From positions 248,001-312,000 of the forward strand of contig QPMI01000434.1 in assembly GCA_004431415.1 (NCBI GenBank): DNA of 64,000 nt, read 5' to 3'. The notes beneath the pieces are model-generated. The model saw only the letters and a list, made by a program, of their open reading frames with translations, did not search any database and had not been told where the DNA came from. The stretch comes from Cyanophora paradoxa CCMP329. Lineage: Eukaryota > Plantae > Glaucophyta. Of this stretch, positions 1-64,000 are shown in pieces. The number at the start of each line of letters is the position of its first letter. The stretch's first letter is position 1. The position numbers and the translations under genes are program-made.

Positions 1-96
1 TTTGAATTCGGAAGGATTCGTAGAAATCGCACCGCGGCAACGGGGGATGGCGAACCCTTTCCAGAATTACCCGTATAAGACAAACGGCGCTCCCGA

Positions 97-850
97 TCAT
101 GAGCTGGAGACCGGCTGTCGCTTTCCAGGGCGTGCCGGTCTCGGCGAAAGAGAGCGGCGCCGGAGAGGCTCGGGCCGCGGGGGCGCCCCGCTGCGCACGC
201 GAATTCGAAAGGGGGCGGGCTGGAGCTGGCGCTGCCCGGGCTGGGTCCAAGTGCGGTCGGGGCCGAGTGCATGGAGAGTGAGCTGCAGGTGTCATCGTCG
301 TCGGCAGCTGCAGACCGGCTCTCCTCGCACTCTAGTTGGTACTGCGGGAAAGACATAGGAGGCGAGCTCTGGAGCACCTCCCTCGCACACGCCAGAGGGC
401 TCATCATCACAAAAAGCGGAGAAGCTCAGATCAGGGCTGCGCGCCCGGGCCGGCCCTCCTGGCCAACGTTCACGTTTCCAATTGCAACTTGTACGTGGCA
501 CCGTGCCGTACCGCCCGCACTCACGGCCGCGGGCGACGTCGTCAACGGCGCGGAGCTGACGAGGGCCGGGCGCGGCACTGCGGGAGGCGCAGGAGCCGCG
601 CGGCTACCAGGCTGACCGATACCGCCGTTGCAATTGCACCAGGGATCGGTTCCTCGAAATCTCACGTTGCAATCTCACGCTTGCTGCTCGCTGCGGCTGC
701 CGGCGCCGGGCTGATCGACGAACTTCGGAATACCGCGTAGTACCACGACTACAGTCGACGTCGCTTCCTGAAGAGCGTGTACTACGGTATACGTACGCGT
801 TGATTCCGTCGCCGAGTCGCTTCCTGTTCACCGCTTCGAATTCCTGCGCA
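97..850 (-). other. Possible 3' part of an unidentified spliced gene or gene remnant
   Basis: Minus-strand frame ...MSFPQYQLECEESRSAAADDDDTCSSLSMHSAP...QPVSSS* ends at ~97. No recognisable domain and no clear 5' end. Confidence 0.2.
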
Positions 851-1290
851 TGCAGGCTGCAGCTTCCTGCAGCTGCAGCCTGCAGGCTCTCAGAGTCTGC
901 AGCTGCCAGGCTCAGCGGCTGCACTGCAGCAGTGCAGCTGCCGCAGTGCGCGCGGCGGCAGCTGCATGATGGAGCCTGCATCATCCGAGTCCTGCATGGG
1001 CGCCGGCCGCCGGCGGCCCGGCGCCGCGCCGCCGCCGGCGCCGGCGCCGGCGCGCGCCGCGCGCGCGCGCGCCGCGCGCCGCGCGCGCTGCAGCTGCTGC
1101 CGGCGCCGCACTGCGGCAGGCCCGCAGTGCCAGCCTGCAGCTGCAGCCTGCGCGCGCGGCAGTGCGCGCAGCTGCATGCTGCTGCACTGCACAGTGCACA
1201 CTGGCAGCTGGCGGCGCCGGCGGCGCCGGCGCCTGGCGCGGCAGCTGCGGTCAGTGCGCCGCCGGTCACCGCCGACTCATGATCACCGGG
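851..1290. repeat. Low-complexity tract built of short palindromes (CTGCAG, CAGCTG, GCGCGC, CCGG)
   Basis: Direct reading; ORFs here are Ala/Arg/Cys low-complexity in all frames. Confidence 0.7.
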
Positions 1291-1677
1291 TGGCGCCCAA
1301 TATATTAATGCGCCGCCCAATGCATACAGCGGCCCCAGACCCATAACTCTATACCCCGGTAGGCCGGACCGGACTCCTCGACTAGTAGTACTGGGTACTA
1401 CTGGGCCAGTACTGGCCCAGTGCCCCGTCCAGTGGCCATGGGGCCGCAGCGCTTATTATTAAGCGTGGTACCCGCCGCTACTACCGGTACCCGGCCGCGG
1501 CCGGCCCCACCGGCGCGGGCCGCCGCCGGAAAATTTGAAAGTTTCTTTAATATATCATATATATGGAACTTCGGAGGCCGCGCCGCGCCGCGGCGCTGGC
1601 GCCGCCGCCGCGGCCCTCGCCGAGTCGGCCTGCAGCTGAGGGCCTGTCACCAGTGTACCGGTATGCCGTCGGACGAT

Positions 1678-3909
1678 CTATAGAGAGAGGAGGGACGGGG
1701 GGAGATCCTGGCGGAGGGGGATGCCAGCTCGTGCACCGGGCTTGAGGCACTTCTGCCCCGCGACGAACGAGCCGAGGGCCATCACCTGTGCACGCACACG
1801 CGCGCAGAGCCTGAGCCGCTGAGCTCGAGCCTGAGCGCAACCGGGTACCCGTGACCCCATCTGATTTCTAGAGGGGATATATCGATAGGGGCATCCCGGG
1901 CCTGAGCGGAAGCTTGAGCGCGCCTTGGCGGGGTGGAAGCCGTGGAGGAGGCCGAAGATGAAGGCCCCGATGTACGCGTCCCCGCACCTGCCCGGCCATA
2001 GGCCTTAGCTTAGGGCCCCACTCGAAGCTCATCAAGTGCGGACCCCGTCGTGTCGACCACAGGTCCCTGCGCGGCGCGGCTCGATTGCGGCGCATGGGGC
2101 GTGGGCATGCTATGCAATGAAGGGGCGGGGGCGTGCCTTGAGAGGCCACACGGGGCACTCGATCAGTCCGAAGGGCAGGTGCGTCCCGTCCGTGGGGCAC
2201 GCGTACATGCGCCCGCGGGCCTGCGCGCGGGCCGCTGATCGTGAGCACGGCAGTGCGGGACGGCAGCGCGGGCGGGGCGGCCGGGCCTGGAGCGGGGAGG
2301 CGGAGGGGGCGGAAGCCACGAGCGACTCCAGGGCGGCCTGGTCCCGTACCCCCGGCCACCAGTTCCCCTCCGGGTCTGCCCCCACCGGCCCGTTAAGAGG
2401 GGAAGGGGTTAGGGAGGGGTACCACGCACCTGGCGTGGTGGCGGGCGTAGTGGCGGGCTTCTCGGCCGGGGGCGTCGACGGCCTGCGGGGCCGGCGGTCT
2501 GCGGCTGCCGCGGCGCGGGCTCGAGCGGCGCGGCCGCTTCGAGGCTTCTATGAACGAGCGAGTTGAACGCCGCTCTTATACGCTTTCCCATAAGGCCCCA
2601 CGCACGCGCGAATCATCATCGTGGAGCCCTGCGCGGCGCCATGAGCGGCGGGGAGGGAAGGGGGCGCGGGCCCGGGGGGGCACCTCGGAGCCGCGGGTGG
2701 TGACGAGTACGCGCACGCGGCCGCACATATGCATCAGCGCGTGCATCGCCGCCTGCGCCGGCGGCTCGCTCGCCGGCGAAGGGGCGGAGCGGCGGCGGGG
2801 CGGGGCGGGGCGGGGCGGAGGGGCGCGCCTCGAGGGGGGCGTCGGCCAGGCCCGTCATCTCGTGCGGGAAGGTCGAGCTCTGAGGAGGGAAGGGGGAGGG
2901 AGGGGGCGACAGAGGGGAGCCTCAGTGCTGCCCCCCCCCCCCCCCCCCCCGGGGGGAGGGTACGGGAATGAGAACGGACGGTGACGATGTAGTCGGCGTG
3001 GGTGAGGAGGAGGGCGAGGAGGGGGCGGTCCTTCTCGGCGTCCACGACGACGGGCACGCCGCGCTCGTTTGCCCACTGCGCGAGCTGTACCGCCGCCGCC
3101 GTGTGCCGCCCGTCGAGGTGCAGCACGTCCGCCCCGTCCAGGATGCTGCGGTGTTTCTCACAGGCTCAGACAGTGAGTGAGTGGGGCAGCTGGTTCGGAA
3201 CAGCGGGCCTGGGGCTCAGCTCCGAGGCGAAGTACTCCTGTGGGGCGCAGGTCAGTCCCTTCGGCTGCGCGGGGGCGAAGCGGGGGCGGCGGGCCTCGGT
3301 GGGGGTGTGAAGGCATGTGCGCGTGAGCGTCTTCTGGTCCACGATCACATACGTGAACGCCGCCGGGATAGTCTGTGCGCGTCCGCCGCGGCCGGCCCCA
3401 TCAGCGCGCGCGCACTGAAGGATCGGAGCGGCTCAGCGGGCCCGGTCCGGCGCGCCTCCTTTACGACAACAAGGCTCGTGTCGATCCCTTCGTTCACCAT
3501 CAGCTGCAGCGTCTCCTGCCCGATCGCGCCGCCGCCGAGCTTCGTCACCATCTTGCACTTGCCGACTCCGAGGCGCTGCGGTCCATTCGTCAGCGTGCGG
3601 CAGCCGGCGAAGGCGCCGATCCGTCCGACCTTGAGCGCTGTGAGCGTGTTCCCGCAGTTGCCGCCTCCCTGCGCGCGCAGCTGCGGTGGGCCACGCGCGG
3701 CGTTGCGGCGGACGGCGCCAGATAGGGCACCTGCGTCTCAAAGCTTTCTGTCCTGATTTTGGCGTCCGGCTTTGGGTACTGCGCCACAGCGGCCACGTAC
3801 TGGGCGGAGCAGTCAAAGTGCGCAGCGGCAGGTGCAGGGCGGGTCGCAGCCTAGCAAAACGCACGTCGAGGATGCTGGCGCCAAACCCGACGACCGTCTT
3901 GCCGGCCAT
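1678..3909 (-). CDS. PfkB/ribokinase-family carbohydrate kinase (multi-exon)
   Basis: Spliced peptides MAGKTVVGFGASILD, GGNCGNT, FTYVIVDQKTLTRTCLHTP, LHLDGRH...VVVDAEK, VTTRGSEG, and the C-terminal PfkB signature VVDTTG|AGDAYIGAFIFGLL; stop at 1678. Confidence 0.9.
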
Positions 3910-4085
3910 TTCGATAGCCAAAGATCCGCGCGCTCAGTTCTAGCGCACCGATGATGCCGCTCACAGACTCCCCGCGCACTGTTCTTGCGCTGGCGCTGGT
4001 TTCGTTCCTGCGGTCCCGCGGACAGTGCGCGGGACTGTGCGGCGTGTGTGCGGCGGTGTGCGCCGACTTGGGGGTAGAAGTTCAA

Positions 4086-5577
4086 ATGCGCTCCACCTTC
4101 GTCTGCCTCGGCCCCTTCACACCCATCACAGGGCAAAAACGGAGGCAAAACCCATCACAGACGGAGCGCGCACGAATGCGGCCGACGCCGGCTCTGCCGC
4201 AGAGCTGTGCGGCGAGCAGCCTCGCACGACAAGCCGCGGTCCAACTCTGCCTGCTCCGCTGTCCCTTGGATCCGATTCGAGCCTTTCGAAGACATCATGC
4301 ATGTCAGTTTCAAGTCCACGTACGCTTCGGTGCGACGTGGCGCGTTCGCCCTGCTTGCAGATGGCGACGCTGAGGCCGCCAAAGCAGGAGCAAGCGCCGC
4401 AGCGCAGGCCAGCGTCTTCGAAGGAGAGAGGCCGCGCGCTCATCCGGCACCGCCAGAGCTCTGCCGCATCTTCGAAGATGCCGCTGCACGTCCTGGCGAT
4501 CCGCTGCAGCCTCCGATCGGCGGGCGGCTTGTGTGGTGCTCGTTCCACATACAGCCCCGGCCCTCGCCTCTGCCCAGCTAAACGCCCGCTGCACTGCGGC
4601 AGGTACCGCGGCAACCCAAAGGCGCCCTTGATGGTGCGGCCGGGCGGCGGCCCTGCAGCTGCGGACGTGCTGCCTCTCCTTCTGACGGTCTGGGGGGCCG
4701 TCAGGTGGTCGGAGAAGGGCCGGGCGCGGACGAAGATAGGCTTGGATACCCCTTCGTGGGGCGTGCGGGGCAGCTGCTTGACCGCATCCTGGAATCAGTG
4801 GACATAGACCCTCTTGATGACGTCTACATCACGAACGTGCGTACCCCCCTCCCTCCCGGCCTGCGCCTTCCCTTTGTCGGAGCAGCCCCGCCGAGCTCGC
4901 CGCCGGCGCACCTCTCGCAGGTGGTCAAGCGGCGGTGGGCCGCCCTTTCCTAGGCCCCACCGGCCCGCCGCGGCGCCCCCTGACCCACCAGGAGGGGCCC
5001 GCCAGGCCCCCAAACAACCGCACGCCAACCGACCTCGAGGTCGCATGGGTACGCCATTGTCAGAAGAAAAGCCGACCCCGCCGGCCTCCGCGGGGCGCGG
5101 GGGCGAGGTGGGGGCCCGGGGCGGCGCAGCACCTGCCGACGCTGCTGGCCGAGATCGACGCGCTGCGGCCCCGCGTCATCGTCCTCGCCGTGCGCGCCCT
5201 ACACGTGCCCCCTCCCGCCCTGCATCTCGGCCGGGGGCGCCGGCCGAGCTCGCCCAGGGCACCGTGGCGATGCGGGCGGTGCTCGGCGAGCGCCGCGGCA
5301 TCACGGCGGCGCGGGGCCACTGGGCCGAGCGCCACGGCGCGCACGTCGTCCCCATCTTTCACCCTTCGTGCCCGCCCCCCGCCCCGCCCCCGCGCCCCGC
5401 CCCCGCGCCCCTCCAATCCGGCCTCCGCTGACTCCTGCGCCCCGCGGCAGGTACCTCCTCCGGAACCCGCAGCGGGAGAAGGGTACACCCAAATACCTGA
5501 CGTGGTGTGACATGCGAGAGGTCAAGCGGCGCCTCGGGGCGGCCCCCGCGGAGGCCGGCGGCGCGCCCGCAGCCTAG
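4086..5577 (+). CDS. Uracil-DNA glycosylase family 4 (bacterial UdgA type) with putative plastid transit peptide
   Basis: GNPKAPLM|[34 protein letters not shown]|VVKRR|PPNNRTP, IFHPS|[21 protein letters not shown]; the N-terminus MRSTFV... is a basic, non-catalytic extension. Confidence 0.9.
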
Positions 5578-5808
5578 CGCGCGGGAAGCGACCTCGAACA
5601 CTCAGTGATTGTCGGTCGTTCTGTTCAATTGAAAAAGGTGACAGAAGATCCACGACAGGATCAGAGAAGCGTCGGCTGGGAAGCGAGGGGGAGGGGTTGA
5701 CTGGGAAGTGGCGCAATGGAGGGCTGGAAAAAAACGGGGGGGAGGAGGGGCGATCGGGGGACGAGGGCGCGTGCGAGGGCGCAGACGGGAAGGGAGGGGC
5801 CGTGGGCG

Positions 5809-6877
5809 TCATCGCCGGGACGGCGGGAGGGAGGTCGGACGGACGCGAGGGGAGGAGGTCGTGCGGCACGAGTCGCAGCCGGCGTCGCCCTCTTTCGAGA
5901 GCCGCCCGCCCGTCGGCACCGCGTTGTTGCGCGCGCCCTGCGCGCCCTTGTTGACGGAGCAGACGCTTCCGTCGCAGTCGCGTATTCTCCACCGCTCCGC
6001 CATGCCTGCACGAAGTGCGCGGTCAGCGCACCGCCGTTCGGACATTGTACGAAGAGGAGCGCGTACCGACGCACGGCACCGCGGGCTTGCCGACCTTGCG
6101 ATTCACTTCATTATGCACCTGCATGCCCGAGCGAATGAGCGCACTCCGGCGTGCACCGGGATAGTCCGCGCACCTCGCAGACCCACGTGCTCAGATCCTC
6201 ACGAGATTCCAGGCGCGGGGGATGCCGCTGCACGATCTGCTGAAAGTCCTTCCGACATTCCGCACACGGATACACCTCCGTGAACGAGAGTAAGAACGTG
6301 CGCATCGCCCTGCGGCCGAATCAGCGGTCGGTCGAGGTGCGTGCGGCGGACCGGCGAACCGCTTGTCTTGCTCTGTCGGCTGCCGCGGATACGATGCGGC
6401 CGCTGTGTGCAAGAGCGTCCATCCAGCACGCCCAATTTCGTCTCTTGTGGGCCTTGGCGGCGCCCGCGGCCGTCGCCGGAAGAACGAGAGTTGGAAAGAC
6501 AGGTGCGGGACAGAAGCGGAGCAGAGGAGGCGGCGAGGGCCGGGGGTGGAGCGAGGAGATGCGAGAGCGCCTTCAAGCTCTCCCTTCGGGGCGGTGCGCT
6601 GCTGGAAGACGAACCGCTGCAGATTCTTCTGGAAAGGACCGCTGCTCCGCCGCTGCACGCCCCGCTCGAATACAGCGTCCCCGAGCGCGTCGGAAGCCGG
6701 AGCTGCGTCCGCTCTGCACGTGATGATCGCCCTCACGCGGCCGAGCAGGCTAGACGGGTCCGCCCAGATCCGAGCCGCCCCAAAGTCGCGGGCAAAACCC
6801 ATCACAGACGGAGCGCGCACGATCGCGCGCTGCTGTTTCCGCTTCTCCGGGTCGGTGATTGGGAGCCACGCCCGCAT
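5809..6877 (-). CDS. ERV1: Erv1/ALR FAD-dependent sulfhydryl oxidase
   Basis: DEIGRAGWTLLHTAAASYP, YPCAECRKDF (CxxC), WVCE|MHNEVNRKVGKP, C-terminal CDGSVC/CDSC; start codon uncertain. Confidence 0.85.
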
Positions 6878-7508
6878 CTCATCAAGGTCAAGTGTACCCC
6901 CGACCAGGCACTATGTGTGGTACCCCGGGACCGCAGGCGTCACTAAGTGATGAGGCGTGCGCATGCAGGCCTGGGCGCGTGCAGGCCTAGGCGCAGGCGC
7001 CACGCGCACTAGTACTCCGGTTTGACAGAACTAAGTTCGATCAACCCGGGTGACCGCCGCTGACCGGTCCCTACCAGGCTGCAGCGCTAGCTGCATGCGG
7101 GCCGGGGCCCCGCCGGCGCCGGGCCGCCGGGCCGATCGCGAGCCTCCGGAGCGACTCGGCGAGCTCGAGCGCGGACCGTCGGATCCGGACCGTGACCCCT
7201 GCGCATGCTGCATATGCATGCCCATGCATATGACCCTTGTATACTGGATGTCGTTAACGTTATCTACATTTGGGGCTCTCAGTTACACTCGCACAGGGCC
7301 AACCCCCCTCAGGGCCTGGCGGATGGCGCCGGATGCCCTGCGCATGCGGCCGGCCGGCGCCGGCGCCTAGCTATAGCTATATAGCCGCCTCGGCCGCGGC
7401 CGACGTCGACATGCATATGCGCATGGCGCGCATGCGCGCGCGCGTGCCGCGCCGGGTGGCGGCCTGGGTCCCGACGCGACCGTCGCGATCGAGCCGCGGG
7501 GCCGGGGC

Positions 7509-10500
7509 CTACTCCTCGCCGACGAGGACGCCTGCCTGGGCCATGGCGCGCTCCCGCTTGGCGCCCGGCCCGGGACCCTCCTCCACCCTCACCTGCCTCC
7601 AAGAGTCAGGTGCGCGGACCAAGATCGGGGCCGGCTGCTCTAGATCTTGAATTGGGCGCATGGAGCGCACGCGACGGCCCTCGGCTGCGCTGCGCTGGAG
7701 TGCCTGCGCATGCCCGGGTCACTGAGTACTGCTGCGGCCGCGGCCGCGGGGCCGGGGCGAGGGGCGCCGATCGCGACGGGGGGTACGCGAGCCTGGGAGA
7801 GCTCCTCGCGGATAACTGCCCGCAGCGCCTCCCGAAGCGCCGCCGCCTGCTCAGACCCCGGGGCGGGGGCGGCGGCCGGGGCCGGGGCCGGGGCGGCAGC
7901 CGGGGCGGCCGGAGGCGGCGAGGGGGAGCGGGCGCGCGGGGCGCGGGAGGCGCGGCCGGAGGCCTGAAGGATGGCGCGCCGCACGTGGGGCCGCTGCGCA
8001 GCGCGCCCCAGCGTCGGCCGCGGGGCGGCGGTCGGGCTCTGCCGGGGCGGGGCGGGGCGGCGCGCCTGGATCTTGAGCTGGGGCGCCCCGTCGGCGTCGC
8101 CGTGCGTGGGCCGCCGCGCGCCGCCGCGCGTGGAGGGCGGCCTGCGGGGCAGCGCCGGCCGCCGGCTCGGCCCACGGCCAGCCAGGCGAGGATCCCGCAG
8201 GGGGCGGGGCGGGGCGGGCGCACGCGGACGCGTTCGGCGGCGACGATGGCGGCGAGGAGCGGCGAGAGGAGCAGGCTCATCGCGATCACCTGCCGCCCCG
8301 CCCCGCCCCGCATCGCCGTCAGCTCCCGGGCCCGCTCCCTTCCCTCTTCCTCTTCCCCCGAGCTCCCCCGGGCGGACCTCGACGCGGGCGGCGGTCTCCT
8401 TGGGGAGGTAGAAGGTGAGGGGGTACAGCACGCCCCGCGCGAGGTTGAAGGGCGGCTGGAAGACGAAGCCCTGCGGGGCGGCGCGGCTCAGCGCGCGGCC
8501 TCGAGGCGGGGCGGCGGGGGGGGGGGGGGGGGGGGGGGGGGCGGGCCCGCTCGCGCTTGAAGTACTCGACGACGCGGAGGGCGTACGAGTGGAGGAACAT
8601 GCGGCTCGAGTCCTGCGAGATCACCATGTACCTGCGCCGCCCCGGGGCGTCAGCTGCAGGCCCGCCCGCCCTCCCGCACCCCGCCCCGGCCCCGGCCCCG
8701 GCCCCACGTGTCGTTCAGCTGAGGGGGCTCGCGATCAGGAAGGCCCCCGTATCGGATGGGACCGGATCGGATGGGACCTGGGCGATGAGGAGGTTGAGGA
8801 GGAGGACGAGGGCGACGACGAGGTAGAGGTCCATCAGCAGCGGCCCGAACAGCGGGTGGAAGCGCGCCGCCTGCCGCCCCGAGTCGGCCCAGGTGGCTAG
8901 CTAGCTCGAGGGCGCGCTGAGCTCGCGGGGCGATGCATGCGCACCTGGCCGAACGACGAGGGGTCAGATCGGAGGGCGCCGCAGAGAAGGGCGAAGGGAG
9001 AATCGCGGTGAGAGGGGCCTCACCTTGTCGAACTCGGTCTCCTTGAACCAGGCTAGAGGGGGCGGGGGGGGCCCCCCGGGTCAGGCGAGCGGGCGCACGC
9101 GCGGTTGAGGAGGGCGACGAGGAGGGAGAGGAGGACGACGAGGGCCAGCACCCCGAAGCTGCCACCCAGCCGGCCCCTCGCCCACCTCAGCGAAGCGATG
9201 ATCGAGAGGGCCGCCGGGCGGGGGCGGGGGCGGGGGCGGGACGTGGCGCACGCGGCGGCGAGGAGGCGGCCGAAGAACGGGTTCGCGGCCTCCGCCTCCT
9301 CAAAAAATGGAGCCTCCGCCGTGAGCGCTTTCCGGCGTTCAACGCCCCCCGCCACCCACGCCTAGGGCTCGCCGCGCTAGCTAGGGCTGGAGCGCCGGCC
9401 GGGAGCCCGGCGCCCGGGGCCTAGCTACATCTCTGGGAGAGCGCCGCGGGGCCGGCGCACCGCGGAAGAGCATGGAGAAGATCTCGAGGTAGCTCGCGTG
9501 CCCCACCTGCCCGGAGCGTGTCGGGGCCCTCTTGGCGGAGCTCGAGGCAAGGGCGGGGAGGGGTCCGGCACGGTGGAGGCGGTCGACTGGTAGAGCGAGT
9601 GGAACCTGCCCGCGGGGCGGCGGCTCGGCCCGGGGGGCTATCCAAGCGGGGGAGGCGGGGGCGGGGCGCGGCGTACGCCTGGGTGAACCCCATGAGGACC
9701 TGCGGGGGAGCAGCAGGGGCGTGAGCGGAGGAGGGCCGGGGGGCGGGTGCGGGGGCGGGTGCGGGGGCGGGGGGGCACGAGGGCCATGATGGAGAAGAAC
9801 AGGGCGGCGTCGCGGATCATGTGGCGCAGGATCACCAGCAGCGCCCCGAAGAACTGCCCCGGCGCTGGGGCGCGCGGGGCGGGGCGGGGCTGGGGCCGGG
9901 GCCGGGGCCGGGGCCGGGGACCTCGACGTTGGAGAGGACGTTGAGGACGCGCATCCACAGCACCACCGCGTTCACCGCCAGCACGTCGAACGACCTGCCG
10001 GTCTTTGTTCGTTAGGTTTTGTTAGGTTTGCGGGGCGGGGCGGGCGCGCAGGTCCATGAGGCGCTCCCGCTCGGCCGGCTCGGAGGCGGCCAGGGAGGCC
10101 ACCCGCAGGCAGAACGCCCCCGCGAAGACCTGCACCGCCCCGCTCGGGTAAGGGGGTAGGGGGTGGAAGCGGGGGGGGGGAAGGAGAGGGGGGTAGGCCG
10201 CGCCGCGTAGGTGACGATCTCGAACCAGTTCCAGAGGGAGAGGAAGTACATGCCCGGCCGCCGGATCGCCTGCGGGGGGCGGGGCGCCCTGTCAGCTGGG
10301 TGGGCGCGGGCTCGGTGGCCGGGGGGGCCGGGGAGGGGGCGGGGGCCGCACCGTGGCGCCGTCGTCGAGGACGTAGGCGAGCACGAAGAGGTACATGCAC
10401 ACCTGCCCGCCACGCCTGAGGCGGCGCGTGCAGGTGCGCGGTACCCCCCGGGGCCGGGGCGGGGCGGGGCGCGCCTCCTGGCCCGTGAGGGGCATCGAGC

Positions 10501-12237
10501 GGGAGTTGATGACTGCGGGGGCGTGTGAGGGGGTCGGGGGGGCGGCGGGGCGCGAGGGGCGGGCCCCAGGTGTAGAGGAGAATGAACGAGAGGAGGATGC
10601 CGGTCTCGATGAAGTACTGGTACTGGGGCACCCGCAGCAGCGAGAGGTCCAGTGCGCCCAGCGCCCGGTGCACCTGGCCCCGCACCCCCGGCCCTCGGCG
10701 CCCCGCCGGCGAGGCTCCAGAGCAGGCGGTCCCCCGGGCGGGGCGGGGCGGTGCGGGGCGGGGGCGCGCCAGCTGGGCGTCCTTCTCGGAGGCCATGAGG
10801 ACGTGCCCGTGCCACATCTCCTTGATGCACGCCTCCACCCGCGGGTCCGCCCTGCGCCCCGCGTTGGGCGGCGCGAGCCTGAGCGCCAGGATCGACTCGA
10901 GAGGGGCGAACACGATGTCGAGGAGGCCCAGGAGGACGACCTGAGGGGGCGGCGCGTGACCCGCGGGCAGCCGCCGGCAGTTGCGGGATGCGTGAGAACG
11001 AGGAGCGGCGCGCCTGCTCGATGGCGGAGGAGGAGCGCTCGCCCGCGTCGTACCGGTACGTCCGCACCAGCACCCGCGAGCACAGGTCCACCAGGCTGCC
11101 GCCCGGCGCCGGCCAGGCCGCGCGCCGGGCATGGTTAGGCCGACGGAAGCGCGGAGGCGAGGCGGGCGGCGCGGCGGGCACTCGTAGTCGTCCATGAGGC
11201 GAAGGGCCAGCAGCTCTGCGGCGCGGCTCGCGCCGAGGAGAAAGCGCAGAGCACGGCGCAGCGGGGCGGGGCGGGGCGGACCGCAGGCGCGTGCGCGGGC
11301 GTGCCAGACTAGGCGCAGGACGTGCTCCTGGACAGGGGTCGCACGCAGGGCGCCGGAGGGTCGGACGGGGACGCAGGGGGAGGGACCTGGGACTCCTTCT
11401 CGTGGCACTGCGAGCACGCCAGCAGCGAGGCGAAGACCTGCTCCCCGCGCGCCGGCCCCGCGCGGCGTCGCGCCTCGCGGAGCGTGCGCAGGCGGGCGGG
11501 CGCACGGATCGCTTGCCGAAGCGCTTGCCCTGCAGAGGGTGCGTCGGAGTTGCCGGCGCGCGCGCCCGAGAGCGCGCCCGAGAGCGCGGCGCGGGCGGCG
11601 GGCCGGGCACCTTGACAGCGCCGACGATGTCGTGGAAGGCGGGCAGACGCTCGAAGTGGGCGCGCCGAAGGTCCAGAGGCTCCACTATCTTCGCCACGCA
11701 CATCTTGAGGATGAACTCCGCCTCCGCGGTCACGTCCTCCGGCGCGAGGAGCGGATCGGACTCTTTCTGCGGAAGGACTCAGGGACAGGTGTATCTTCCT
11801 TTAAGCACGCCAACGGCGGCTCGCCTGGGCCGGCGTGAGCGCTGAATCCAGCTCCTCGGCATGCACGACGTCGTGAATTCGCTCGGAGGCGACCGCCGCG
11901 GCAGCAGAGGCTGCTTCAGAGATTCTGCATTGGTAATTAATTCCTGCAGCGGCCGTGGCAAGAGCGGCGTTGCGAGCGCGCACGCTGTGGCCGCGCTTTT
12001 GATGCTCATCCTCCGCGAGCGCACTCGCGGGCCGTGAACAGAGCTCGAGGGGCTCGAAGCCGCCGCTTCATCAGTGCTGCGCGCTTCAGTACTCACGCTC
12101 GCGCGGCGCGTGCCAGGAGATTCAGCGGAGGAGCTCGAGCGGTCAGCGCTGAGAAGCTGCTTGCGACCGCGCTCAGCGGCCGCTTCCGCATCACGCGAGT
12201 CGTGCGCGGCCTGCGCCGGACTGGGCTGCGCATGCAT
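7509..12237 (-). CDS. TRP-type cation channel (TRPY/Yvc1-like), many exons, alternative pore cassettes
   Basis: LLRVPQYQYFIE, FLSLWNWFEIV (S3), VLWMRVLNVL (S4), FFGALLVILRHMIRDAALFF (S4-S5), LLLNLLIAQLNDTY (S6), FQPPFNL; gene ends approximate. Confidence 0.8.
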
Positions 12238-12398
12238 TGCCGCTGAAATTTGCGGCGAGAGGGGTACAGCTATACCAAAACGCCGGCCTGGAAACAGTTC
12301 CTAGAGCGCCAACGATGCGTTCAATGCCACTTAGCTAGCATGGAAATATGTAGGGCGGCCACAGCCGTAGCCGTAAGCGCGGAGTAGGTCGCGCAGCC

Positions 12399-15300
12399 AT
12401 GCGGGGCGCAGGGAGCGCGCTGGGCTTGCTCTGCGTGGCGACGCTTCTTTCCTGGGTAGCGGGGCAAGGTCCAGGCCATGCGCCCTGTGCCACGCGCCCC
12501 GCCAGCTAAGCGTTCCCGCAGTGGCCACGCCGTCGCCGGCGGGCTCGGCACCGCGCGCGCCGCCAGTGCCAACGGGTCTGAGAAGCCTGGACTATTCGAC
12601 GCGGTATCTTTCTGTGGCCTGGGACTTCCCCATCGGCGCGGATGCGTCCGTCGTCTTCGAGCTGCAGGTCTTCCCGCGCGGGGCTGCGGGGCGCCGGCGC
12701 AGCTCTGAAGCGGGCGGTAGGCCTCTCTGCGCACGGCGGGGGCGAACGACACGCAGGCCTCGTTCGTGCGGACGCAGCGGACGACAGCGGCGGTCTCGGG
12801 GCTGATCCCGGGGCGCGTGTACGCGGTGCGGGTCCGCACCGTGGACCCCCGCTTCAACGTCTCCAGCGCATTTTCCGACGGCCTCGCGTTTCTCATGCGC
12901 TCCGAGGGTCCGTCCCGCCCGCCTGCCTGCCCACTCCTGTCCTGAGGCCCGGGCCTGTTCCAGTGCCGGACCCGCCGGCTCGCCTGAGGCAGGTGAGCAA
13001 GACGGGAACGAGCGTCACGATCGCGTGGGACCGGCCCAACGACAACGGCGAATCCCTTTTCGGATATGAGGCGCGACGTGGCCCGCCGCCCTCCGCCCGC
13101 CGCCCGTATGACGCGCCCCGGCAGGTCGAGATGGACAACGGCCCGGGGACGGAGCTTCGGGGGGTGCGCAACACGTCGAGGGAGGGGTTCCGCGTCGACT
13201 TCCTCAACATGGGCGTCTGGTACCGCTTCCGCGTCTCCGGTACCCCCCTCTCCGGCCCGGGTACGGGCACCAACGGCCCCTGAGCCCCCCGCGCAGCGTC
13301 GAATATGCTCGGCCGCGGGCCCTACTCCCAGACCCTCTCGATCCGCACATCCGCCCGTCCGCCCCGTTCCGCGCCCCGCCCCGCGCCCGACCGCTTTGCC
13401 CGACCTGCCCCCCCCCCCCCCCCCCTCTCCCCCCCCTCCCCCCCACGCAGCGCCCGAGCAGCCGGAGCCCCCGACCCTCATCCTCTCCCGCGATTTCAGC
13501 CTGGTACCCCCCCCCCCCCCTTCCTCTGCAGAAAGCCGAGGTGAACAAAAGAACAACAGGTGGTGGGGTACGTGCCGCCGGACCCGAATGACGCGGCGAT
13601 CGACCTCTACCGGATCGACATCGACCGGCTCGAGGGCGGCGGGCCCTTCAACTCGGCCAGCACGGCCATGTTCGCGTGCGCCCTCCCCGCGCCCCCGCTT
13701 CCTCCTTGCTTCCGCCTTCGCGGGGCGACGGGGGCGGGGCAGGGTCGCGGGGACGACTGCGGCGCTGGAGTTCGAGGCGAGGGGCCTGGTCCCCGCGCAC
13801 CCGTACGCGCTCCGCGTCGCGGCGCGCAACGCCAACGGGTTCGGGCCGCCGAGCCACCCCGCCGTCTTCAGCACGCGCCCCGGAGGTCCGTCCGCCTCGC
13901 CGTCCGCGCCCCTCGTGCGGGGGAAGCTCGGCGCGATCCCCGCCCTCTCGCCTCGCCGGCAGCGCCGCTGGCGCCGGTGAACCTGACGGCGTGGAGCCGG
14001 ACGCCCTACTCCCTGAACCTCACCTGGGGCATCCCCTGGGACTCCGGCTCCCCCGTCACCCGCGTCGAGGCCCGCCCGCCCGCACCCGCCTCCCAGCGCC
14101 TGGTCTGACGCCCCTGCCTGCCCAGGTGTGGCGGGGCCCGAGCGTGGAGCTCGAGTTCTCGCCGCTGGGCAACGCCAGCGTCACCTCGTACGAGGTGCGC
14201 GGCCTCCGCCCGGGCACCATGCAGGCCTACAAGGTCCGCTCCCTCCGCTGCTACGCTGCTGGCGCCGGGCTGAGCGGGGCGGGGCCAGGTGCGGGCGGTG
14301 AACGCGTACGGGCCCTCGCCCTTCTCCGAGGCCGTGGAGCTCCTCACGCTCCCCACCAACCCCGAGATCCCCGTGCCCGCGTTCCAGCCTGTACCCCCCG
14401 TCCCGGGGCGCCGGGGGCCTCACGGACGCGGGGCAGGTGAACCTGCGGGCGCTCTACGTGAACTCGAGCTACGCGATCGTCGTGTGGGACCCGGGCCGCA
14501 TCAACGGCGCCCTCTTCATCCGCTACGAGGCCCGCCTCCCCGAGATCAGACCCATCAAACCCCTCAGACCCCTCATCTCGGCTCCTTCAGGTGGAGGTCT
14601 CGATCCCCGCGGGCCCCAAGGTCGACAACCGCGCGGCGAACGTCACGGAGACGGAGTACAAGGGCGCCAACATGTACCCCGGCATGACCTACGCCCTCCG
14701 CGTCCGGACGCGCAACGCCGTGCGCGCCTTCTCCCCCCCCCCCTTTTTTTTCGCGGGCGGCGGTTCCAGCGCCGCTGAATCGGCTTCAGGTGGGCCCCTC
14801 CGACTTCACTGACTTCCTCTTCTTCCAAATCGACTACCGCGGTGCGCCGGCCGCCCCGGCCGCACCGTCGCCCGCCCCCGCCGCTCACCTGGCGTTGCGC
14901 CCTTGGGGCAGTGCCGGACGCGCCGGACGCGCCCTTCCCCATCGACCACACGCGGGACAGTATCACGGTACCCGCGGCCCTCCCCGCAGCGGCCCTCGCC
15001 GGGGCCCACCGCGCGCCCCAGGTCGGCTGGCTGCCCCCGGCCGAGGACGGCGGGAAGCCCATCACGGGGTACGTCGTCTACATCGACGACGGCTTCAGCG
15101 GCCCCTTCGGCATCTACACGCGCTGCCCCAGTGACCGGCCCGACGTGCTCCAGTGCACCGTGCGCGTCCAGGGCTCGAATCCCCGCGGGGCCGTTTCCCT
15201 CACCGCCCCGCAGATCTCGGACTTGAAGCCGAACCAGTACCGGGTACGCGTTGCGGCGCGCAACGCGGTCGGCCTCTCTGTACCCTCGGGCATCCTGTCC

Positions 15301-16489
15301 TACGCCACCTTCTTTGAGGGTACCCCCCGCCACTTCCCCTCGACGCTGTGGGGCACGCCCTTCCTCAGGCGCTCCGCAGGCCTCGACGTGTACGACTTCA
15401 GCGTCGGCGGCGGCGTGCGTGCCCGCCCCGCAACCTCCCCCCCACCCGCCCGCCCCGCCGCGCCGCGCCGCGCCCCCGCCCCCGCGCCGAGGCGGCCGCT
15501 GCAGATCGCGCTCGCCGGGGCGGCGCACATCAACACGGTGAACGGCCACCTGAGCCTCACGGACTCGCTGCCCAACGACGCGCTCTCGCCGGAGGGGTAC
15601 GCGGGGGCGGCGTGGAGCATGCAGAGCGTGGACATCGAGAAGGCGTTCGACGTGCGCTGGGTCTTCGCCATCCTGAGGCAGTCCGCGACCTGCAAGGCGC
15701 CCGTCAACCTGCCCCGCGACTGCGTCCGCCGCGGCGGCGACGGCTTTGCCTTCGTCATCTGGGCCGCCTCCAACGCCTCCCAGTTCGCGGTCCGCTCCGC
15801 TTGGCTGCCTCCAGGCCCGCCGCCTCGCCCCGGAGCCGACGGGCGCGCCTTCTCAGGTGGGCGACACCGCGGAGGGCCTGGGGTACGCCGGCATCCCCAA
15901 CTCCGTTGCCGTCGAGTTCGACACGTGGTCCAACAGGCCCGTACCCCCCTTTCCCCTTTGCCCCGGTACCCTTCGAACCCCGCGCAGCGAGCTCGGGGAC
16001 CCGTACGACAACCACGTCGCCGTGCAGACGCGGGGCCCGCTGCCCAACAGCGCGAACCACACGGCCACCCTTGCCGCCGCCAACGCCGCCGTACCCGACC
16101 TCAACGACGGCGCCGAGCACCGGGTACTGTACCCCGCTCTCTTCCGGCCGAGTTCCGATCTGGTCTCATTCGAACCGAAGGGCCGGGTCGTGTACACGCC
16201 GTGGTTCGACCACGCACTGCTCTCCGGGGCGGTCGCGGGGTACCAGGTCGGGGCCGGCCCGCCCCTCTTCCCCTTCACGGACCCCCTCTCCCCTCCGGGG
16301 GTACTGGCCGTCTTCGTGGACGACCGGCACGTGCTCTCTGTGCCCATCGACCTGCGCCTCGCGCTCGACTGGACGAACGGGACGAGCGTGCTGCGCCTCG
16401 GCTTCACGGCGGGGACGGGGACGGCGTACCAGGCCCACGACCTGGTCACCTGGCTCCTCTTCTCGGGCCTCGAGGACCTCTCCACCTAG
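12399..16489 (+). CDS. Secreted/surface protein with multiple fibronectin type III repeats and a C-terminal L-type (legume-like) lectin domain
   Basis: Signal peptide MRGAGSALGLLCVATLLSWVAG; repeated W...Y.(V/F)RV.A.N..G FN3 motifs; lectin motifs GGDGFAFVIW, GLGYAGIPNSVAVEFDTWSN, DNHVAV, GFTAGTG. Confidence 0.85.
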
Positions 16490-17574
16490 CCCCTCCCTCG
16501 GCCTCTTTCCACTTTGCTTCGCCCCGCCCCGCCGCAAGCGGCACCGCTCCTGCAGCTGCTCGAGCTCCATCCTCGAGCTCCCTGCTCCAACTTCACATCA
16601 CGCCCCATCTTCGTCTTCTCGCTCGGCCCTGCTGGCCGCCTAGTACCAGCGGCCCTCTCTCTTCCCTCTCCCCGCCCCCGGCACCCAGCCGTTCCTCCCC
16701 CCTCCCTCCTCGCTAGCTTGCGCATGCTCCTCGCGCCCCGATCGCGCCGCGGCGCCCAGCCTCTGGCCCACGCCCTGTCCCTGACCAAGGCCGCGCGCGG
16801 CTCGCTTGCCCTTTGTTTGATCGTATGCCGAAACCTAGGCCTAGGTCTAGCTCTAGCCCGGTAGCCTAGCTATAGTAGACCGCGCGCTGCTAGCCGCTGA
16901 GCGAGCTAGCACTAGCCCGACGTCGCCCGACGGCGAGAGGGGCGCGCGGGGCGGCCGGCCGCGGGGGCAGCTCGACCACGGCCCGTCGGATAGAGCTCGA
17001 GGCTAGAGCTAGAGCAAGGCGTGCGCGAGTTCGATGAAGGCCGAGGCGATCGTTCCTCACGCTTGGCTCAAACGTTGCACCCCCCGCGCGCTTTCTCCCC
17101 AGTACTAGTACCGTAGTGCGACCTTCGGAAGTGAAGTCCCCGACTCGGTGTCCGCGTCCGCACTCGGCGCACGGCGCGCTTGCATCTTTTAGGATCGATC
17201 GATCAAGTACGCTGCTCTCCGCCGCCGGGCGAGCGTGGCCGGAGCTCATCGAGTTCTCCCGCGCTAGCCAGCCAGCGCGTAAAACGCCGTCGGTGCGTCA
17301 TCTAGGGTACCGCCCGCGCACGGCACACCGCCCGCTTCCAAGGGACTCGGACCAGTCTCGCGCACCAGATCTTGTCTCGAGCATTCCAACTTGTCTGAGA
17401 GGTCAGTCTACATCGAAGTAATTTAACAGATCTCCTCAGCTACCGCGATTGTGACGTTTTCCCGCAGCTGACCACTCGCTTCGATCGGCCGGCGCAAGGC
17501 GCCGGCGCCAGCGTTGACTGTGGCGGCGTCGGCCTAGCTGGGAGACGGCGGAGACGGCTTTAAAATCAGGCCGC

Positions 17575-20209
17575 ATGACGAAGCCGCCCAAGCAGGTTGG
17601 CCCACAATTCGTATTTAAGATCCCGCTACAGATTCGGCGCGCCGATCATGAGTTCGTGCACAGCGCCAGGCATAAGGACCGTGAGGCGAGGTGGGAGCGG
17701 CGTCGGGGCGGCTCTTGTTCGGCCCACTGCAGGGGGATGGCCCGCATTGATCTGGAAGAGGAGGAGGTGCATGCGCTCGCCGATCCCGGCCGGGGCTTGT
17801 CGCAGGCCCAGGCCTAGAACTTAAGGGCTCTTTTGTTTAGTCGCCTATGCTTCAAGGCTTCTCGAGCTCTAGGCCGGACGCTCGAGTTTGCCGGAGCTGG
17901 AACACGTTGCTTGCGAGGGATCGGACTAACCGCCGCCGGCGCGCCCCAGGAGGAGGCCTTGCGGCACCTGCAGCGGATCTACGGCGAGGTGGACAGGCTC
18001 AGCCACCTCCGCTGGAGCCACAGGGAAGGGGACGAGGTCCGCGCGAGCTCCCCAGCACCTGCACGGCAGGCGGCTGACCGCGCGCCGCGCGCAGTGCGAG
18101 GGCGGGCTGCGCAGCGCGCGGGCAAAGCAGACGCGGAAGCGACTGCTGAGGCTGGCACGGGAGGAGGAGCTGAACGGCAGGGTGCGCTCCGATCGGGGGG
18201 CCCCGCCCGGCCCGAGGTCGCGCACAGGGCCATCGAATCTCGCTGCGCGATCACCGGCAGGTCTCGCAAGGGTACGGCGAGATGACACTCTCCTCGGTGG
18301 GCGAGCTCCTGGCGTGGCTCTCGGAGCCGCCGGAGGAGTTCCGCGCCGCAGGGCTCGCGCTCGGCAGCGACTCCACCTTCGTCGACATCGGCTCGGGATT
18401 CGGCAAGGTCCGGGACGCCCAGTGGCCTCGCATCGAATCAAATCGAATCGAGGTGACGCGCGAGGGCGCTCAGGTGGTCTTCCACGCGGTGCTGCAGTGC
18501 GACGTCAAGGCCGCGCACGGCGTCGAGTACGTCTCCTCCCGCGTCGAGGCCGCCGAGAAGGTCAAGCGCAAGTTCTTCGAGGCAAGCGCGAGCTCGCCCC
18601 GCAGTGCCGGCTGGGCGCGTGCTGACGCGCGCGTGCGCGCAGGAGTACGGGGACCGGATCCGGTTCTTCGCGGGGGACGCGAACCTGCGGCCGTCGTTCG
18701 ACTACACGCACATCTACATGTACGACCGCATCTTCTTCGAGGAGACCTACGAGGTCCGAGTCCGACCCGCATTCGATCCCGCCCGCTCTTCGAGGTCTGG
18801 GAAGAGATCGGGTTCCCGCCGCGCAGAAGCTGTGCCCGAAGCTGGAGGAGTCGGATTTCTCCGTGCTCGTCTCGTACCGCGACACGGCCTTCCTCCGCCG
18901 CTTCGGCCTCCTCCACATCGACCTCATCCACAAGGCGGGCGGCCGCGTTTGAGGGCCGAGGGGTCGAGCCTTGGCTGACGCGGCGCGCGCGCAGATGAGC
19001 CTGCGGAGCACGGGGCGGCAGAACTTCACGGCGTACATATACCGGAAGAAGCAGGCGCCGCGGGAGGAGGTGCTCGCGGCGCGGGCGGAGTGGCGGCGGC
19101 GGCGGCAGGCGGAGCTGGAGGCCTCGCCGCCGAAGCCGAGGCCGAAGGGGCGCGCGGTGGCGGCGGCCGCCAGCATCCTCGCCCGCATCCAGCACGCCCA
19201 CGGCCAGCGGCCCCCGCACGCCCCGCCCCCGCCCCGCGCGGCCTCCAGACCGCCGTCAAGGCTGCCGCCAGGCGCAGCAACAAGCTCAAGCCCGCCACCC
19301 CGACGCCTCGCTCCAGAGGCGGCTTCAGCGAGCGAAGAGGGAGGCAGCCGCGGCGGCGGCGGCGGCAGCGGCGGTGCAGCGGCGGCGGGTGGCGGGGGCG
19401 AAGGCGGCGGGGCGGGCGGGGCGGGGCGGGGGCCCCCGCCCTCGGCGAGGGCTCGGGGCGTCCCAGAAGCGGCCGCGCCCGAGGCCGCTGGAGGTGCACT
19501 GGCGGCGCCTGAGGCGGCGCATCGCCGAGGGCTGGGGCGTCGCACCCCCCGACGCCCCCGGCCTCCCCGGGCCCGTGGAGGCGGAGGAGGAGGGGGGCGC
19601 GGGGCGGGGCGCGGGGCGGGGGGTACCGGGCGGCTTCGTGGAGCGCCTCGCCTTGGACGCGGGGCCGGGGGCGCCCCGAGCCCTGCCGACGTCGCCTCCC
19701 TCCCGGGCCGCTCCGCCGCCGACTTCCTCGCCTGGGAGCTCTTCGGGCCCCCGAGCCTCCTCGACGCCGCCCTCGCCGCGCCCCGCCCCCGCCCTCCGTT
19801 CGCACGGGCGCCTCGTGGGCGGACGCCATCCTTCTCTGCGGCGACGAGAGCGGCGACGACGAGGAGGGGGGGCGGGCGCGCCCGCCGGCCCCGCCGCCCG
19901 CCCCGGCCCCACCCGGCGCCGCCCCGCGAGCCGGGCTTCGGCCCGCGCCCTGCCGCCCCGCCCCCGGTCTTCGGGGCGGGGCTCGCCCCGCGGCGGCCGC
20001 CGGGGCCGCGGGCGGTGGAGTGGCAGCGGGGGGCGGGGCGGGGGCCGGTGGCGGGGGGGTGGGAGAGCGGGGAGAGCGGCGACGAGGCGCTCCCCGAGGG
20101 CCTCCTCGCCTTCCACGACTGGCCCCGGCCCGCGGGCGACGTGTCGGGCACAGCGGCGTCCTTGCGGGTCCCTGAGCCACCGGCCCGGGCACGGGCGCGC
20201 CTCCCCTGA
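17575..20209 (+). CDS. DOT1: DOT1-like class I SAM-dependent histone methyltransferase (copy A)
   Basis: YGE, STFVDIGSGFGK|VVFHA, AHGVEY, FDYTHIYMYDRIF; long low-complexity C-terminal tail with apparent frameshifts. Confidence 0.75.
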
Positions 20210-20724
20210 GCAGGTCGACATGGACCGGCCTGGCCCGCCCTGCCTTCAGCTGACCTTCTGCCATGCGCATTGCTATCTCATCTTCTTTGGCCGCTGCGTT
20301 TCTTTTCGTTTTGCGTTTACGTAGGTGCTGCCGGACAGTGTAACGTCGTCAAATTTTGCTTTTCTGCATAGCTTTCATCATGGCATGTCACAGTCATCGA
20401 ACTTCGGAACTTTAGAAACTGCAGTGCAGTACTAAGATAGACCGTCGGACCTTGGACTTGTAGGGCACTAAAGACAGAATCCGTAGATCCAAGAGTTAGG
20501 ACTAAGATTTAGAGAAGGACCGTCGGAAAGGACTGAAGACCAGGAAGGCAGTTCCAGCGCTTGACGCAGATCGACGCTCTAAGCCCTTGAAGACTCTGAG
20601 AAGGCTTTAGGACTCATGTGCATGCACTGCAGGCTCGGTCTGTACACTGTGACATTTGAAGACGTGTACATGTGCAGGGCCGAGGCCTCAGGCCTGGGGG
20701 CGGGGGCCCCTCGCGAGGCTGCGG

Positions 20725-22576
20725 CTACACGTCGTCGGCCTCCCTGAAGCGGGCCGTCTTGCCGCCCGTGTTCTCCCCCGCCTCCGCATCCCCGCCCGCC
20801 TTCAGCTTGAGGCCCCCGCCCCGCTTGCCCCCCGTCAAGCCCATCGAGCCGGCGGGGCTCCCGGAGGGCCCCGGCCCGGGCCCGGGGCTCGCCTCCGGCC
20901 TGTGCGCCGCGGCGCGGGGCGGGGGCGCCGAGGGCGGCTTCGAGTCCGTGTCGAGGCGCGCCCGCAGGTCCGCGATCTGCGCCGCGCGAGCGAGCGAGCG
21001 AGCGAGGTGAGGCTCGGCGCTCTGAGCGGAGCGGCTGGGGCGGGCGCACGTCGTGCTCGTCGTAGACGAGGGTCCGGTCCTCGTCCCGGAAGTAGAAGTG
21101 GAAGCAGACGAAGAAGAGCGCCAGACAGATCGCCCCGCCCGCCGCGATCGTGAAGCCGCCTGGCAAGAAGGGGCGCAAGAGGGTGAGCGCGCGGCAGATC
21201 TACAGAGGCGGGCGGGCAGGCCCAGCGCACCGGTGACTGGGTTGCACGGCGCAGTGAGTGGCGAGAGGACGGCGGTTAGGCGGGGGTACAGGTGGGTGGG
21301 AGGGGGTGGGGGGTGGGGGTGCACTGTTCATGGTGGAGACGAGGTCGGCGTGGATGCGGGGGTAGCAGACGGGGTTCTCCCGCGAGAAGAGGGGTATGCT
21401 GCCGAGCGCAGCGGTCAGAGAGGGCCCGCGCCGCGGTGCCGTGCGGCGCCCGCCCCGCCCCGCCCTCCTCCGCACTTGCTTCCGCCCTTGGAGATCGCCT
21501 GCTTGACGCAGTAGTCCGGGCAGTCTGCGACAAGAAAAAGGCAGGGGGTAAGAAGGTGGGGGGGAGGGAGGGGGAAGGGCGGATGGGGGGTGGGGGGGTT
21601 GGGGGGGAGGAGGGGAGAGTAGCGGGAGACGAGGCGTACACTTGTTGCCGTCGCCGAGGACGCCCTTCTCGCAGGGGGCGCGGAAGCCGGCGCAGCCGTA
21701 GTCGGTCATCATCCGGCAGACGACGCTGGGCCGCGCCTGCACCGCGTCCCGGTACGCCTGGTCCATCTTGTCCACCCAGTACCTGTTCCACCGGATCAGC
21801 GGGGGTTCGAGGGGTCGCAGGGGAGAGGGGTACGACGCACTGGTCCCCGCTGGCGATCTGGGCGGACAGAACGAGGAAGAACACAGCGACGGCGACGAGG
21901 ATGACGAAGATGACGAAGGAGACAGGCGCGTGGAACGCGACCTCGCGATACCCCCCGCGATTAAGGGGAGGGAGCGGGGGGGGGGGAAGGTACGGGGTAC
22001 GCACCATGTACTTGTTCGTCCCGTGCCGCATGCACGAGTTGCACCAGCCGTCCACGCGGCCGTACGTGCACCAGCCGAAGAAAGACCAGACCATCAGCAC
22101 GCAACCCATCTGCGGGGGAGGCTCTGTTGGCGGCCGGCGCGCGGGCGGTCCGGGGGCGTGTGCGGGCAGCGGCGGAGGCGGCGGACCACAATGAAGGCAA
22201 TGGCTACGCTCTGCAGGGAGCAAGCGAGCGACGGATCAGCGGGGCGAGGCGCTGGCGCCGCGGGAGGGGCCTAAGCGGGGCCACGAACATTGTACATCAT
22301 GTCACCGAAGACAGCCATCGCCCGGTTCCTGCGGCGCCCGAGGGCCCTGAGCGGACGCGGCGCAGGACGCCGGGGGGCAGTGCCGGGAGGCGCACGCCCA
22401 GAGCATCCATCCCAGGCCCACGATGATTGCTCCGCAGATAAAGAACAGTATCTCGCTGCTGATGAGGCAGCTCCGCACCTGGCGGCCGCAGGGGAGTTGC
22501 GTGGGCACTAGGGCGGTGCAGGGGCAGTGCGCGGCCGCACCAGCTCGACTGTGCGGATCTTTAGCTTGACCGCCAT
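20725..22576 (-). CDS. Four-TM tetraspanin-like membrane protein
   Basis: Three N-terminal hydrophobic segments, a Cys-rich loop (CRMMTDYGCAGFRAPC...CPDYC...VCYP), then a fourth TM (GFTIAAGGAICLALFFVCF) and a cytosolic tail. Confidence 0.5.
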
Positions 22577-22883
22577 GCTCAGTGCGGGAGCGTGTGTTGC
22601 TAGCTAGGCGTGCCAGTCCAACCCGGGACACAAGTCCAAACTGCCGCGCTCGTGGAAGCGCCAGCTGCAGGCTGGCGCTGCAGTTAGCTACGCCTTTGGT
22701 AGAGAAGAACCGCCCCGCAGCGCAGCTAATCCCTATAAGGCGGCAAGACGAGTACACAGAGATGGCGCGGAGCTGCGGGAACACAGAGTACACAGAGTAT
22801 GCTGGCTTTGTTCCTCGCTCTACCGCCTTCGGACTTCCGACTTCGGACTTCGCTCGACTGGGGTACAGTCATCGGACAAACCG

Positions 22884-23948
22884 ATGTATCCAGGCGGACC
22901 GCCAGGCCCGCAGGGCCCGCCCGGCCCGCACGGGCCGCCGCATCCGCAGATGCGACCTCCGTTCCCATTCCCAATCCCTCATCCGGGCGTGCTCCCGCAT
23001 CCCGGCATGATGCCGCCCGGCATGCATCCCGGCATGCCCTTCCCACCCGGCATGCATCCGATGATGCCCTTCCCGCACCCGATGATGATGCAGCCTGGCG
23101 TTCCCCACCCGCACATGCCGGGCCCCATTCCCAACCAGCCGATGCCCTCGCAGCCTCCGATGCCCCGCCCGCAGCATCCTCAACAGCCACAACATCTTCC
23201 GATACGGCAGCATCCGCCCCAGCACACGCCGCTTCCTCCGCCGCACGAACTCGGCCCCGGTGGCGAGGGCCCGAGCGGCTCGCAGCCGCCTGGGAAGTAT
23301 CCTCCAGGCCACGTCGATCCCGAGGTCATCGCAGAGCAGCTACCGCACGGGACCGCGTCGCTCGTCGGCGAACTCGACAGTGCGTTTGCCGCGCCTCGCT
23401 CCGCTCGCGCGCCTCCGCACTGACGCGAGCTGAATCGCAGAGAAGCTGCTCGTCTTCCTGCGCGATGGGAGGAAGCTTGTGGGCATCCTGCGGTCCTTCG
23501 ACCAGTTCGGTGCGATTCTGTGCCGCGCCCGCACTGCAGCGCCTGACCAAGACTCCTACTCTGCGCAGCTAATCTCGTGCTGGAGGAGTGCCACGAACGT
23601 ATTATTGTCGGGTTGGATTATGGCGATGTGCCGCTGGGCGTGTATTTGATACGAGGCGAGAACGTTGTCCTGATGGGCGAGATAGTGCGTGGGCGCCTCG
23701 TCCGCTCTAGCTGCCCTCCCGTCGCCGACGCGGCTCCCCGCAGGATCCGGAGCGCGATCCGCCGGGCCCGCCGCTCCGGCGCGTCTCCGTCAAGGAGATC
23801 AAGCAGCTGCAGAAGGACGAGATGGTGGGAGCCGCCCCCGCGCGAGCCCCCGCGCCGCGGCTCACCCGCCCCCCAGGAGCTCCGGAAGAACCACAAAGCG
23901 CTCCGGAACCAGCTACAGAAGCTCGATCTCTTCGACGTGGACTCGTAG
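22884..23948 (+). CDS. LSM1: LSm1 with a long Pro/His/Met-rich N-terminal extension
   Basis: GTASLVGELD|KKLLVFLRDGRKLVGILRSFDQF|ANLVLEECHERIIVG...GVYLIRGENVVLMGEI. Confidence 0.92.
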
Positions 23949-24309
23949 GGCGCCCGGGGCCGGTCTCCTTGTTCGCTGGCCCGCCCCCCGGGCCCGGCCC
24001 CTCTGTGCGCGCGTATTGTCTTAGCGCATGGGCGGCCCGCTCGAATCCCCCCTCCCCGCCCCTGTCTCAGCATCTTCGGTTTTTTCGATCAGCACAAAGC
24101 ACATGACTTCAAGAAGCAGGCTCGAGCTCATGCACTTGCCGGGCCGCCGCTGATTGATATTGGAGAACGGCACAAGCACACGCCGACGTCGACGCCCCTA
24201 GCTGGCCCTCCGCTAGAGCTTGGCCCTCTCGAAGAGATCTTGGGCAGTCGCGCGACTAGGGGAGGAGACGCGGAGGCGGGCCCGCTGGGCCGCCTTCCCC
24301 CCCGGCCCC

Positions 24310-25955
24310 TCACTCGTCCTCGTCCCCCTCGAATTCCTCGTCCTCCTCCTCCTCCCCGCGGCCCCGCGTGAGGAGCCAGTACTGCGCGGGGGAGCGCGCG
24401 GGTGAGGGGACGAGGGGGTAGAGGGGGCGAGAGGGCGGGGGCGGGGGCGGGGGCGGGGGCGCCTGTACGCCGACGTAGAGGACCATGGAGGCGAGGGCGG
24501 CGGCGGTCGCCACGCGCCCCCGCCGCTTGAACGCCTTCTCCTTCCGCTTCGCCGCCGCCCTGTTCATGGACCCGTTCGAGAGACGGGGGAGGACGGGGGG
24601 GGGGGCGTCGAGCGCACGCGGCAGGCGTCTGTGCCGGCTTCTTCTGGCGGAGGCTGAGGCCGTGCTGGAACGCGGATCGCACGTAGGAGAAGTACGACTC
24701 TTCTCCTGCGCGGCCGGAGTCAAGATCTCGAGGGCGGGGGACAAGATGGGGGGGGGGGGGGGGGGGGGGGGGGGATGGACCGCACCGGCGAAGAGGGGCG
24801 GGAGGCGCCAGCGGGCGCGCCGGTCGGCGAGGGCCGGGAGGATGTACCCGTCCGGGTCCAGGGAGCGCGGCGTGCTGGGGCCCGCCTCGAGCAGCGAGCC
24901 GGCGCCCTCCACGTACCGCGCAAGGTTCGGGTAGTCCTGTACCCCATTGAGTGCAGGGGAGGGGGCAGAGAGGCGAGGGGTACGGGACGAGCGCACGGCG
25001 ATGAGACGGGAGAGGGGGTCCCGAATCATAGGCGCCCGCGACTGCGCCAGCAGGTGCCCCAAAGCGTACGCGTCTGCGCTCGTCGGGCTGTCGGAGTGGC
25101 GTCAAAGGATAAATGAGAAGGCGGGGGCGGGGCCGCCCGGGCGGCCGCACCGGCCGCCGAAGAGCCAGCGGTGGTCCCCCAGGCGCGTGGAGAGCGCCTT
25201 GTAGCACTCGTCCGCCTCCTTGTACACCTGCCCAGCAAGCCCGGCGTCAGAAAGAGCGGGGCGGATTTAGCTAGAGCCAGGCTCACTAGTGCAGGCCGCG
25301 TGTACGCCGCCCGGCCGCACGAGCCCCTCGCTTCCGCCCGCATCCGGCCGGTGAGCACGTAGGAGAGGGGCCAGGGCCACCCGTGCGCCGCCGCGATCGC
25401 CCGCCGCGTCACCGGGTAGTTCTCATCCTCCACCCACCAGTTGAACAGCTGCGCCCCTCGCTAAGGACGGGGGGCGGGCGGAGCGCGCGCGCTGGCCCCG
25501 CGCACCATCACCCTGCTCAAGCGCTGCACCAGCGATATCGTCGCCTGAACGTCCGCGCGCTCCGCTGCATCCAGGTAATCGTCCAGGCCGTGACCCTGCG
25601 GCCGCGGAGGGGATCGTTTCGCGCAGCGTCCCAGTGGCACGAGATGGTGCGCGGCACCCTCTCGGTCACGTAAGCGCTGATGCCCTCGAAACCAGAGATG
25701 ACCTGCGCGCCCGCGACGACCACAGGGAACGCCCCTGGCGTTCGCGGCGAGGAATGTATGTCGGTTCATGGCGCGCGTCGCCGGTCGCGTGGGGCCGGCC
25801 AGCGTACCGGTCTCGCTGACCCCGCGCGCTGCTCGCGTCTCATGCGTCTTGTAGCGCACGTCCGCGAGCCTCAGGAGCGCGAGGGCGGCCAAACTGTCTG
25901 GGTCGAAAGCCGGAAGACCGAACGCCGGCACGGATATCCAGAGATCAACGCTCAT
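24310..25955 (-). CDS. Metaxin (MTX1/Sam37-like, GST fold, C-terminal TM)
   Basis: FGLPAFDPDSLAALALLRL, WWVEDENY, ECYKALSTRLGDHRWLFGG|PTSADAYALGHL, YPNLARYV, terminal hydrophobic anchor. Confidence 0.85.
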
Positions 25956-26196
25956 CAGACGCGCATATGCAGACCGCCGAGTGTGCCAGACCTTCTGAAA
26001 CTGAGTACCCCAGTTTGACGAAAAAAGAGCGCACACAACCAGGGCATCCGCAGGCAGAGCCTCTCGTAGGATTCGGAGTGCGTGTGCCCATAGAGCGCAG
26101 TAGCTGCTTGCCGAGCACAGCAGCATCGCCTTGCCCGGATTCGGCCGCCCGCAATAGCTAAGTCGGCGGGGTGCACACGAGCGCCCAGTGTGCGGG

Positions 26197-28648
26197 ATGT
26201 CCGAAGAGAATCCAGCTGAGGCCCCACCGGAGGCGCCGCCAGTCGTGGACGAGTACGCTCCGGCAAAGCCACTCGCCGAGGGCGAGGGCTGGGTCGGCGA
26301 GGACGTCCCTGAAGAGCCGGAGCAGCCTCCAGCAGAGGCACCGCCCGCCGAGGAGAGCGCTCCGCCAGCAGAGGAGAGTGTCGGGGCAGCCGAAGCACCG
26401 CCCGATGCTTCTGCCGAGCTCGAGGCACCAGCGGAGGGCGAGGCTGCCGCGCCGCCTGAGGGCGGCGAGCCGGAAGCCCCGCCCGCGGAAGAAGGAGGAG
26501 AAGCACCGCCGCCAGCGGAGGGCGGCGATGGGGAGGCGCCGGCAGGCGAGGAGGCTGCGCCTCCGGCCGAGGGCGTCGAGCCAGTAGAGGGCGCCGCGCC
26601 CGCCGAAGGGGAGGCCGCGCCCGCGGAGGAAGGAGCTCCGGTAGAGGGCGGAGAGGCTCCTGCGGAAGGCGAAGCGCCTGGTGCGTTGTGTTTGCCGCTG
26701 AGAACGGCGCTGGCTCACTCGTTCTCAGCGCCTGCAGAGGGCGAGGGCGGGGAGCCGCCGGCGGAATGGGCAGAGGGCGCGCCCGCGGAGGAGGCGGCAG
26801 AGGGCGAAGCAGCAGCGGCGGAGGGCGCGCCTGCGGAGGGCGCGGAAGCAGCGGGCGAGGAGGGCGCGCCGGCCGAAGAGGCGGCGGTGCCGGAGGGCGA
26901 GGAGGGCGCGTCCCCGCCGCCGGAGGCCGCCGAGGAGGGCGCTCCCGCGGAGCAGCCGCCGGCGGAGGCGACGGAGGCAGAGGCGGCGGCGGAGGCGGAG
27001 GCAGCGCAGGTGCAGGCGGACGCCGAGGCGGCCGCGATGCAGGCGCAGGCGGAGGCGGAGGCGGCGGCCGCCCAAGCGGTGCAGGCCGCGCCCGGCGGGG
27101 ACGACACGCTGCAGGAGGACGACGTGCGCGCCGCCCGCTCCGCTCGCGGGCCCCGCGTGCGCTGCGCGGCCGACGCGGGCGGGGCGACGCGGCAGCTGTA
27201 CGAGATGGACGAGATGAGCCCGCGGCAGAGGCTGCTGGCGATGCACCGGGAGGCCTCCATCGAGGTGCGGCCGGCGGGCCGGCGCCGACGCCGGCGGGTC
27301 GAGAAGGGGCTCACGGCGGCCGCGCACGCGCCCGCAGGCGGAGCGCCTGGCGAAGAACAACGAGTCGCTGCAGAAGAAGCTGGCCCTGTACTTCTCCAAG
27401 AACAAGAAGGCGGAGGAGGCCAAGGGCGACGTGCGCGCCGCCGCCGCGCCGGCGCCGCCGCGCCTGGTGCTGAGCGGGGCGGGCGGGGGCGGGCAGGCGG
27501 GGGAGAGCAAGCAGGTGACGGGGAACGAGCAGCGGTACCTGCAGTCGCTGCAGCAGGTGTCGGACCTGAAGGAGGAGCTGCGCAAGGTCGAGGGCCACTA
27601 CGAGCGCGTCGCCATGGACATGAAGGTGCCCCCGGCCCCGCCCCGCCCAGCCCGGCCCGGCCGAGCTGAGCGCGGCGGCGGCAGACGCGGCTGGAGCGGA
27701 AGGAGGCGGACGCGCGGGAGATCCGGGACAAGTTCGTGGAGTTCAAGCGCGAGATCGCCAAGTCGGCCGAGAACTCGAGGACCGGCAAGCCCATCGCGCT
27801 CAAGGCGCGCGGCACCCCTCCCCTCCCCTTCCCCTCGCGCGGCTCCCCGAACGAAGCTGACTGGCGCCCCGCGCAGTTGATCATGCAGTTCGAGCAGGGC
27901 GAGCAGCGCAAGGAGTCCGACGTCGAGAAGGTGCGGGGCGGGGCGGCCCGGGGCGGGGCGGGTCGGGGCGGGGCGGGAGCGCGCTGAGGCGCGTGCGTGG
28001 CGGCAGGTGCGGCTGAAGAACATCCACCTGCGGAACCAGATGCGGAAGCTGGAGAGCTCGCTGCGGGCCAAGGAGGAGCTCGCGGACGGCCTGCACCTCA
28101 TCGACTTCGAGCAGCTCAAGATCGAGAACCAGACGCTCAACGAGAAGATCGAGGAGCGCAACGAGGAGCTCCTCAAGCTCCGCAAGAAGACCCAGACGAC
28201 CGTCCAGGTCCTCACCCACGTCAAGGAGAAGCTCCAGTTCGTCCTCGCCGAGAACCAGGTGCCGCCCGCCCCGCGGCGAGGAGGGAGGGGTACACGACAT
28301 GATCGTTTTAAACGACGGCGGCGCCGGCAGGTGCTGAAGCGGCAGCTGCAAGAGCTGGAGGGGGAGTTGACGGCGGTGCGGGACCGGCTCTCGAGCACGA
28401 AGCAGAGGCGGGACACGCTGCGCTCCGAGAACCTGCGCACGAAGCAGACGATGGGGATGAAGGGGAACGTGGCGCTGCTGCTCGACTTCGACGCGCGGAA
28501 GGCGCTGCTGCAGAGCAAGACGGACGAGCTGGCCGAGCTGAAGCAGCGCTGGGGCGACATGCAGGCCCAGATCGCCCGCTACACCAAGGCCGCCGCCGCC
28601 GCCTCCGCGCCTTTCGATGCCACCGCCGAGCTCGCCGCCGCCCAGTAG
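26197..28648 (+). CDS. CCDC96: CCDC96/CFAP184 ciliary coiled-coil protein (DUF4201) with E/A/P-rich N-terminus
   Basis: KEELADGLHLIDFEQLKIENQTLNEKIEERNEELLKLRKK...QVLTHVKEKL. Confidence 0.9.
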
Positions 28649-29011
28649 CCAAGCCGGCTGTAACTAGCTAGCCTTCCACAAATGCACAGGACTGCAAAGG
28701 AGCGCCAGCGCGCGCGGGCGGGGCGGACCAGCGCCATGGAGTCTCGGAGCACACGTGCCCGAGCACTAAGCGAAACGTACTGGTACTCAGGTGACTAAAC
28801 ATGCTCTTTAATTTACAGCGAGTACTACACGAGAGAAGAGTGAAAGCGTGGCCCGGGGCCTCATGCGCCGCCGAGGGTCATATGCCTCCTGATCTGGGTC
28901 GTAGTGGCGCCCTTGGCCGGGGCGGGGTTGCTGGAGCAGCAGTTCGTGAGCCAGCTGCCGAAGCCCTCCTGCGGGATCTCCTTCGCCCCGAGGCCTGCGG
29001 GGCCCATCCCG

Positions 29012-30288
29012 TCAGCGCATAACAGCGCAGGGCGGCTCGGCGTGGGGGACTCGGAGGGGCGGGCCTGCGTGGAGGAAGAGGCGGAGGTCCTCCTCGCACA
29101 TGAGGTCGTGGACAGCCTCGTAGAACTCCGCGTACTGCGCGTCCGTCACCGACACTTGCAGCGCCCGCATGAACTCCTGCGCCCGCGCCGCCCGGCCGGC
29201 CGGCCGCCGCGTCAGCCGAGTCGGAGGCGCGAGGCGGCCGGCGCCGTCGAGCTAGAACGATCGAACGCACGTGTCGGCCCTTCTCGTGCAGCCGCTCGAA
29301 GCAGTAGCCAATCGCAGTGTTCTTCCATGCCTGCGGCGGGGCGCGGCGGGGCCTCAGCGGGCGGGGCCTGCCAGGATTGGGAGGCACACCTTCGCCTCTA
29401 ACTTCAGCATGTCCCGGATGAGCAACACGGCCTCGTCGTAAGAGAAGATCTGCTCGAGGACTGAAAAAACTGCTTGTTCCTCTTTCTTCATGTGCTGCCG
29501 CTCCTCCTTGCACCACTCCAGCAGCGCCTGCGGGCGGCGCATTGACTCCTTTGGCGCATGCGCCAGCGGGCTCGGTTCGCGGACCTTTTGGAGTTCCTCG
29601 CCGAGCTTCTCGTTTGTCTTCTCCTTGATGAGGTCGTTGAGCATATCCTTGATTTTGCTGAGGCGCTGCAAGTCCTTGGCGTGGTCCCCGCTGAAGTCAC
29701 AGAGCCCCGGGCGTTTCTTGTTGACTGCAGGAAAGAAAACCTTCTCTTCCTGCCGTGCGGCTCGTTCTCCAGCGCGAAAAGCGCCTCAGAACCGCCCAGC
29801 CGTACCTGAACACTGTGGAGCTCGATGAAGGCGTTGAGAGAATCGAAAGACTGAAGCAGGCGCTGGAGAACCGACGGAGACAGTGCACGAGCGATGCCCT
29901 CGATGTAGGAGAGCGCTATCCTGATGGCGTCGTGTCCGTACCTGCCGCGGCGTTGGTTCGGAGCTGCCAAGCAGCGCACACAGCAGCTGCCTCAATCGGC
30001 AGAGAACTGCTAAGTAGCGGCTATTGCGCAACGCGTCGATTGCGGGGCCCGGCGGGAGCTGGGCGGCGAAGAACGCACCGCAAGACGCAAAGGGGGTTGA
30101 CCTCGTGGAGCGCGAGGTCTGTCTGCTGTGGACTAACCGACATCTCCGCGGCTAATGAGGCCGAGCTGTCCACTGTCCTCTGCAGTGTGAGTCTGCACCA
30201 CGGGAAGGGTACAAGTCGCTTTGGCGACGCCTGACAGCTTACCGAGAATCGGCTTAAGCTTGTAGATCTTAACACAGCAGGCGCTCAT
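29012..30288 (-). CDS. Hemerythrin-like (HHE) domain protein
   Basis: Helical protein with YGHDAIR, FIELHSVQ, GDH, QHMKKEEQAVF (H, HxxxE-like metal ligands); ends approximate. Confidence 0.55.
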
Positions 30289-30435
30289 TCGACCTGAGAG
30301 CGCGCGCGCGCTGCGCGAGAGGAAGCTATGCGCACGCCGAGCGAGAAGGCATTGGGCATCGATATCCGATAGCCTCGGCGGGACGCCCCCGGGAAGGCCA
30401 CCTGCGCGCGCCGCGCGTATCTCGGAGGTTAAGCA

Positions 30436-33019
30436 ATGCAACCAATCTGGGTAAGTAGCGTACGAGATACGCGGCACACTCGGTCCTGTGCGCCGATAGA
30501 TCGCGGGACACTGGGGACGGCACGTCCTGGGCGCAAGCGCGCTTCGTCATAGCAGTAGCTGAACGCGTCGCAGGTCGGCGTGGCGTACCTCGTGCTCTCC
30601 GCGGTCAGTGCCGTGCAGCTGCTGCGCTGCAGCTGGTCGACTGAGCGAGGATTCCAGTTCCTGTTCCTATTACACGTGCGACTTGTCTGTACAGGCTGAC
30701 GTCCATCTCCTCTCATGGGCGCGCGCAGTGTTTCCTGTGGACGATACTACGAGCGATCTTCTGTACGCGCCGCCACGCCCTGACCCCGCACCTCGAGACG
30801 CTGAAGACGCGCCCTGGCGCACAGGGATCAACCTGTCGCAGCTCTCGCACCTGATGGACACGATCCTGTACTGGTCAGCGATATCGATCTTGCGCCGCAG
30901 GCGAACCGCCGGCGCCTGTGAATCATCTGAACGCACGCGCGCGCAGGATGCCTGTCGGCATCCAGTTCTCCACGTTCACTCTTCTCGTCGCTTTCTACGC
31001 ACAGGCGCGCCCGCGCAGGGCCGCCGGGCGCAGGAAGCGCGCCGGCGCGCGGCAGCGCCGGGGCGGCTGAGCGGGCCGCAGGGCGTGTACTGGCGGGAGT
31101 ACAGGAGGTACAGGAGGCGTTTCCACGTGCTGTGCCTCATTCTAGACTCCATCCTCATCTCCATCGTCGCCGGTAGCGCCCCCTTGCTTCTTTTCCTTGG
31201 CCAGAGTCGCCCTGGTCATGAGCCCCCGGCCCCCGCAGTCTGCATCGTCCTCACGAGCACCGCCCCGGGGTACCGGATGGGCTCGGATATCTGGATGGTG
31301 CCGCGCTACCCTCTCTTCTCCCCCCCATCCCAGCGCCTGACGGGGCGCAGATGACGGGCATCATCTCCGGCTCCCTCTATGTCCGCGCCTCAGATCCGAT
31401 CCGTTCGGATCCGATCCGGCACTCAGATGGGCCGCTCAGATGCTGCTGCTGGGCGCGGGGGCGTACTACGGGGCCCGCCTGATCGCCCTCTTCCACTCCC
31501 CGAAGCTCCCCGTGCAAACCCCGCTCCTGCCGGGCGCCCCAGCGCGCCCTCCCGGCTCCCCCGAGCGAGCCTCGCGCCGCGGCCTCCCAGGCGAACCTCA
31601 CCTCGAGGAGCAACCGCCTCTTCCTCGTCTCCACGACGATGTGCGCCCTCAAGCGCCCCCAGAGCAAGCGCGCGCCTCGCTTGGGGGGAAAGTCGGCTGG
31701 CTCCAGCCCCGGCCCTAGCTCCAGCTTCCTCCCCGGGGCCCCAGGGGCGCGAGCACAAGGGGGCGGGCAGGGCGCGCGCAGCTACATGCTGGGAGTCACT
31801 AGCTCTAGTTGTAGCTCTGCTTCTAGCCCGACCTCGGCTTCATCTTTGTCTCTGTATGGTTCCATCTCATCTCATCTCATCCGGTACCGCAGGTACATGC
31901 TGGGGGTCTTCGGGTCGCACGCGGCGTGGGACTTTGCGGCCGCCGCCCGCGGCGACGTCGACGAGACTATGGTGCGCCCCGTGCCGCGGGGCCGGCACCG
32001 GGGCCCCGAGCGGAGCCGAGCCGAGCCGAGCTGAGCTGAGATGAGATGAGTTGTGTTTGGCGTCGCGCAACTTGGCAGAGGAGCGTTTAGAGCGCCAGCG
32101 GCCTTGCAGCGGGGCAGGGAGCAGGGGGCCAGCGTCGCTTGGCTGATGGGCGGCGTGCGCAGAAGAAGCAGGTGGCGAGCGGGTCGACGGCGGCGCGGCT
32201 GGCCTGCTGGGAGCTCGTCCCCGTCGCCTGGCTCCTCTACTACTTCCGCAGGCGCGCCCTCCTGAGCCGCCGCTCGGCGCGCCTCGCCTTGCGGCGGCGC
32301 CACAGGGACGGGCTCTGAGGGGCGGGCGGGGGCAGCATCGGGTCGCAGGACTACGGGCCGACGCTCGACTCGGCGGACCCGAGCGTCAACCCGCTGCTCT
32401 TCGGCCCCGCCGCCCCCGCCGCCGGCCTCGCCCCGGCCGCCGCGGGGCCGGGCCCCGCCGCCGTCTCCTCCCCCGAGGCCCGCGCCTCGCCGCCGCTCCT
32501 CCTCGAGGGCAGCGTGCCCGCCGCCGGCCTCTCCGGCATGCCGCGCGCCGGCGAGCGCGCCCCGCTCCTAGGGGACCGCCGGGAACCGAACCTCTTCCTC
32601 AACGAAAGGAGGCGCGGCTCCCCCTGGCTCGCCCCCTGGGCCCTCTGTCCCCCTCTGAGGGGGCCCTGCGCCGCCAGGTACGACTCGGACGACGAGCACG
32701 GGAGCGCGCCCTTCGGGACACCGGCCTTCGTGGGCCCCTCTTCTTCCTCCCCTCCCACCCCTCTCCTCGTGTGACCCCCCCTGCAGGGCGGCTCGCGGAC
32801 GCCGAGCTACGGGTCGTTGAGCAGCCTCCCGTTCGCGCGCTCGGCCTCGGCGCACGTCCCCGTGCCCCACCGCCCCGCCCCCGTGCGCCCCCGCTGCCTG
32901 CGAGCCGCTGCCTCGCCGGCCCCGCTGACAGCGCGCAGGGCCTCGAGAGCGAGGCGGAGAGCGTGACGGAGGCCCTTTCGCCCCTCGAGTCCCCGCCCCA
33001 GACCCACCCCCGCCACTGA
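30436..33019 (+). CDS. THH1/TOM1/TOM3 (GPR137-like) 7-TM protein, copy A
   Basis: MPVGIQFSTFTLLVAFY, GAYYGARLI, WELVPVAWLLYYFRR; multiple TM segments. Confidence 0.6.
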
Positions 33020-33583
33020 GTCGAGCTCCGACGCTCGGCCGCCGGCGTTGGACCCGCCTCTCGATTTCGCCTCTCTATTTCTCCGTGCAGTCCTTATACT
33101 TGTGTGCAGCATATTTCAGAACATCGCTCCGCAGTGCTTCTTGTCTAGATCTCGTACTCCCACGCGCTCCATACTTGTGCAGATGCAGCATCGTCTTGTC
33201 CAGTGTCAAAGACCACATGACAGTATCCTATCGCCCTGCGATCCTTCAAGGCTTTCGAATTCTAGGGCAGATATCGATTTGCACGCCGTGACGGCAGAAA
33301 TCACCTGCATGGAGGCGCATACGATACCGATTACAGCACGTCTAGATCTGTACACACACAATACTTGAAAAAAGCTCGCAGAGGTCGAATCGGGATAGCG
33401 GAGGGCAGGAGCGGGAGGCCGGAGAGCAGCGGGGGTCAGCGGGGGTCGGGCAGGCCCGAGAAAGGGGCGAGAGGCCTAGAGGGCACAGTTGGGGAAGGGT
33501 AGAGGGTGGATGGGGGAGGAAATAGGGGGGAAGGGGATGGGGAGCGCGGACGAAGCGGAGGGAAAGGGGAGGAAGCGGGGGGG

Positions 33584-35229
33584 CTACATGAAGAAGATAT
33601 TCCAGGACCAGGACTGGCTGCGGAACACGAAGAGCATCGCCGAGGCGGGCACCAGCTCGCACGTGAGGTAGTACCTGTACCCCCCTAAGAAAAGGTTCGA
33701 GAAGGGGGGGCAAGGGACGGACACGGAGGTGATCCAGGTGCGGTCGGCGGAGTTGGTGATGACGAGGAGGCCGGTGGTGAGGATGATGGCGCGGATCGTG
33801 AAACACGCCCCCGTCACCAGCGTCAGCCCGAAGATCCGCTGCCCGCCCCCGTGAGCAACAGGGCTAGGCGGGCGGGGAGGGGCGGCGGGGAGGGGCGGGG
33901 TCCCCGGGAGGGGGAGGGGGGGGGGGGGGGGGGGGGGCGGGGGGGGGAGGGAGACGGGTACCTTCATTTGGCTCTGCATCTTCTCCGACTCGATGCTGTA
34001 CGAGCGCTCCCGGAACATCTGCACCAGGCCGAAGCCGTACCCCAGGAAGAAGACGGCCTGCGGGGGGGAAGGGATGGGTCAGGGCGGGCGGCGGGCGGGG
34101 CGCGTAGCGGGGCGCGCCATGACGAGGCAGAGGACTGCGGCCAAGCGCGATGTGACGACCATCGCCGCCTCCTGCGCCGGTCGTCAGCGCACGGGCGCCG
34201 CCGGCGTGCGCGGGGGCGGCGCGCGCGCCTGCACGGCGTCGTCGCCGGCCCAGACGGAGACGTCGAGGGCGATCTCCATGAGCACAGAGGCGTCTGCGGC
34301 GGCCGCTCAGCGCGAGGAGAGCGGCGCGGGGGGGCGGGCGCGCACAGAAGACGACGTTGAGGAGGACGAAGATGGCCATCACGACGCGCAGCGGGATGAG
34401 GACGCGCCGCCGGCCCACCGGCGCCGGCCCCGCCTCGCCGCCGGCCGTCCCGTACGAAGATGCCGGGGCAGATGCCAGGCGCTCCTCCTCCAGCAGGGGA
34501 TCCGTGACGCAGAAGTAGTGCACTGGAGGCGGACGCGCGCGCGCGTCGGTGTGGCCCGCGCCGAAGAGGAAAAGGAGAGGGCGCACCGGTGGCCCAGAAC
34601 CAAACGAGGAGCGTGAAAGTACTGAAAAAGAAAGCGGCGGGAAGGTTCTCCAGCAAGTGCTGCGCGGCCGCCGTGAGCTGTGTAGCTCCGGTCGCGGTGC
34701 GGGCCGCGCGAAGCGGCAGGTTCATGTACCTTCCAGACTTCCGGGACACCTGCGGGAAAAAGAGTGAGCAGCGAGAGGAAGTGCTGGTCCGCGTCGGGCG
34801 GGGCGCGTGCGCACTCTTCTTGTAGGCGCTGCACAACCCGTCAGCCTCGAGTCAGCGCGCAACATCTGCGCGCGGGCAGGGAGGCAGATATCGCACCCGT
34901 AGTACCATCTGCTCCGCGCGCGTTAGTGGCGGGAAGGGGCAAGAAGAACGGGCCAAAAGAGCGCACGGCGAGACGAAGAAGTCTATGCTGCGGAAGAGGG
35001 TCTGCAGCATCATGAACGCCAAGAAGAGAGAGTGCGACGTAGATCGGCCAGAGCTTTTGTACGTTTGTATCTACGCGCGTGTGAAACGCCCCTCGAAAAA
35101 CAGCAAGGGGTGGCGGGCGGGAGACGCGGCGGCGGGCGCTGAGTGACGAACTTGTGAGATAGTTAAGCAGAACAGGCAGACATACGCCAGCGCGATGCCA
35201 TAGTCTTGTACTATAAGGTCGGCAGCCAT
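33584..35229 (-). CDS. THH1/TOM1/TOM3 (GPR137-like) 7-TM protein, copy B
   Basis: LPAAFFFSTFTLLVWFW, FLGYGFGL, CFTIRA, YYLTCELVPASAMLFVFR. Confidence 0.75.
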
Positions 35230-35314
35230 GCCGCCGGCCGTCCCGTACGAAGATGCCGGGGCAGATGCCAGGCGCTCCTCCTCCAGCAGGGGATCCGTGA
35301 CGCAGAAGTAGTGC
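35230..35314. repeat. 85-bp exact direct repeat of 34437-34521
   Basis: Identical sequence gccgccggccgtcc...agaagtagtgc at both sites. Confidence 0.95.
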
Positions 35315-35656
35315 CTCCGCTCTCTATGTATCTAAGAAATCGCCACGCTTCTGTCTCCAGGATGCGACGCGTCTACTCGGGCGAAGGGGGGGTGTAGTCG
35401 GCGGGGTATACTGGTTATTCCCGCCACCAGCCTGCAGCAGACGCTGGGGCAAGAACAGGCGATCCGGCGATCCGGCTAGCGGCTAGCGGCTTGCTGGTCA
35501 CTCTGCCACCAGCCCTCGAAGTGTCGCACGGCGTCGGCGCACAGCGAGTGTCGCACGGCATCGGCGCACAGCCGCATTCGTTCGGCGATCCGCCGATCTA
35601 CCGCTCAGCCTTGCCGTAGCTCAGCCTGGCCGTAGCGAGCTCGGCCGTAACGCGAG

Positions 35657-38600
35657 ATGGAAGGCAGCGGGGAGACCGAGGAGCTGCAGGGGTTCCAGCG
35701 CGGCAAGTTCGAGACGTACTGCGAGCTTTTGCGCACGGGCCACTTCGGTGCGCGCCGTCCCTGCGCGCTGGCGATCCGTCCGCCAGTCGCCCAGTTCGAA
35801 CGACTGCCGCAGATGGGCCGTTCTGGGACGTCGTCATGCTCACGGTGCGCGCGCCGCGGTCAGGCTCTGTTTGCTTGCGGCTGCCGATACGCGCGTGACG
35901 CAGGCGGCGGACAAGCAGCAGGCGGTCCGCCCGCAACATGCCTCCGAGCCTCCCCGCCCCCCACGCTGACCCGCCGATCTTGTTATTCGCCACAGGCGTC
36001 GTACGAGGCGCTTCTCAAGGAGAAGCTGAAGCTGCGGGACATCCCCACGTCGCCACAGTGAGCCGCGCGCTGAAGCCCGGCGCCGGCCTGCGCAGCAGCC
36101 GACGGCGCCCGCCCCCCCGCCCTCGCAGCTACCTGGTGGTGGCGGACCCGCCGGGCGTGAAGGGCGGGAACGGCGGCGCGACCTGGAACGCCCTCGACCA
36201 GCTCCGGAAGCGGTACAGCTCCGCCATGCGCTCCGTGCGCTGAATTTCCTGTTGAGCGTCGAAGGAAATTGCTTGTGAGACGCTGTGCTTCCGCATTCCA
36301 GATGCGAATACTGCTCATTCATGCTGGTGGGTACAGCCAGCGCTTGGTGCGCTCGCCGGCGCGATCGCTGCGCGGCGGCGGGCGCTGAGGCCCCGAGTGC
36401 AGCCCAACCACAGCATCTGCGGCAAGATCTTCGCGCCTCTGCCGATCCTCCTGCCCAACGGCTCCCTCTGCACGATGCTCGAGATGCGCTTCATCGTCAC
36501 CATGGGCATCACGCGGTGCGCGCGGGCTCGTCGGTCGCGCCGTACCCCTCCAAGGCCTCACCCCGTACCCCTTTCAGCACGATGGCCCCCGGCGTGGCCG
36601 TCCTCTGCGCGGATGGTGCGTATACGAACCGTACCCCGCCTCGCGGGCGCCCCGCAACACTCATGCACCCCCTGCAGACATCATTTTGATGGACGCCGCC
36701 CAGTGCGACTTCTCCCGCGGGGGTACGCCAGCGTGCCTCCGCCCGCTCCTGCGGAAGGAAGGTTGTGGGACGCGACGGGCGCCCTGCGCAGGCTTCACGG
36801 CCCCGGCGATCCGGAGCCCGCTCGACATCGCGGCAGCGCACGGGGTCTTCGTCCTGCCCCCCGGCGCCGCCGCGAAGCGTGCGCCCCGCTCCTCGTCCCT
36901 GCCGGAAGCTCGAGACGAGCGGGGCCGCAGAGGGCGAGGCGGCGCCGGTGGCGTGCGAGCAGTTTCTCCACAAGCCCAGCGTCGCACGCAGTGCGCGGAG
37001 GCCGGCGCGCCGCGCCCGCCTCCGCCTCACTCTTCTCGCCGCGCGCAGTGAAGGAGCGGGGCGCCATCGCCGGCTCCGAGGGCAGCGCCTGGACCGACAG
37101 CTGGTGCCGGCAGGGCGAGGGGCGCTGCCGGCCCCGCCCCTCCAAGCCTCCGACGCCCCGCCCCCGCAGGTTCTTCTTCGACCACAGCGTCGCCTCCCGG
37201 CTCCTGCAGGCCCGCCGGCCCGCCCCGTCGCGAAAGATCCCTGCGCGGGCGCCGGCTGACGGGGCCGGGCCCGGGGGTACAGGTGTACGACGCGCGGGGC
37301 TGCAAGGTGGAGTGCGAGGTGGACGCCTACGGCGATTTCCTCCAGGTGCGCCGCCCCCCACCCCCCCGACGCGGGGGGTACAGCCAAGTTATTGTTCGCC
37401 GGCGGCCGACGCGCGTCGAGCAGCCGACGGGCCCGCGGGCGGACGACGCGTACATCGCGAGCACCGCCAACGTCGTCGCCGCGGCCCCGTGCGAGCTGCT
37501 CTGATCCGGTGCCATCCGATGGGACCCCGCGTGAGGCGGGCGGGGGCCGGGCAGGGCGCTGGGGGAGGTGCGGCGGGCGCTGTGGACGGCCCTCCGCGAG
37601 TGCCCCCTCACCGCCCTGCCCCTCGCCCCCGCCAAGGTGCCCCCGCCCGCCCCTCCCCCGCTTCTCAGAAGCAAGCCACGAGCAGACGAGGGTGCGCAGT
37701 TCTACCACCTGGGGACGTGCAGGGAGTACCTGCAGCACCTCTGCCGGGACGAGTGCTTCCTCGCCGAGCTCGGCGCCGCCCGCGTGCTCCTCTCCCGCCC
37801 CGCCCCCGCCTGGGAGGAGAACCACACGCTCCCGCCGCCCCCGGCCCACCGCGCGGGGCCCGACCTCCTCCCCCTCCTCCGGGCGGACTCGGAGGACGGG
37901 GCGTGGGGCGCGCCCCCCGCCGTGCACGCCGAGCTGCGCGCCTGCGCCCGCGGGGTCGCTCCCGGGGCCTGCGTGATGGCCTCCTACGTCGCCCGCGGCG
38001 CCCGCGTCGCCCCGGGGTCCGTCGTCGAGTACTCCTGGCTCGAGTCCAACACCGCGGTCCGCCCGCCTCCCCGCACCGTCCATCTGGATTCCGCTCACGG
38101 GCCCTGCGCACGGCGCTGCCGCGCAGGTGGGGCCCGACTCGATCGTCTCGGGGGTGCGGCTGCCGGGGGCGGCGGGGAGCCTGCCCCCGCGCCTCTTCCT
38201 CCAGACCGTCGCCCTCCGCCACGAGGCCCTCACCCTCGCCCCGCCCCCCGAGGAGGGCCCCGCCCCCGCCCCCTCCGCCCCCTGCTTCGTCACCCACGCC
38301 TTCGGTGCACGCGCGCGCCCCTGCAGCCGCCGCGGCTTCGTCGCTCGCTCAGGGCGGGGCGCAGGGACGCGGGACGACGTGAAGGGCACGCTGGGCTCGC
38401 AGGCGACCCTCATGGGGGTGCCCCTGGCCGACGCCCTCCGCTCCCTCGGCCTCTCCGAGGTGCCCGTACCCCCCTTTCCTCCCCCCCCTCCCCCGACCCT
38501 CCTCCCAGGAGGAGGCGTGGCCGGAGGGGACGCCCCGGTCCCTGTGGAACGCGCGCGTGCACGCGGTGTGCGAGAGCGAGGAGGCGGCGACGCTGGCGGC

Positions 38601-38960
38601 GCTGCGGGCGGCGCGGGCGCTGCTGCCGGGGGGCGACCCCATCGAGACCGCCTCGCTGCCCCGCGTCTCCATCGCCGACTGCCTCCGCTACAAGGACATC
38701 GAGCGCCAGATCGAGCTCCGCCGCCGCCTCGGGTGCCCCGCCATCCACACCCCCCTGCCCTGCGCCCGGCGCCCCGCTCAGTCTCGTGCGGTAGGCCGGT
38801 GGAGTTCACGGAGGGCGGGCCCGAGGAGCGTCTCCCCGCGGGGCTGCCGGGCCTGCCGGGCGGGGAGGGCGGGGCCGGGGGCGAGTGCGCGGCGGCCCTC
38901 CCAGAGGCCTGCGGCCCGTGTCTCCGCACGAGCACAGGCGAGGGCTGCTCCCTCAGCTAG
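35657..38960 (+). CDS. FPGT: Fucose-1-phosphate guanylyltransferase (GDP-fucose pyrophosphorylase)
   Basis: FWDVVMLT|AAD, DPPGVKGGNGGAT, ILLIHAGGYSQRL|PNHSICGKIF, HGVFVL, FLHKPS, DAYGDFLQ, FYHLGT; 3' end approximate. Confidence 0.85.
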
Positions 38961-39027
38961 CGCGCCCCCATTTCTCCCGTGCTAGCGTGCTAGGGTTCCA
39001 GGTATTTTCAAGTTTAGAGGCTTCCGA

Positions 39028-42000
39028 TCACCTTTTTTTAAACTTCAGTTTGAACATCGAGCGCCGCAGCAACCGTGGCACTGCGGCAGCTGCGCGTGCT
39101 GCAGGCCTCGTGGGGATCGTGGGATTCGTGGCTTGCCGCAGAGTGCGGGTCTTGGGACGCACGCGCTTTGAAAAAAAAACCTCAAAACTGAATGTACACG
39201 CCGCACCCGTCGCACGGAAGGGCAAGGACACAAAAAAGAGGTGGGGGTCGCCGGGGCCTCTAGACGACGAGGGGGGCGTGGAAGAGGGGGCCCGGGGGTA
39301 CGAGAAGGGGGCGGAGGCGAGGGGCTCGAGGGCGGCGAGGAGGTCGGACTGGACGCGGAGGGTGGCGACGGGGGCGTGCGGCCCGTGCGTGCGCGCGAGG
39401 GGCGGCGGGCGCGCCGTGAAGAGCTCCTCGAAGGCCGCGTCCAGCAGGCGCGCCGAGAGGGCGCCCCGCACGAACGCCGCGAGCCGCGCCACGTCCACCT
39501 CCCGCCGCGAGCGCCCGCGGAGCTCCCCGCGCGACTCGGCCGCCGCCGTCGCCTCGCGGAGGCCCCGCACGAGGGCGCCGGCCGTGCCGCCGCTGAGCGC
39601 GAGCGAGTCGAGGACGTCGGTGAGGGTGTACGGGTCGCGGCCCCAGAGGAGGAACCCGCCGGGGCGCGCCGCAGCGCCCCGCTCGAAGAGCTCCGAGAGG
39701 GAGGTCACGAGGGAGGCGAGCTCGGGGCGCGCCGCGTCGCACTCGGGCCGCGCCGTCGTCGCGCCCCCGCACGCGATCAGCAGCGCGCACGCCGCCCCCG
39801 CCACCCCCTGCACCTCCGCGCAGACCTAGGCGAAAGAGCTCAGAAAGAGCTAGGAGCAGAGCGGAGGGGGGCGGACCGAGAGGAAAGCGGGCGGGGCGGC
39901 GGGGGCGGGCGCCGGCTGCTGCGGGGAGAAGGGGAGGGGCCCCGGGAGGGCGGCGGGGCCGCTGCGGTCCGGGGAGAAGGCGCCCGGGGCGGAGGCGCGG
40001 GCGAAGGCGAGGGCGAGGGAGGGGCGGAAGGGCGACGGGCTCGGCCGCTCGCGGCTCGACGTCGCCGGCGTCGCCAGAAGCGCCTCGGTCGTGTACCTGC
40101 CCCCTCGCCGCCGTGAGGGGGGAGGCGGCGTGGGGCGCAGGCCTCGGGGCGGGGGCTCGGGGGGCGCGCGCACCGCGCGGGCTGGGGCGTGAGGAGGGCC
40201 TCGGCGATGGCGCGGAGGCCCGGGCGCAGGCGCACGGCGGGGCTCGCCGCCCCGCCGCCCCCGCCGGCGACCGCGGGCCCGCCACGCCCCGCGGCGACTG
40301 CCCCCGCCCCGCCCCGCGGTCAGCCGGCTCAGCGCGGTCGGCGTGGTCCCCTCTAGTCTCTAGGCGCTCGCCCTCGGACGCCTGGTCTGCCCCTCTGGGG
40401 CGGGGCGCACGGGGAAGCGGTCGGCGGTGGCGGAGAGGCGGCGGGCGAGGGGCGGGGCCTCCTGCGGGCGCTGCCGGGGGCGGCTGTGAGGAGGGGCGCG
40501 CGGAGTGGAGTAGGGGGCCTGGGGAGGGGCACCGGGGCCTCAAGGGCGGCCTGGAGGGCGGCGACGCGCGCCGCCTGCTCCTTCACCGCCGCCTCCAGCC
40601 GCGCCTGCTGCGCCGCAAGCGAGCCGGCCTCCGCAGAAGCCCCCGCCGCCGCCGCCGCGCCGGCCCCGCTCGAGGCGACGCGCTCCTGGAGCTCCCGCAC
40701 GGCGCGCCAGAGGGCCGCCACCTCCTTCCGGTCCACCCCGAAGCCCGCCGCCTCCTTCTCCTCGGCGGGCGGCGCCCCCGCGGCCCCCGCCGGCGCCGCG
40801 TTCTCCTTCTCCTCGGCGAGGGCGGCGGCCGGCCCCGCGGCCTTGTTGCCCGCGCGGGGCCGGCGGCGCTGGCCGTTGAGGGCGCGGAGCTTGGCGGCGT
40901 GGAGCTCGGCGCGGAGGGCGCCGCTCTCGGAGGCGAGCTCGCCGTGCAGCGCCTCGATGCGCGCCGCGAGGGCGCGCTGCGCCTCCGAGGCCCCGCGCAG
41001 CGCCGCCTCCACCTCCGAGAGCCGCCCCGCCGCCTCCGCCCGGATCGCCCCCGCCGCGCCCTCCTCCCGCCCTCAGCCGCCTCCTCCGGCGCCCTGCGGC
41101 AGGCCCCCGCCCGCTCGAGCTCGGCGCGCGCCGCGTCGGCCGCCAGCCGCGCCGCCCGCTCCTCGGACTCGGCCATCTGCCGCCCCGCCCCGCCTGAGTC
41201 GGGGCCGCAGCGCGCCGGCGGCCGGGTACGGCGCCCACCCTCACGTCCATCTCCGACGTGCAGTACGCCTCTGCGGCGCGATGTGGGCTCAGGCCAGGGC
41301 GGGAGGAGGGGGGTACGGTCGCGCAGGGCGGGGCGGGAGCGGGCGGACCAATCTTCTCAACGACGGCGAGGACGATGGCCTCTCGGTACGCGTGCTGCCG
41401 GCCGACCGGGCGATCAGACGCCCCCGGAGGAGCGCGAGGGGAGGAAGGGGCCGGCGGACCTGCCTCTCCTCGAGCTCCTCCAGCTCGTCACGGCGCGCCA
41501 GGCCTGCTCGCGAGCTCAAATCCCATCGAGCCGGGGGCGGCGGCGGCGCTCTCTGCCGCGCGAGCGCACCCTCCACGCGATCCGAGAGCTGCTCGAGCTG
41601 GGCCCGGAGCTCGGCCCCATCGCCCGCCGGGGCCTCCTCAGCCCGAGCGTGATCCCCGCCACGCGTGCATGCGCATCCGCAGCTGGAACGACGTTCGAGC
41701 GCCTCAAGGCGGCGCTCCAACTCGCGGGTCTTGTCCTTCGCCGGCGGCGCGCCGGGCCGGCTCAGCAGGAGGCTGCCCTCGTGAGGGGCAATCACGTTCC
41801 ACAAGAGATCGACCTGCCGAATCGCTCGGCCGCGGGTGGCGATCCCACTGCCCGAGATGCAATTCCGCACCTGATTCTGCAGCTCTCGCAGCCCCTCCGC
41901 GCGGGCGCCTCTCATTACGGCCGATCGGAGTTCGTCCTGCAACGGCAGATCGTCAGCGCTTGCAATGTTCAGCGTACTACAAGGGCGGATGACTCCAGCA

Positions 42001-42200
42001 CGCGCCAATTGCTCCTCCAGGAGCTCCGCCTGCTTCTTGACCTCCTTCTTGACTTCATCCGAGGCCCAGAGCGCCGAGAGCGCGTCTAGCGACATCCTTC
42101 CCGAAGATAGAGAGAGAGATGAGGTAGTAGACGCGCCCAAGCCAGCGAGAGCCTCCCGCTGATCCTGCTGCCGTTCGATTTGAAGTGTTCGCCACGTACC
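39028..42200 (-). CDS. Uncharacterised coiled-coil protein (multi-exon)
   Basis: Successive exons with E/A/L/R heptad-like content and strong GC3 bias; no domain recognised. Confidence 0.45.
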
Positions 42201-42281
42201 CCCGAGTCGACCAAGCCGCGGTCCAAGCGGGTCCAACCTACAAGCCCCAGGGCTCACAAGCGGCTAAGGCAAAGGGCGACT

Positions 42282-44923
42282 ATGTATATTGCACCGGTGA
42301 TTTCGACGAGCCGCGCGCCGACGCGGCCGGGCGAATTCGAAACAGCCGCGCGAGCATGCGCACCCAGCACTCGCCGACGGCATCTGCAAGAGCGCAAAGC
42401 ATTTCTAGGAGAGGCGGCGACGCGTCGCGAGCGCACTTTCAGGTTCTCGGCGGTTGAGGAGAGCGGCGCAACTCGGCGCGCCGAGACACGCTGCGAGGAC
42501 GCCAGCGCGCACGCTAGCGTGTCGTCCAGTTCGTCGGCCAGCCCTTATCCGGAGAGTCCGCTCACCTCGAGTTCGACGTCGGCGGCGGCCGAGGCCGCGC
42601 CGGCGCCGTCGGCCGTCGCGGGCCCCTTCGACTGGCGTCGCTCGTGGTATCCGGTCGCGTTCATGAAGGACCTGCCGCGGGACAAGCCGATCTCGTTCTC
42701 GCTCTTCGGCGAGCCGCTCGCCGTCTTCGTAGACGCGAACGGAAAGCCTGCGGCGCTGCAGGACCGCTGCCCCCACCGGCTCGGTGTGTACGGTCCGCGG
42801 CGCGCCGCTCGCTTTCCGAATCTCCAACTTCCGGCGCAGTGCCGCTCTCGCAGGGGCGTGTCGTGAAGGGAAACCTCGAGTGCCAGTACCATGGTTGGAC
42901 GTTCGACGGGACGGGCGCGTGCGTGAAGGTGCCGCAGCTGCCGGAGGATGTGCCGATTGGGCGGCGTGCCTGCGCTATGGCGCTGCCCTGCATCGAGCGG
43001 CAGGGCCTCGTATGGGTGCGTGCGCGCGACGCGAGACGCGTTCCCGGGCCGAGCCGTTGCGCGCCTCGCCGCGCCAGCTGCAGGCTGACCGCCTTCGCGC
43101 GCCGCGGCCTCGCAGGTGTGGGGCGACCCGGAGTCGGCCCCCGACGAGTCCCTCCTCCCGCTCTCGCCGGCGTACGACCGGCCGGGCTCCTCCTCCTTCG
43201 ACATGAGCCGTGACCTCGTGCGCTCTCGGCTCCGCTGAGCGTAGCGCCGCCGTCGCTCGGCTCAGCGCGGGCGCGCCAGCCGCTGGACTACGCGATCGTG
43301 CTGGAGAACCTGCTGGACCCCTCGCACGTCCCCTTCGCCCACCACAACGCCCAGGTGCGAGCCCACGGGGGCGCCCACCTCCGGAGACTGCGAGGGCCTG
43401 CGACTGGCGGGCGAGAGAGATGTAGAGCACCCCCACCGCGCCGCGCCCGCCGCGTGACCGCCGCCGGGGTCCGCGCAGGGGCGGCGCTCGGGGGCGGCGC
43501 CGGTGGAGATGGAGGTGCTGGAGCGGGGGCCGCGGGGCTTCCGGGCGCGCTTCCGCGTGCTGCGCGCGGGCGGGGCCGTCGTACCCCCCATGGATGTCGA
43601 GTTCCTAGCCCCGGGCAAGGTCCGCGGAGTCATACGAGCCTAGAGCCCGTGAGGCGAGCCGCGAGGCGAGGCGGGGGGCCGGGGCGCGCCGGCAGGTGGA
43701 GCTCGAGGTCGCGGGGGGGAAGGGCTCCCTGCTCTTCTACGTCACGCCGCGCGGCCGCGACGCCTCCCGCCTCCACGCCCGCTTCGTCGGCCTCGTACCC
43801 CCCCTCCTCGCCCGCCTCCTCCCCGACTTCATCGCCCACGGTCCGCCCCCCCGACCCCTCCCCCACCGGCGTGCTGCGCCGCCCTCCAAGCACCCTCTCC
43901 GCTCTCTTCGCCCTGCGATATCTTCGCGCCCGCGCGCAGTGGGGAACAACCTGGTGCTGGACCAGGACATGGCGCTCCTCTTCGAGCAGCAGCGCCGCCT
44001 CCGCGCCGCCGGCCACGACTGGCGCCGCGCCTACCACACCCCGGCCTCCTCCGACAGGTCCCCCGCCCCCCGCCACCCCGCCCCTCGCCCCCGCCCCGCG
44101 CCCCCGCCGATACAGCCGTGCATTCCGGCCTCCGCCGCCTCCCGGCCCCCCGCCTCTCAAGCCGCGCGGGGCAGGCTGGTGTCGGAGGTGCGGCGGTGGT
44201 TCGACGAGGCGGCGCGGACGCTCCCCAACCGGCACGCCCTCCTCGACCCCGCCCCCGGCGAGCTCGACGCGCCCCTGTGCGCCCCCGCCGCGCCCCGCCC
44301 ATCGCTTCTTCGTCCGCTTCCGTTCTTCGGCATGCTCACGGCGAGCTCGCAGGCCGCCCGAGTCGGTGCTGCTGGACCGCTACGAGCAGCACGTGAAGCA
44401 CTGCGCCTCGTGCCGCCGCGCCCTCCACGCCCTCCGCGCCGCCCGCCGCATCGCCTCCCTCGGTGCCCGCCCCCGACCCCCGCCCCCCGCCCCCCGCTTG
44501 CTCGCACCGCTTCTAGATCTCATATCTGAGCCACGCCCCCGTCCTGCACCTCTTTTGCATTTCTCTATCTATCGATATCTAGATCGTAGACGCGGCGCGA
44601 CTGGCTGAGCCGATGGTTCTCGTGCGCGCAGCGGCGACGGGCGGCACGGCGGCGACGCTGCTGGCGCTGGCGGGGCGAGCGGCGGGGCGGCGGGCGGGCG
44701 CGGCCGCCGCCGCGGGGGCTCTCGGCCTGGCAGCCCCCTCGGGCCTCGCTCTCGGCCTCGGCATCGGCGCCGCCGCCCTCGGTGCGCCAGGGCTACAGGG
44801 CCGGCGTACTGTGCCGGGGAGACGGGGTTGACTGGGGATACAGGGCTTGCGGCGGAGGCGGGCCTGCGGGAACTGGAGAAGCAGTTCACCTACTACGAAA
44901 ACGACCTCAACAAGCGCGACTAG
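42282..44923 (+). CDS. Plastid Rieske oxygenase, PAO/Tic55/PTC52 family
   Basis: Transit-like N-terminus; WYPVAF, DRCPHRL...CQYHGW (Rieske), ENLLDPSHVPFAHH (mononuclear Fe), VLDQD, DRYEQHVKHCASC, C-terminal TMs and FTYYENDLNKRD*. Confidence 0.9.
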
Positions 44924-45873
44924 GGGTCGATTCCCCCGGGCCCCCGTCAGAATAATCGAATACACGTGCACGGAAAATTCAGTGCAACGTGAAATGAAGA
45001 GTGGTGCAACGACATCGATGGTGCAGTGCCGCAATGCCGCCGAGCCCAGGGCCCCATGCCCCGGCGCCCGGGCCCGGGGCTCCGAGGCTCAGTCTGCCAA
45101 ACTTGAAATGGAGTGCCGCAAGCTCGAGGCCTAGCTGGCCCAGTACTAGTGGCCCTGACGCCGAAGTATAAGTTGCCGCAGTGCCGCCAATTTGGTCCGG
45201 GAGCCCCGCCGGGCCGGCCTCCGGGAGGTTGAAGGCCCTGAGACTGCCAGGCTGTGCCATATATAATCGTTGAATTCGAATCATTGAATGCCATATGCCA
45301 TGCCATGACTCAGTGATGATCATGATGCACTGCCAGGCTGCGGCATGCATCATGGCATGCCAGATCATGACTCAGTGATGCATATGGATCCGACTCGGCG
45401 ACTCGGCGATGATCCGGACCGGGACACTGACATTCAAATGATTCAAGATTCAGAATCAGATTGCCGATGGACATATGCATCATGGACCGTTACAGCCTGG
45501 CAGCGTCGGACCTCGGGACATGATGAATTAAAAGCCTTGAAGGCTCGCGATCCTCGGATTGCGATCGTGATCATGACCGACGGGGCAGATTTAGAGTGAC
45601 CATGGGAGCCGTGTGCACACACATCGACAGCGATGAAAAACCATGCAAACACACGCATGCGACTACTTCCAAGTTGAAAAACGGGAAGGAGTTCCAAGCG
45701 ACTAAAAAGACGGAAGGATCCGGAGTTCGAGCGGGTTGAAAATAGGGAGTAAAAAAGTTGCGGACTGCACCACCGGCCGCCGAGACATTTACTTGCTGCG
45801 TCTCCAAATCAGGACGAGTTGCAAGCACAAGCAAAGCAGTGAGGTAGAGACCGACCATCGGACCCCAAAGCTC

Positions 45874-48118
45874 TCAGGGAGGGACGCCGCTAGCTGCAGC
45901 TGCGGCTGCGGCTGCCGGCTCGCGATCGCGCCCCGACCAGAGGGCGCGCTGCAGGCAGGCGGGGAGGCGAGACCGCAGCGCCTGGGACCCGAGCCCCGCG
46001 TCCGCATGGCGGGGGCCAGCTCCTTCTCCATCGTCCTCGCCCCAGTCGTGGAAGGCGAGGAGGCCCTCGGGGAGCGCCTCGTCGCCGCTCTCCCCGCTCT
46101 CCCACCCCCCCGCCCCCGGCCCCCGCCCCGCCCCCCGCTGCCCCCTCACCGCCTCCGGCCGCGGCGGCCGCCGCGGGGCGAGCCCCGCCCCGAAGACCGG
46201 GGGCGGGGCGGCAGGGCGCGGGCCGAAGCCCGGCTCGCGGGGCGGCGCCGGGTGGGGCCGGGGCGGGCGGCGGGGGCCGGCGGGCGCGCCCGCCCCCCCC
46301 TCCTCGTCGTCGCCGCTCTCGTCGCCGCAGAGGAGGATCGCATCCGCCCACGAGGCGCCCGTCGGGGGGGCGCTGGGGGCGCGCTTGTCGCCCAGAGCTG
46401 CGGCCAGCACGCTGGGCGACGAGTAGAGCTCCCAGAGGAGGAAGTCCGCCGCGGAGCGGCCCGGGAGCGACGCGACGTCGACCCAGGTCGGGGGGGCGCC
46501 CGCCCCCGCGTCCAAGGCGAGGCGCTCGAGTCTGCTCCCGGCCTTGTGCCGCGGCTGCCGCGCCCACTCCTCGTCCACCTCGCCCAGAAAGCTCGCGGAG
46601 ATGCGGCGCGGTTTCCTGCGAGGCTGCGGCTCGCTCGGCTTCTCTCGCCTCATCTTCTTCTTCGTGGCCGCGGCTGCAGCCGCTGCCCGGGCCCGCGCCG
46701 CCGCCACCTGCGCCCTCCGCGCCGCTGCGGCCGCCGCCAGCTGCGCCCGCCGACGCGACTCGCTCGCGGCTGCGACGGAGACGCCGCTGAAGGGCCGGCG
46801 GGGCGCGGCGCTGCCACCGGCGTGCGGGTGGGTGACATGAACTACTGGCCGGGCGCGCGCGCGCTGGAGAATGTCTGCCGCCCGGATGCGCGTGGCGGTT
46901 GGCGGCACTGGCGGCCGGCGTGCGGCAGAGATCGGCCGGGGCGGCGGCTCCGGGCGGTGCTTCGCGAGCCACGCCGCCTTGGCAGCCGCAATCGCCTTGC
47001 GCGAAGCGAGGCGCTTGCGGTATATGTACGCCGTAAAGTTCTGCTTGCCCGTGCTCCGCATGCTTATCTGCGCGGGCGCGTGTGAGAGGAGAGGGCCTGG
47101 CGGGACGAATTTAGAGCGGGGACCTTGTGGATAAGGTCGATGTGGATGAGACCGTGCTTGTGGAGGAAAGAAGGCTCCCGGTACGAAATGAGTATCCGAA
47201 ACGACGAAGCCTCCAGCTTCGGGCAGAGCTTCTGCGGGGCGCCGTCAACCACGGCGCGAGGAACGGGCGGGATCGAATTCTACGCGGCGCGCCACGTATG
47301 TGTCCTCGTAGAAGATGCGGTCGTACATGTAAATGTGCGTGTAGTGGTCAAAGTTCGCACGCGTCGTCGCGTCTGCCAGCTCGAAATCAAGCTCCCGGCT
47401 CCGCCCGATGTCCTAGGCGAAAAACGTTCGACTGGGCGGCGCGACAGCTGCATAGTTCCGGGATGGGGCGGACCGGGAAGAACTCCGCCTTCAGCTCGTC
47501 GGCGGCGCTCACGCGCACCGAAACGTACTCGATCCCGTGCGCGATCTTCACGCCGCACTGCAGCTTTGCGTGGAACACAACCTGGCGGTCGCATCGTTAG
47601 CGTTGTCATTTTCAATTTCGAACGCTTTCCGAATTCAAATTTGAACCTTGCCGAAGCCGGACCCAATGTCGATGAAGGAGCTGTCCTTACCAATGCGCGC
47701 CCATTCCCCCAGACCCTGCAGGTATTCGAACATCTTTGAGACGGACCCCATGGTCATCTGGAGGCAAACATCGGTCAGCCCTAATCGATTCTTGCATTGC
47801 AAATGGCAGCTGGAGGCGCAGACCTCGCCGTAGCCCTCCGACACGCGCCCGTAGTTCTTTTGCAGCTTTTCGAGGTGCTTGCGTCGCAGTTCAATCTCGC
47901 GCTCGTCACGGACGCGGCTCAAAGGCGTGTCGCCTTCGCGGTTCATCCACATGAGTCCCTGCCGAGCGCAGATGAGCTTCACCTGCAGCGGAAATGGGCT
48001 CGCCGACGCACTCCCTTCTGATCCAGCTTCTTGTAAATGAGCTGAAGCATGTCGCGCGGCCAGCTGGGCTCAGACTGCGGCTTTCCCGCCTTCGAGGAGT
48101 GCGGTGAGCCGTCGCCAT
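45874..48118 (-). CDS. DOT1: DOT1-like histone methyltransferase (copy B)
   Basis: EGYGE|MTMGSV, SSFIDIGSGFGK|VVFHA, AHGIEY, YTHIYMYDRIF, STGKQNFTAYIYRK. Confidence 0.78.
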
Positions 48119-48588
48119 CTGGGTCGCGCGCGCTCTAGATCAGCGCTAATATCGTTTTTGCTAGCGCTGCGAAGGTCCTGTACACACCGTCGAGCGCCTC
48201 GTCGACGGGGCTGCTCGACGGGCGGTCGGTGCCTTGCACAGGCGACGATGAGCCGGTGATATCATCTTCCCCAGCGCTCGCGGCATCGTCGCCCATCGTC
48301 GCCCCCATTCCCCAGCGCTCGCGGCCCCGTCGCCCCCAGCCGAATACGCACCTTGCGCGCACCGTTGCACCGGGAGCCTGGCTGCACCGTTGGCTGCGAG
48401 ACTCACAGCAGCGAGAGCCGAGGGGACTCAGGGAACTTGAGGGAAGGCCCCGCTGGGTACAGGCTCTGCAGGGCAGCCGGGTACAGAGTTGACGGGTCAG
48501 AAGAAGCGAAGCCCCCATCAGCCCGGAATCGGCTTCGTCATCGATTAGGCGCGATCGGCTGATTCGAGATCGGTGGTCAGCCAGCACC

Positions 48589-50768
48589 ATGACCGCCCTG
48601 AAGCTGCTCGTCCTCGCGCTGGCGGCCGCCGCCGTGGCCGCGCAGACAATTGAGAACTTTGACTCGACCAAGGACTACTTCCTTGACAAGGTCCGTTTGC
48701 CGCCCAGCCGCCCCAGTTGCAAGCTGGCCGGATGGCTGACGGCAGCATTTCGAAGGCGACGCCGCGCTTCGCCGAAAACTTCGAGATCACGTATGCGAAG
48801 CACTACAAGGTGCTGACGGTCAAGAACGTCCCGGACGCGACCGGCACGAAGACTTCGAAGAAGTGCGTCATGATCGCCTCCCGCGATCCCCCGCGCCCCG
48901 CCGCGCTCACAGCGGACGCGCGCGAGCAGGTACGTTCTCGTCCAGCGCGGAGCCCCGACTCCGGACTCGTCTGTCACCGATGGCGCGACTGTCATCCAGA
49001 TCCCCATCAGGTTTTCATCCCGCCGGTTGGTTTTCCCGTGCGCCGATCGCTTAGCTGTGGCTCCCCGCAGCAAGGTTGCGTCTTCTGAGGCGACCTTCAA
49101 TGGCATGCTCATCCGGGCGGCCAGCGACCTGTCTCTGGTCGCGTTCTATGACACCACCCTTATCCGCACGCCGAGCATCAAGGCGATGGTGCAGTTTGTT
49201 TTCTTTTCGAACGTAACAATCGCTCAACCGGCCGGCCGCCCGCAGGCCAGCACGGGCAGCCTGAAGGACTACTGCAAGAAGGGGACCACGGGCTTCTGCA
49301 GCATTGATTCTGCAGTGCTCGCTTCCTCCGGAGCTGAGATCGTTATGGCTAGCCAGTACTCTTACAGCGGCTACACGGTTGGCCCCATCAGAATCGCGTG
49401 CTTGTGTCGCAATAGCTCACGCACGTACGCAGAGCGCCAACTTCGCTGGCTCGGTTGTCATCGTGAATGAGCTCTCTGAGAGCTCCGCCCTTGGCCGCGC
49501 TGAGTGGGTTAAGGCGGTAGCCGCGCTGTTCAACAAGGAGGCCGAAGCCAACAAGGTCGGCCGGGTCTTCCCCCCGTCCCGCGGCGTCTCACGTATACGC
49601 GTTTGCGTCGCAGGCCTTCGACGCGTCGGTCGCCGAGTACAACAAGCTCGCCAGCCTCGTCTCGGGCGTCACCTACCGTCCGACAGTCATCGCGTCACGC
49701 GCGTACGAGAGCTTCCCGAAGACGGTGCGGCTAGCTCGCGCCTCCTTGCATCGCGTCAACGTGCTGACGCGCGCGCGCGCTTCCGGCGCAGACGCCGGCC
49801 TCGTACACCTGGTACCCTCCGGGCGGCAACAGCTACATCGCCAAGCTCTTCAAGGATGCCGGCGCCAACTACATGTACTCAAACGACACCAAGACCGGCT
49901 CCATCATGGTCCCCCGCGAGTGGGTCCGCGCTCCATCCCCCCCTCGGCTCGCGCGACGCGCCTCGAGCCCGGCCGCCCGCCCCGCAGGTCGCCGCCGCGG
50001 CGAAGGATGTCGACTTCTGGATCAACCCCGACTTCATGAACTGGAAGAGCCTCGACGACGCCAAGGCCCGCCCCGCCCCCCGGCGCCGCCCCGCTCGCCC
50101 GCGCGCCCCGCTAAGGCGCCGGCGCACCACAGGTGGAGGACGCCGGCCTGTATGCCAACTTCAAGTCGATCGCCTGCGGCCGCGTCTTCAGCCGTGACAC
50201 TGACAGCTACAAGTTCTTCGAGTCGGGCGTCGTGTACCCCGACCTCGTCCTCCGGTCCGCCCCGCGCCCCGCCCCCCAACCACCCCTTCCTCCCCTCCGC
50301 TCACCGGGAGCCGCCGCAGCGACCTGATCAAGATCTTCCACCCGTGGGCGATCCAGGATTCCTACAGCTTCTACAGCCAGCTCTCCGCCGCATCGCCGCT
50401 CGGCGCCAACTCCGGTGCGTCCGCTGCGCTGCGCTGTGCTGCGCTGCGCTGCGCTTCGCCGGCCTCTCTTGCTGACGGCGGCGCGCGGTGCAGCGTCCGT
50501 CTCGTGCTCGCTGCCGAACAGCCAGCCGAGCTCGGCGCCGCTCTCGACCGGCGGCATCGTCGGCGTCGTCATCGGCTCGGCCGCCTTCCTCGCCATCGTC
50601 GTCGGCGTCGCCGCCTACTACTCGGGCTACCGCCGCGGCTACTACCAGATCCCCACCTCGGAGGCCAACACCATGAGCGCCGCCGAGGCCGGCAGCGGCG
50701 CCCCCCGCGCCAACTACGGCGCCACGACCGTCGCCCGCGCCGGCGCCGCCGCCGTCTCCCCCGTATGA
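48589..50768 (+). CDS. CBA1: CBA1-like cobalamin acquisition protein (periplasmic-binding-protein fold, signal peptide, C-terminal TM)
   Basis: Signal peptide, DYFLDK, FEITYAKHYKVL, YVLVQRGAP, ESSALGRAEWVK..AALFNKEAEAN, DAGANY, FFESGVVYPDLVL|SDLIKIFHP, TM GGIVGVVIGSAAFLAIVVGV. Confidence 0.8.
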
Positions 50769-51099
50769 GGAGGCAGCGGCGAGGTACCCTCGAGCTCGCG
50801 AGATTTCTGAAAGATTTCTCCACTGAACATAGGTTTGAAGTACAGCATATTCATTCATCCGGAAGAGTCAGTAGCTTGATTTAGCATATATCAGGAAGTG
50901 AGTTTCTATGTCCGAAATGAAATTTAAATCGGCTGAAACCGCTGCGGCGCGCACACGGGGCATGCGAGGGCGCGGAGCACGGGCTTCGTTGCCCTCTTCC
51001 GGCGAAGATCACAGATGTCGGTGGGCTGCTAGTCAAACAGCTCTCGAACATTCGATCACGCGGCACGATCACATGCAATGCGATTCAGGTGCGAGGGGC

Positions 51100-53970
51100 T
51101 CAGGACTGGCAGTAAGGGACGCGGACGAGGTGGCCCGTCTCCTCGAGCAGGGTGCGCCGCTCGAGGATCGCCTCGTAGAGCTCTGCCGCCACGTCCGCCG
51201 TGAGCCCCGCCGCCAGCCGCAGCGGCCCCAGCCCGCTGTACGTCGCCCCCTCCTCCTCCCGCCGCCTCGCCAGCGCTCTGGAGCGCGGCTGCCGTGCCGC
51301 GCCGTGCCGCCCGCTCACCGAATGCGTGGCAGCGCAGGCGGGCCGGGGGCGCTCGCACCGACAGGAGGCGCCGCGACGAGCTCTCGGGCTCCGGCTCCGG
51401 TTCGCTCGTCATTAGGCCGTACCTGACTCGGGCCGTCGGCGTCACGCCGGGCAATGCAGTGCAGCGCGGCGCCGGCGCGCACAGCGGGGAGCCTATTACG
51501 AAGGAGCTCTGTGCGCGTAGTCCCGTCGTCGGCGTGCACGTCGTCTCGGCCGGCGCTGCGGCGCGCTGCGTTGGCGGCCGGGCGCCGCGAGGGAGCTGGG
51601 CGCGAGCGAGCGGCGCGGACCCTGCTCATCAGCCGTGCCCGACTCGACGGCGGGCGGCGTCGCGGCCTCGGCGTGGTACCGCTGCGCGCGGTGAGGCGGG
51701 GCGGGGCGAGAGGGCGAGGGGCGGGCGCCGGCGCACGTCGGGGCTGTCGCCGCCCTCGGAGGACGAGGCGCCGCTCTCCGCGCCGCTCTCGCTCGGGACG
51801 CCGCTGATTACGCCCTCGACCTCGAGGGCGCAGGGCGAGGGGGCCTCCCCCAGCTGCCCCTCCAGCGAGCCCGGGCCCGAGGGCGAGGCCTGGCGGCACG
51901 GCGGCAGGTGCGCGGCGGCCGGCGTGCAGAGGGCGCTGCACGGCTGAGGCTCCTCCAGCACCGACGAGGGCGACTCCACCGCCGCCGCCTCCCGCGCCGT
52001 CTCGGGCGTCTCGGGCGCCGCCTGCGCCGCTTGCGCCGCCTGCGCCGCCGGAGGGGAGCGCGGGTCGGGCTGCGGGCCGCAGGGCTGCGTGGGGGAGTCC
52101 GGGGCCGGAGGAGACTGGAACGATGCCGCCGCCGGCCTGGGCGGGGAGGGCGTGACCGCAGTGGCGCGGGGGGCCGGCGGCACAGCGGGGGAGGCGGGCG
52201 TCTCGGGAAGGGGGGGCAGGCTGTGCTGGGGCGAGGTTTGGGGGGCGGCGGCGGAGTCGGCGGGGGCGAGGGGAGGGGACGGGGACGGCGGGAGCGGGAT
52301 CTGGGCTGGGGAGGGGGGGACGGGCTTGGCGCCGGCCTTCTTCGAGTCGGCGGCGCGCCTGAGGAGCACGGCGCGCGTGGCGCTTACGGCGGCCGCCTTG
52401 GCCGACATCGGCCGCGACGCCTCTTTCTTCTTGGGCTCCGAGTTGCCCGCCGCGGCCGCCTTCGCCTTGCCTGCGGGGGCGGTGGCCGGCCGGGCACCCA
52501 CCGCCGCCGCCGGCCTCTGCTTGGCGCCGGTCTTCGAGGGTGCTGTGGCTGCGGCCGCGCCCGCCATCGCGGGGCGCTTCGGGGCTGCTGCGGCGCGCAC
52601 CGCGCCGCCCTCCGCGCTCGCGGCCGCCTTCGCGCGCGTCGACGCGGCCGGCGCCGACTTCGGCGCCGCCGGCGTCGCAGGGGCCTTCGCCTTCGGGCGT
52701 GAGGCGGCGGGGGCCGTCCTCGGGCGCGTGGCCGACGCCGGCGTCGGGGCCGCCTTCCGCGGGGGCGCCGCTCGCTCCGGCTCCGGGTCCGGGGCCGCCT
52801 TCTCGGCAGCGTCGTCCATGTCGACTGCGAAGCATGTCGGCGCAGCCGCCTCCGCCTTCGCCTCGGACGGGTCCACAGCCGCCGGCGAGCACTGGCCCGG
52901 CCGGCAGCGCACGGGGCACGGCGAATGCGCCGGACTCTCGCTGACGCCCGCGAGGCGGGATGCGGGAGAGGAGGCCACGATGTCGCTCAGGCGGCCTCGG
53001 CGAAGGGAGCTGCGGGGCCGGTCCGCGCTGCCGGTAGTGAGCGAGCCGCGCCCCTGGTCGAGGACCGGAGTGCTGATCGAGTGGCGCGCCGGTTTCTTCG
53101 AAGGCGTGAGAGAGCCCCGAGCCTCGCGCGGGAGCTCGGGCTTTCTGGGGAGCTTCTCCGGCGGCGAAGCAGGCTTTGGAGCCGAGGCTGGCGCCGCTTG
53201 CTTCTTGCCTACGCGCTTGAAAACCACCTGCGCGCTCTTGGGGCGCTCCTGCAGCTTCTTCGAGTAGTCTTTCATCCTGGCCCGTGCAGATGCGGCAGCC
53301 TGTTGAAACATGAGCAGGCAGATGCGGCGGAGGGTGGAACGGTGTATCGGAACAGTTAGAGAAAGTGCTTTAGAGCGCACGTCGGCATCTGTAGCCACAG
53401 CGGGAGCTGCTGGGAAACGCCAACATCAGTGCAACGCCGACAACCCGACAGCCACGCACCCTTGAGCGTCTTAGCTTGCAGGTCCCCCCTCGTAACGTTT
53501 GCCAATCGAGCGAAAACCTGTGCGATCCGAGTCAGCGGGATTGATCGACGCTGTCATGGACACGTACATCCTTCTGCAGATAGCACTGTAGCGCGTCGCT
53601 CTGAAAGTTGGTGCTAGCGCTAGGGGCAGCAGTGAACGTCCTGAGAGGAGGTGGTCAGTGAACGTGCTGGCGGAGGTCGGGAGGTTGCATACTTCATCGG
53701 AACAAACGCGATGCACTTCGGAGGCGGCGCAGCTGGTGCTGGAGGCATAGCTACGGTGACCAGAGCCCGCAGAGTACGCCCGGCCGCGCTCCACGCCTCC
53801 CCCGTAACGTCGAGCGTAGGGGTACGTCGACGGAGGACTGAATTTGATCTGCGGCGCTCGAGCTCCGGGGGATCCGAGGCTCGAACTTCGGAAGACAGAT
53901 CCGCGCGCCTTACTATAGATCGGCTGCGGTCCGCGGCGACGGGCTGGACGGGCTGGCGTGCAACTTGGCA
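51100..53970 (-). CDS. Uncharacterised Ala/Pro/Lys/Ser-rich protein
   Basis: Long open exon 51629-53398 plus flanking spliced exons ending ...LVRVPYCQS*; start uncertain. Confidence 0.5.
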
Positions 53971-54498
53971 ACCACGAGGCGGCCCGGCGGCCCGGCGGGA
54001 GCCTGGAGGCGAGAGAGGCCGGCCAAGCTTAAGATCATCGGATCATGAAAGCTCAGCGGCTATAGCTATAGCTATAGCTAGCGCCCGCGCGCGGCCGGCG
54101 ACCGACCCGCCGCGGCGCCGCGGCCGCGGCCGTGGGTCACCGGGTGCACTAGATATCGATTTAGAGGCCTGACGTCGACCGCGCGCCCGCGGACGCAGCC
54201 CCGCGCGCGGCGACTTTGGCTGGCTCGGCGCGTGGCTGGCGCCGGCGACCGCAGCTGTGGCTGGGCTGACGTCGACAGTGATATCAATGGCCCGCAACTC
54301 AAAACTGGATGATTGATTTTCGAATGCAATCTACGAGGCCGGCGCGCGCACGGCCATGCACTGGTTCAGACTATTAACTACGCTATCATACCAGACTACC
54401 TGAAGAAATGGAAAAGTACGCAGCATTGATATGTTCACGTTGAAAATTCGATAGAGGAAGGCGGGGCCAGGGATGAAAGACAGCCGAAGAGGGAGGGG

Positions 54499-56200
54499 TC
54501 AAGGAGCGTGGGGGGCGGCACCCTGGGGCACCTGCAAGGTGCCGTGCGAGGGGGGTGGGTGCGTCATGCGCTGCAGGACGTGGCGGATTAGCTTGAGGTT
54601 GGAAGAGACCGCCGTGATGTCAGCCGCCGCGACGGCCGCGGCAGCGGCGGCAGCGCGCGCGTCGGCTCGCTGGGCCGCCCGCGCCGTGCTTCCAGAGAGA
54701 TGGGGTCGGCTGGGAGGGGACGGGGACTGATTGGAGGAGGATTGTCCGGGGACGGCTCCGGGGAGGGCCGAGTCCGCGGGGACGGAAGCGTGCGGAGCAG
54801 GGCTGGCATCGGCGTCGGGGGGTAGAGAAGAATTAATCGGGACCACGGCGTTCGGGTCGGCGCTCTGGCCGTGCATGGGGGAGTCCCCGGAAACAGCAGG
54901 GGGATTTCCTCCCACGGGCGAGCTCGACGGGCCGGCACCGCCGCCCTCTCCCGCGCTCGTCCCCGCGGCGACTTCTCCGCCGGCGGATGTTCTGGAGGCG
55001 GAGGTGCTGGGCATCGGGTCCGGCGGCTGCTCCACGGCGAGGTAGATCTCCCCCGTCGCCATGTCCAGGTACGCCTTGTTCCGCGCCGTGAACGCGTGCT
55101 CCTGCGTGCGGGAGCGACGTGAGAAGGCGGCGCCCGCTGGAGGGGGCGCGTGGCGGGCGGCGCCGGCGCGCCTTGTAGACGATCTCGAAAAACTCGAGGT
55201 CCACGAAGGGCTCCCGGAGGACGAGCTCCTGCGTGGGAGAGGCCCGTGCTGCGCTCGCGCTCCTCGAAGGGCTGGACCCCGAGCCCGCGGCGTCCTCGTC
55301 CTGCAAAATCCGCGCGCTCGAGGCGCCGCCGACGCCATCGCCCGTGGACCCACGGATGACCACGTGTGCTGGGAAGCGCAGGGGCACCAGGAAGCACGTC
55401 AACATGCCGAAAAATCGCGCCCTGCAGAGTGTCAGAGCGGGTTGCATGCGCGAGGGGCCGATCGAACAGGCGCACATGCTGTATACACGCTTCTCGCTCC
55501 GACCCATGCTTTTGATCACGTATTCGCCGTTGCAGCGCTCGTGACCGTCAACTCTGAATCGTATGCGTGCCTTCTCCTTCCCATCCTACGCACAGTCAGC
55601 GCCAACATCCCCAGCGCTTGATCAGAGGAGGTACCTCCACAAACATCTCGTCCCGGATCCAGGTAAGCTCCACGCTGAATACTCTCTGCGAGTTGCTCTA
55701 AGCACACACTGCGCCATATCGATGCACGTGCGGCGCACCTTCGCTTTGCGCAGCTCCTCTTCGTGCTCGGCGTGGGGGGAAGTAAGCACCATGCGCCGCT
55801 GGGACAGCCTGATTCCCGACGTCAGACCGCGGTTAGATGATTCAACACAAGCGAAGGACTCACCAGAGGTCGCCTTCACCATGCCAACTGCCGCCCACCA
55901 CGCGCTTCAACCGAACCTTGGCACACAAGAACATCGTGACCTCGCCTAATAGGGGCATCAACAATCGCTATTGCATTCGCAGAGCAGCCGTCCCCCGCAC
56001 CAGCCTTCCGCCGGAACGGCAGCCTGAGCCCGAACGCCGAGAATCCTGACCGCAGGTCAAGGGAATCAACGCAAACTGCATCATAGATACCGGGCGAGAT
56101 GCGTGCTGGAGCGCCCGCCTGCTGCGCAGTGGCAACTGCGTGGGCGTGCTCGGGCTCCTCGAGCTGCGGCGGATGAGCGCGGTGGGCATCGCTGTCATCC
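54499..56200 (-). CDS. Uncharacterised protein (multi-exon)
   Basis: Exons ELVLREPFVDLEFFEIVYK|EHAFTARNKAYLDMATGEIYLAVE...; no family recognised. Confidence 0.4.
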
Positions 56201-56339
56201 CTCCTGCCAAATAGGAACCGCAGCCCACTCATTGGGCCCAAGCGGCTGTGCTATCGCTCCTCAATGCGTCCTGTTTCGCTGCTGTTGTTTGACGGGGGGT
56301 ATACGCCGACCCGCGCGACTCGACTCGGCGGCTTCCGGA

Positions 56340-57429
56340 ATGGCTCGGGAAGGATGCAGCGTGATGTTTGTGCGCGGGGCGCCGTCGGGTTTTCTCTCCC
56401 GCCCTGCTTCGCGTTGACTGGCAAGCTGCAGGAGACTTCGCTCGGCAATGTGACATGCGAGCTGTACTGGAAGCACGCGCCGAAGGCGTGCAGGAACTTC
56501 GCGGAGCTCGCGCACAGAGGATATTACAACGTGCGGGTCCCGCGTAGTAGCGAGAAGCCAGCGCTAGCGTCTAGCTGCCGTGCTCCCGGCGAGCAATCTA
56601 TCTCCTGCATGATCGTTCGATGATTAGGCTTTCGTCACAGGACGCGCCGCCGCGCATCTAGCCTGTATCTCTTTCCGCCACGCGGAAGCTCGTGGCTCAT
56701 TTGCTATGCGCAGGGCGTTCCGTTTCACAGGATTATCGCCAATTTCATGGGTGCATACCCTCATCAGCCCAATGCACTCCATCAGGCTAATGCTCGCTTG
56801 CCTTCTTCTCGCAGTGCAGGGAGGTGTGGATGAAGACACGTTCCATGTGCGGTTTATGTCTACTGCTTATCCGTTTGCAGGTGATCCAACGGGGACGGGC
56901 CGCGGCGGCGAGTCTATCTACGGGAAGGCATTCGAGGATGAGATAACGATGCAGCTGAAACACACGGGCGCCGGCATATTATCCATGGCGAACTCGGGGC
57001 CAAACACGAACGGATCGCAGTTCTTCATCACTCTAGCACCATGGTATGTGCCCCGCTCGCCCAATGTCCTGGATTGCATACAGTGCCGTCTACCTCAGAT
57101 GCTGTAGTGCCCTCGTGCTAGTGTGCCCTCTACCACACTAGAGTGCCAGTGCACTCACATGCTGCAGCCCGTGGCTGGATGGAAAGCACACCATCTTTGG
57201 AAGGCTCAGCTCCGGTATTGGAACCCTCCAGGTTTTTTCCTTGAACTTTCTCTTCCTCGACTTTTAGCTGACTTGGTTGTGCCACGCACAGCGGCTAGGT
57301 TCAGTTGTGACAGACAATGACGATCGCCCAATTGATACAGTGAAAGTTCGTATTCTATATATCACTCTCTATATCTGCCCAGCCTTTAACTGTAGGATCG
57401 GGCAGATCATACGGGCACAGATTGTCTAG
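56340..57429 (+). CDS. PPIL1: Cyclophilin PPIL1-like peptidyl-prolyl isomerase
   Basis: [31 protein letters not shown]|[52 protein letters not shown]. Confidence 0.93.
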
Positions 57430-57560
57430 GATTGTCTGAATCATCATCCGGGGATTGTCTGAATCATCATCCGGGGATCGGGGAGAAGTTCGGATCTCTG
57501 CGTGGGGCTGTCAGGGGATCCGGATGAGCCCCGGGGGACGCGTCAACATATTGAGCATGA

Positions 57561-57673
57561 CTCCCTCAGGGCACCAGTCCCTGCGGGTTACGCTCTCACC
57601 CAAACAGCACGGGTACAGTTAAAGCGCTGTAGGTAGGAGGTCCGGCGCGCCCGTAGCGTAAAAAGAGCATGAA
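57561..57673 (+). ncRNA. Stand-alone copy of 113-bp element (candidate Fanzor omegaRNA scaffold / ghost locus)
   Basis: 110/113 identical to 61941-62053; no Fanzor coding sequence nearby. The repeat is certain; the RNA role is inferred. Confidence 0.5.
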
Positions 57674-58085
57674 TCCCCGGGGGGAACCGCACATGTGTAG
57701 CCCACACAGCCGTAGGTCACAGACAATCGGATGCAGCTAGCTAGCCGCTAGCTTTCGTGTCTATGCTGAACGCACAGTAGCTATAGAGCTGTACCCGTGC
57801 TGCCCACGCCCCGGTGACGCCCGCAGCTGCAGGCCCGAGCGCTAGCGCTAGCTAGGCCCATCGGCGAGCGTGATCGTTACCGCAGCATTTGTTTACCGCA
57901 GCAGGTGTCAGGCAGTGATTCGGACTCCGGCGGTAACGCGGGCACCGGGCGAACTCGGACTGCGATCTGGGCGTCTCAGGTGCTAGCGCAATCGAATGAA
58001 GATGTCGCCGCGCCCCGCGCGCCTCCCTCTAGCTAAGATTTCAGCGCTTTCGATCTCGTTAGTCTCACGCGCCGCGCCTGCGCAG

Positions 58086-60340
58086 ATGAAGCGTGCAGCC
58101 GCGAGATCTAGCGCGCCGGAGAGATCGAAGAAGATAGCGAAAAGCGCAAGAACCTCTGCCCCCGCGCCGAAGTCGGCCGCAAAGCGTACGCGCGCGCCTC
58201 CGCTCGAGATCGCGCTCTGAACGCCACTCGACAGCGCGTGCGGTGCCTTCTTCGGCTACAAAATCTTCTCTCTTGAGCGAGATTAACAAGTTCCTTGATC
58301 CGAAGCCGCAAGGCACGAACCCGGCCGCTCTCTTATCTACTTGGGCTTATGAGCGCACAGAGGCTGAAGAGGACGATGTATTTATGGACGGTGCCAGAAT
58401 CGTCGGCCCGTTTGACGAGGCCGACAGCGAGCCGCACGAGGACGACAGGTATTTCTGTGCCGTTTTTCTTGGGTGGCTGTCCCTGACTGTTGTTTGCAGA
58501 CCCTTCTCCGCCCGCCTACGCCGCTCGAATCTAGACGAAGATCCGAAGTATGCTGGTCAGAGAGTCTCTCGCGCTCAACTGCAGTCCGGTGTGTACTGCG
58601 ATTATCAATGTGTTGTTTTCCTGTCTAATGTTCCAAAGATGACAGCGAGGCCTCTGGTGGGGCCCACGAGGACGATGATGAAGCTGTAAGCGGAGCCCGC
58701 TTCCATACTCTTTCTACATGATCGACTTTTATGCAGGGGGAAAGCTTCGGATCAAATGAAGACGATGGGGAAGCGATGCCTGGTCTCGATGATGATGACA
58801 GTGATGAAGATGACAGCCATGATGAAGCCGAGGAGGGTTCTGGATCAGAAAAAGCATCAGCATCCCAATCGGATACGGATGTGACGAAGCACGACAAATT
58901 GTCTAGCCAGCAAGCTGAAGAGGATGCCACTCAAGTTTTTGGAGGCCAGGGTCAGGATGATGCAGATGCAATGTTCGAGAAAGCCAAGAATGTCAAGAAT
59001 CAGCGAGTGCGTCAAATATTAAAATTCGTCTCACTCAACACTTATTTTGCCAGCGCAGTTCCTGCAGGATCAGTTCTTGGATCTGCGTATTCGTATGCAG
59101 AAACTGCTTGCAGCAGCAAATCAGTTCCCACAAGTAAGTTTTCTCCAGCTGGGTCGCTTTTAATGAGCTTTCAAGCCGAATCAGGTCACGGGGCACGAGA
59201 TTTTCACGAAGCATTCTCAAGAAGTTGCACATGCATTCAAGGAGTCCAGTGACGCCATCCAAGGACTTCTTCGTGACATGTTCGATCTGAGACATGTGCG
59301 ATATCGTCTTTCCTTGTAAGCAAGAAATTTCTGCTCACGCCACTGGTTAGAGTCTGGCTCGGCAAAACAACGATCTGCAGTCTGCTTCGGATCCTCCTTC
59401 TGGTCCTTCTGGTCCTTTTGGCCTTTTTGTTTGTTGTCAATTGACTATCGATTTCTTTTGTGCAGCCCCATTTTCCATTGACGATGCATGGACTCACATT
59501 GAGGAGTGCGCTTCCAGGTTCGCATAATGCTGCATTGATGTTCTGGGCGTAATGTATTGATCCCTCCATGCAGCTTCAAAGCTTTTCAGAACGAAACAAT
59601 CGACAAATGGAGTCGAAAAGCTCAGCTCGCAAGCGCTTTGGGTTCCATGTCAAACATGAAGGCTCTTAACCAGGTTAGACTGTCTCGAACGGTTTCCAGA
59701 AAGTGACGTAACACAACTCGGGCAGAGCATTGTAGCACAGATTGAGAACATCCTTGCTGACGAGCAGCGATTGGTCAAGCGGACCCAGCTCAAGCGGTCT
59801 CAGTACAAGATCTTTGGAAAGGTGCTTGATCTCTCTCTTTTCAGGATGATTTTGTCGTGGCCGACACCAGCAAAAGAAGGAATCTGGTGCAATTCAAGAG
59901 CAGACAGAACATAAGAGGGATCAACATCTTCAGGACTATGACGAGGAGGTGTTCGATGACACCGACTTCTACCAGACTCTAATCCGCAGCTTCATCGAAT
60001 CCTCCAATGACCTAATGACCAACTCAAGTAAATTCCAGCCCATGTATTTGCCATTGATTGCTAGGTGATGCCTGGTGCAGGTACTCCGGAGGACTGGTCA
60101 AGGGCGTTCATTGCAATGCGCAACCAACAGACAAAACAACATCGACTAAATGTAGATCGAAAGGCAAGCAAGGGTCGCAAACTGAGGTGCCTGACACGCA
60201 TTCTCGTCATGCACAACACTACCCTGATTTCTTATTGCAGGTACGAGGTACAAGAAAAGCTCGTGAACTTTATGGCCCCTGTACCAGAAGGCGAAAACCT
60301 TGTCTCGTCTGGGCTTTTGTCCTCGTTATTTACTAGCTAG
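58086..60340 (+). CDS. AATF: AATF/Bfr2 (TRAUB) ribosome biogenesis protein
   Basis: LDLRIRMQKLL..ANQFP, FRNETIDKW, RLVKRTQLKRS, VFDDTDFYQTL, VDRKASKGRKLR|YEVQEKLVNFMAP. Confidence 0.92.
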
Positions 60341-60394
60341 CTGTATAGTTAGCAACGTTTTTGAGAGCGATTTTACGTTGGGGTGAGCATTGGG

Positions 60395-60817
60395 ATCAGA
60401 GTTGCGATTACGATCGGAATCAGAGTTGCGATTACGATCGGAATCAGAGTTGCGATTACGATCGGAATCAGAGTTGCGATTACGATCGTAATCGATATCA
60501 GAGTTGCGATTACGATCGGAATCAGAGTTGCGATTACGATCGGAATCGATATCAGAGTTGCGATTACGATCGGAATCAGAGTTGCGATTACGATCGGAAT
60601 CAGAGTTGCGATTACGATCGTAATCGATATCAGAGTTGCGATTACGATCGTAATCGATATCAGAGTTGCGATTACGATCGTAATCGATATCAGAGTTGCG
60701 ATTACGATCGGAATCAGAGTTGCGATTACGATCGGAATCAGAGTTGCGATTACGATCGGAATCAGAGTTGCGATTACGATCGGAATCAGAGTTGCGATTA
60801 CGATCGGAATCAGAGTT
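60395..60817. repeat. Tandem array: 16 units of ATCAGAGTTGCGATTACGATCGGA (11 of 24 bp, 5 of 30 bp)
   Basis: Direct reading. Confidence 0.95.
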
Positions 60818-60849
60818 ACTATGTTATAATTAACGTTGCGATTACGACG

Positions 60850-60992
60850 TCCAACTTTCGTCCAACTTTCGTCCGACTTTCGTCCAACTTTCGTCCGACT
60901 TTCGTCCGACTTTCGTCCAACTTTCGTCCAACTTTCGTCCGACTTTCGTCCGACTTTCGTCCAACTTTCGTCCGACTTTCGTCCAACTTTCG
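60850..60992. repeat. Tandem array: 13 x 11 bp TCC(A/G)ACTTTCG
   Basis: Direct reading. Confidence 0.95.
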
Positions 60993-61598
60993 AATTCGTC
61001 CAGCCTCCATTCTGCCGATGGGCACGTGCGCACTCCGGGGAGGATAACTGGTTCTTCCAGAGAGCCCACCGGAGAGCCCGCCACGTGCGCGTGCAGCCGC
61101 GTGCCGCGTGCCTGCGGCAGAACCGGTTCTTGTGGGCCGGGCGAGCGTCCGCCGCGCGCGGCTCGCAGTTCGTCATTCGAGAAGGGCGTTCTGCGGTTCT
61201 GCGGTGGCGATGGAAAGGTCCGCCGCCGCCTCCGCCTCCGGCGCGCGCCTCCCTCCCGCCGCCCTTTACGCCGGCCCCGCAGACGTCGAGGGAGGCCCCG
61301 CCGCGGTCCCGAGTCCGCACCGGATCCCGTGCGCCTCTGCCGTCTCGCCCTTCGCCGTCTTTCGCTCATCCTCCTCGCAGGGCGAGCCGCCTGACGGGTC
61401 GCGGGGCGCCGCCGGCGCTTCGCCGGCGCCGTCGACTGCTCCTGCGGCGCCTATGGAGCTCGGCGGGGGATACTCGGCGACAGAAGCGGCCACGGCGGCA
61501 GCGAGCTCTATGTGACGATATTGATGAGATGGGGTACATCGTATACAACCCCGAATTCGTGCCCCCGGGGCTTGTATACGATGTACTTGCAATTTCAG

Positions 61599-61910
61599 AC
61601 ACGTGCGGCAAGATCAACTACGGGCTCGGCTCGAAGAGGGTCTTCGAGTGCCGCCCCGGGTGCGGCTTCCGGGCGGACCGCGACGGCGGCGCCGCGCGGT
61701 GCGTGTTGTGTCTATACACGCCTATACACAATCGCTGCTCCCCCCGCCTAGTCCCGACACGGCCTAGCCACGGCATAATTTTCCGTCTAGGCCTAGGGCC
61801 GGCTCGCCCCTCCCAGCGCCGCCCGATCGCAATCGTAATCGTACTCTTGCAGGAGCATCTTCATCCGCTACGGCACCGGCGTGGACGCGAAGCGCCTGCT
61901 CGGTTCGTAG
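61599..61910 (+). pseudogene. Fanzor2/IS607-TnpB C-terminal fragment (zinc ribbon + RuvC-III), two exons 61599-61698 and 61853-61910
   Basis: Spliced peptide TCGKINYGLGSKRVFECRPGCGFRADRDGGAAR|SIFIRYGTGVDAKRLLGS* fits C..CG.....LG....F.C..CG...DRD..AARNI; GT-AG intron 61699-61852; RuvC-I/II not found. Confidence 0.8.
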
Positions 61911-61940
61911 CCAGCTAGCGCTAGGCTCCGATCCCCTTTT

Positions 61941-62053
61941 CTCCATCAGGGCACCAGTCCCTGCGGGTTACGCTCTCACCCAAACAGCACGGGTACAGTT
62001 AAAGCGCTGTAGGTAGGAGGTCCGGCGCGCCCGTAGCGTAGAAAGAGCACGAA
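61941..62053 (+). ncRNA. Candidate omegaRNA scaffold / right end of Fanzor element
   Basis: Starts 31 nt after the Fanzor stop, is repeated at 57561, and has nested stems (CAGGG/CCCTG; TACGCT/AGCGTA; ACGGG/CCCGT; TACAG/CTGTA). Confidence 0.55.
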
Positions 62054-62437
62054 CTTTGGAACTTTGGATGCTGTGGCCCTGTTTCCATGGGCCCATGCCA
62101 GCCCACTGAGTACTAATGGCCATGGCCCAGTGGCACAGGTGCGCGCGCCCAGGCCTGTGGTACACGGACGTGTCTTCTGCCAGCCCGGTACCAGTCCCCC
62201 TGACGACCACACCGGTACAACCCAGCCGAGTACCCGCCACCAGGAGGCAAAGCCGCTGATCATGAGCAAAGGCAGGCGGCAGCGGAGGGCCGCCGGGCAT
62301 CCTGAAGGAGCAGCTGGCGCTGCAGATGAGCGCAGCCGAGTCGCTTAAGCACTAGCTGGATTGCACGATGTAGAAGGAAAGGACACCAAAAAAAGGGTCG
62401 CGATCGTGATTGGCATGTGAGACAACGAGAGCATTTA

Positions 62438-63872
62438 TCACTTCTTAGCTTTCGTTTTCCCCTTTCGTTTTTCGCTTTCGGGCATGTCTTCTGACAGTTT
62501 TGCCATCTGCTCCTCCGCCCTTTCCTTCTCTCTTTCGGCCTGCATACATTCTCATGACGAGGCAGAAGCTCGAGAACGAAATGAAGCACCATCTTCCGTT
62601 CCAAGTGGGGCCTGTAGACCTCCCAGTACTCTTTCCTTGCATCATCAACTGCAGCAAGGAAATCTGAAATGCCCTCTCCAGACACTGCAGACACGCCCAC
62701 AGTCTGTGTGCACGCTCATCAGTGAATGCACGAACTACATACAAGGAAAGAAAGCTTTACCCTGATGTTCTTGTAAAACTAGAAGAGATGACAGAGTGAG
62801 ATGACAGAGTGACAAATCGACCACATGGCACACCTCATCGAGAACCAGCGACATCGAGCGGGTCAGACAGGCTGAGTATGACTTCTCATTGTCCAGCGCT
62901 GCACAGAATGCATCGTAGTCTTGCATCCACTCCGTTGCAAACTTGTGGGACACCACGTCGATTTTGTTGAACACGCAAATAAAAGGAAGCTGGGTTTTGT
63001 ACATGACACTGCAGTAAGCATTAGCTGTGAAGTCGGATAGAGGAAAAGTGTGGGCCTGCACCTGCATGCATACATCATGTTCGACATGAAGGTCGTTGGG
63101 TTTGCTGAGCGAACAGTGTCGACCACGTACACGATCGCCACAGGCAAGGTGGATGCCAGCGACTCCGTGATAATCGCTCCTGACGCAGACCAAGTGAAAA
63201 TCTCGATCTGCCCTGGAGTGTCCATTAAGATGTATCTGCAGTTTTGTCAGTCTCACAGGACCGCATCCAATTTCAACCGCTAGCACTTACTTGATGCCTT
63301 CGCTCGCTCGCTTCTCGACGAATCCGAGTACTTGATCGAAACTAGACGTGCAGCATCAGCGCAGTCGTTCGTATGCTAGCTTGTAGAACATAGCACCGCG
63401 TTGCGAAAAGGTTTAGCGACGTCAGAATGCCGCCGTTTGGGCCTAGATTATACCTGGCAGAGCGTCAGCCATAAGCGCGTCACATCTCCGGCGTATGCGC
63501 ACTGCTTCATGACTGCCTTGTAGTCGACGGTGTCGCGGATGTCGATGTTGGCCGTCGCCGGCGCATGAACCGCTGCAGGGTCAAGGTTGATCACGTATGA
63601 AGGCGTCTTCGTCAGGTGGAAGTGCGCGTTCAGCCTCTGCGCGTTGCGTGCGAGCTTCAGCGCTCGCGCAGCGGAACGTACGCGCGGCAGCGAACCTGCA
63701 TGAGAGTCGTCTTCCCACTACCGGCCATTCCGATCATGATGAGGACGATTGGCTTCTCCGGCGCGGACGACGGACCGGCTTCGGGCGCGCTGGTTGCGTC
63801 TGCGCCGTCGCGCGGCGCCGGCTGCGGCGGGTCTCCGCTAGCCCCGGCTGACGAGCTTGCCGCATCGCTCAT
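62438..63872 (-). CDS. GPN1: GPN-loop GTPase 1 (XAB1/Npa3)
   Basis: [73 protein letters not shown]. Confidence 0.95.
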
Positions 63873-64000
63873 CGCGCAGGCTGCGAGGATTCCAGGCTAC
63901 TCGGATGAGCGCCGTTTAGCTCGTACCCGTCTAGCGAGCATTTCCCGCGAGTTGGTTCCTCCTGGAACTGCCTTCTAGCGCATTCTCAAAGCGGTTGGAG

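Follow-up and report, generated by a model that had tools for sequence, protein, structure and literature searches.

The TRP channel gene tig00020614_g12195 of Cyanophora paradoxa was found to contain two homologous cassettes, A and B, each encoding a selectivity-filter loop and S6 of the channel pore. It was concluded, with a probability of roughly 0.6, that the cassettes arose by an old tandem duplication of the filter-loop and S6 segment and are used in a mutually exclusive manner, B being the major form and A a minor or conditional one. The gene lies on the minus strand of the analyzed stretch of DNA (64,000 nucleotides, referred to as the window), where the following features were recognized:

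7640..12009, minus strand: TRPY1/YVC1-like TRP channel gene tig00020614_g12195; the tail after 8222 and the start codon are placed tentatively
9461..9506, minus strand: last common upstream exon (pore helix), with a phase-1 GT donor at 9460 and the joint 9461>9052
9252..9327, minus strand: cassette A exon 1 (A1; filter, outer loop, start of S6), with an AAG acceptor, score -4.0
9159..9251, minus strand: intron inside cassette A, 93 nt, typical, with a C-rich 5' half and a CAG end
9099..9158, minus strand: cassette A exon 2 (A2; S6 with the gate), with a phase-2 GT donor
9053..9098, minus strand: spacer between A and B, 46 nt, carrying the B acceptor (TAG, score -2.7)
9080..9084, minus strand: CTGAC branch motif, the sole consensus one for B1; its use as a branch point is predicted
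9024..9052, minus strand: cassette B exon 1 (B1; filter), joined in an RNA contig
8778..8870, minus strand: cassette B exon 2 (B2; outer loop, S6), with the B1>B2 joint in X1 and X2
8708..8718, minus strand: cassette B exon 3 (B3), an 11-nt microexon, whose residues match the orthologue P0021
8547..8631, minus strand: first common downstream exon (end of S6, TRP-helix region), with a phase-2 CAG acceptor

The coordinates of the five cassette exons, their AG and GT ends, phases and translations were all as given in a preliminary description of this DNA; as a minor correction, 9461 is the last base of the common exon and 9460 the first base of the intron. The pore helix resides mostly in the common upstream exon; in addition to the filter, outer loop and S6, the cassettes exchange the final turn of this helix. 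Cassette A consists of 76+60 nt (136 nt) and cassette B of 29+93+11 nt (133 nt), both lengths being 1 mod 3, and both cassettes are entered in phase 1 and left in phase 2, although their internal introns differ. With either cassette alone between the flanking exons the frame remained open, the predicted proteins being approximately 639 aa (A form) and 638 aa (B form) long. The frame shifted after A when both cassettes were included, and a stop was reached two codons past the junction when neither was, which bore out the claim that the reading frame makes the cassettes exclusive. A GAG acceptor within A1 was considered as an alternative entry and was rejected as out of phase.

The gene had been described as encoding a TRP channel, and this could be refined to the TRPY1/YVC1 family by domains and by structure 6WHG, both in sequence and in fold. 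The database searches were performed with single exons, open stretches and the public protein, and the search with three in-frame exons matched a single protein, tig00020614_g12195.t1 of C. paradoxa (P0001). LHD_TRPY1, YVC1_C and Ion_trans domains, and no ankyrin repeats, were detected in it by a Pfam scan; the N-terminal linker helical domain (PF23190) scored 39.8 bits and the YVC1-type transmembrane domain (PF23317) 34.9 bits, the cut-off for both being 27 bits. Among solved structures, the best sequence match to P0001 was that of yeast TRPY1/Yvc1 (PDB 6WHG; bioRxiv 10.1101/2020.10.12.336495), with an E value of 1.6e-24, which resembles it in the combination of LHD_TRPY1 with YVC1_C, in the S1–S6 fold and in having no ankyrin repeats. 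The fold was predicted for the A form, as represented by P0001: the S1–S6 model containing cassette A reached a pLDDT of 93.6, and its nearest fold was that of 6WHG at a TM-score of 0.78. Sequence and model support the assignment of the predicted product to TRPY1/YVC1-type TRP channels; a vacuolar location and a Ca2+- and stretch-gated current are traits of the yeast channel.

The nearest named relatives of g12195 were YVC1 proteins of chytrids and mucoromycetes. An MMETSP transcript, L001 (translated as P0021 and P0046), grouped with it at an SH-aLRT of 95, and at least three TRPY1-like paralogues were present in Cyanophora: g24403 (P0026), g8054 (P0036) and g21868 (P0045). The TRPY1-like family is usually presented as fungal. 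The gene and its paralogues suggest that TRPY1-like channels have a branch outside the fungi, represented in Cyanophora by four or more genes. In transcript L001, a stretch of about 100 nt at 600-740 is duplicated and splits the frame into P0046 and P0021, probably through an assembly error.

The public model g12195.t1, the product of an independent gene finder, used A1 and A2 with exactly the boundaries of the preliminary description. At its 3' end the model is wrong: A is joined to B1 out of frame, the protein ends early, and six downstream exons, covering the TRP-helix region and the C-terminus, are absent. Out-of-frame fusion is the usual failure of gene finders on duplicated alternatives, and the two-cassette reading corrects the public model. 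The model was rejected as RNA proof of A since, although BRAKER1 made use of RNA-seq, it misses two junctions that were found here in RNA contigs. An open frame was also noticed at 12236-11800 (minus strand), running from an ATG near 12236 through the annotated start; this frame encodes ESLKQPLL, an acidic dileucine-like motif of the kind used in vacuolar sorting, which is spliced out in the annotated model.

The homology of the two cassettes was evaluated next to the possibility that A arose by chance as a hydrophobic stretch, strayed in as a fragment of another channel gene or results from an assembly artefact. Low-complexity CTC, GTC and GCC runs in a region of 76% GC can indeed mimic a transmembrane helix. 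However, A and B shared 20 of 45 residues (44%) with one gap, and their global alignment score of 70 far exceeded that of composition-preserving shuffles (-16.8 ± 9.7, maximum 27 in 2,000 shuffles; p < 0.001). The alignment had been described as gapless, and this held for the last 37 aa, 17 of which were identical. Against a pore profile built from 56 homologues, with both A and B left out, A scored 38.6 bits, at the bottom of the range of family members (35.5-80), and B 59.7 bits, whereas shuffled A did not exceed 14.8. The sequence nearest to A was B, followed by the orthologue P0021 (18/45); the three Cyanophora paralogues compared and the fungi were more distant, which speaks against a stray fragment. 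Unspliced contigs from the RNA runs covered 9490-9278 (X1) and 9143-9023, the latter followed by spliced B1>B2 (X2), without a mismatch; they fit pre-mRNA and confirm the adjacency of the cassettes, so that the placement of A is not an assembly error. An accidental origin of A was therefore regarded as largely refuted and very improbable.

Further, the protein-level record of A was compared with neutral decay. Copies of B decayed neutrally to the identity of A scored 5-6 bits on average and at most 30.6 in 4,000 runs. The score of A lies above this maximum and its GC3 is 0.91 (common exons 0.97, B 1.0), which argues that A was once under protein-level selection; judging from its sequence, A evolved for a long time under such selection, either past or continuing. 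The conserved family columns F, A, P, G, L, L, L, L, A and N are retained in A, and changes at conserved sites comprise Asp to Glu, Asn to Ser in S6 (a position conserved at 81%) and Ile to Val at the gate; a loop aromatic has been lost as well. Cassette A sits on a long branch as a fast-evolving sister. Cassette B has the family-consensus pore, which is 67% identical to that of the orthologous transcript compared with 49% for the flanks, and it outscored A in 106 of 149 homologues, these having been gathered with an A-bearing query. That the introns inside A and B lie at different positions would point to an old duplication.

Neither a relative of A, nor a relative with both cassettes, nor genomic DNA of a relative was found in protein, profile or metagenome searches; the orthologous transcript L001/P0021 is B-like. 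A 77-aa open stretch over A gave no A-containing protein fragments at E <= 10 in the protein database, P0001 alone appeared as a glaucophyte orthologue in the profile search, which covered at most 8,000 candidates, and the metagenome scan with P0021 gave no match. Two metagenome matches to A were discarded as chance, L003 being an unrelated bacterial-type reading and L002 being placed among stops. Among the homologue models, none other than P0001 carried a second pore segment; loci L001 and L004-L006 had one copy each, and, unlike g12195, the fungal TRPY1 homologue models carry one pore segment each.

The use of the cassettes was examined in four RNA-like contig sets over 8545-10300, the RNA status of which is a guess by the tool, though spliced joints are present in them. 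Cassette B was spliced in: the joint 9461>9052 was found in X1 and B1>B2 in X1 and X2. None of the A junctions was found in the four sets at a depth of 3-5, contigs being prone to drop rare forms; for comparison, the genome paper reports 43.6 + 51 million RNA-seq reads of C. paradoxa (PMC6704402). Since, in addition, even 9461>9052 was present in only one of four runs, the missing A junctions are weak evidence of absence. Of the four junctions proposed earlier for checking, 9461>9052 was thus seen, 9461>9327 and 9099>8631 were not seen in the contigs, and 8708>8631 was not listed. The B2>B3>8631 junctions were not listed among the contig joints, where adjoining repeats had been skipped and two joints dropped. 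The RNA contigs support the splicing-in of B, while for the use of A the support is indirect, from the traces of selection and the arrangement of the splice signals. In X5, the depth table implied a further piece, roughly 37 nt long and close to 9251-9288, that was missing from the contig list. About 40-60% of the predicted intron donors in the window are GC instead of GT, and two of these GC donors were confirmed by RNA joints (9993-10049 and 10128-10203).

These data also bear on the alternative that A is a former alternative pore that recently went out of use and is decaying in a 408-nt intron, so that only B channels are made. Such a history would agree with the restriction of RNA joints to B, with an acceptor weakened to AAG and without a consensus branch motif, and with the long branch, the lost conserved Asn and the clustering of non-optimal codons; past selection would explain the profile score equally well. 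The GC3 exceptions of A are indeed four consecutive A/T-ending codons (p ~0.05). On the other hand, neither a stop nor a frameshift occurs in A1 or A2, all four splice sites of the cassette are intact and in phase, the B acceptor is likewise non-consensus and yet is used, and the power of detection was low, as judged from the B entry junction seen in one of four runs. A decaying A was considered rather unlikely, although it was the strongest of the rival explanations.

Neither was a joint between A2 and B1 (9099>9052) found among the contigs at a depth of 3-5, one contig keeping the spacer. The latter contig, which runs from the end of A2 through the unspliced spacer into B1 spliced to B2, would suit a regulatory switch, in which inclusion of A with the retained spacer or with B gives truncated or decay-bound messages, or A subunits conduct poorly and so damp the tetramer. 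In a message with A and the retained spacer, a stop follows 14 codons past S6, and the conserved S6 Asn is missing from A. The same contig, however, is equally well explained as pre-mRNA with the long intron still present; conservation of the pore sequence, as seen in A, is not required of a poison exon, and the phase of the A2 donor fits the common exon that follows. A regulatory role of this kind was judged improbable.

The splice signals of exclusive use were compared with those of 26 strictly selected introns predicted in the window, as the fuller gene-finder set over-predicted introns. All 26 reference introns end in CAG and score 5.9-12, whereas the cassettes are entered through AAG (A, -4.0) and TAG (B, -2.7); two weak entry acceptors are as expected of competing sites. 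No consensus branch motif was found for the A entry acceptor. The 46-nt spacer is the shortest gap in the gene, the others being 52-153 nt, and the branch A of its CTGAC motif, at 9081, lies 18 nt from the A2 donor, compared with 32-60 nt in the reference introns (16 predicted introns, motif-based). Since another 46-nt intron is present in the window (14391-14436, branch at +32), an intron of this size is feasible here, and the argument rests on the branch position rather than on the spacer length. By its position, the predicted branch point may sterically block the splicing of A2 to B1. A comparable layout is known from OGDH exons 4a/4b, where the short distance from the preceding donor to the branch point keeps the two spliceosome parts from binding together (PMC7969005); in Cyanophora, the branch is predicted by motif and the reference sample is small, and the 50-nt threshold of OGDH is a vertebrate one that may not apply to short introns in which 32 nt is apparently tolerated.

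It was proposed that the common donor at 9460 would choose between the two weak acceptors at 9053 (TAG) and 9328 (AAG). The choice of 9053 would give the three-exon B block with the family-consensus pore as the main form, while that of 9328 would give the two-exon A block, the donor of which would then skip B to reach 8631. Joining of A to B would be hindered by the predicted B branch point lying only 18 nt from the A donor, and messages with both cassettes or with neither, being out of frame, would provide a backup to this steric block. In such a scheme, A would be the minor or condition-specific form.

RNA pairing was rejected as the exclusion mechanism. Nothing resembling a selector-type RNA structure was found, the region folding no better than shuffles (z 0.06), and the inverted repeats were low-complexity C/G tracts. 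The intron after the microexon (8632-8707, minus strand) is G-rich with a GGGGCC-type run, while nearly all other introns begin with a C-rich 5' end; pairing of this intron with the C-tract in the intron of A (25 nt, 88%) or a role as a microexon enhancer is conceivable, and contigs of X3 and X5 continue unspliced into it. Upstream of A1 there are two copies of a CTAGCTAG-type motif (9378-9427, minus strand), which form a hairpin, and a further copy lies in the B1-B2 intron (8889-8915, minus strand); the motif is also common between genes and may mean nothing.

The consequences of the exchange were considered by alignment with yeast TRPY1. The cassettes span the equivalents of the filter residues Leu419 and Gly420, the acidic ring with Asp425 and Glu428, Asn452 of S6 and Ile455 of the gate, and A carries Ser and Val at the Asn452 and Ile455 positions. 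The loop between the pore helix and S6 contains four acidic and no basic residues in A (net -4) compared with three acidic, three basic and one His in B (about 0). Based on the loop charge and the two S6 substitutions, the A and B subunits are likely to be unlike in conductance, cation preference or gating; the changes of Asn to Ser and Ile to Val in S6 of A suggest altered gating. In yeast TRPY1, removal of Asp425 or Glu428/Glu429 lowers the current and leaves the Ca2+ dependence unchanged (PMC6299153), and hence a difference in conductance is at least as likely as a switch of selectivity. The fuller scenario, in which regulated exclusive splicing of the two-exon and three-exon blocks yields two conducting channels and mixed tetramers that differ in ion preference or gating under one sensor domain, is put forward tentatively, at somewhat below even odds.

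Pore-changing splicing is, as a principle, already known from animal channels. Tandem-duplicated, mutually exclusive pore-loop exons 12a/12b of protostome Cav3 have a large effect on Na+ versus Ca2+ permeation (PMC5379919); those are single exons encoding the turret and descending helix in one of four domains and are restricted to animals, whereas in g12195 multi-exon blocks replace the filter and S6 in each subunit of a homotetramer-type channel. Exons 8/8A of CACNA1C are exclusive homologous exons exchanging the pore-lining S6 (PMC8165229), being single exons of equal length that differ in 10/34 residues, in contrast to two versus three exons with other intron positions and 44% identity in a unicellular alga. 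In TRPM3, splicing alters a TRP pore loop in long and short variants (PMC9290681) through an alternative donor that adds 12 residues and leaves S6 unchanged, with no duplicated cassette of the g12195 type. Ion channels of animals are enriched for substitutions of tandem duplicated exons (PMC9741552). The difference from the known cases is that a two-exon or a three-exon block replaces the filter and gate of a TRPY1-type channel in a unicellular glaucophyte; no report of a cassette pore swap in a TRPY1 channel or in a glaucophyte was found in the literature searched. TRPY1 is not known to have duplicated pore exons. If A is used, the gene provides a natural pore swap, in which S1–S5, the pore helix and the cytosolic domains are identical and the filters and gates 44% alike, and pore tuning by duplicated exons, mostly known from animal nervous systems, reaches a single-celled, early-branching member of Archaeplastida.

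In the neighborhood of the gene, a divergent neighbor at about 12600-16700 (plus strand) showed several fibronectin type III repeats by weak Pfam matches, and a downstream neighbor at about 6200-6900 (minus strand) gave a weak match to Erv1/Alr (sulfhydryl oxidase). The GC content of the window falls from about 70% to 51-58% at 56000-64000, possibly marking a mobile or viral insert.

Follow-up and report, generated by a model that had tools for sequence, protein, structure and literature searches.

The Fanzor and pro-Fanzor clade is defined by a DPG motif and a shifted glutamate (PMC10711439), and the catalytic triad of the mimivirus Fanzor2 (ApmFz2) consists of D324, E467 and D501 (PMC11832414). 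Fanzors with introns have already been published (PMC10530073): CRe-1/2/3 of Chlamydomonas (CrFNuc) are intron-containing Fanzor1 genes on Helitron2 (PMC3627910, PMC10530073), whose copies are often cut short on the 5' side but keep the 3' end, with target duplications of 7-19 bp that follow a fixed motif (Bao and Jurka 2013, PMC3627910), and it was tentatively suggested that Fanzor cutting contributes to such duplications (PMC10288648). Omega loci without a nuclease have been published for the Fanzor1 of Spizellomyces (Saito 2023, PMC10432273), and in bacteria TnpB promotes transposon retention in IS200/IS605 elements, with TnpA performing the excision (Meers et al., PMC10055086). In other algae, both spliced Fanzors and copies reduced to the tail have been described before; we found no report in the literature of Fanzors in Cyanophora, and the three papers that mention Fanzor as well as glaucophytes deal with different topics.

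Here we describe a Fanzor2 tail, the main copy, that lies in a 64,000-nucleotide stretch of the Cyanophora paradoxa genome (the window). We consider it highly probable that the main copy is a dead, 5'-truncated member of a young, high-copy, intron-containing family of Fanzor2 elements. Taken alone it is a transposon remnant, and it serves as the marker of a glaucophyte Fanzor2 family that is young and spliced.

The main copy and its parent family

The DNA of the window is GC-rich, has many introns and is eukaryotic in character. The main copy is flanked by an AATF gene and, on the opposite strand, by a GPN-type GTPase gene, and the spliced host genes in its vicinity (cyclophilin, AATF and the GTPase) place it in a eukaryotic genomic context. 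Its coding part is made up as follows:

61604 to 61698, plus strand: last-but-one Fanzor2 exon, 5'-truncated (PF07282; 32 of 32 residues as in gene model P0014)
61699 to 61852, plus strand: in-phase spliceosomal GT-AG intron of 154 nt (splice joint in RNA-type runs)
61853 to 61910, plus strand: last Fanzor2 exon, 18 residues and a TAG stop (18 of 18 residues as in P0014)

An earlier note on this DNA had read here a peptide and an in-phase intron, and we recover both, with a reading frame from 61601 and a stop at 61908-61910. All 50 residues encoded between 61604 and 61910 are identical to the C-terminus of P0014, a Cyanophora paradoxa gene model of 1,087 aa; the first exon keeps three of the four zinc-ribbon cysteines, and the codon of the RuvC-III aspartate is 61682-61684. 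Sequence searches were done per exon, the spliced product being seen only as the database protein P0001. The sole profile match of the first exon is PF07282 (TnpB/Cas12f zinc ribbon; E 1.5e-4), which lies under the curated cut-off because the exon is a fragment. When compared with 1.84 billion proteins, this exon gave four near-identical matches, all of them EukProt gene models of Cyanophora paradoxa. One of the four, tig00020614_g12213, includes the AATF exons of the window, which probably belongs to that contig. A homologue search with region 250-292 of the 360-aa ORF gave no match, a result that its length filter makes uninformative.

The intron is about threefold longer than the introns of the neighbouring AATF gene (154 against ~50 nt), and its 3' part holds, near the branch region, a motif like the 24-mer repeat described below, in inverted orientation (61815-61850). 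The predicted splicing is confirmed: three runs of RNA type (X15, X16 and X18) contain Logan contigs with a joint that removes 61699-61852, and the DNA run (X1) has none. That the three are RNA runs is a guess, yet 14 host introns on the list are likewise removed in them; any family member could be the source of the joint. A single RNA contig spans the joint with the junction-specific sequence 61500-61602 attached and probably comes from a second locus that shares the junction.

The earlier note had taken 61599 as the start of an exon. However, RNA contigs run across 61500-61632 and 61500-61697 without a splice joint, and in other family copies the DNA upstream of 61603 stays coding (EAWTSKTCGV) and holds no intron, the main copy diverging at that point. 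Given that no joint crosses 61598 and that the coding sequence continues in the family DNA, the left edge is a truncation junction and not an exon start. The break near 61603 falls inside the first CxxC and removes the first zinc-finger cysteine. Since RuvC-I, the catalytic glutamate and one zinc ligand are missing, the main copy is unable to cut DNA; as judged from its sequence, it is a dead, 5'-truncated Fanzor2 copy from which no nuclease would be made, in keeping with the non-autonomy proposed before.

At least 14 Cyanophora gene models in EukProt share the same C-terminus. Among the family, P0014 (tig00000342_g24202) has an intact triad, D613 (VIDPG), E1028 (VCEAW-TSKTC) and D1064 (DRD), that aligns with D324/E467/D501 of ApmFz2, its DPG and glutamate aligning also with P0018, and the best PDB match of P0014 is this mimivirus Fanzor2 (ApmFz2/ApmFNuc, 9b0l). 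The PF07282 scores of the family models (38.8-45.2 bits) are above the cut-off, and in NCBIfam IS607_TnpB outscores IS200_TnpB, both far under their cut-offs. The closest outside relatives are DPG/shifted-Glu proteins, several of which adjoin MerR-resolvase (IS607 TnpA) genes. Taking into consideration (i) the motifs, (ii) the best PDB match and (iii) the MerR-resolvase neighbours of the relatives, we file the family as Fanzor2, which agrees with the assignment made earlier for the tail; by its predicted proteins the family is provisionally placed with IS607 TnpB and pro-Fanzors rather than with Fanzor1. P0014 is a predicted gene model of a full-length Fanzor2 with putative RNA-guided, TAM-dependent cleavage, and the proposal that the genome hosts a spliced family of RNA-guided nucleases, predicted to be of Fanzor2 type, is supported by the shared C-termini and by the triad of P0014.

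Two residues after the RuvC-III aspartate, the Cyanophora family has a glycine, while 27 of 34 relatives have an asparagine; this glycine was considered as proof of a dead family and rejected, given that the relatives vary there too. P0014 also carries ~300 extra low-complexity residues after RuvC-I and before the bridge helix, and all scores in a protein atlas search with its N-terminus were below 0.9. An IS607 TnpA serine recombinase was looked for at the main-copy locus and not found, and the protein patterns searched for were absent from viral contigs. In a metagenome contig, L001, the closest outside relative, an intron-less Fanzor2 of 586 aa (2139-4027), is followed by a 128-nt, neatly multi-hairpin tail that ends in AGCA; it is a compact candidate for experimental testing.

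The non-coding right end

Past the stop codon, and overlapping the end of the reading frame, the following features are found:

61886 to 61908, plus strand: candidate stem-loop with loop TGCTC at 61897-61901 (4 of 1000 shuffles; proposed after PMC10711439)
61911 to 62049, plus strand: non-coding right end with terminal GAGCA, candidate omega-RNA scaffold (fixed end; DNA depth)
62050 to 62070, plus strand: single-copy flank, candidate guide if the tail becomes an omega-RNA (unique DNA contig)

The right end measures 139 nt from the stop to the terminal GAGCA at 62049, and in DNA contigs diverse flanks start behind 62049/62050. Sequence of the ORF end is joined ahead of 61920 in 7 DNA contigs and in 4-5 contigs per RNA run, so that peptide and tail are associated elsewhere in the genome as well. 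Because nothing intervenes between ORF end and tail in other copies and the flanks diverge behind 62049/62050, the natural unit is this stretch of 139 nt, and not the self-complementary element of 113 nt, 31 nt past the stop, that had been delimited previously. The 113 nt merely reflect how far a shorter copy at 57561-57673 overlaps the tail, and the self-complementarity is not above chance: the 113-nt piece folds with z = +0.23, 111 of 200 shuffles folding as well, and longer versions of the tail have z values from -1.0 to +0.8 relative to shuffles. An omega-RNA scaffold may start within the ORF, near 61880. A scan with Rfam gave only chance miRNA/snoRNA matches, on the tandem arrays and within AATF, and none for the tail, and the alignment-based fold of the tail draws on only 3 independent sequences.

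Among IS607 TnpB and Fanzor2 RNAs, a pseudoknot is conserved (PMC10711439). In the main copy, the loop TGCTC is complementary to the terminal GAGCA (62045-62049), which 4 of 1000 shuffles match, but competing folds bury the loop. The tail weakly resembles that of L001, where AGCA lies 128 nt past the stop (z 3.2; 1 of 200 shuffles; L001 second of 64 loci), a likeness that is only suggestive of an omega-RNA. The candidate pseudoknot, the likeness to L001 and the weakly similar end of a second repeat family at 57774, which also closes with GCA, are weak signs in favour of an omega-RNA. From its position and its fixed 3' end, we consider it plausible that the right end is an omega-RNA source, in which case 62050-62070 would act as the guide. 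The DNA contig from 62022 onward is unique, with a depth of 210. No target for this putative guide was found within the window, and the DNA pattern of the tail was absent from metagenome and viral contigs.

Copies, left junction and mode of spread

A second copy and three segments left of the main copy bear on how the family spreads:

57553 to 57677, plus strand: second, shorter 5'-truncated copy (57566-57669) within a target duplication (97% over 113 nt)
60390 to 60992, no strand assigned: tandem arrays of a 24-mer and an 11-mer in high copy, perhaps the left portion of the insertion
60993 to 61499, plus strand: low-copy sequence resembling a gene start, in frame with the tail (ATG 61210; GT-AG intron 61329-61380)
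61500 to 61602, plus strand: non-Fanzor sequence fused to the tail at two genomic loci (hairpin; DNA depth; gene models)

The summed DNA depth rises from 1x (61374-61499) to 2x (61500-61602), ~19x over the exon and intron (roughly 20x single copy for the intron in contigs of the DNA run) and ~100x over the tail, where the values are sums over Logan contigs and hence rough, not true copy numbers. Other gene models of the family are broken at several different points. This heaping of copies at the 3' end, together with the retention of the intron, points to one-ended copying of DNA.

The short copy is 97% identical to the main-copy tail over the 113 nt of overlap and does not include the candidate pseudoknot loop. 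It lies in a 13-bp target duplication (57553-57565 and 57665-57677; 12 of 13 matches) that begins with GAGCA; the duplicated 13-mer has no occurrences in the window other than those at 57553 and 57665, and the flanks of the copy are unique in DNA contigs. Around the main copy, no target duplication was found. Directly behind the short copy, another repeat family has its right end (57670-57774), with a fixed end in GCA and diverse flanks; it bears a weak likeness to the Fanzor tail (2 of 1000 shuffles, the ends having been picked by eye) and is possibly a second Fanzor subfamily and the insertion site of the short copy. Elsewhere in the window we observed an exact 23-nt tandem duplication that starts at the cyclophilin stop codon (57429-57478) and an inverted duplicate of ~1.4 kb (18701-20122 and 46042-47345; 75-96% identical, piece by piece); a DOT1 methyltransferase match near it is weak (E 0.005).

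Just left of the truncation junction there is a near-perfect 53-nt hairpin (61534-61586; z -5.9). DNA contig depth is 452 for 61500-61632 as against 194 for 61374-61529, and the junction peptide is common to two gene models, on tig00020554 and tig00020614; the unit 61500-62049, with ~100 nt of non-Fanzor DNA, thus occurs twice in the genome. Further left, the sequence 60993-61499 showed no likeness to P0014; in the DNA run 61238-61529 is on single-copy contigs, while 60993-61240 is low multi-copy. The arrays occupy 60395-60830 and 60848-60992, with TGAGCA just before them (60384-60389); other DNA contigs join them to Fanzor intron and right-end sequence, and the same 24-mer stands before another truncated Fanzor2 tail (gene model P0002). 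At 60741, 61034, 61115 and 61807 the letters of the window disagree with every DNA contig there, probably through errors of the assembly. Over 60344-60380 it is two RNA runs that disagree with the window, and the DNA run agrees with it, which probably reflects another strain or allele.

From what is known of the family, a full-length protein would bind an omega-RNA formed by the right end and ~20 nt of flank, and would cut DNA behind a short motif. The anatomy of the copies suggests that DNA-level copying would begin at the right end and halt early, and that a later round would run past the old break, leaving the unit 61500-62049 present twice; the main copy would at most give an omega-RNA in trans through its transcript. 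As to what starts the copying, we tentatively favour, at somewhat less than an even chance, a Fanzor-made break behind GAGCA followed by aborted repair from the right end of a donor, which would account for the motif, the length of the duplication and its mismatch; this reading draws on one duplication and on the retention logic of bacterial TnpB (PMC10055086). A helper of Helitron2 type, which has been suggested for Chlamydomonas, is only somewhat less probable. A Replitron carrier was also considered and rejected, none having been reported in glaucophytes (PMC10288648).

The Fanzor-made break could be carried further, to a family that spreads without any transposase by aborted homing of the Fanzor2 RNP, which we think unlikely. 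The RNP would cut near-matching sites behind GAGCA, the far end would invade the right flank of a donor, and the element would be copied leftward with an early stop. The products would be 5'-truncated, intron-retaining copies in which the duplication spans motif to cut and its right half comes from the donor flank (compare the one mismatch between 57553 and 57665). If this were true, every copy with a whole scaffold, including the main copy, would add a guide, and the insertion signature of Chlamydomonas, open since 2013, would be accounted for.

The strongest alternative for the locus itself is that 60390-62049 is a single insertion, a non-autonomous element with its own left and right ends that later suffered an internal deletion; the left end would consist of the arrays and the start of the element gene, and a transposase would move the element between GAGCA motifs in IS607 style. 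Consistent with this, GAGCA is found directly before the arrays (60385-60389) as well as at the right end (~1% chance per 10-nt window), other DNA contigs connect the arrays with the right end and the intron, the 24-mer also precedes the truncated tail of P0002, and 60993-61240 is low multi-copy. However, the single-copy state of 61238-61529 shows that the composite was not multiplied as a whole, the upstream ORF is unlike P0014 and no transposase was found at the locus, so that we rate this history as possible though a good deal short of probable. It is compatible with the truncated-copy reading if the main locus was the donor of the second copy from 61500 on.

The main copy might instead be maintained as a 'ghost' guide locus that provides full-length Fanzor2, through its transcript, with an omega-RNA whose guide is specific to this locus. 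Its predicted scaffold is whole, candidate pseudoknot included, the single-copy part 61381-61529 of the middle exon is present in RNA contigs of two runs, and the ghost omega-RNAs of Spizellomyces are functional (PMC10432273). Nevertheless, recent spread alone accounts for about 100 near-identical ends, the neighbouring short copy is without the pseudoknot loop, the RNA depth of the tail is not above the level expected from copy number, and the putative guide finds no target within the window; such maintenance is therefore improbable.

It is very improbable that the locus is a functional chimeric gene, in the form of either an AATF-Fanzor fusion (gene model tig00020614_g12213, 57996-61910, in EukProt, with AATF exons fused to the Fanzor tail) or a 164-aa spliced ORF from ATG 61210. 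A frame of 164 codons is indeed open from 61210 to 61910 across three exons (introns 61329-61380 and 61699-61852), and the upstream exon starts at the 61381 acceptor in RNA contigs. However, AATF is covered by RNA contigs up to about 60424, one of which runs through AATF's own stop, an end that the fusion model omits; we rejected the fusion, which is probably a mistake of gene prediction. Moreover, the zinc ribbon of the product would be incomplete, and with a tail 100% identical to the mobile family, selection has had no time to leave a mark. Typical products of LINE action lack 5' sequence, keep the 3' end and lie in a target duplication of variable length. A retroposed copy, made by LINE-type reverse transcription of a Fanzor mRNA, would thus fit the truncation, the intact 3' end and the duplication at the short copy, but is largely refuted by the intron kept in DNA (in the main copy and ~20x, the DNA run having no intron-less joint) and by an element end without poly(A), and is extremely improbable.

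Comparison with known systems

The locus defines the right end of the family exactly (GAGCA, 62049) and supplies candidates for the scaffold and the target motif; the family offers about 100 natural insertions usable for a TAM assay and for testing transposase-free spread. The Cyanophora family shares with known Fanzor2 (ApmFz2/ApmFNuc 9b0l, MmeFz2, NlovFz2) and with cyanobacterial IS607 pro-Fanzors the DPG of RuvC-I, the shifted glutamate before a TSKTC zinc finger, the RD of RuvC-III and a conserved non-coding right end past the stop. It differs from known Fanzor2 by a spliceosomal intron in the RuvC-III region, by the long insertion in the 1,087-aa parent model, by glycine in place of the usual asparagine after the last aspartate and by having no IS607 TnpA at the locus; the main copy consists of the last 50 residues only. 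An autonomous IS607 element carries TnpA and makes no target duplication, whereas here no TnpA is found at the locus and the short copy has a 13-bp duplication.

The retention logic of TnpB (PMC10055086), applied to Cyanophora, would make the right flank the guide, and a cut behind the TAM would favour retention of the element; we found no account there of aborted one-ended copying that reaches new sites. Like the ghosts of Spizellomyces, the Cyanophora copies have a right-end omega-RNA region (a candidate one here) without a working nuclease gene, but the ghosts keep both inverted repeats and a conserved body of ~550 nt, while the Cyanophora copies are ragged 5' truncations. The likeness to the CRe elements of Chlamydomonas extends to an intron-containing algal Fanzor, frequent 5' truncation with intact 3' ends, target duplications behind a short fixed motif and extra copies of the omega-RNA region only; the CRe elements, however, encode Fanzor1, have a TTTT motif and end like Helitron2 (a Fanzor borne in this way would have ends similar to those of a RepHel-coding Helitron2, with asymmetric terminal inverted repeats), whereas the Cyanophora family is of Fanzor2 type, with a motif that is apparently GAGCA and no Helitron link found.
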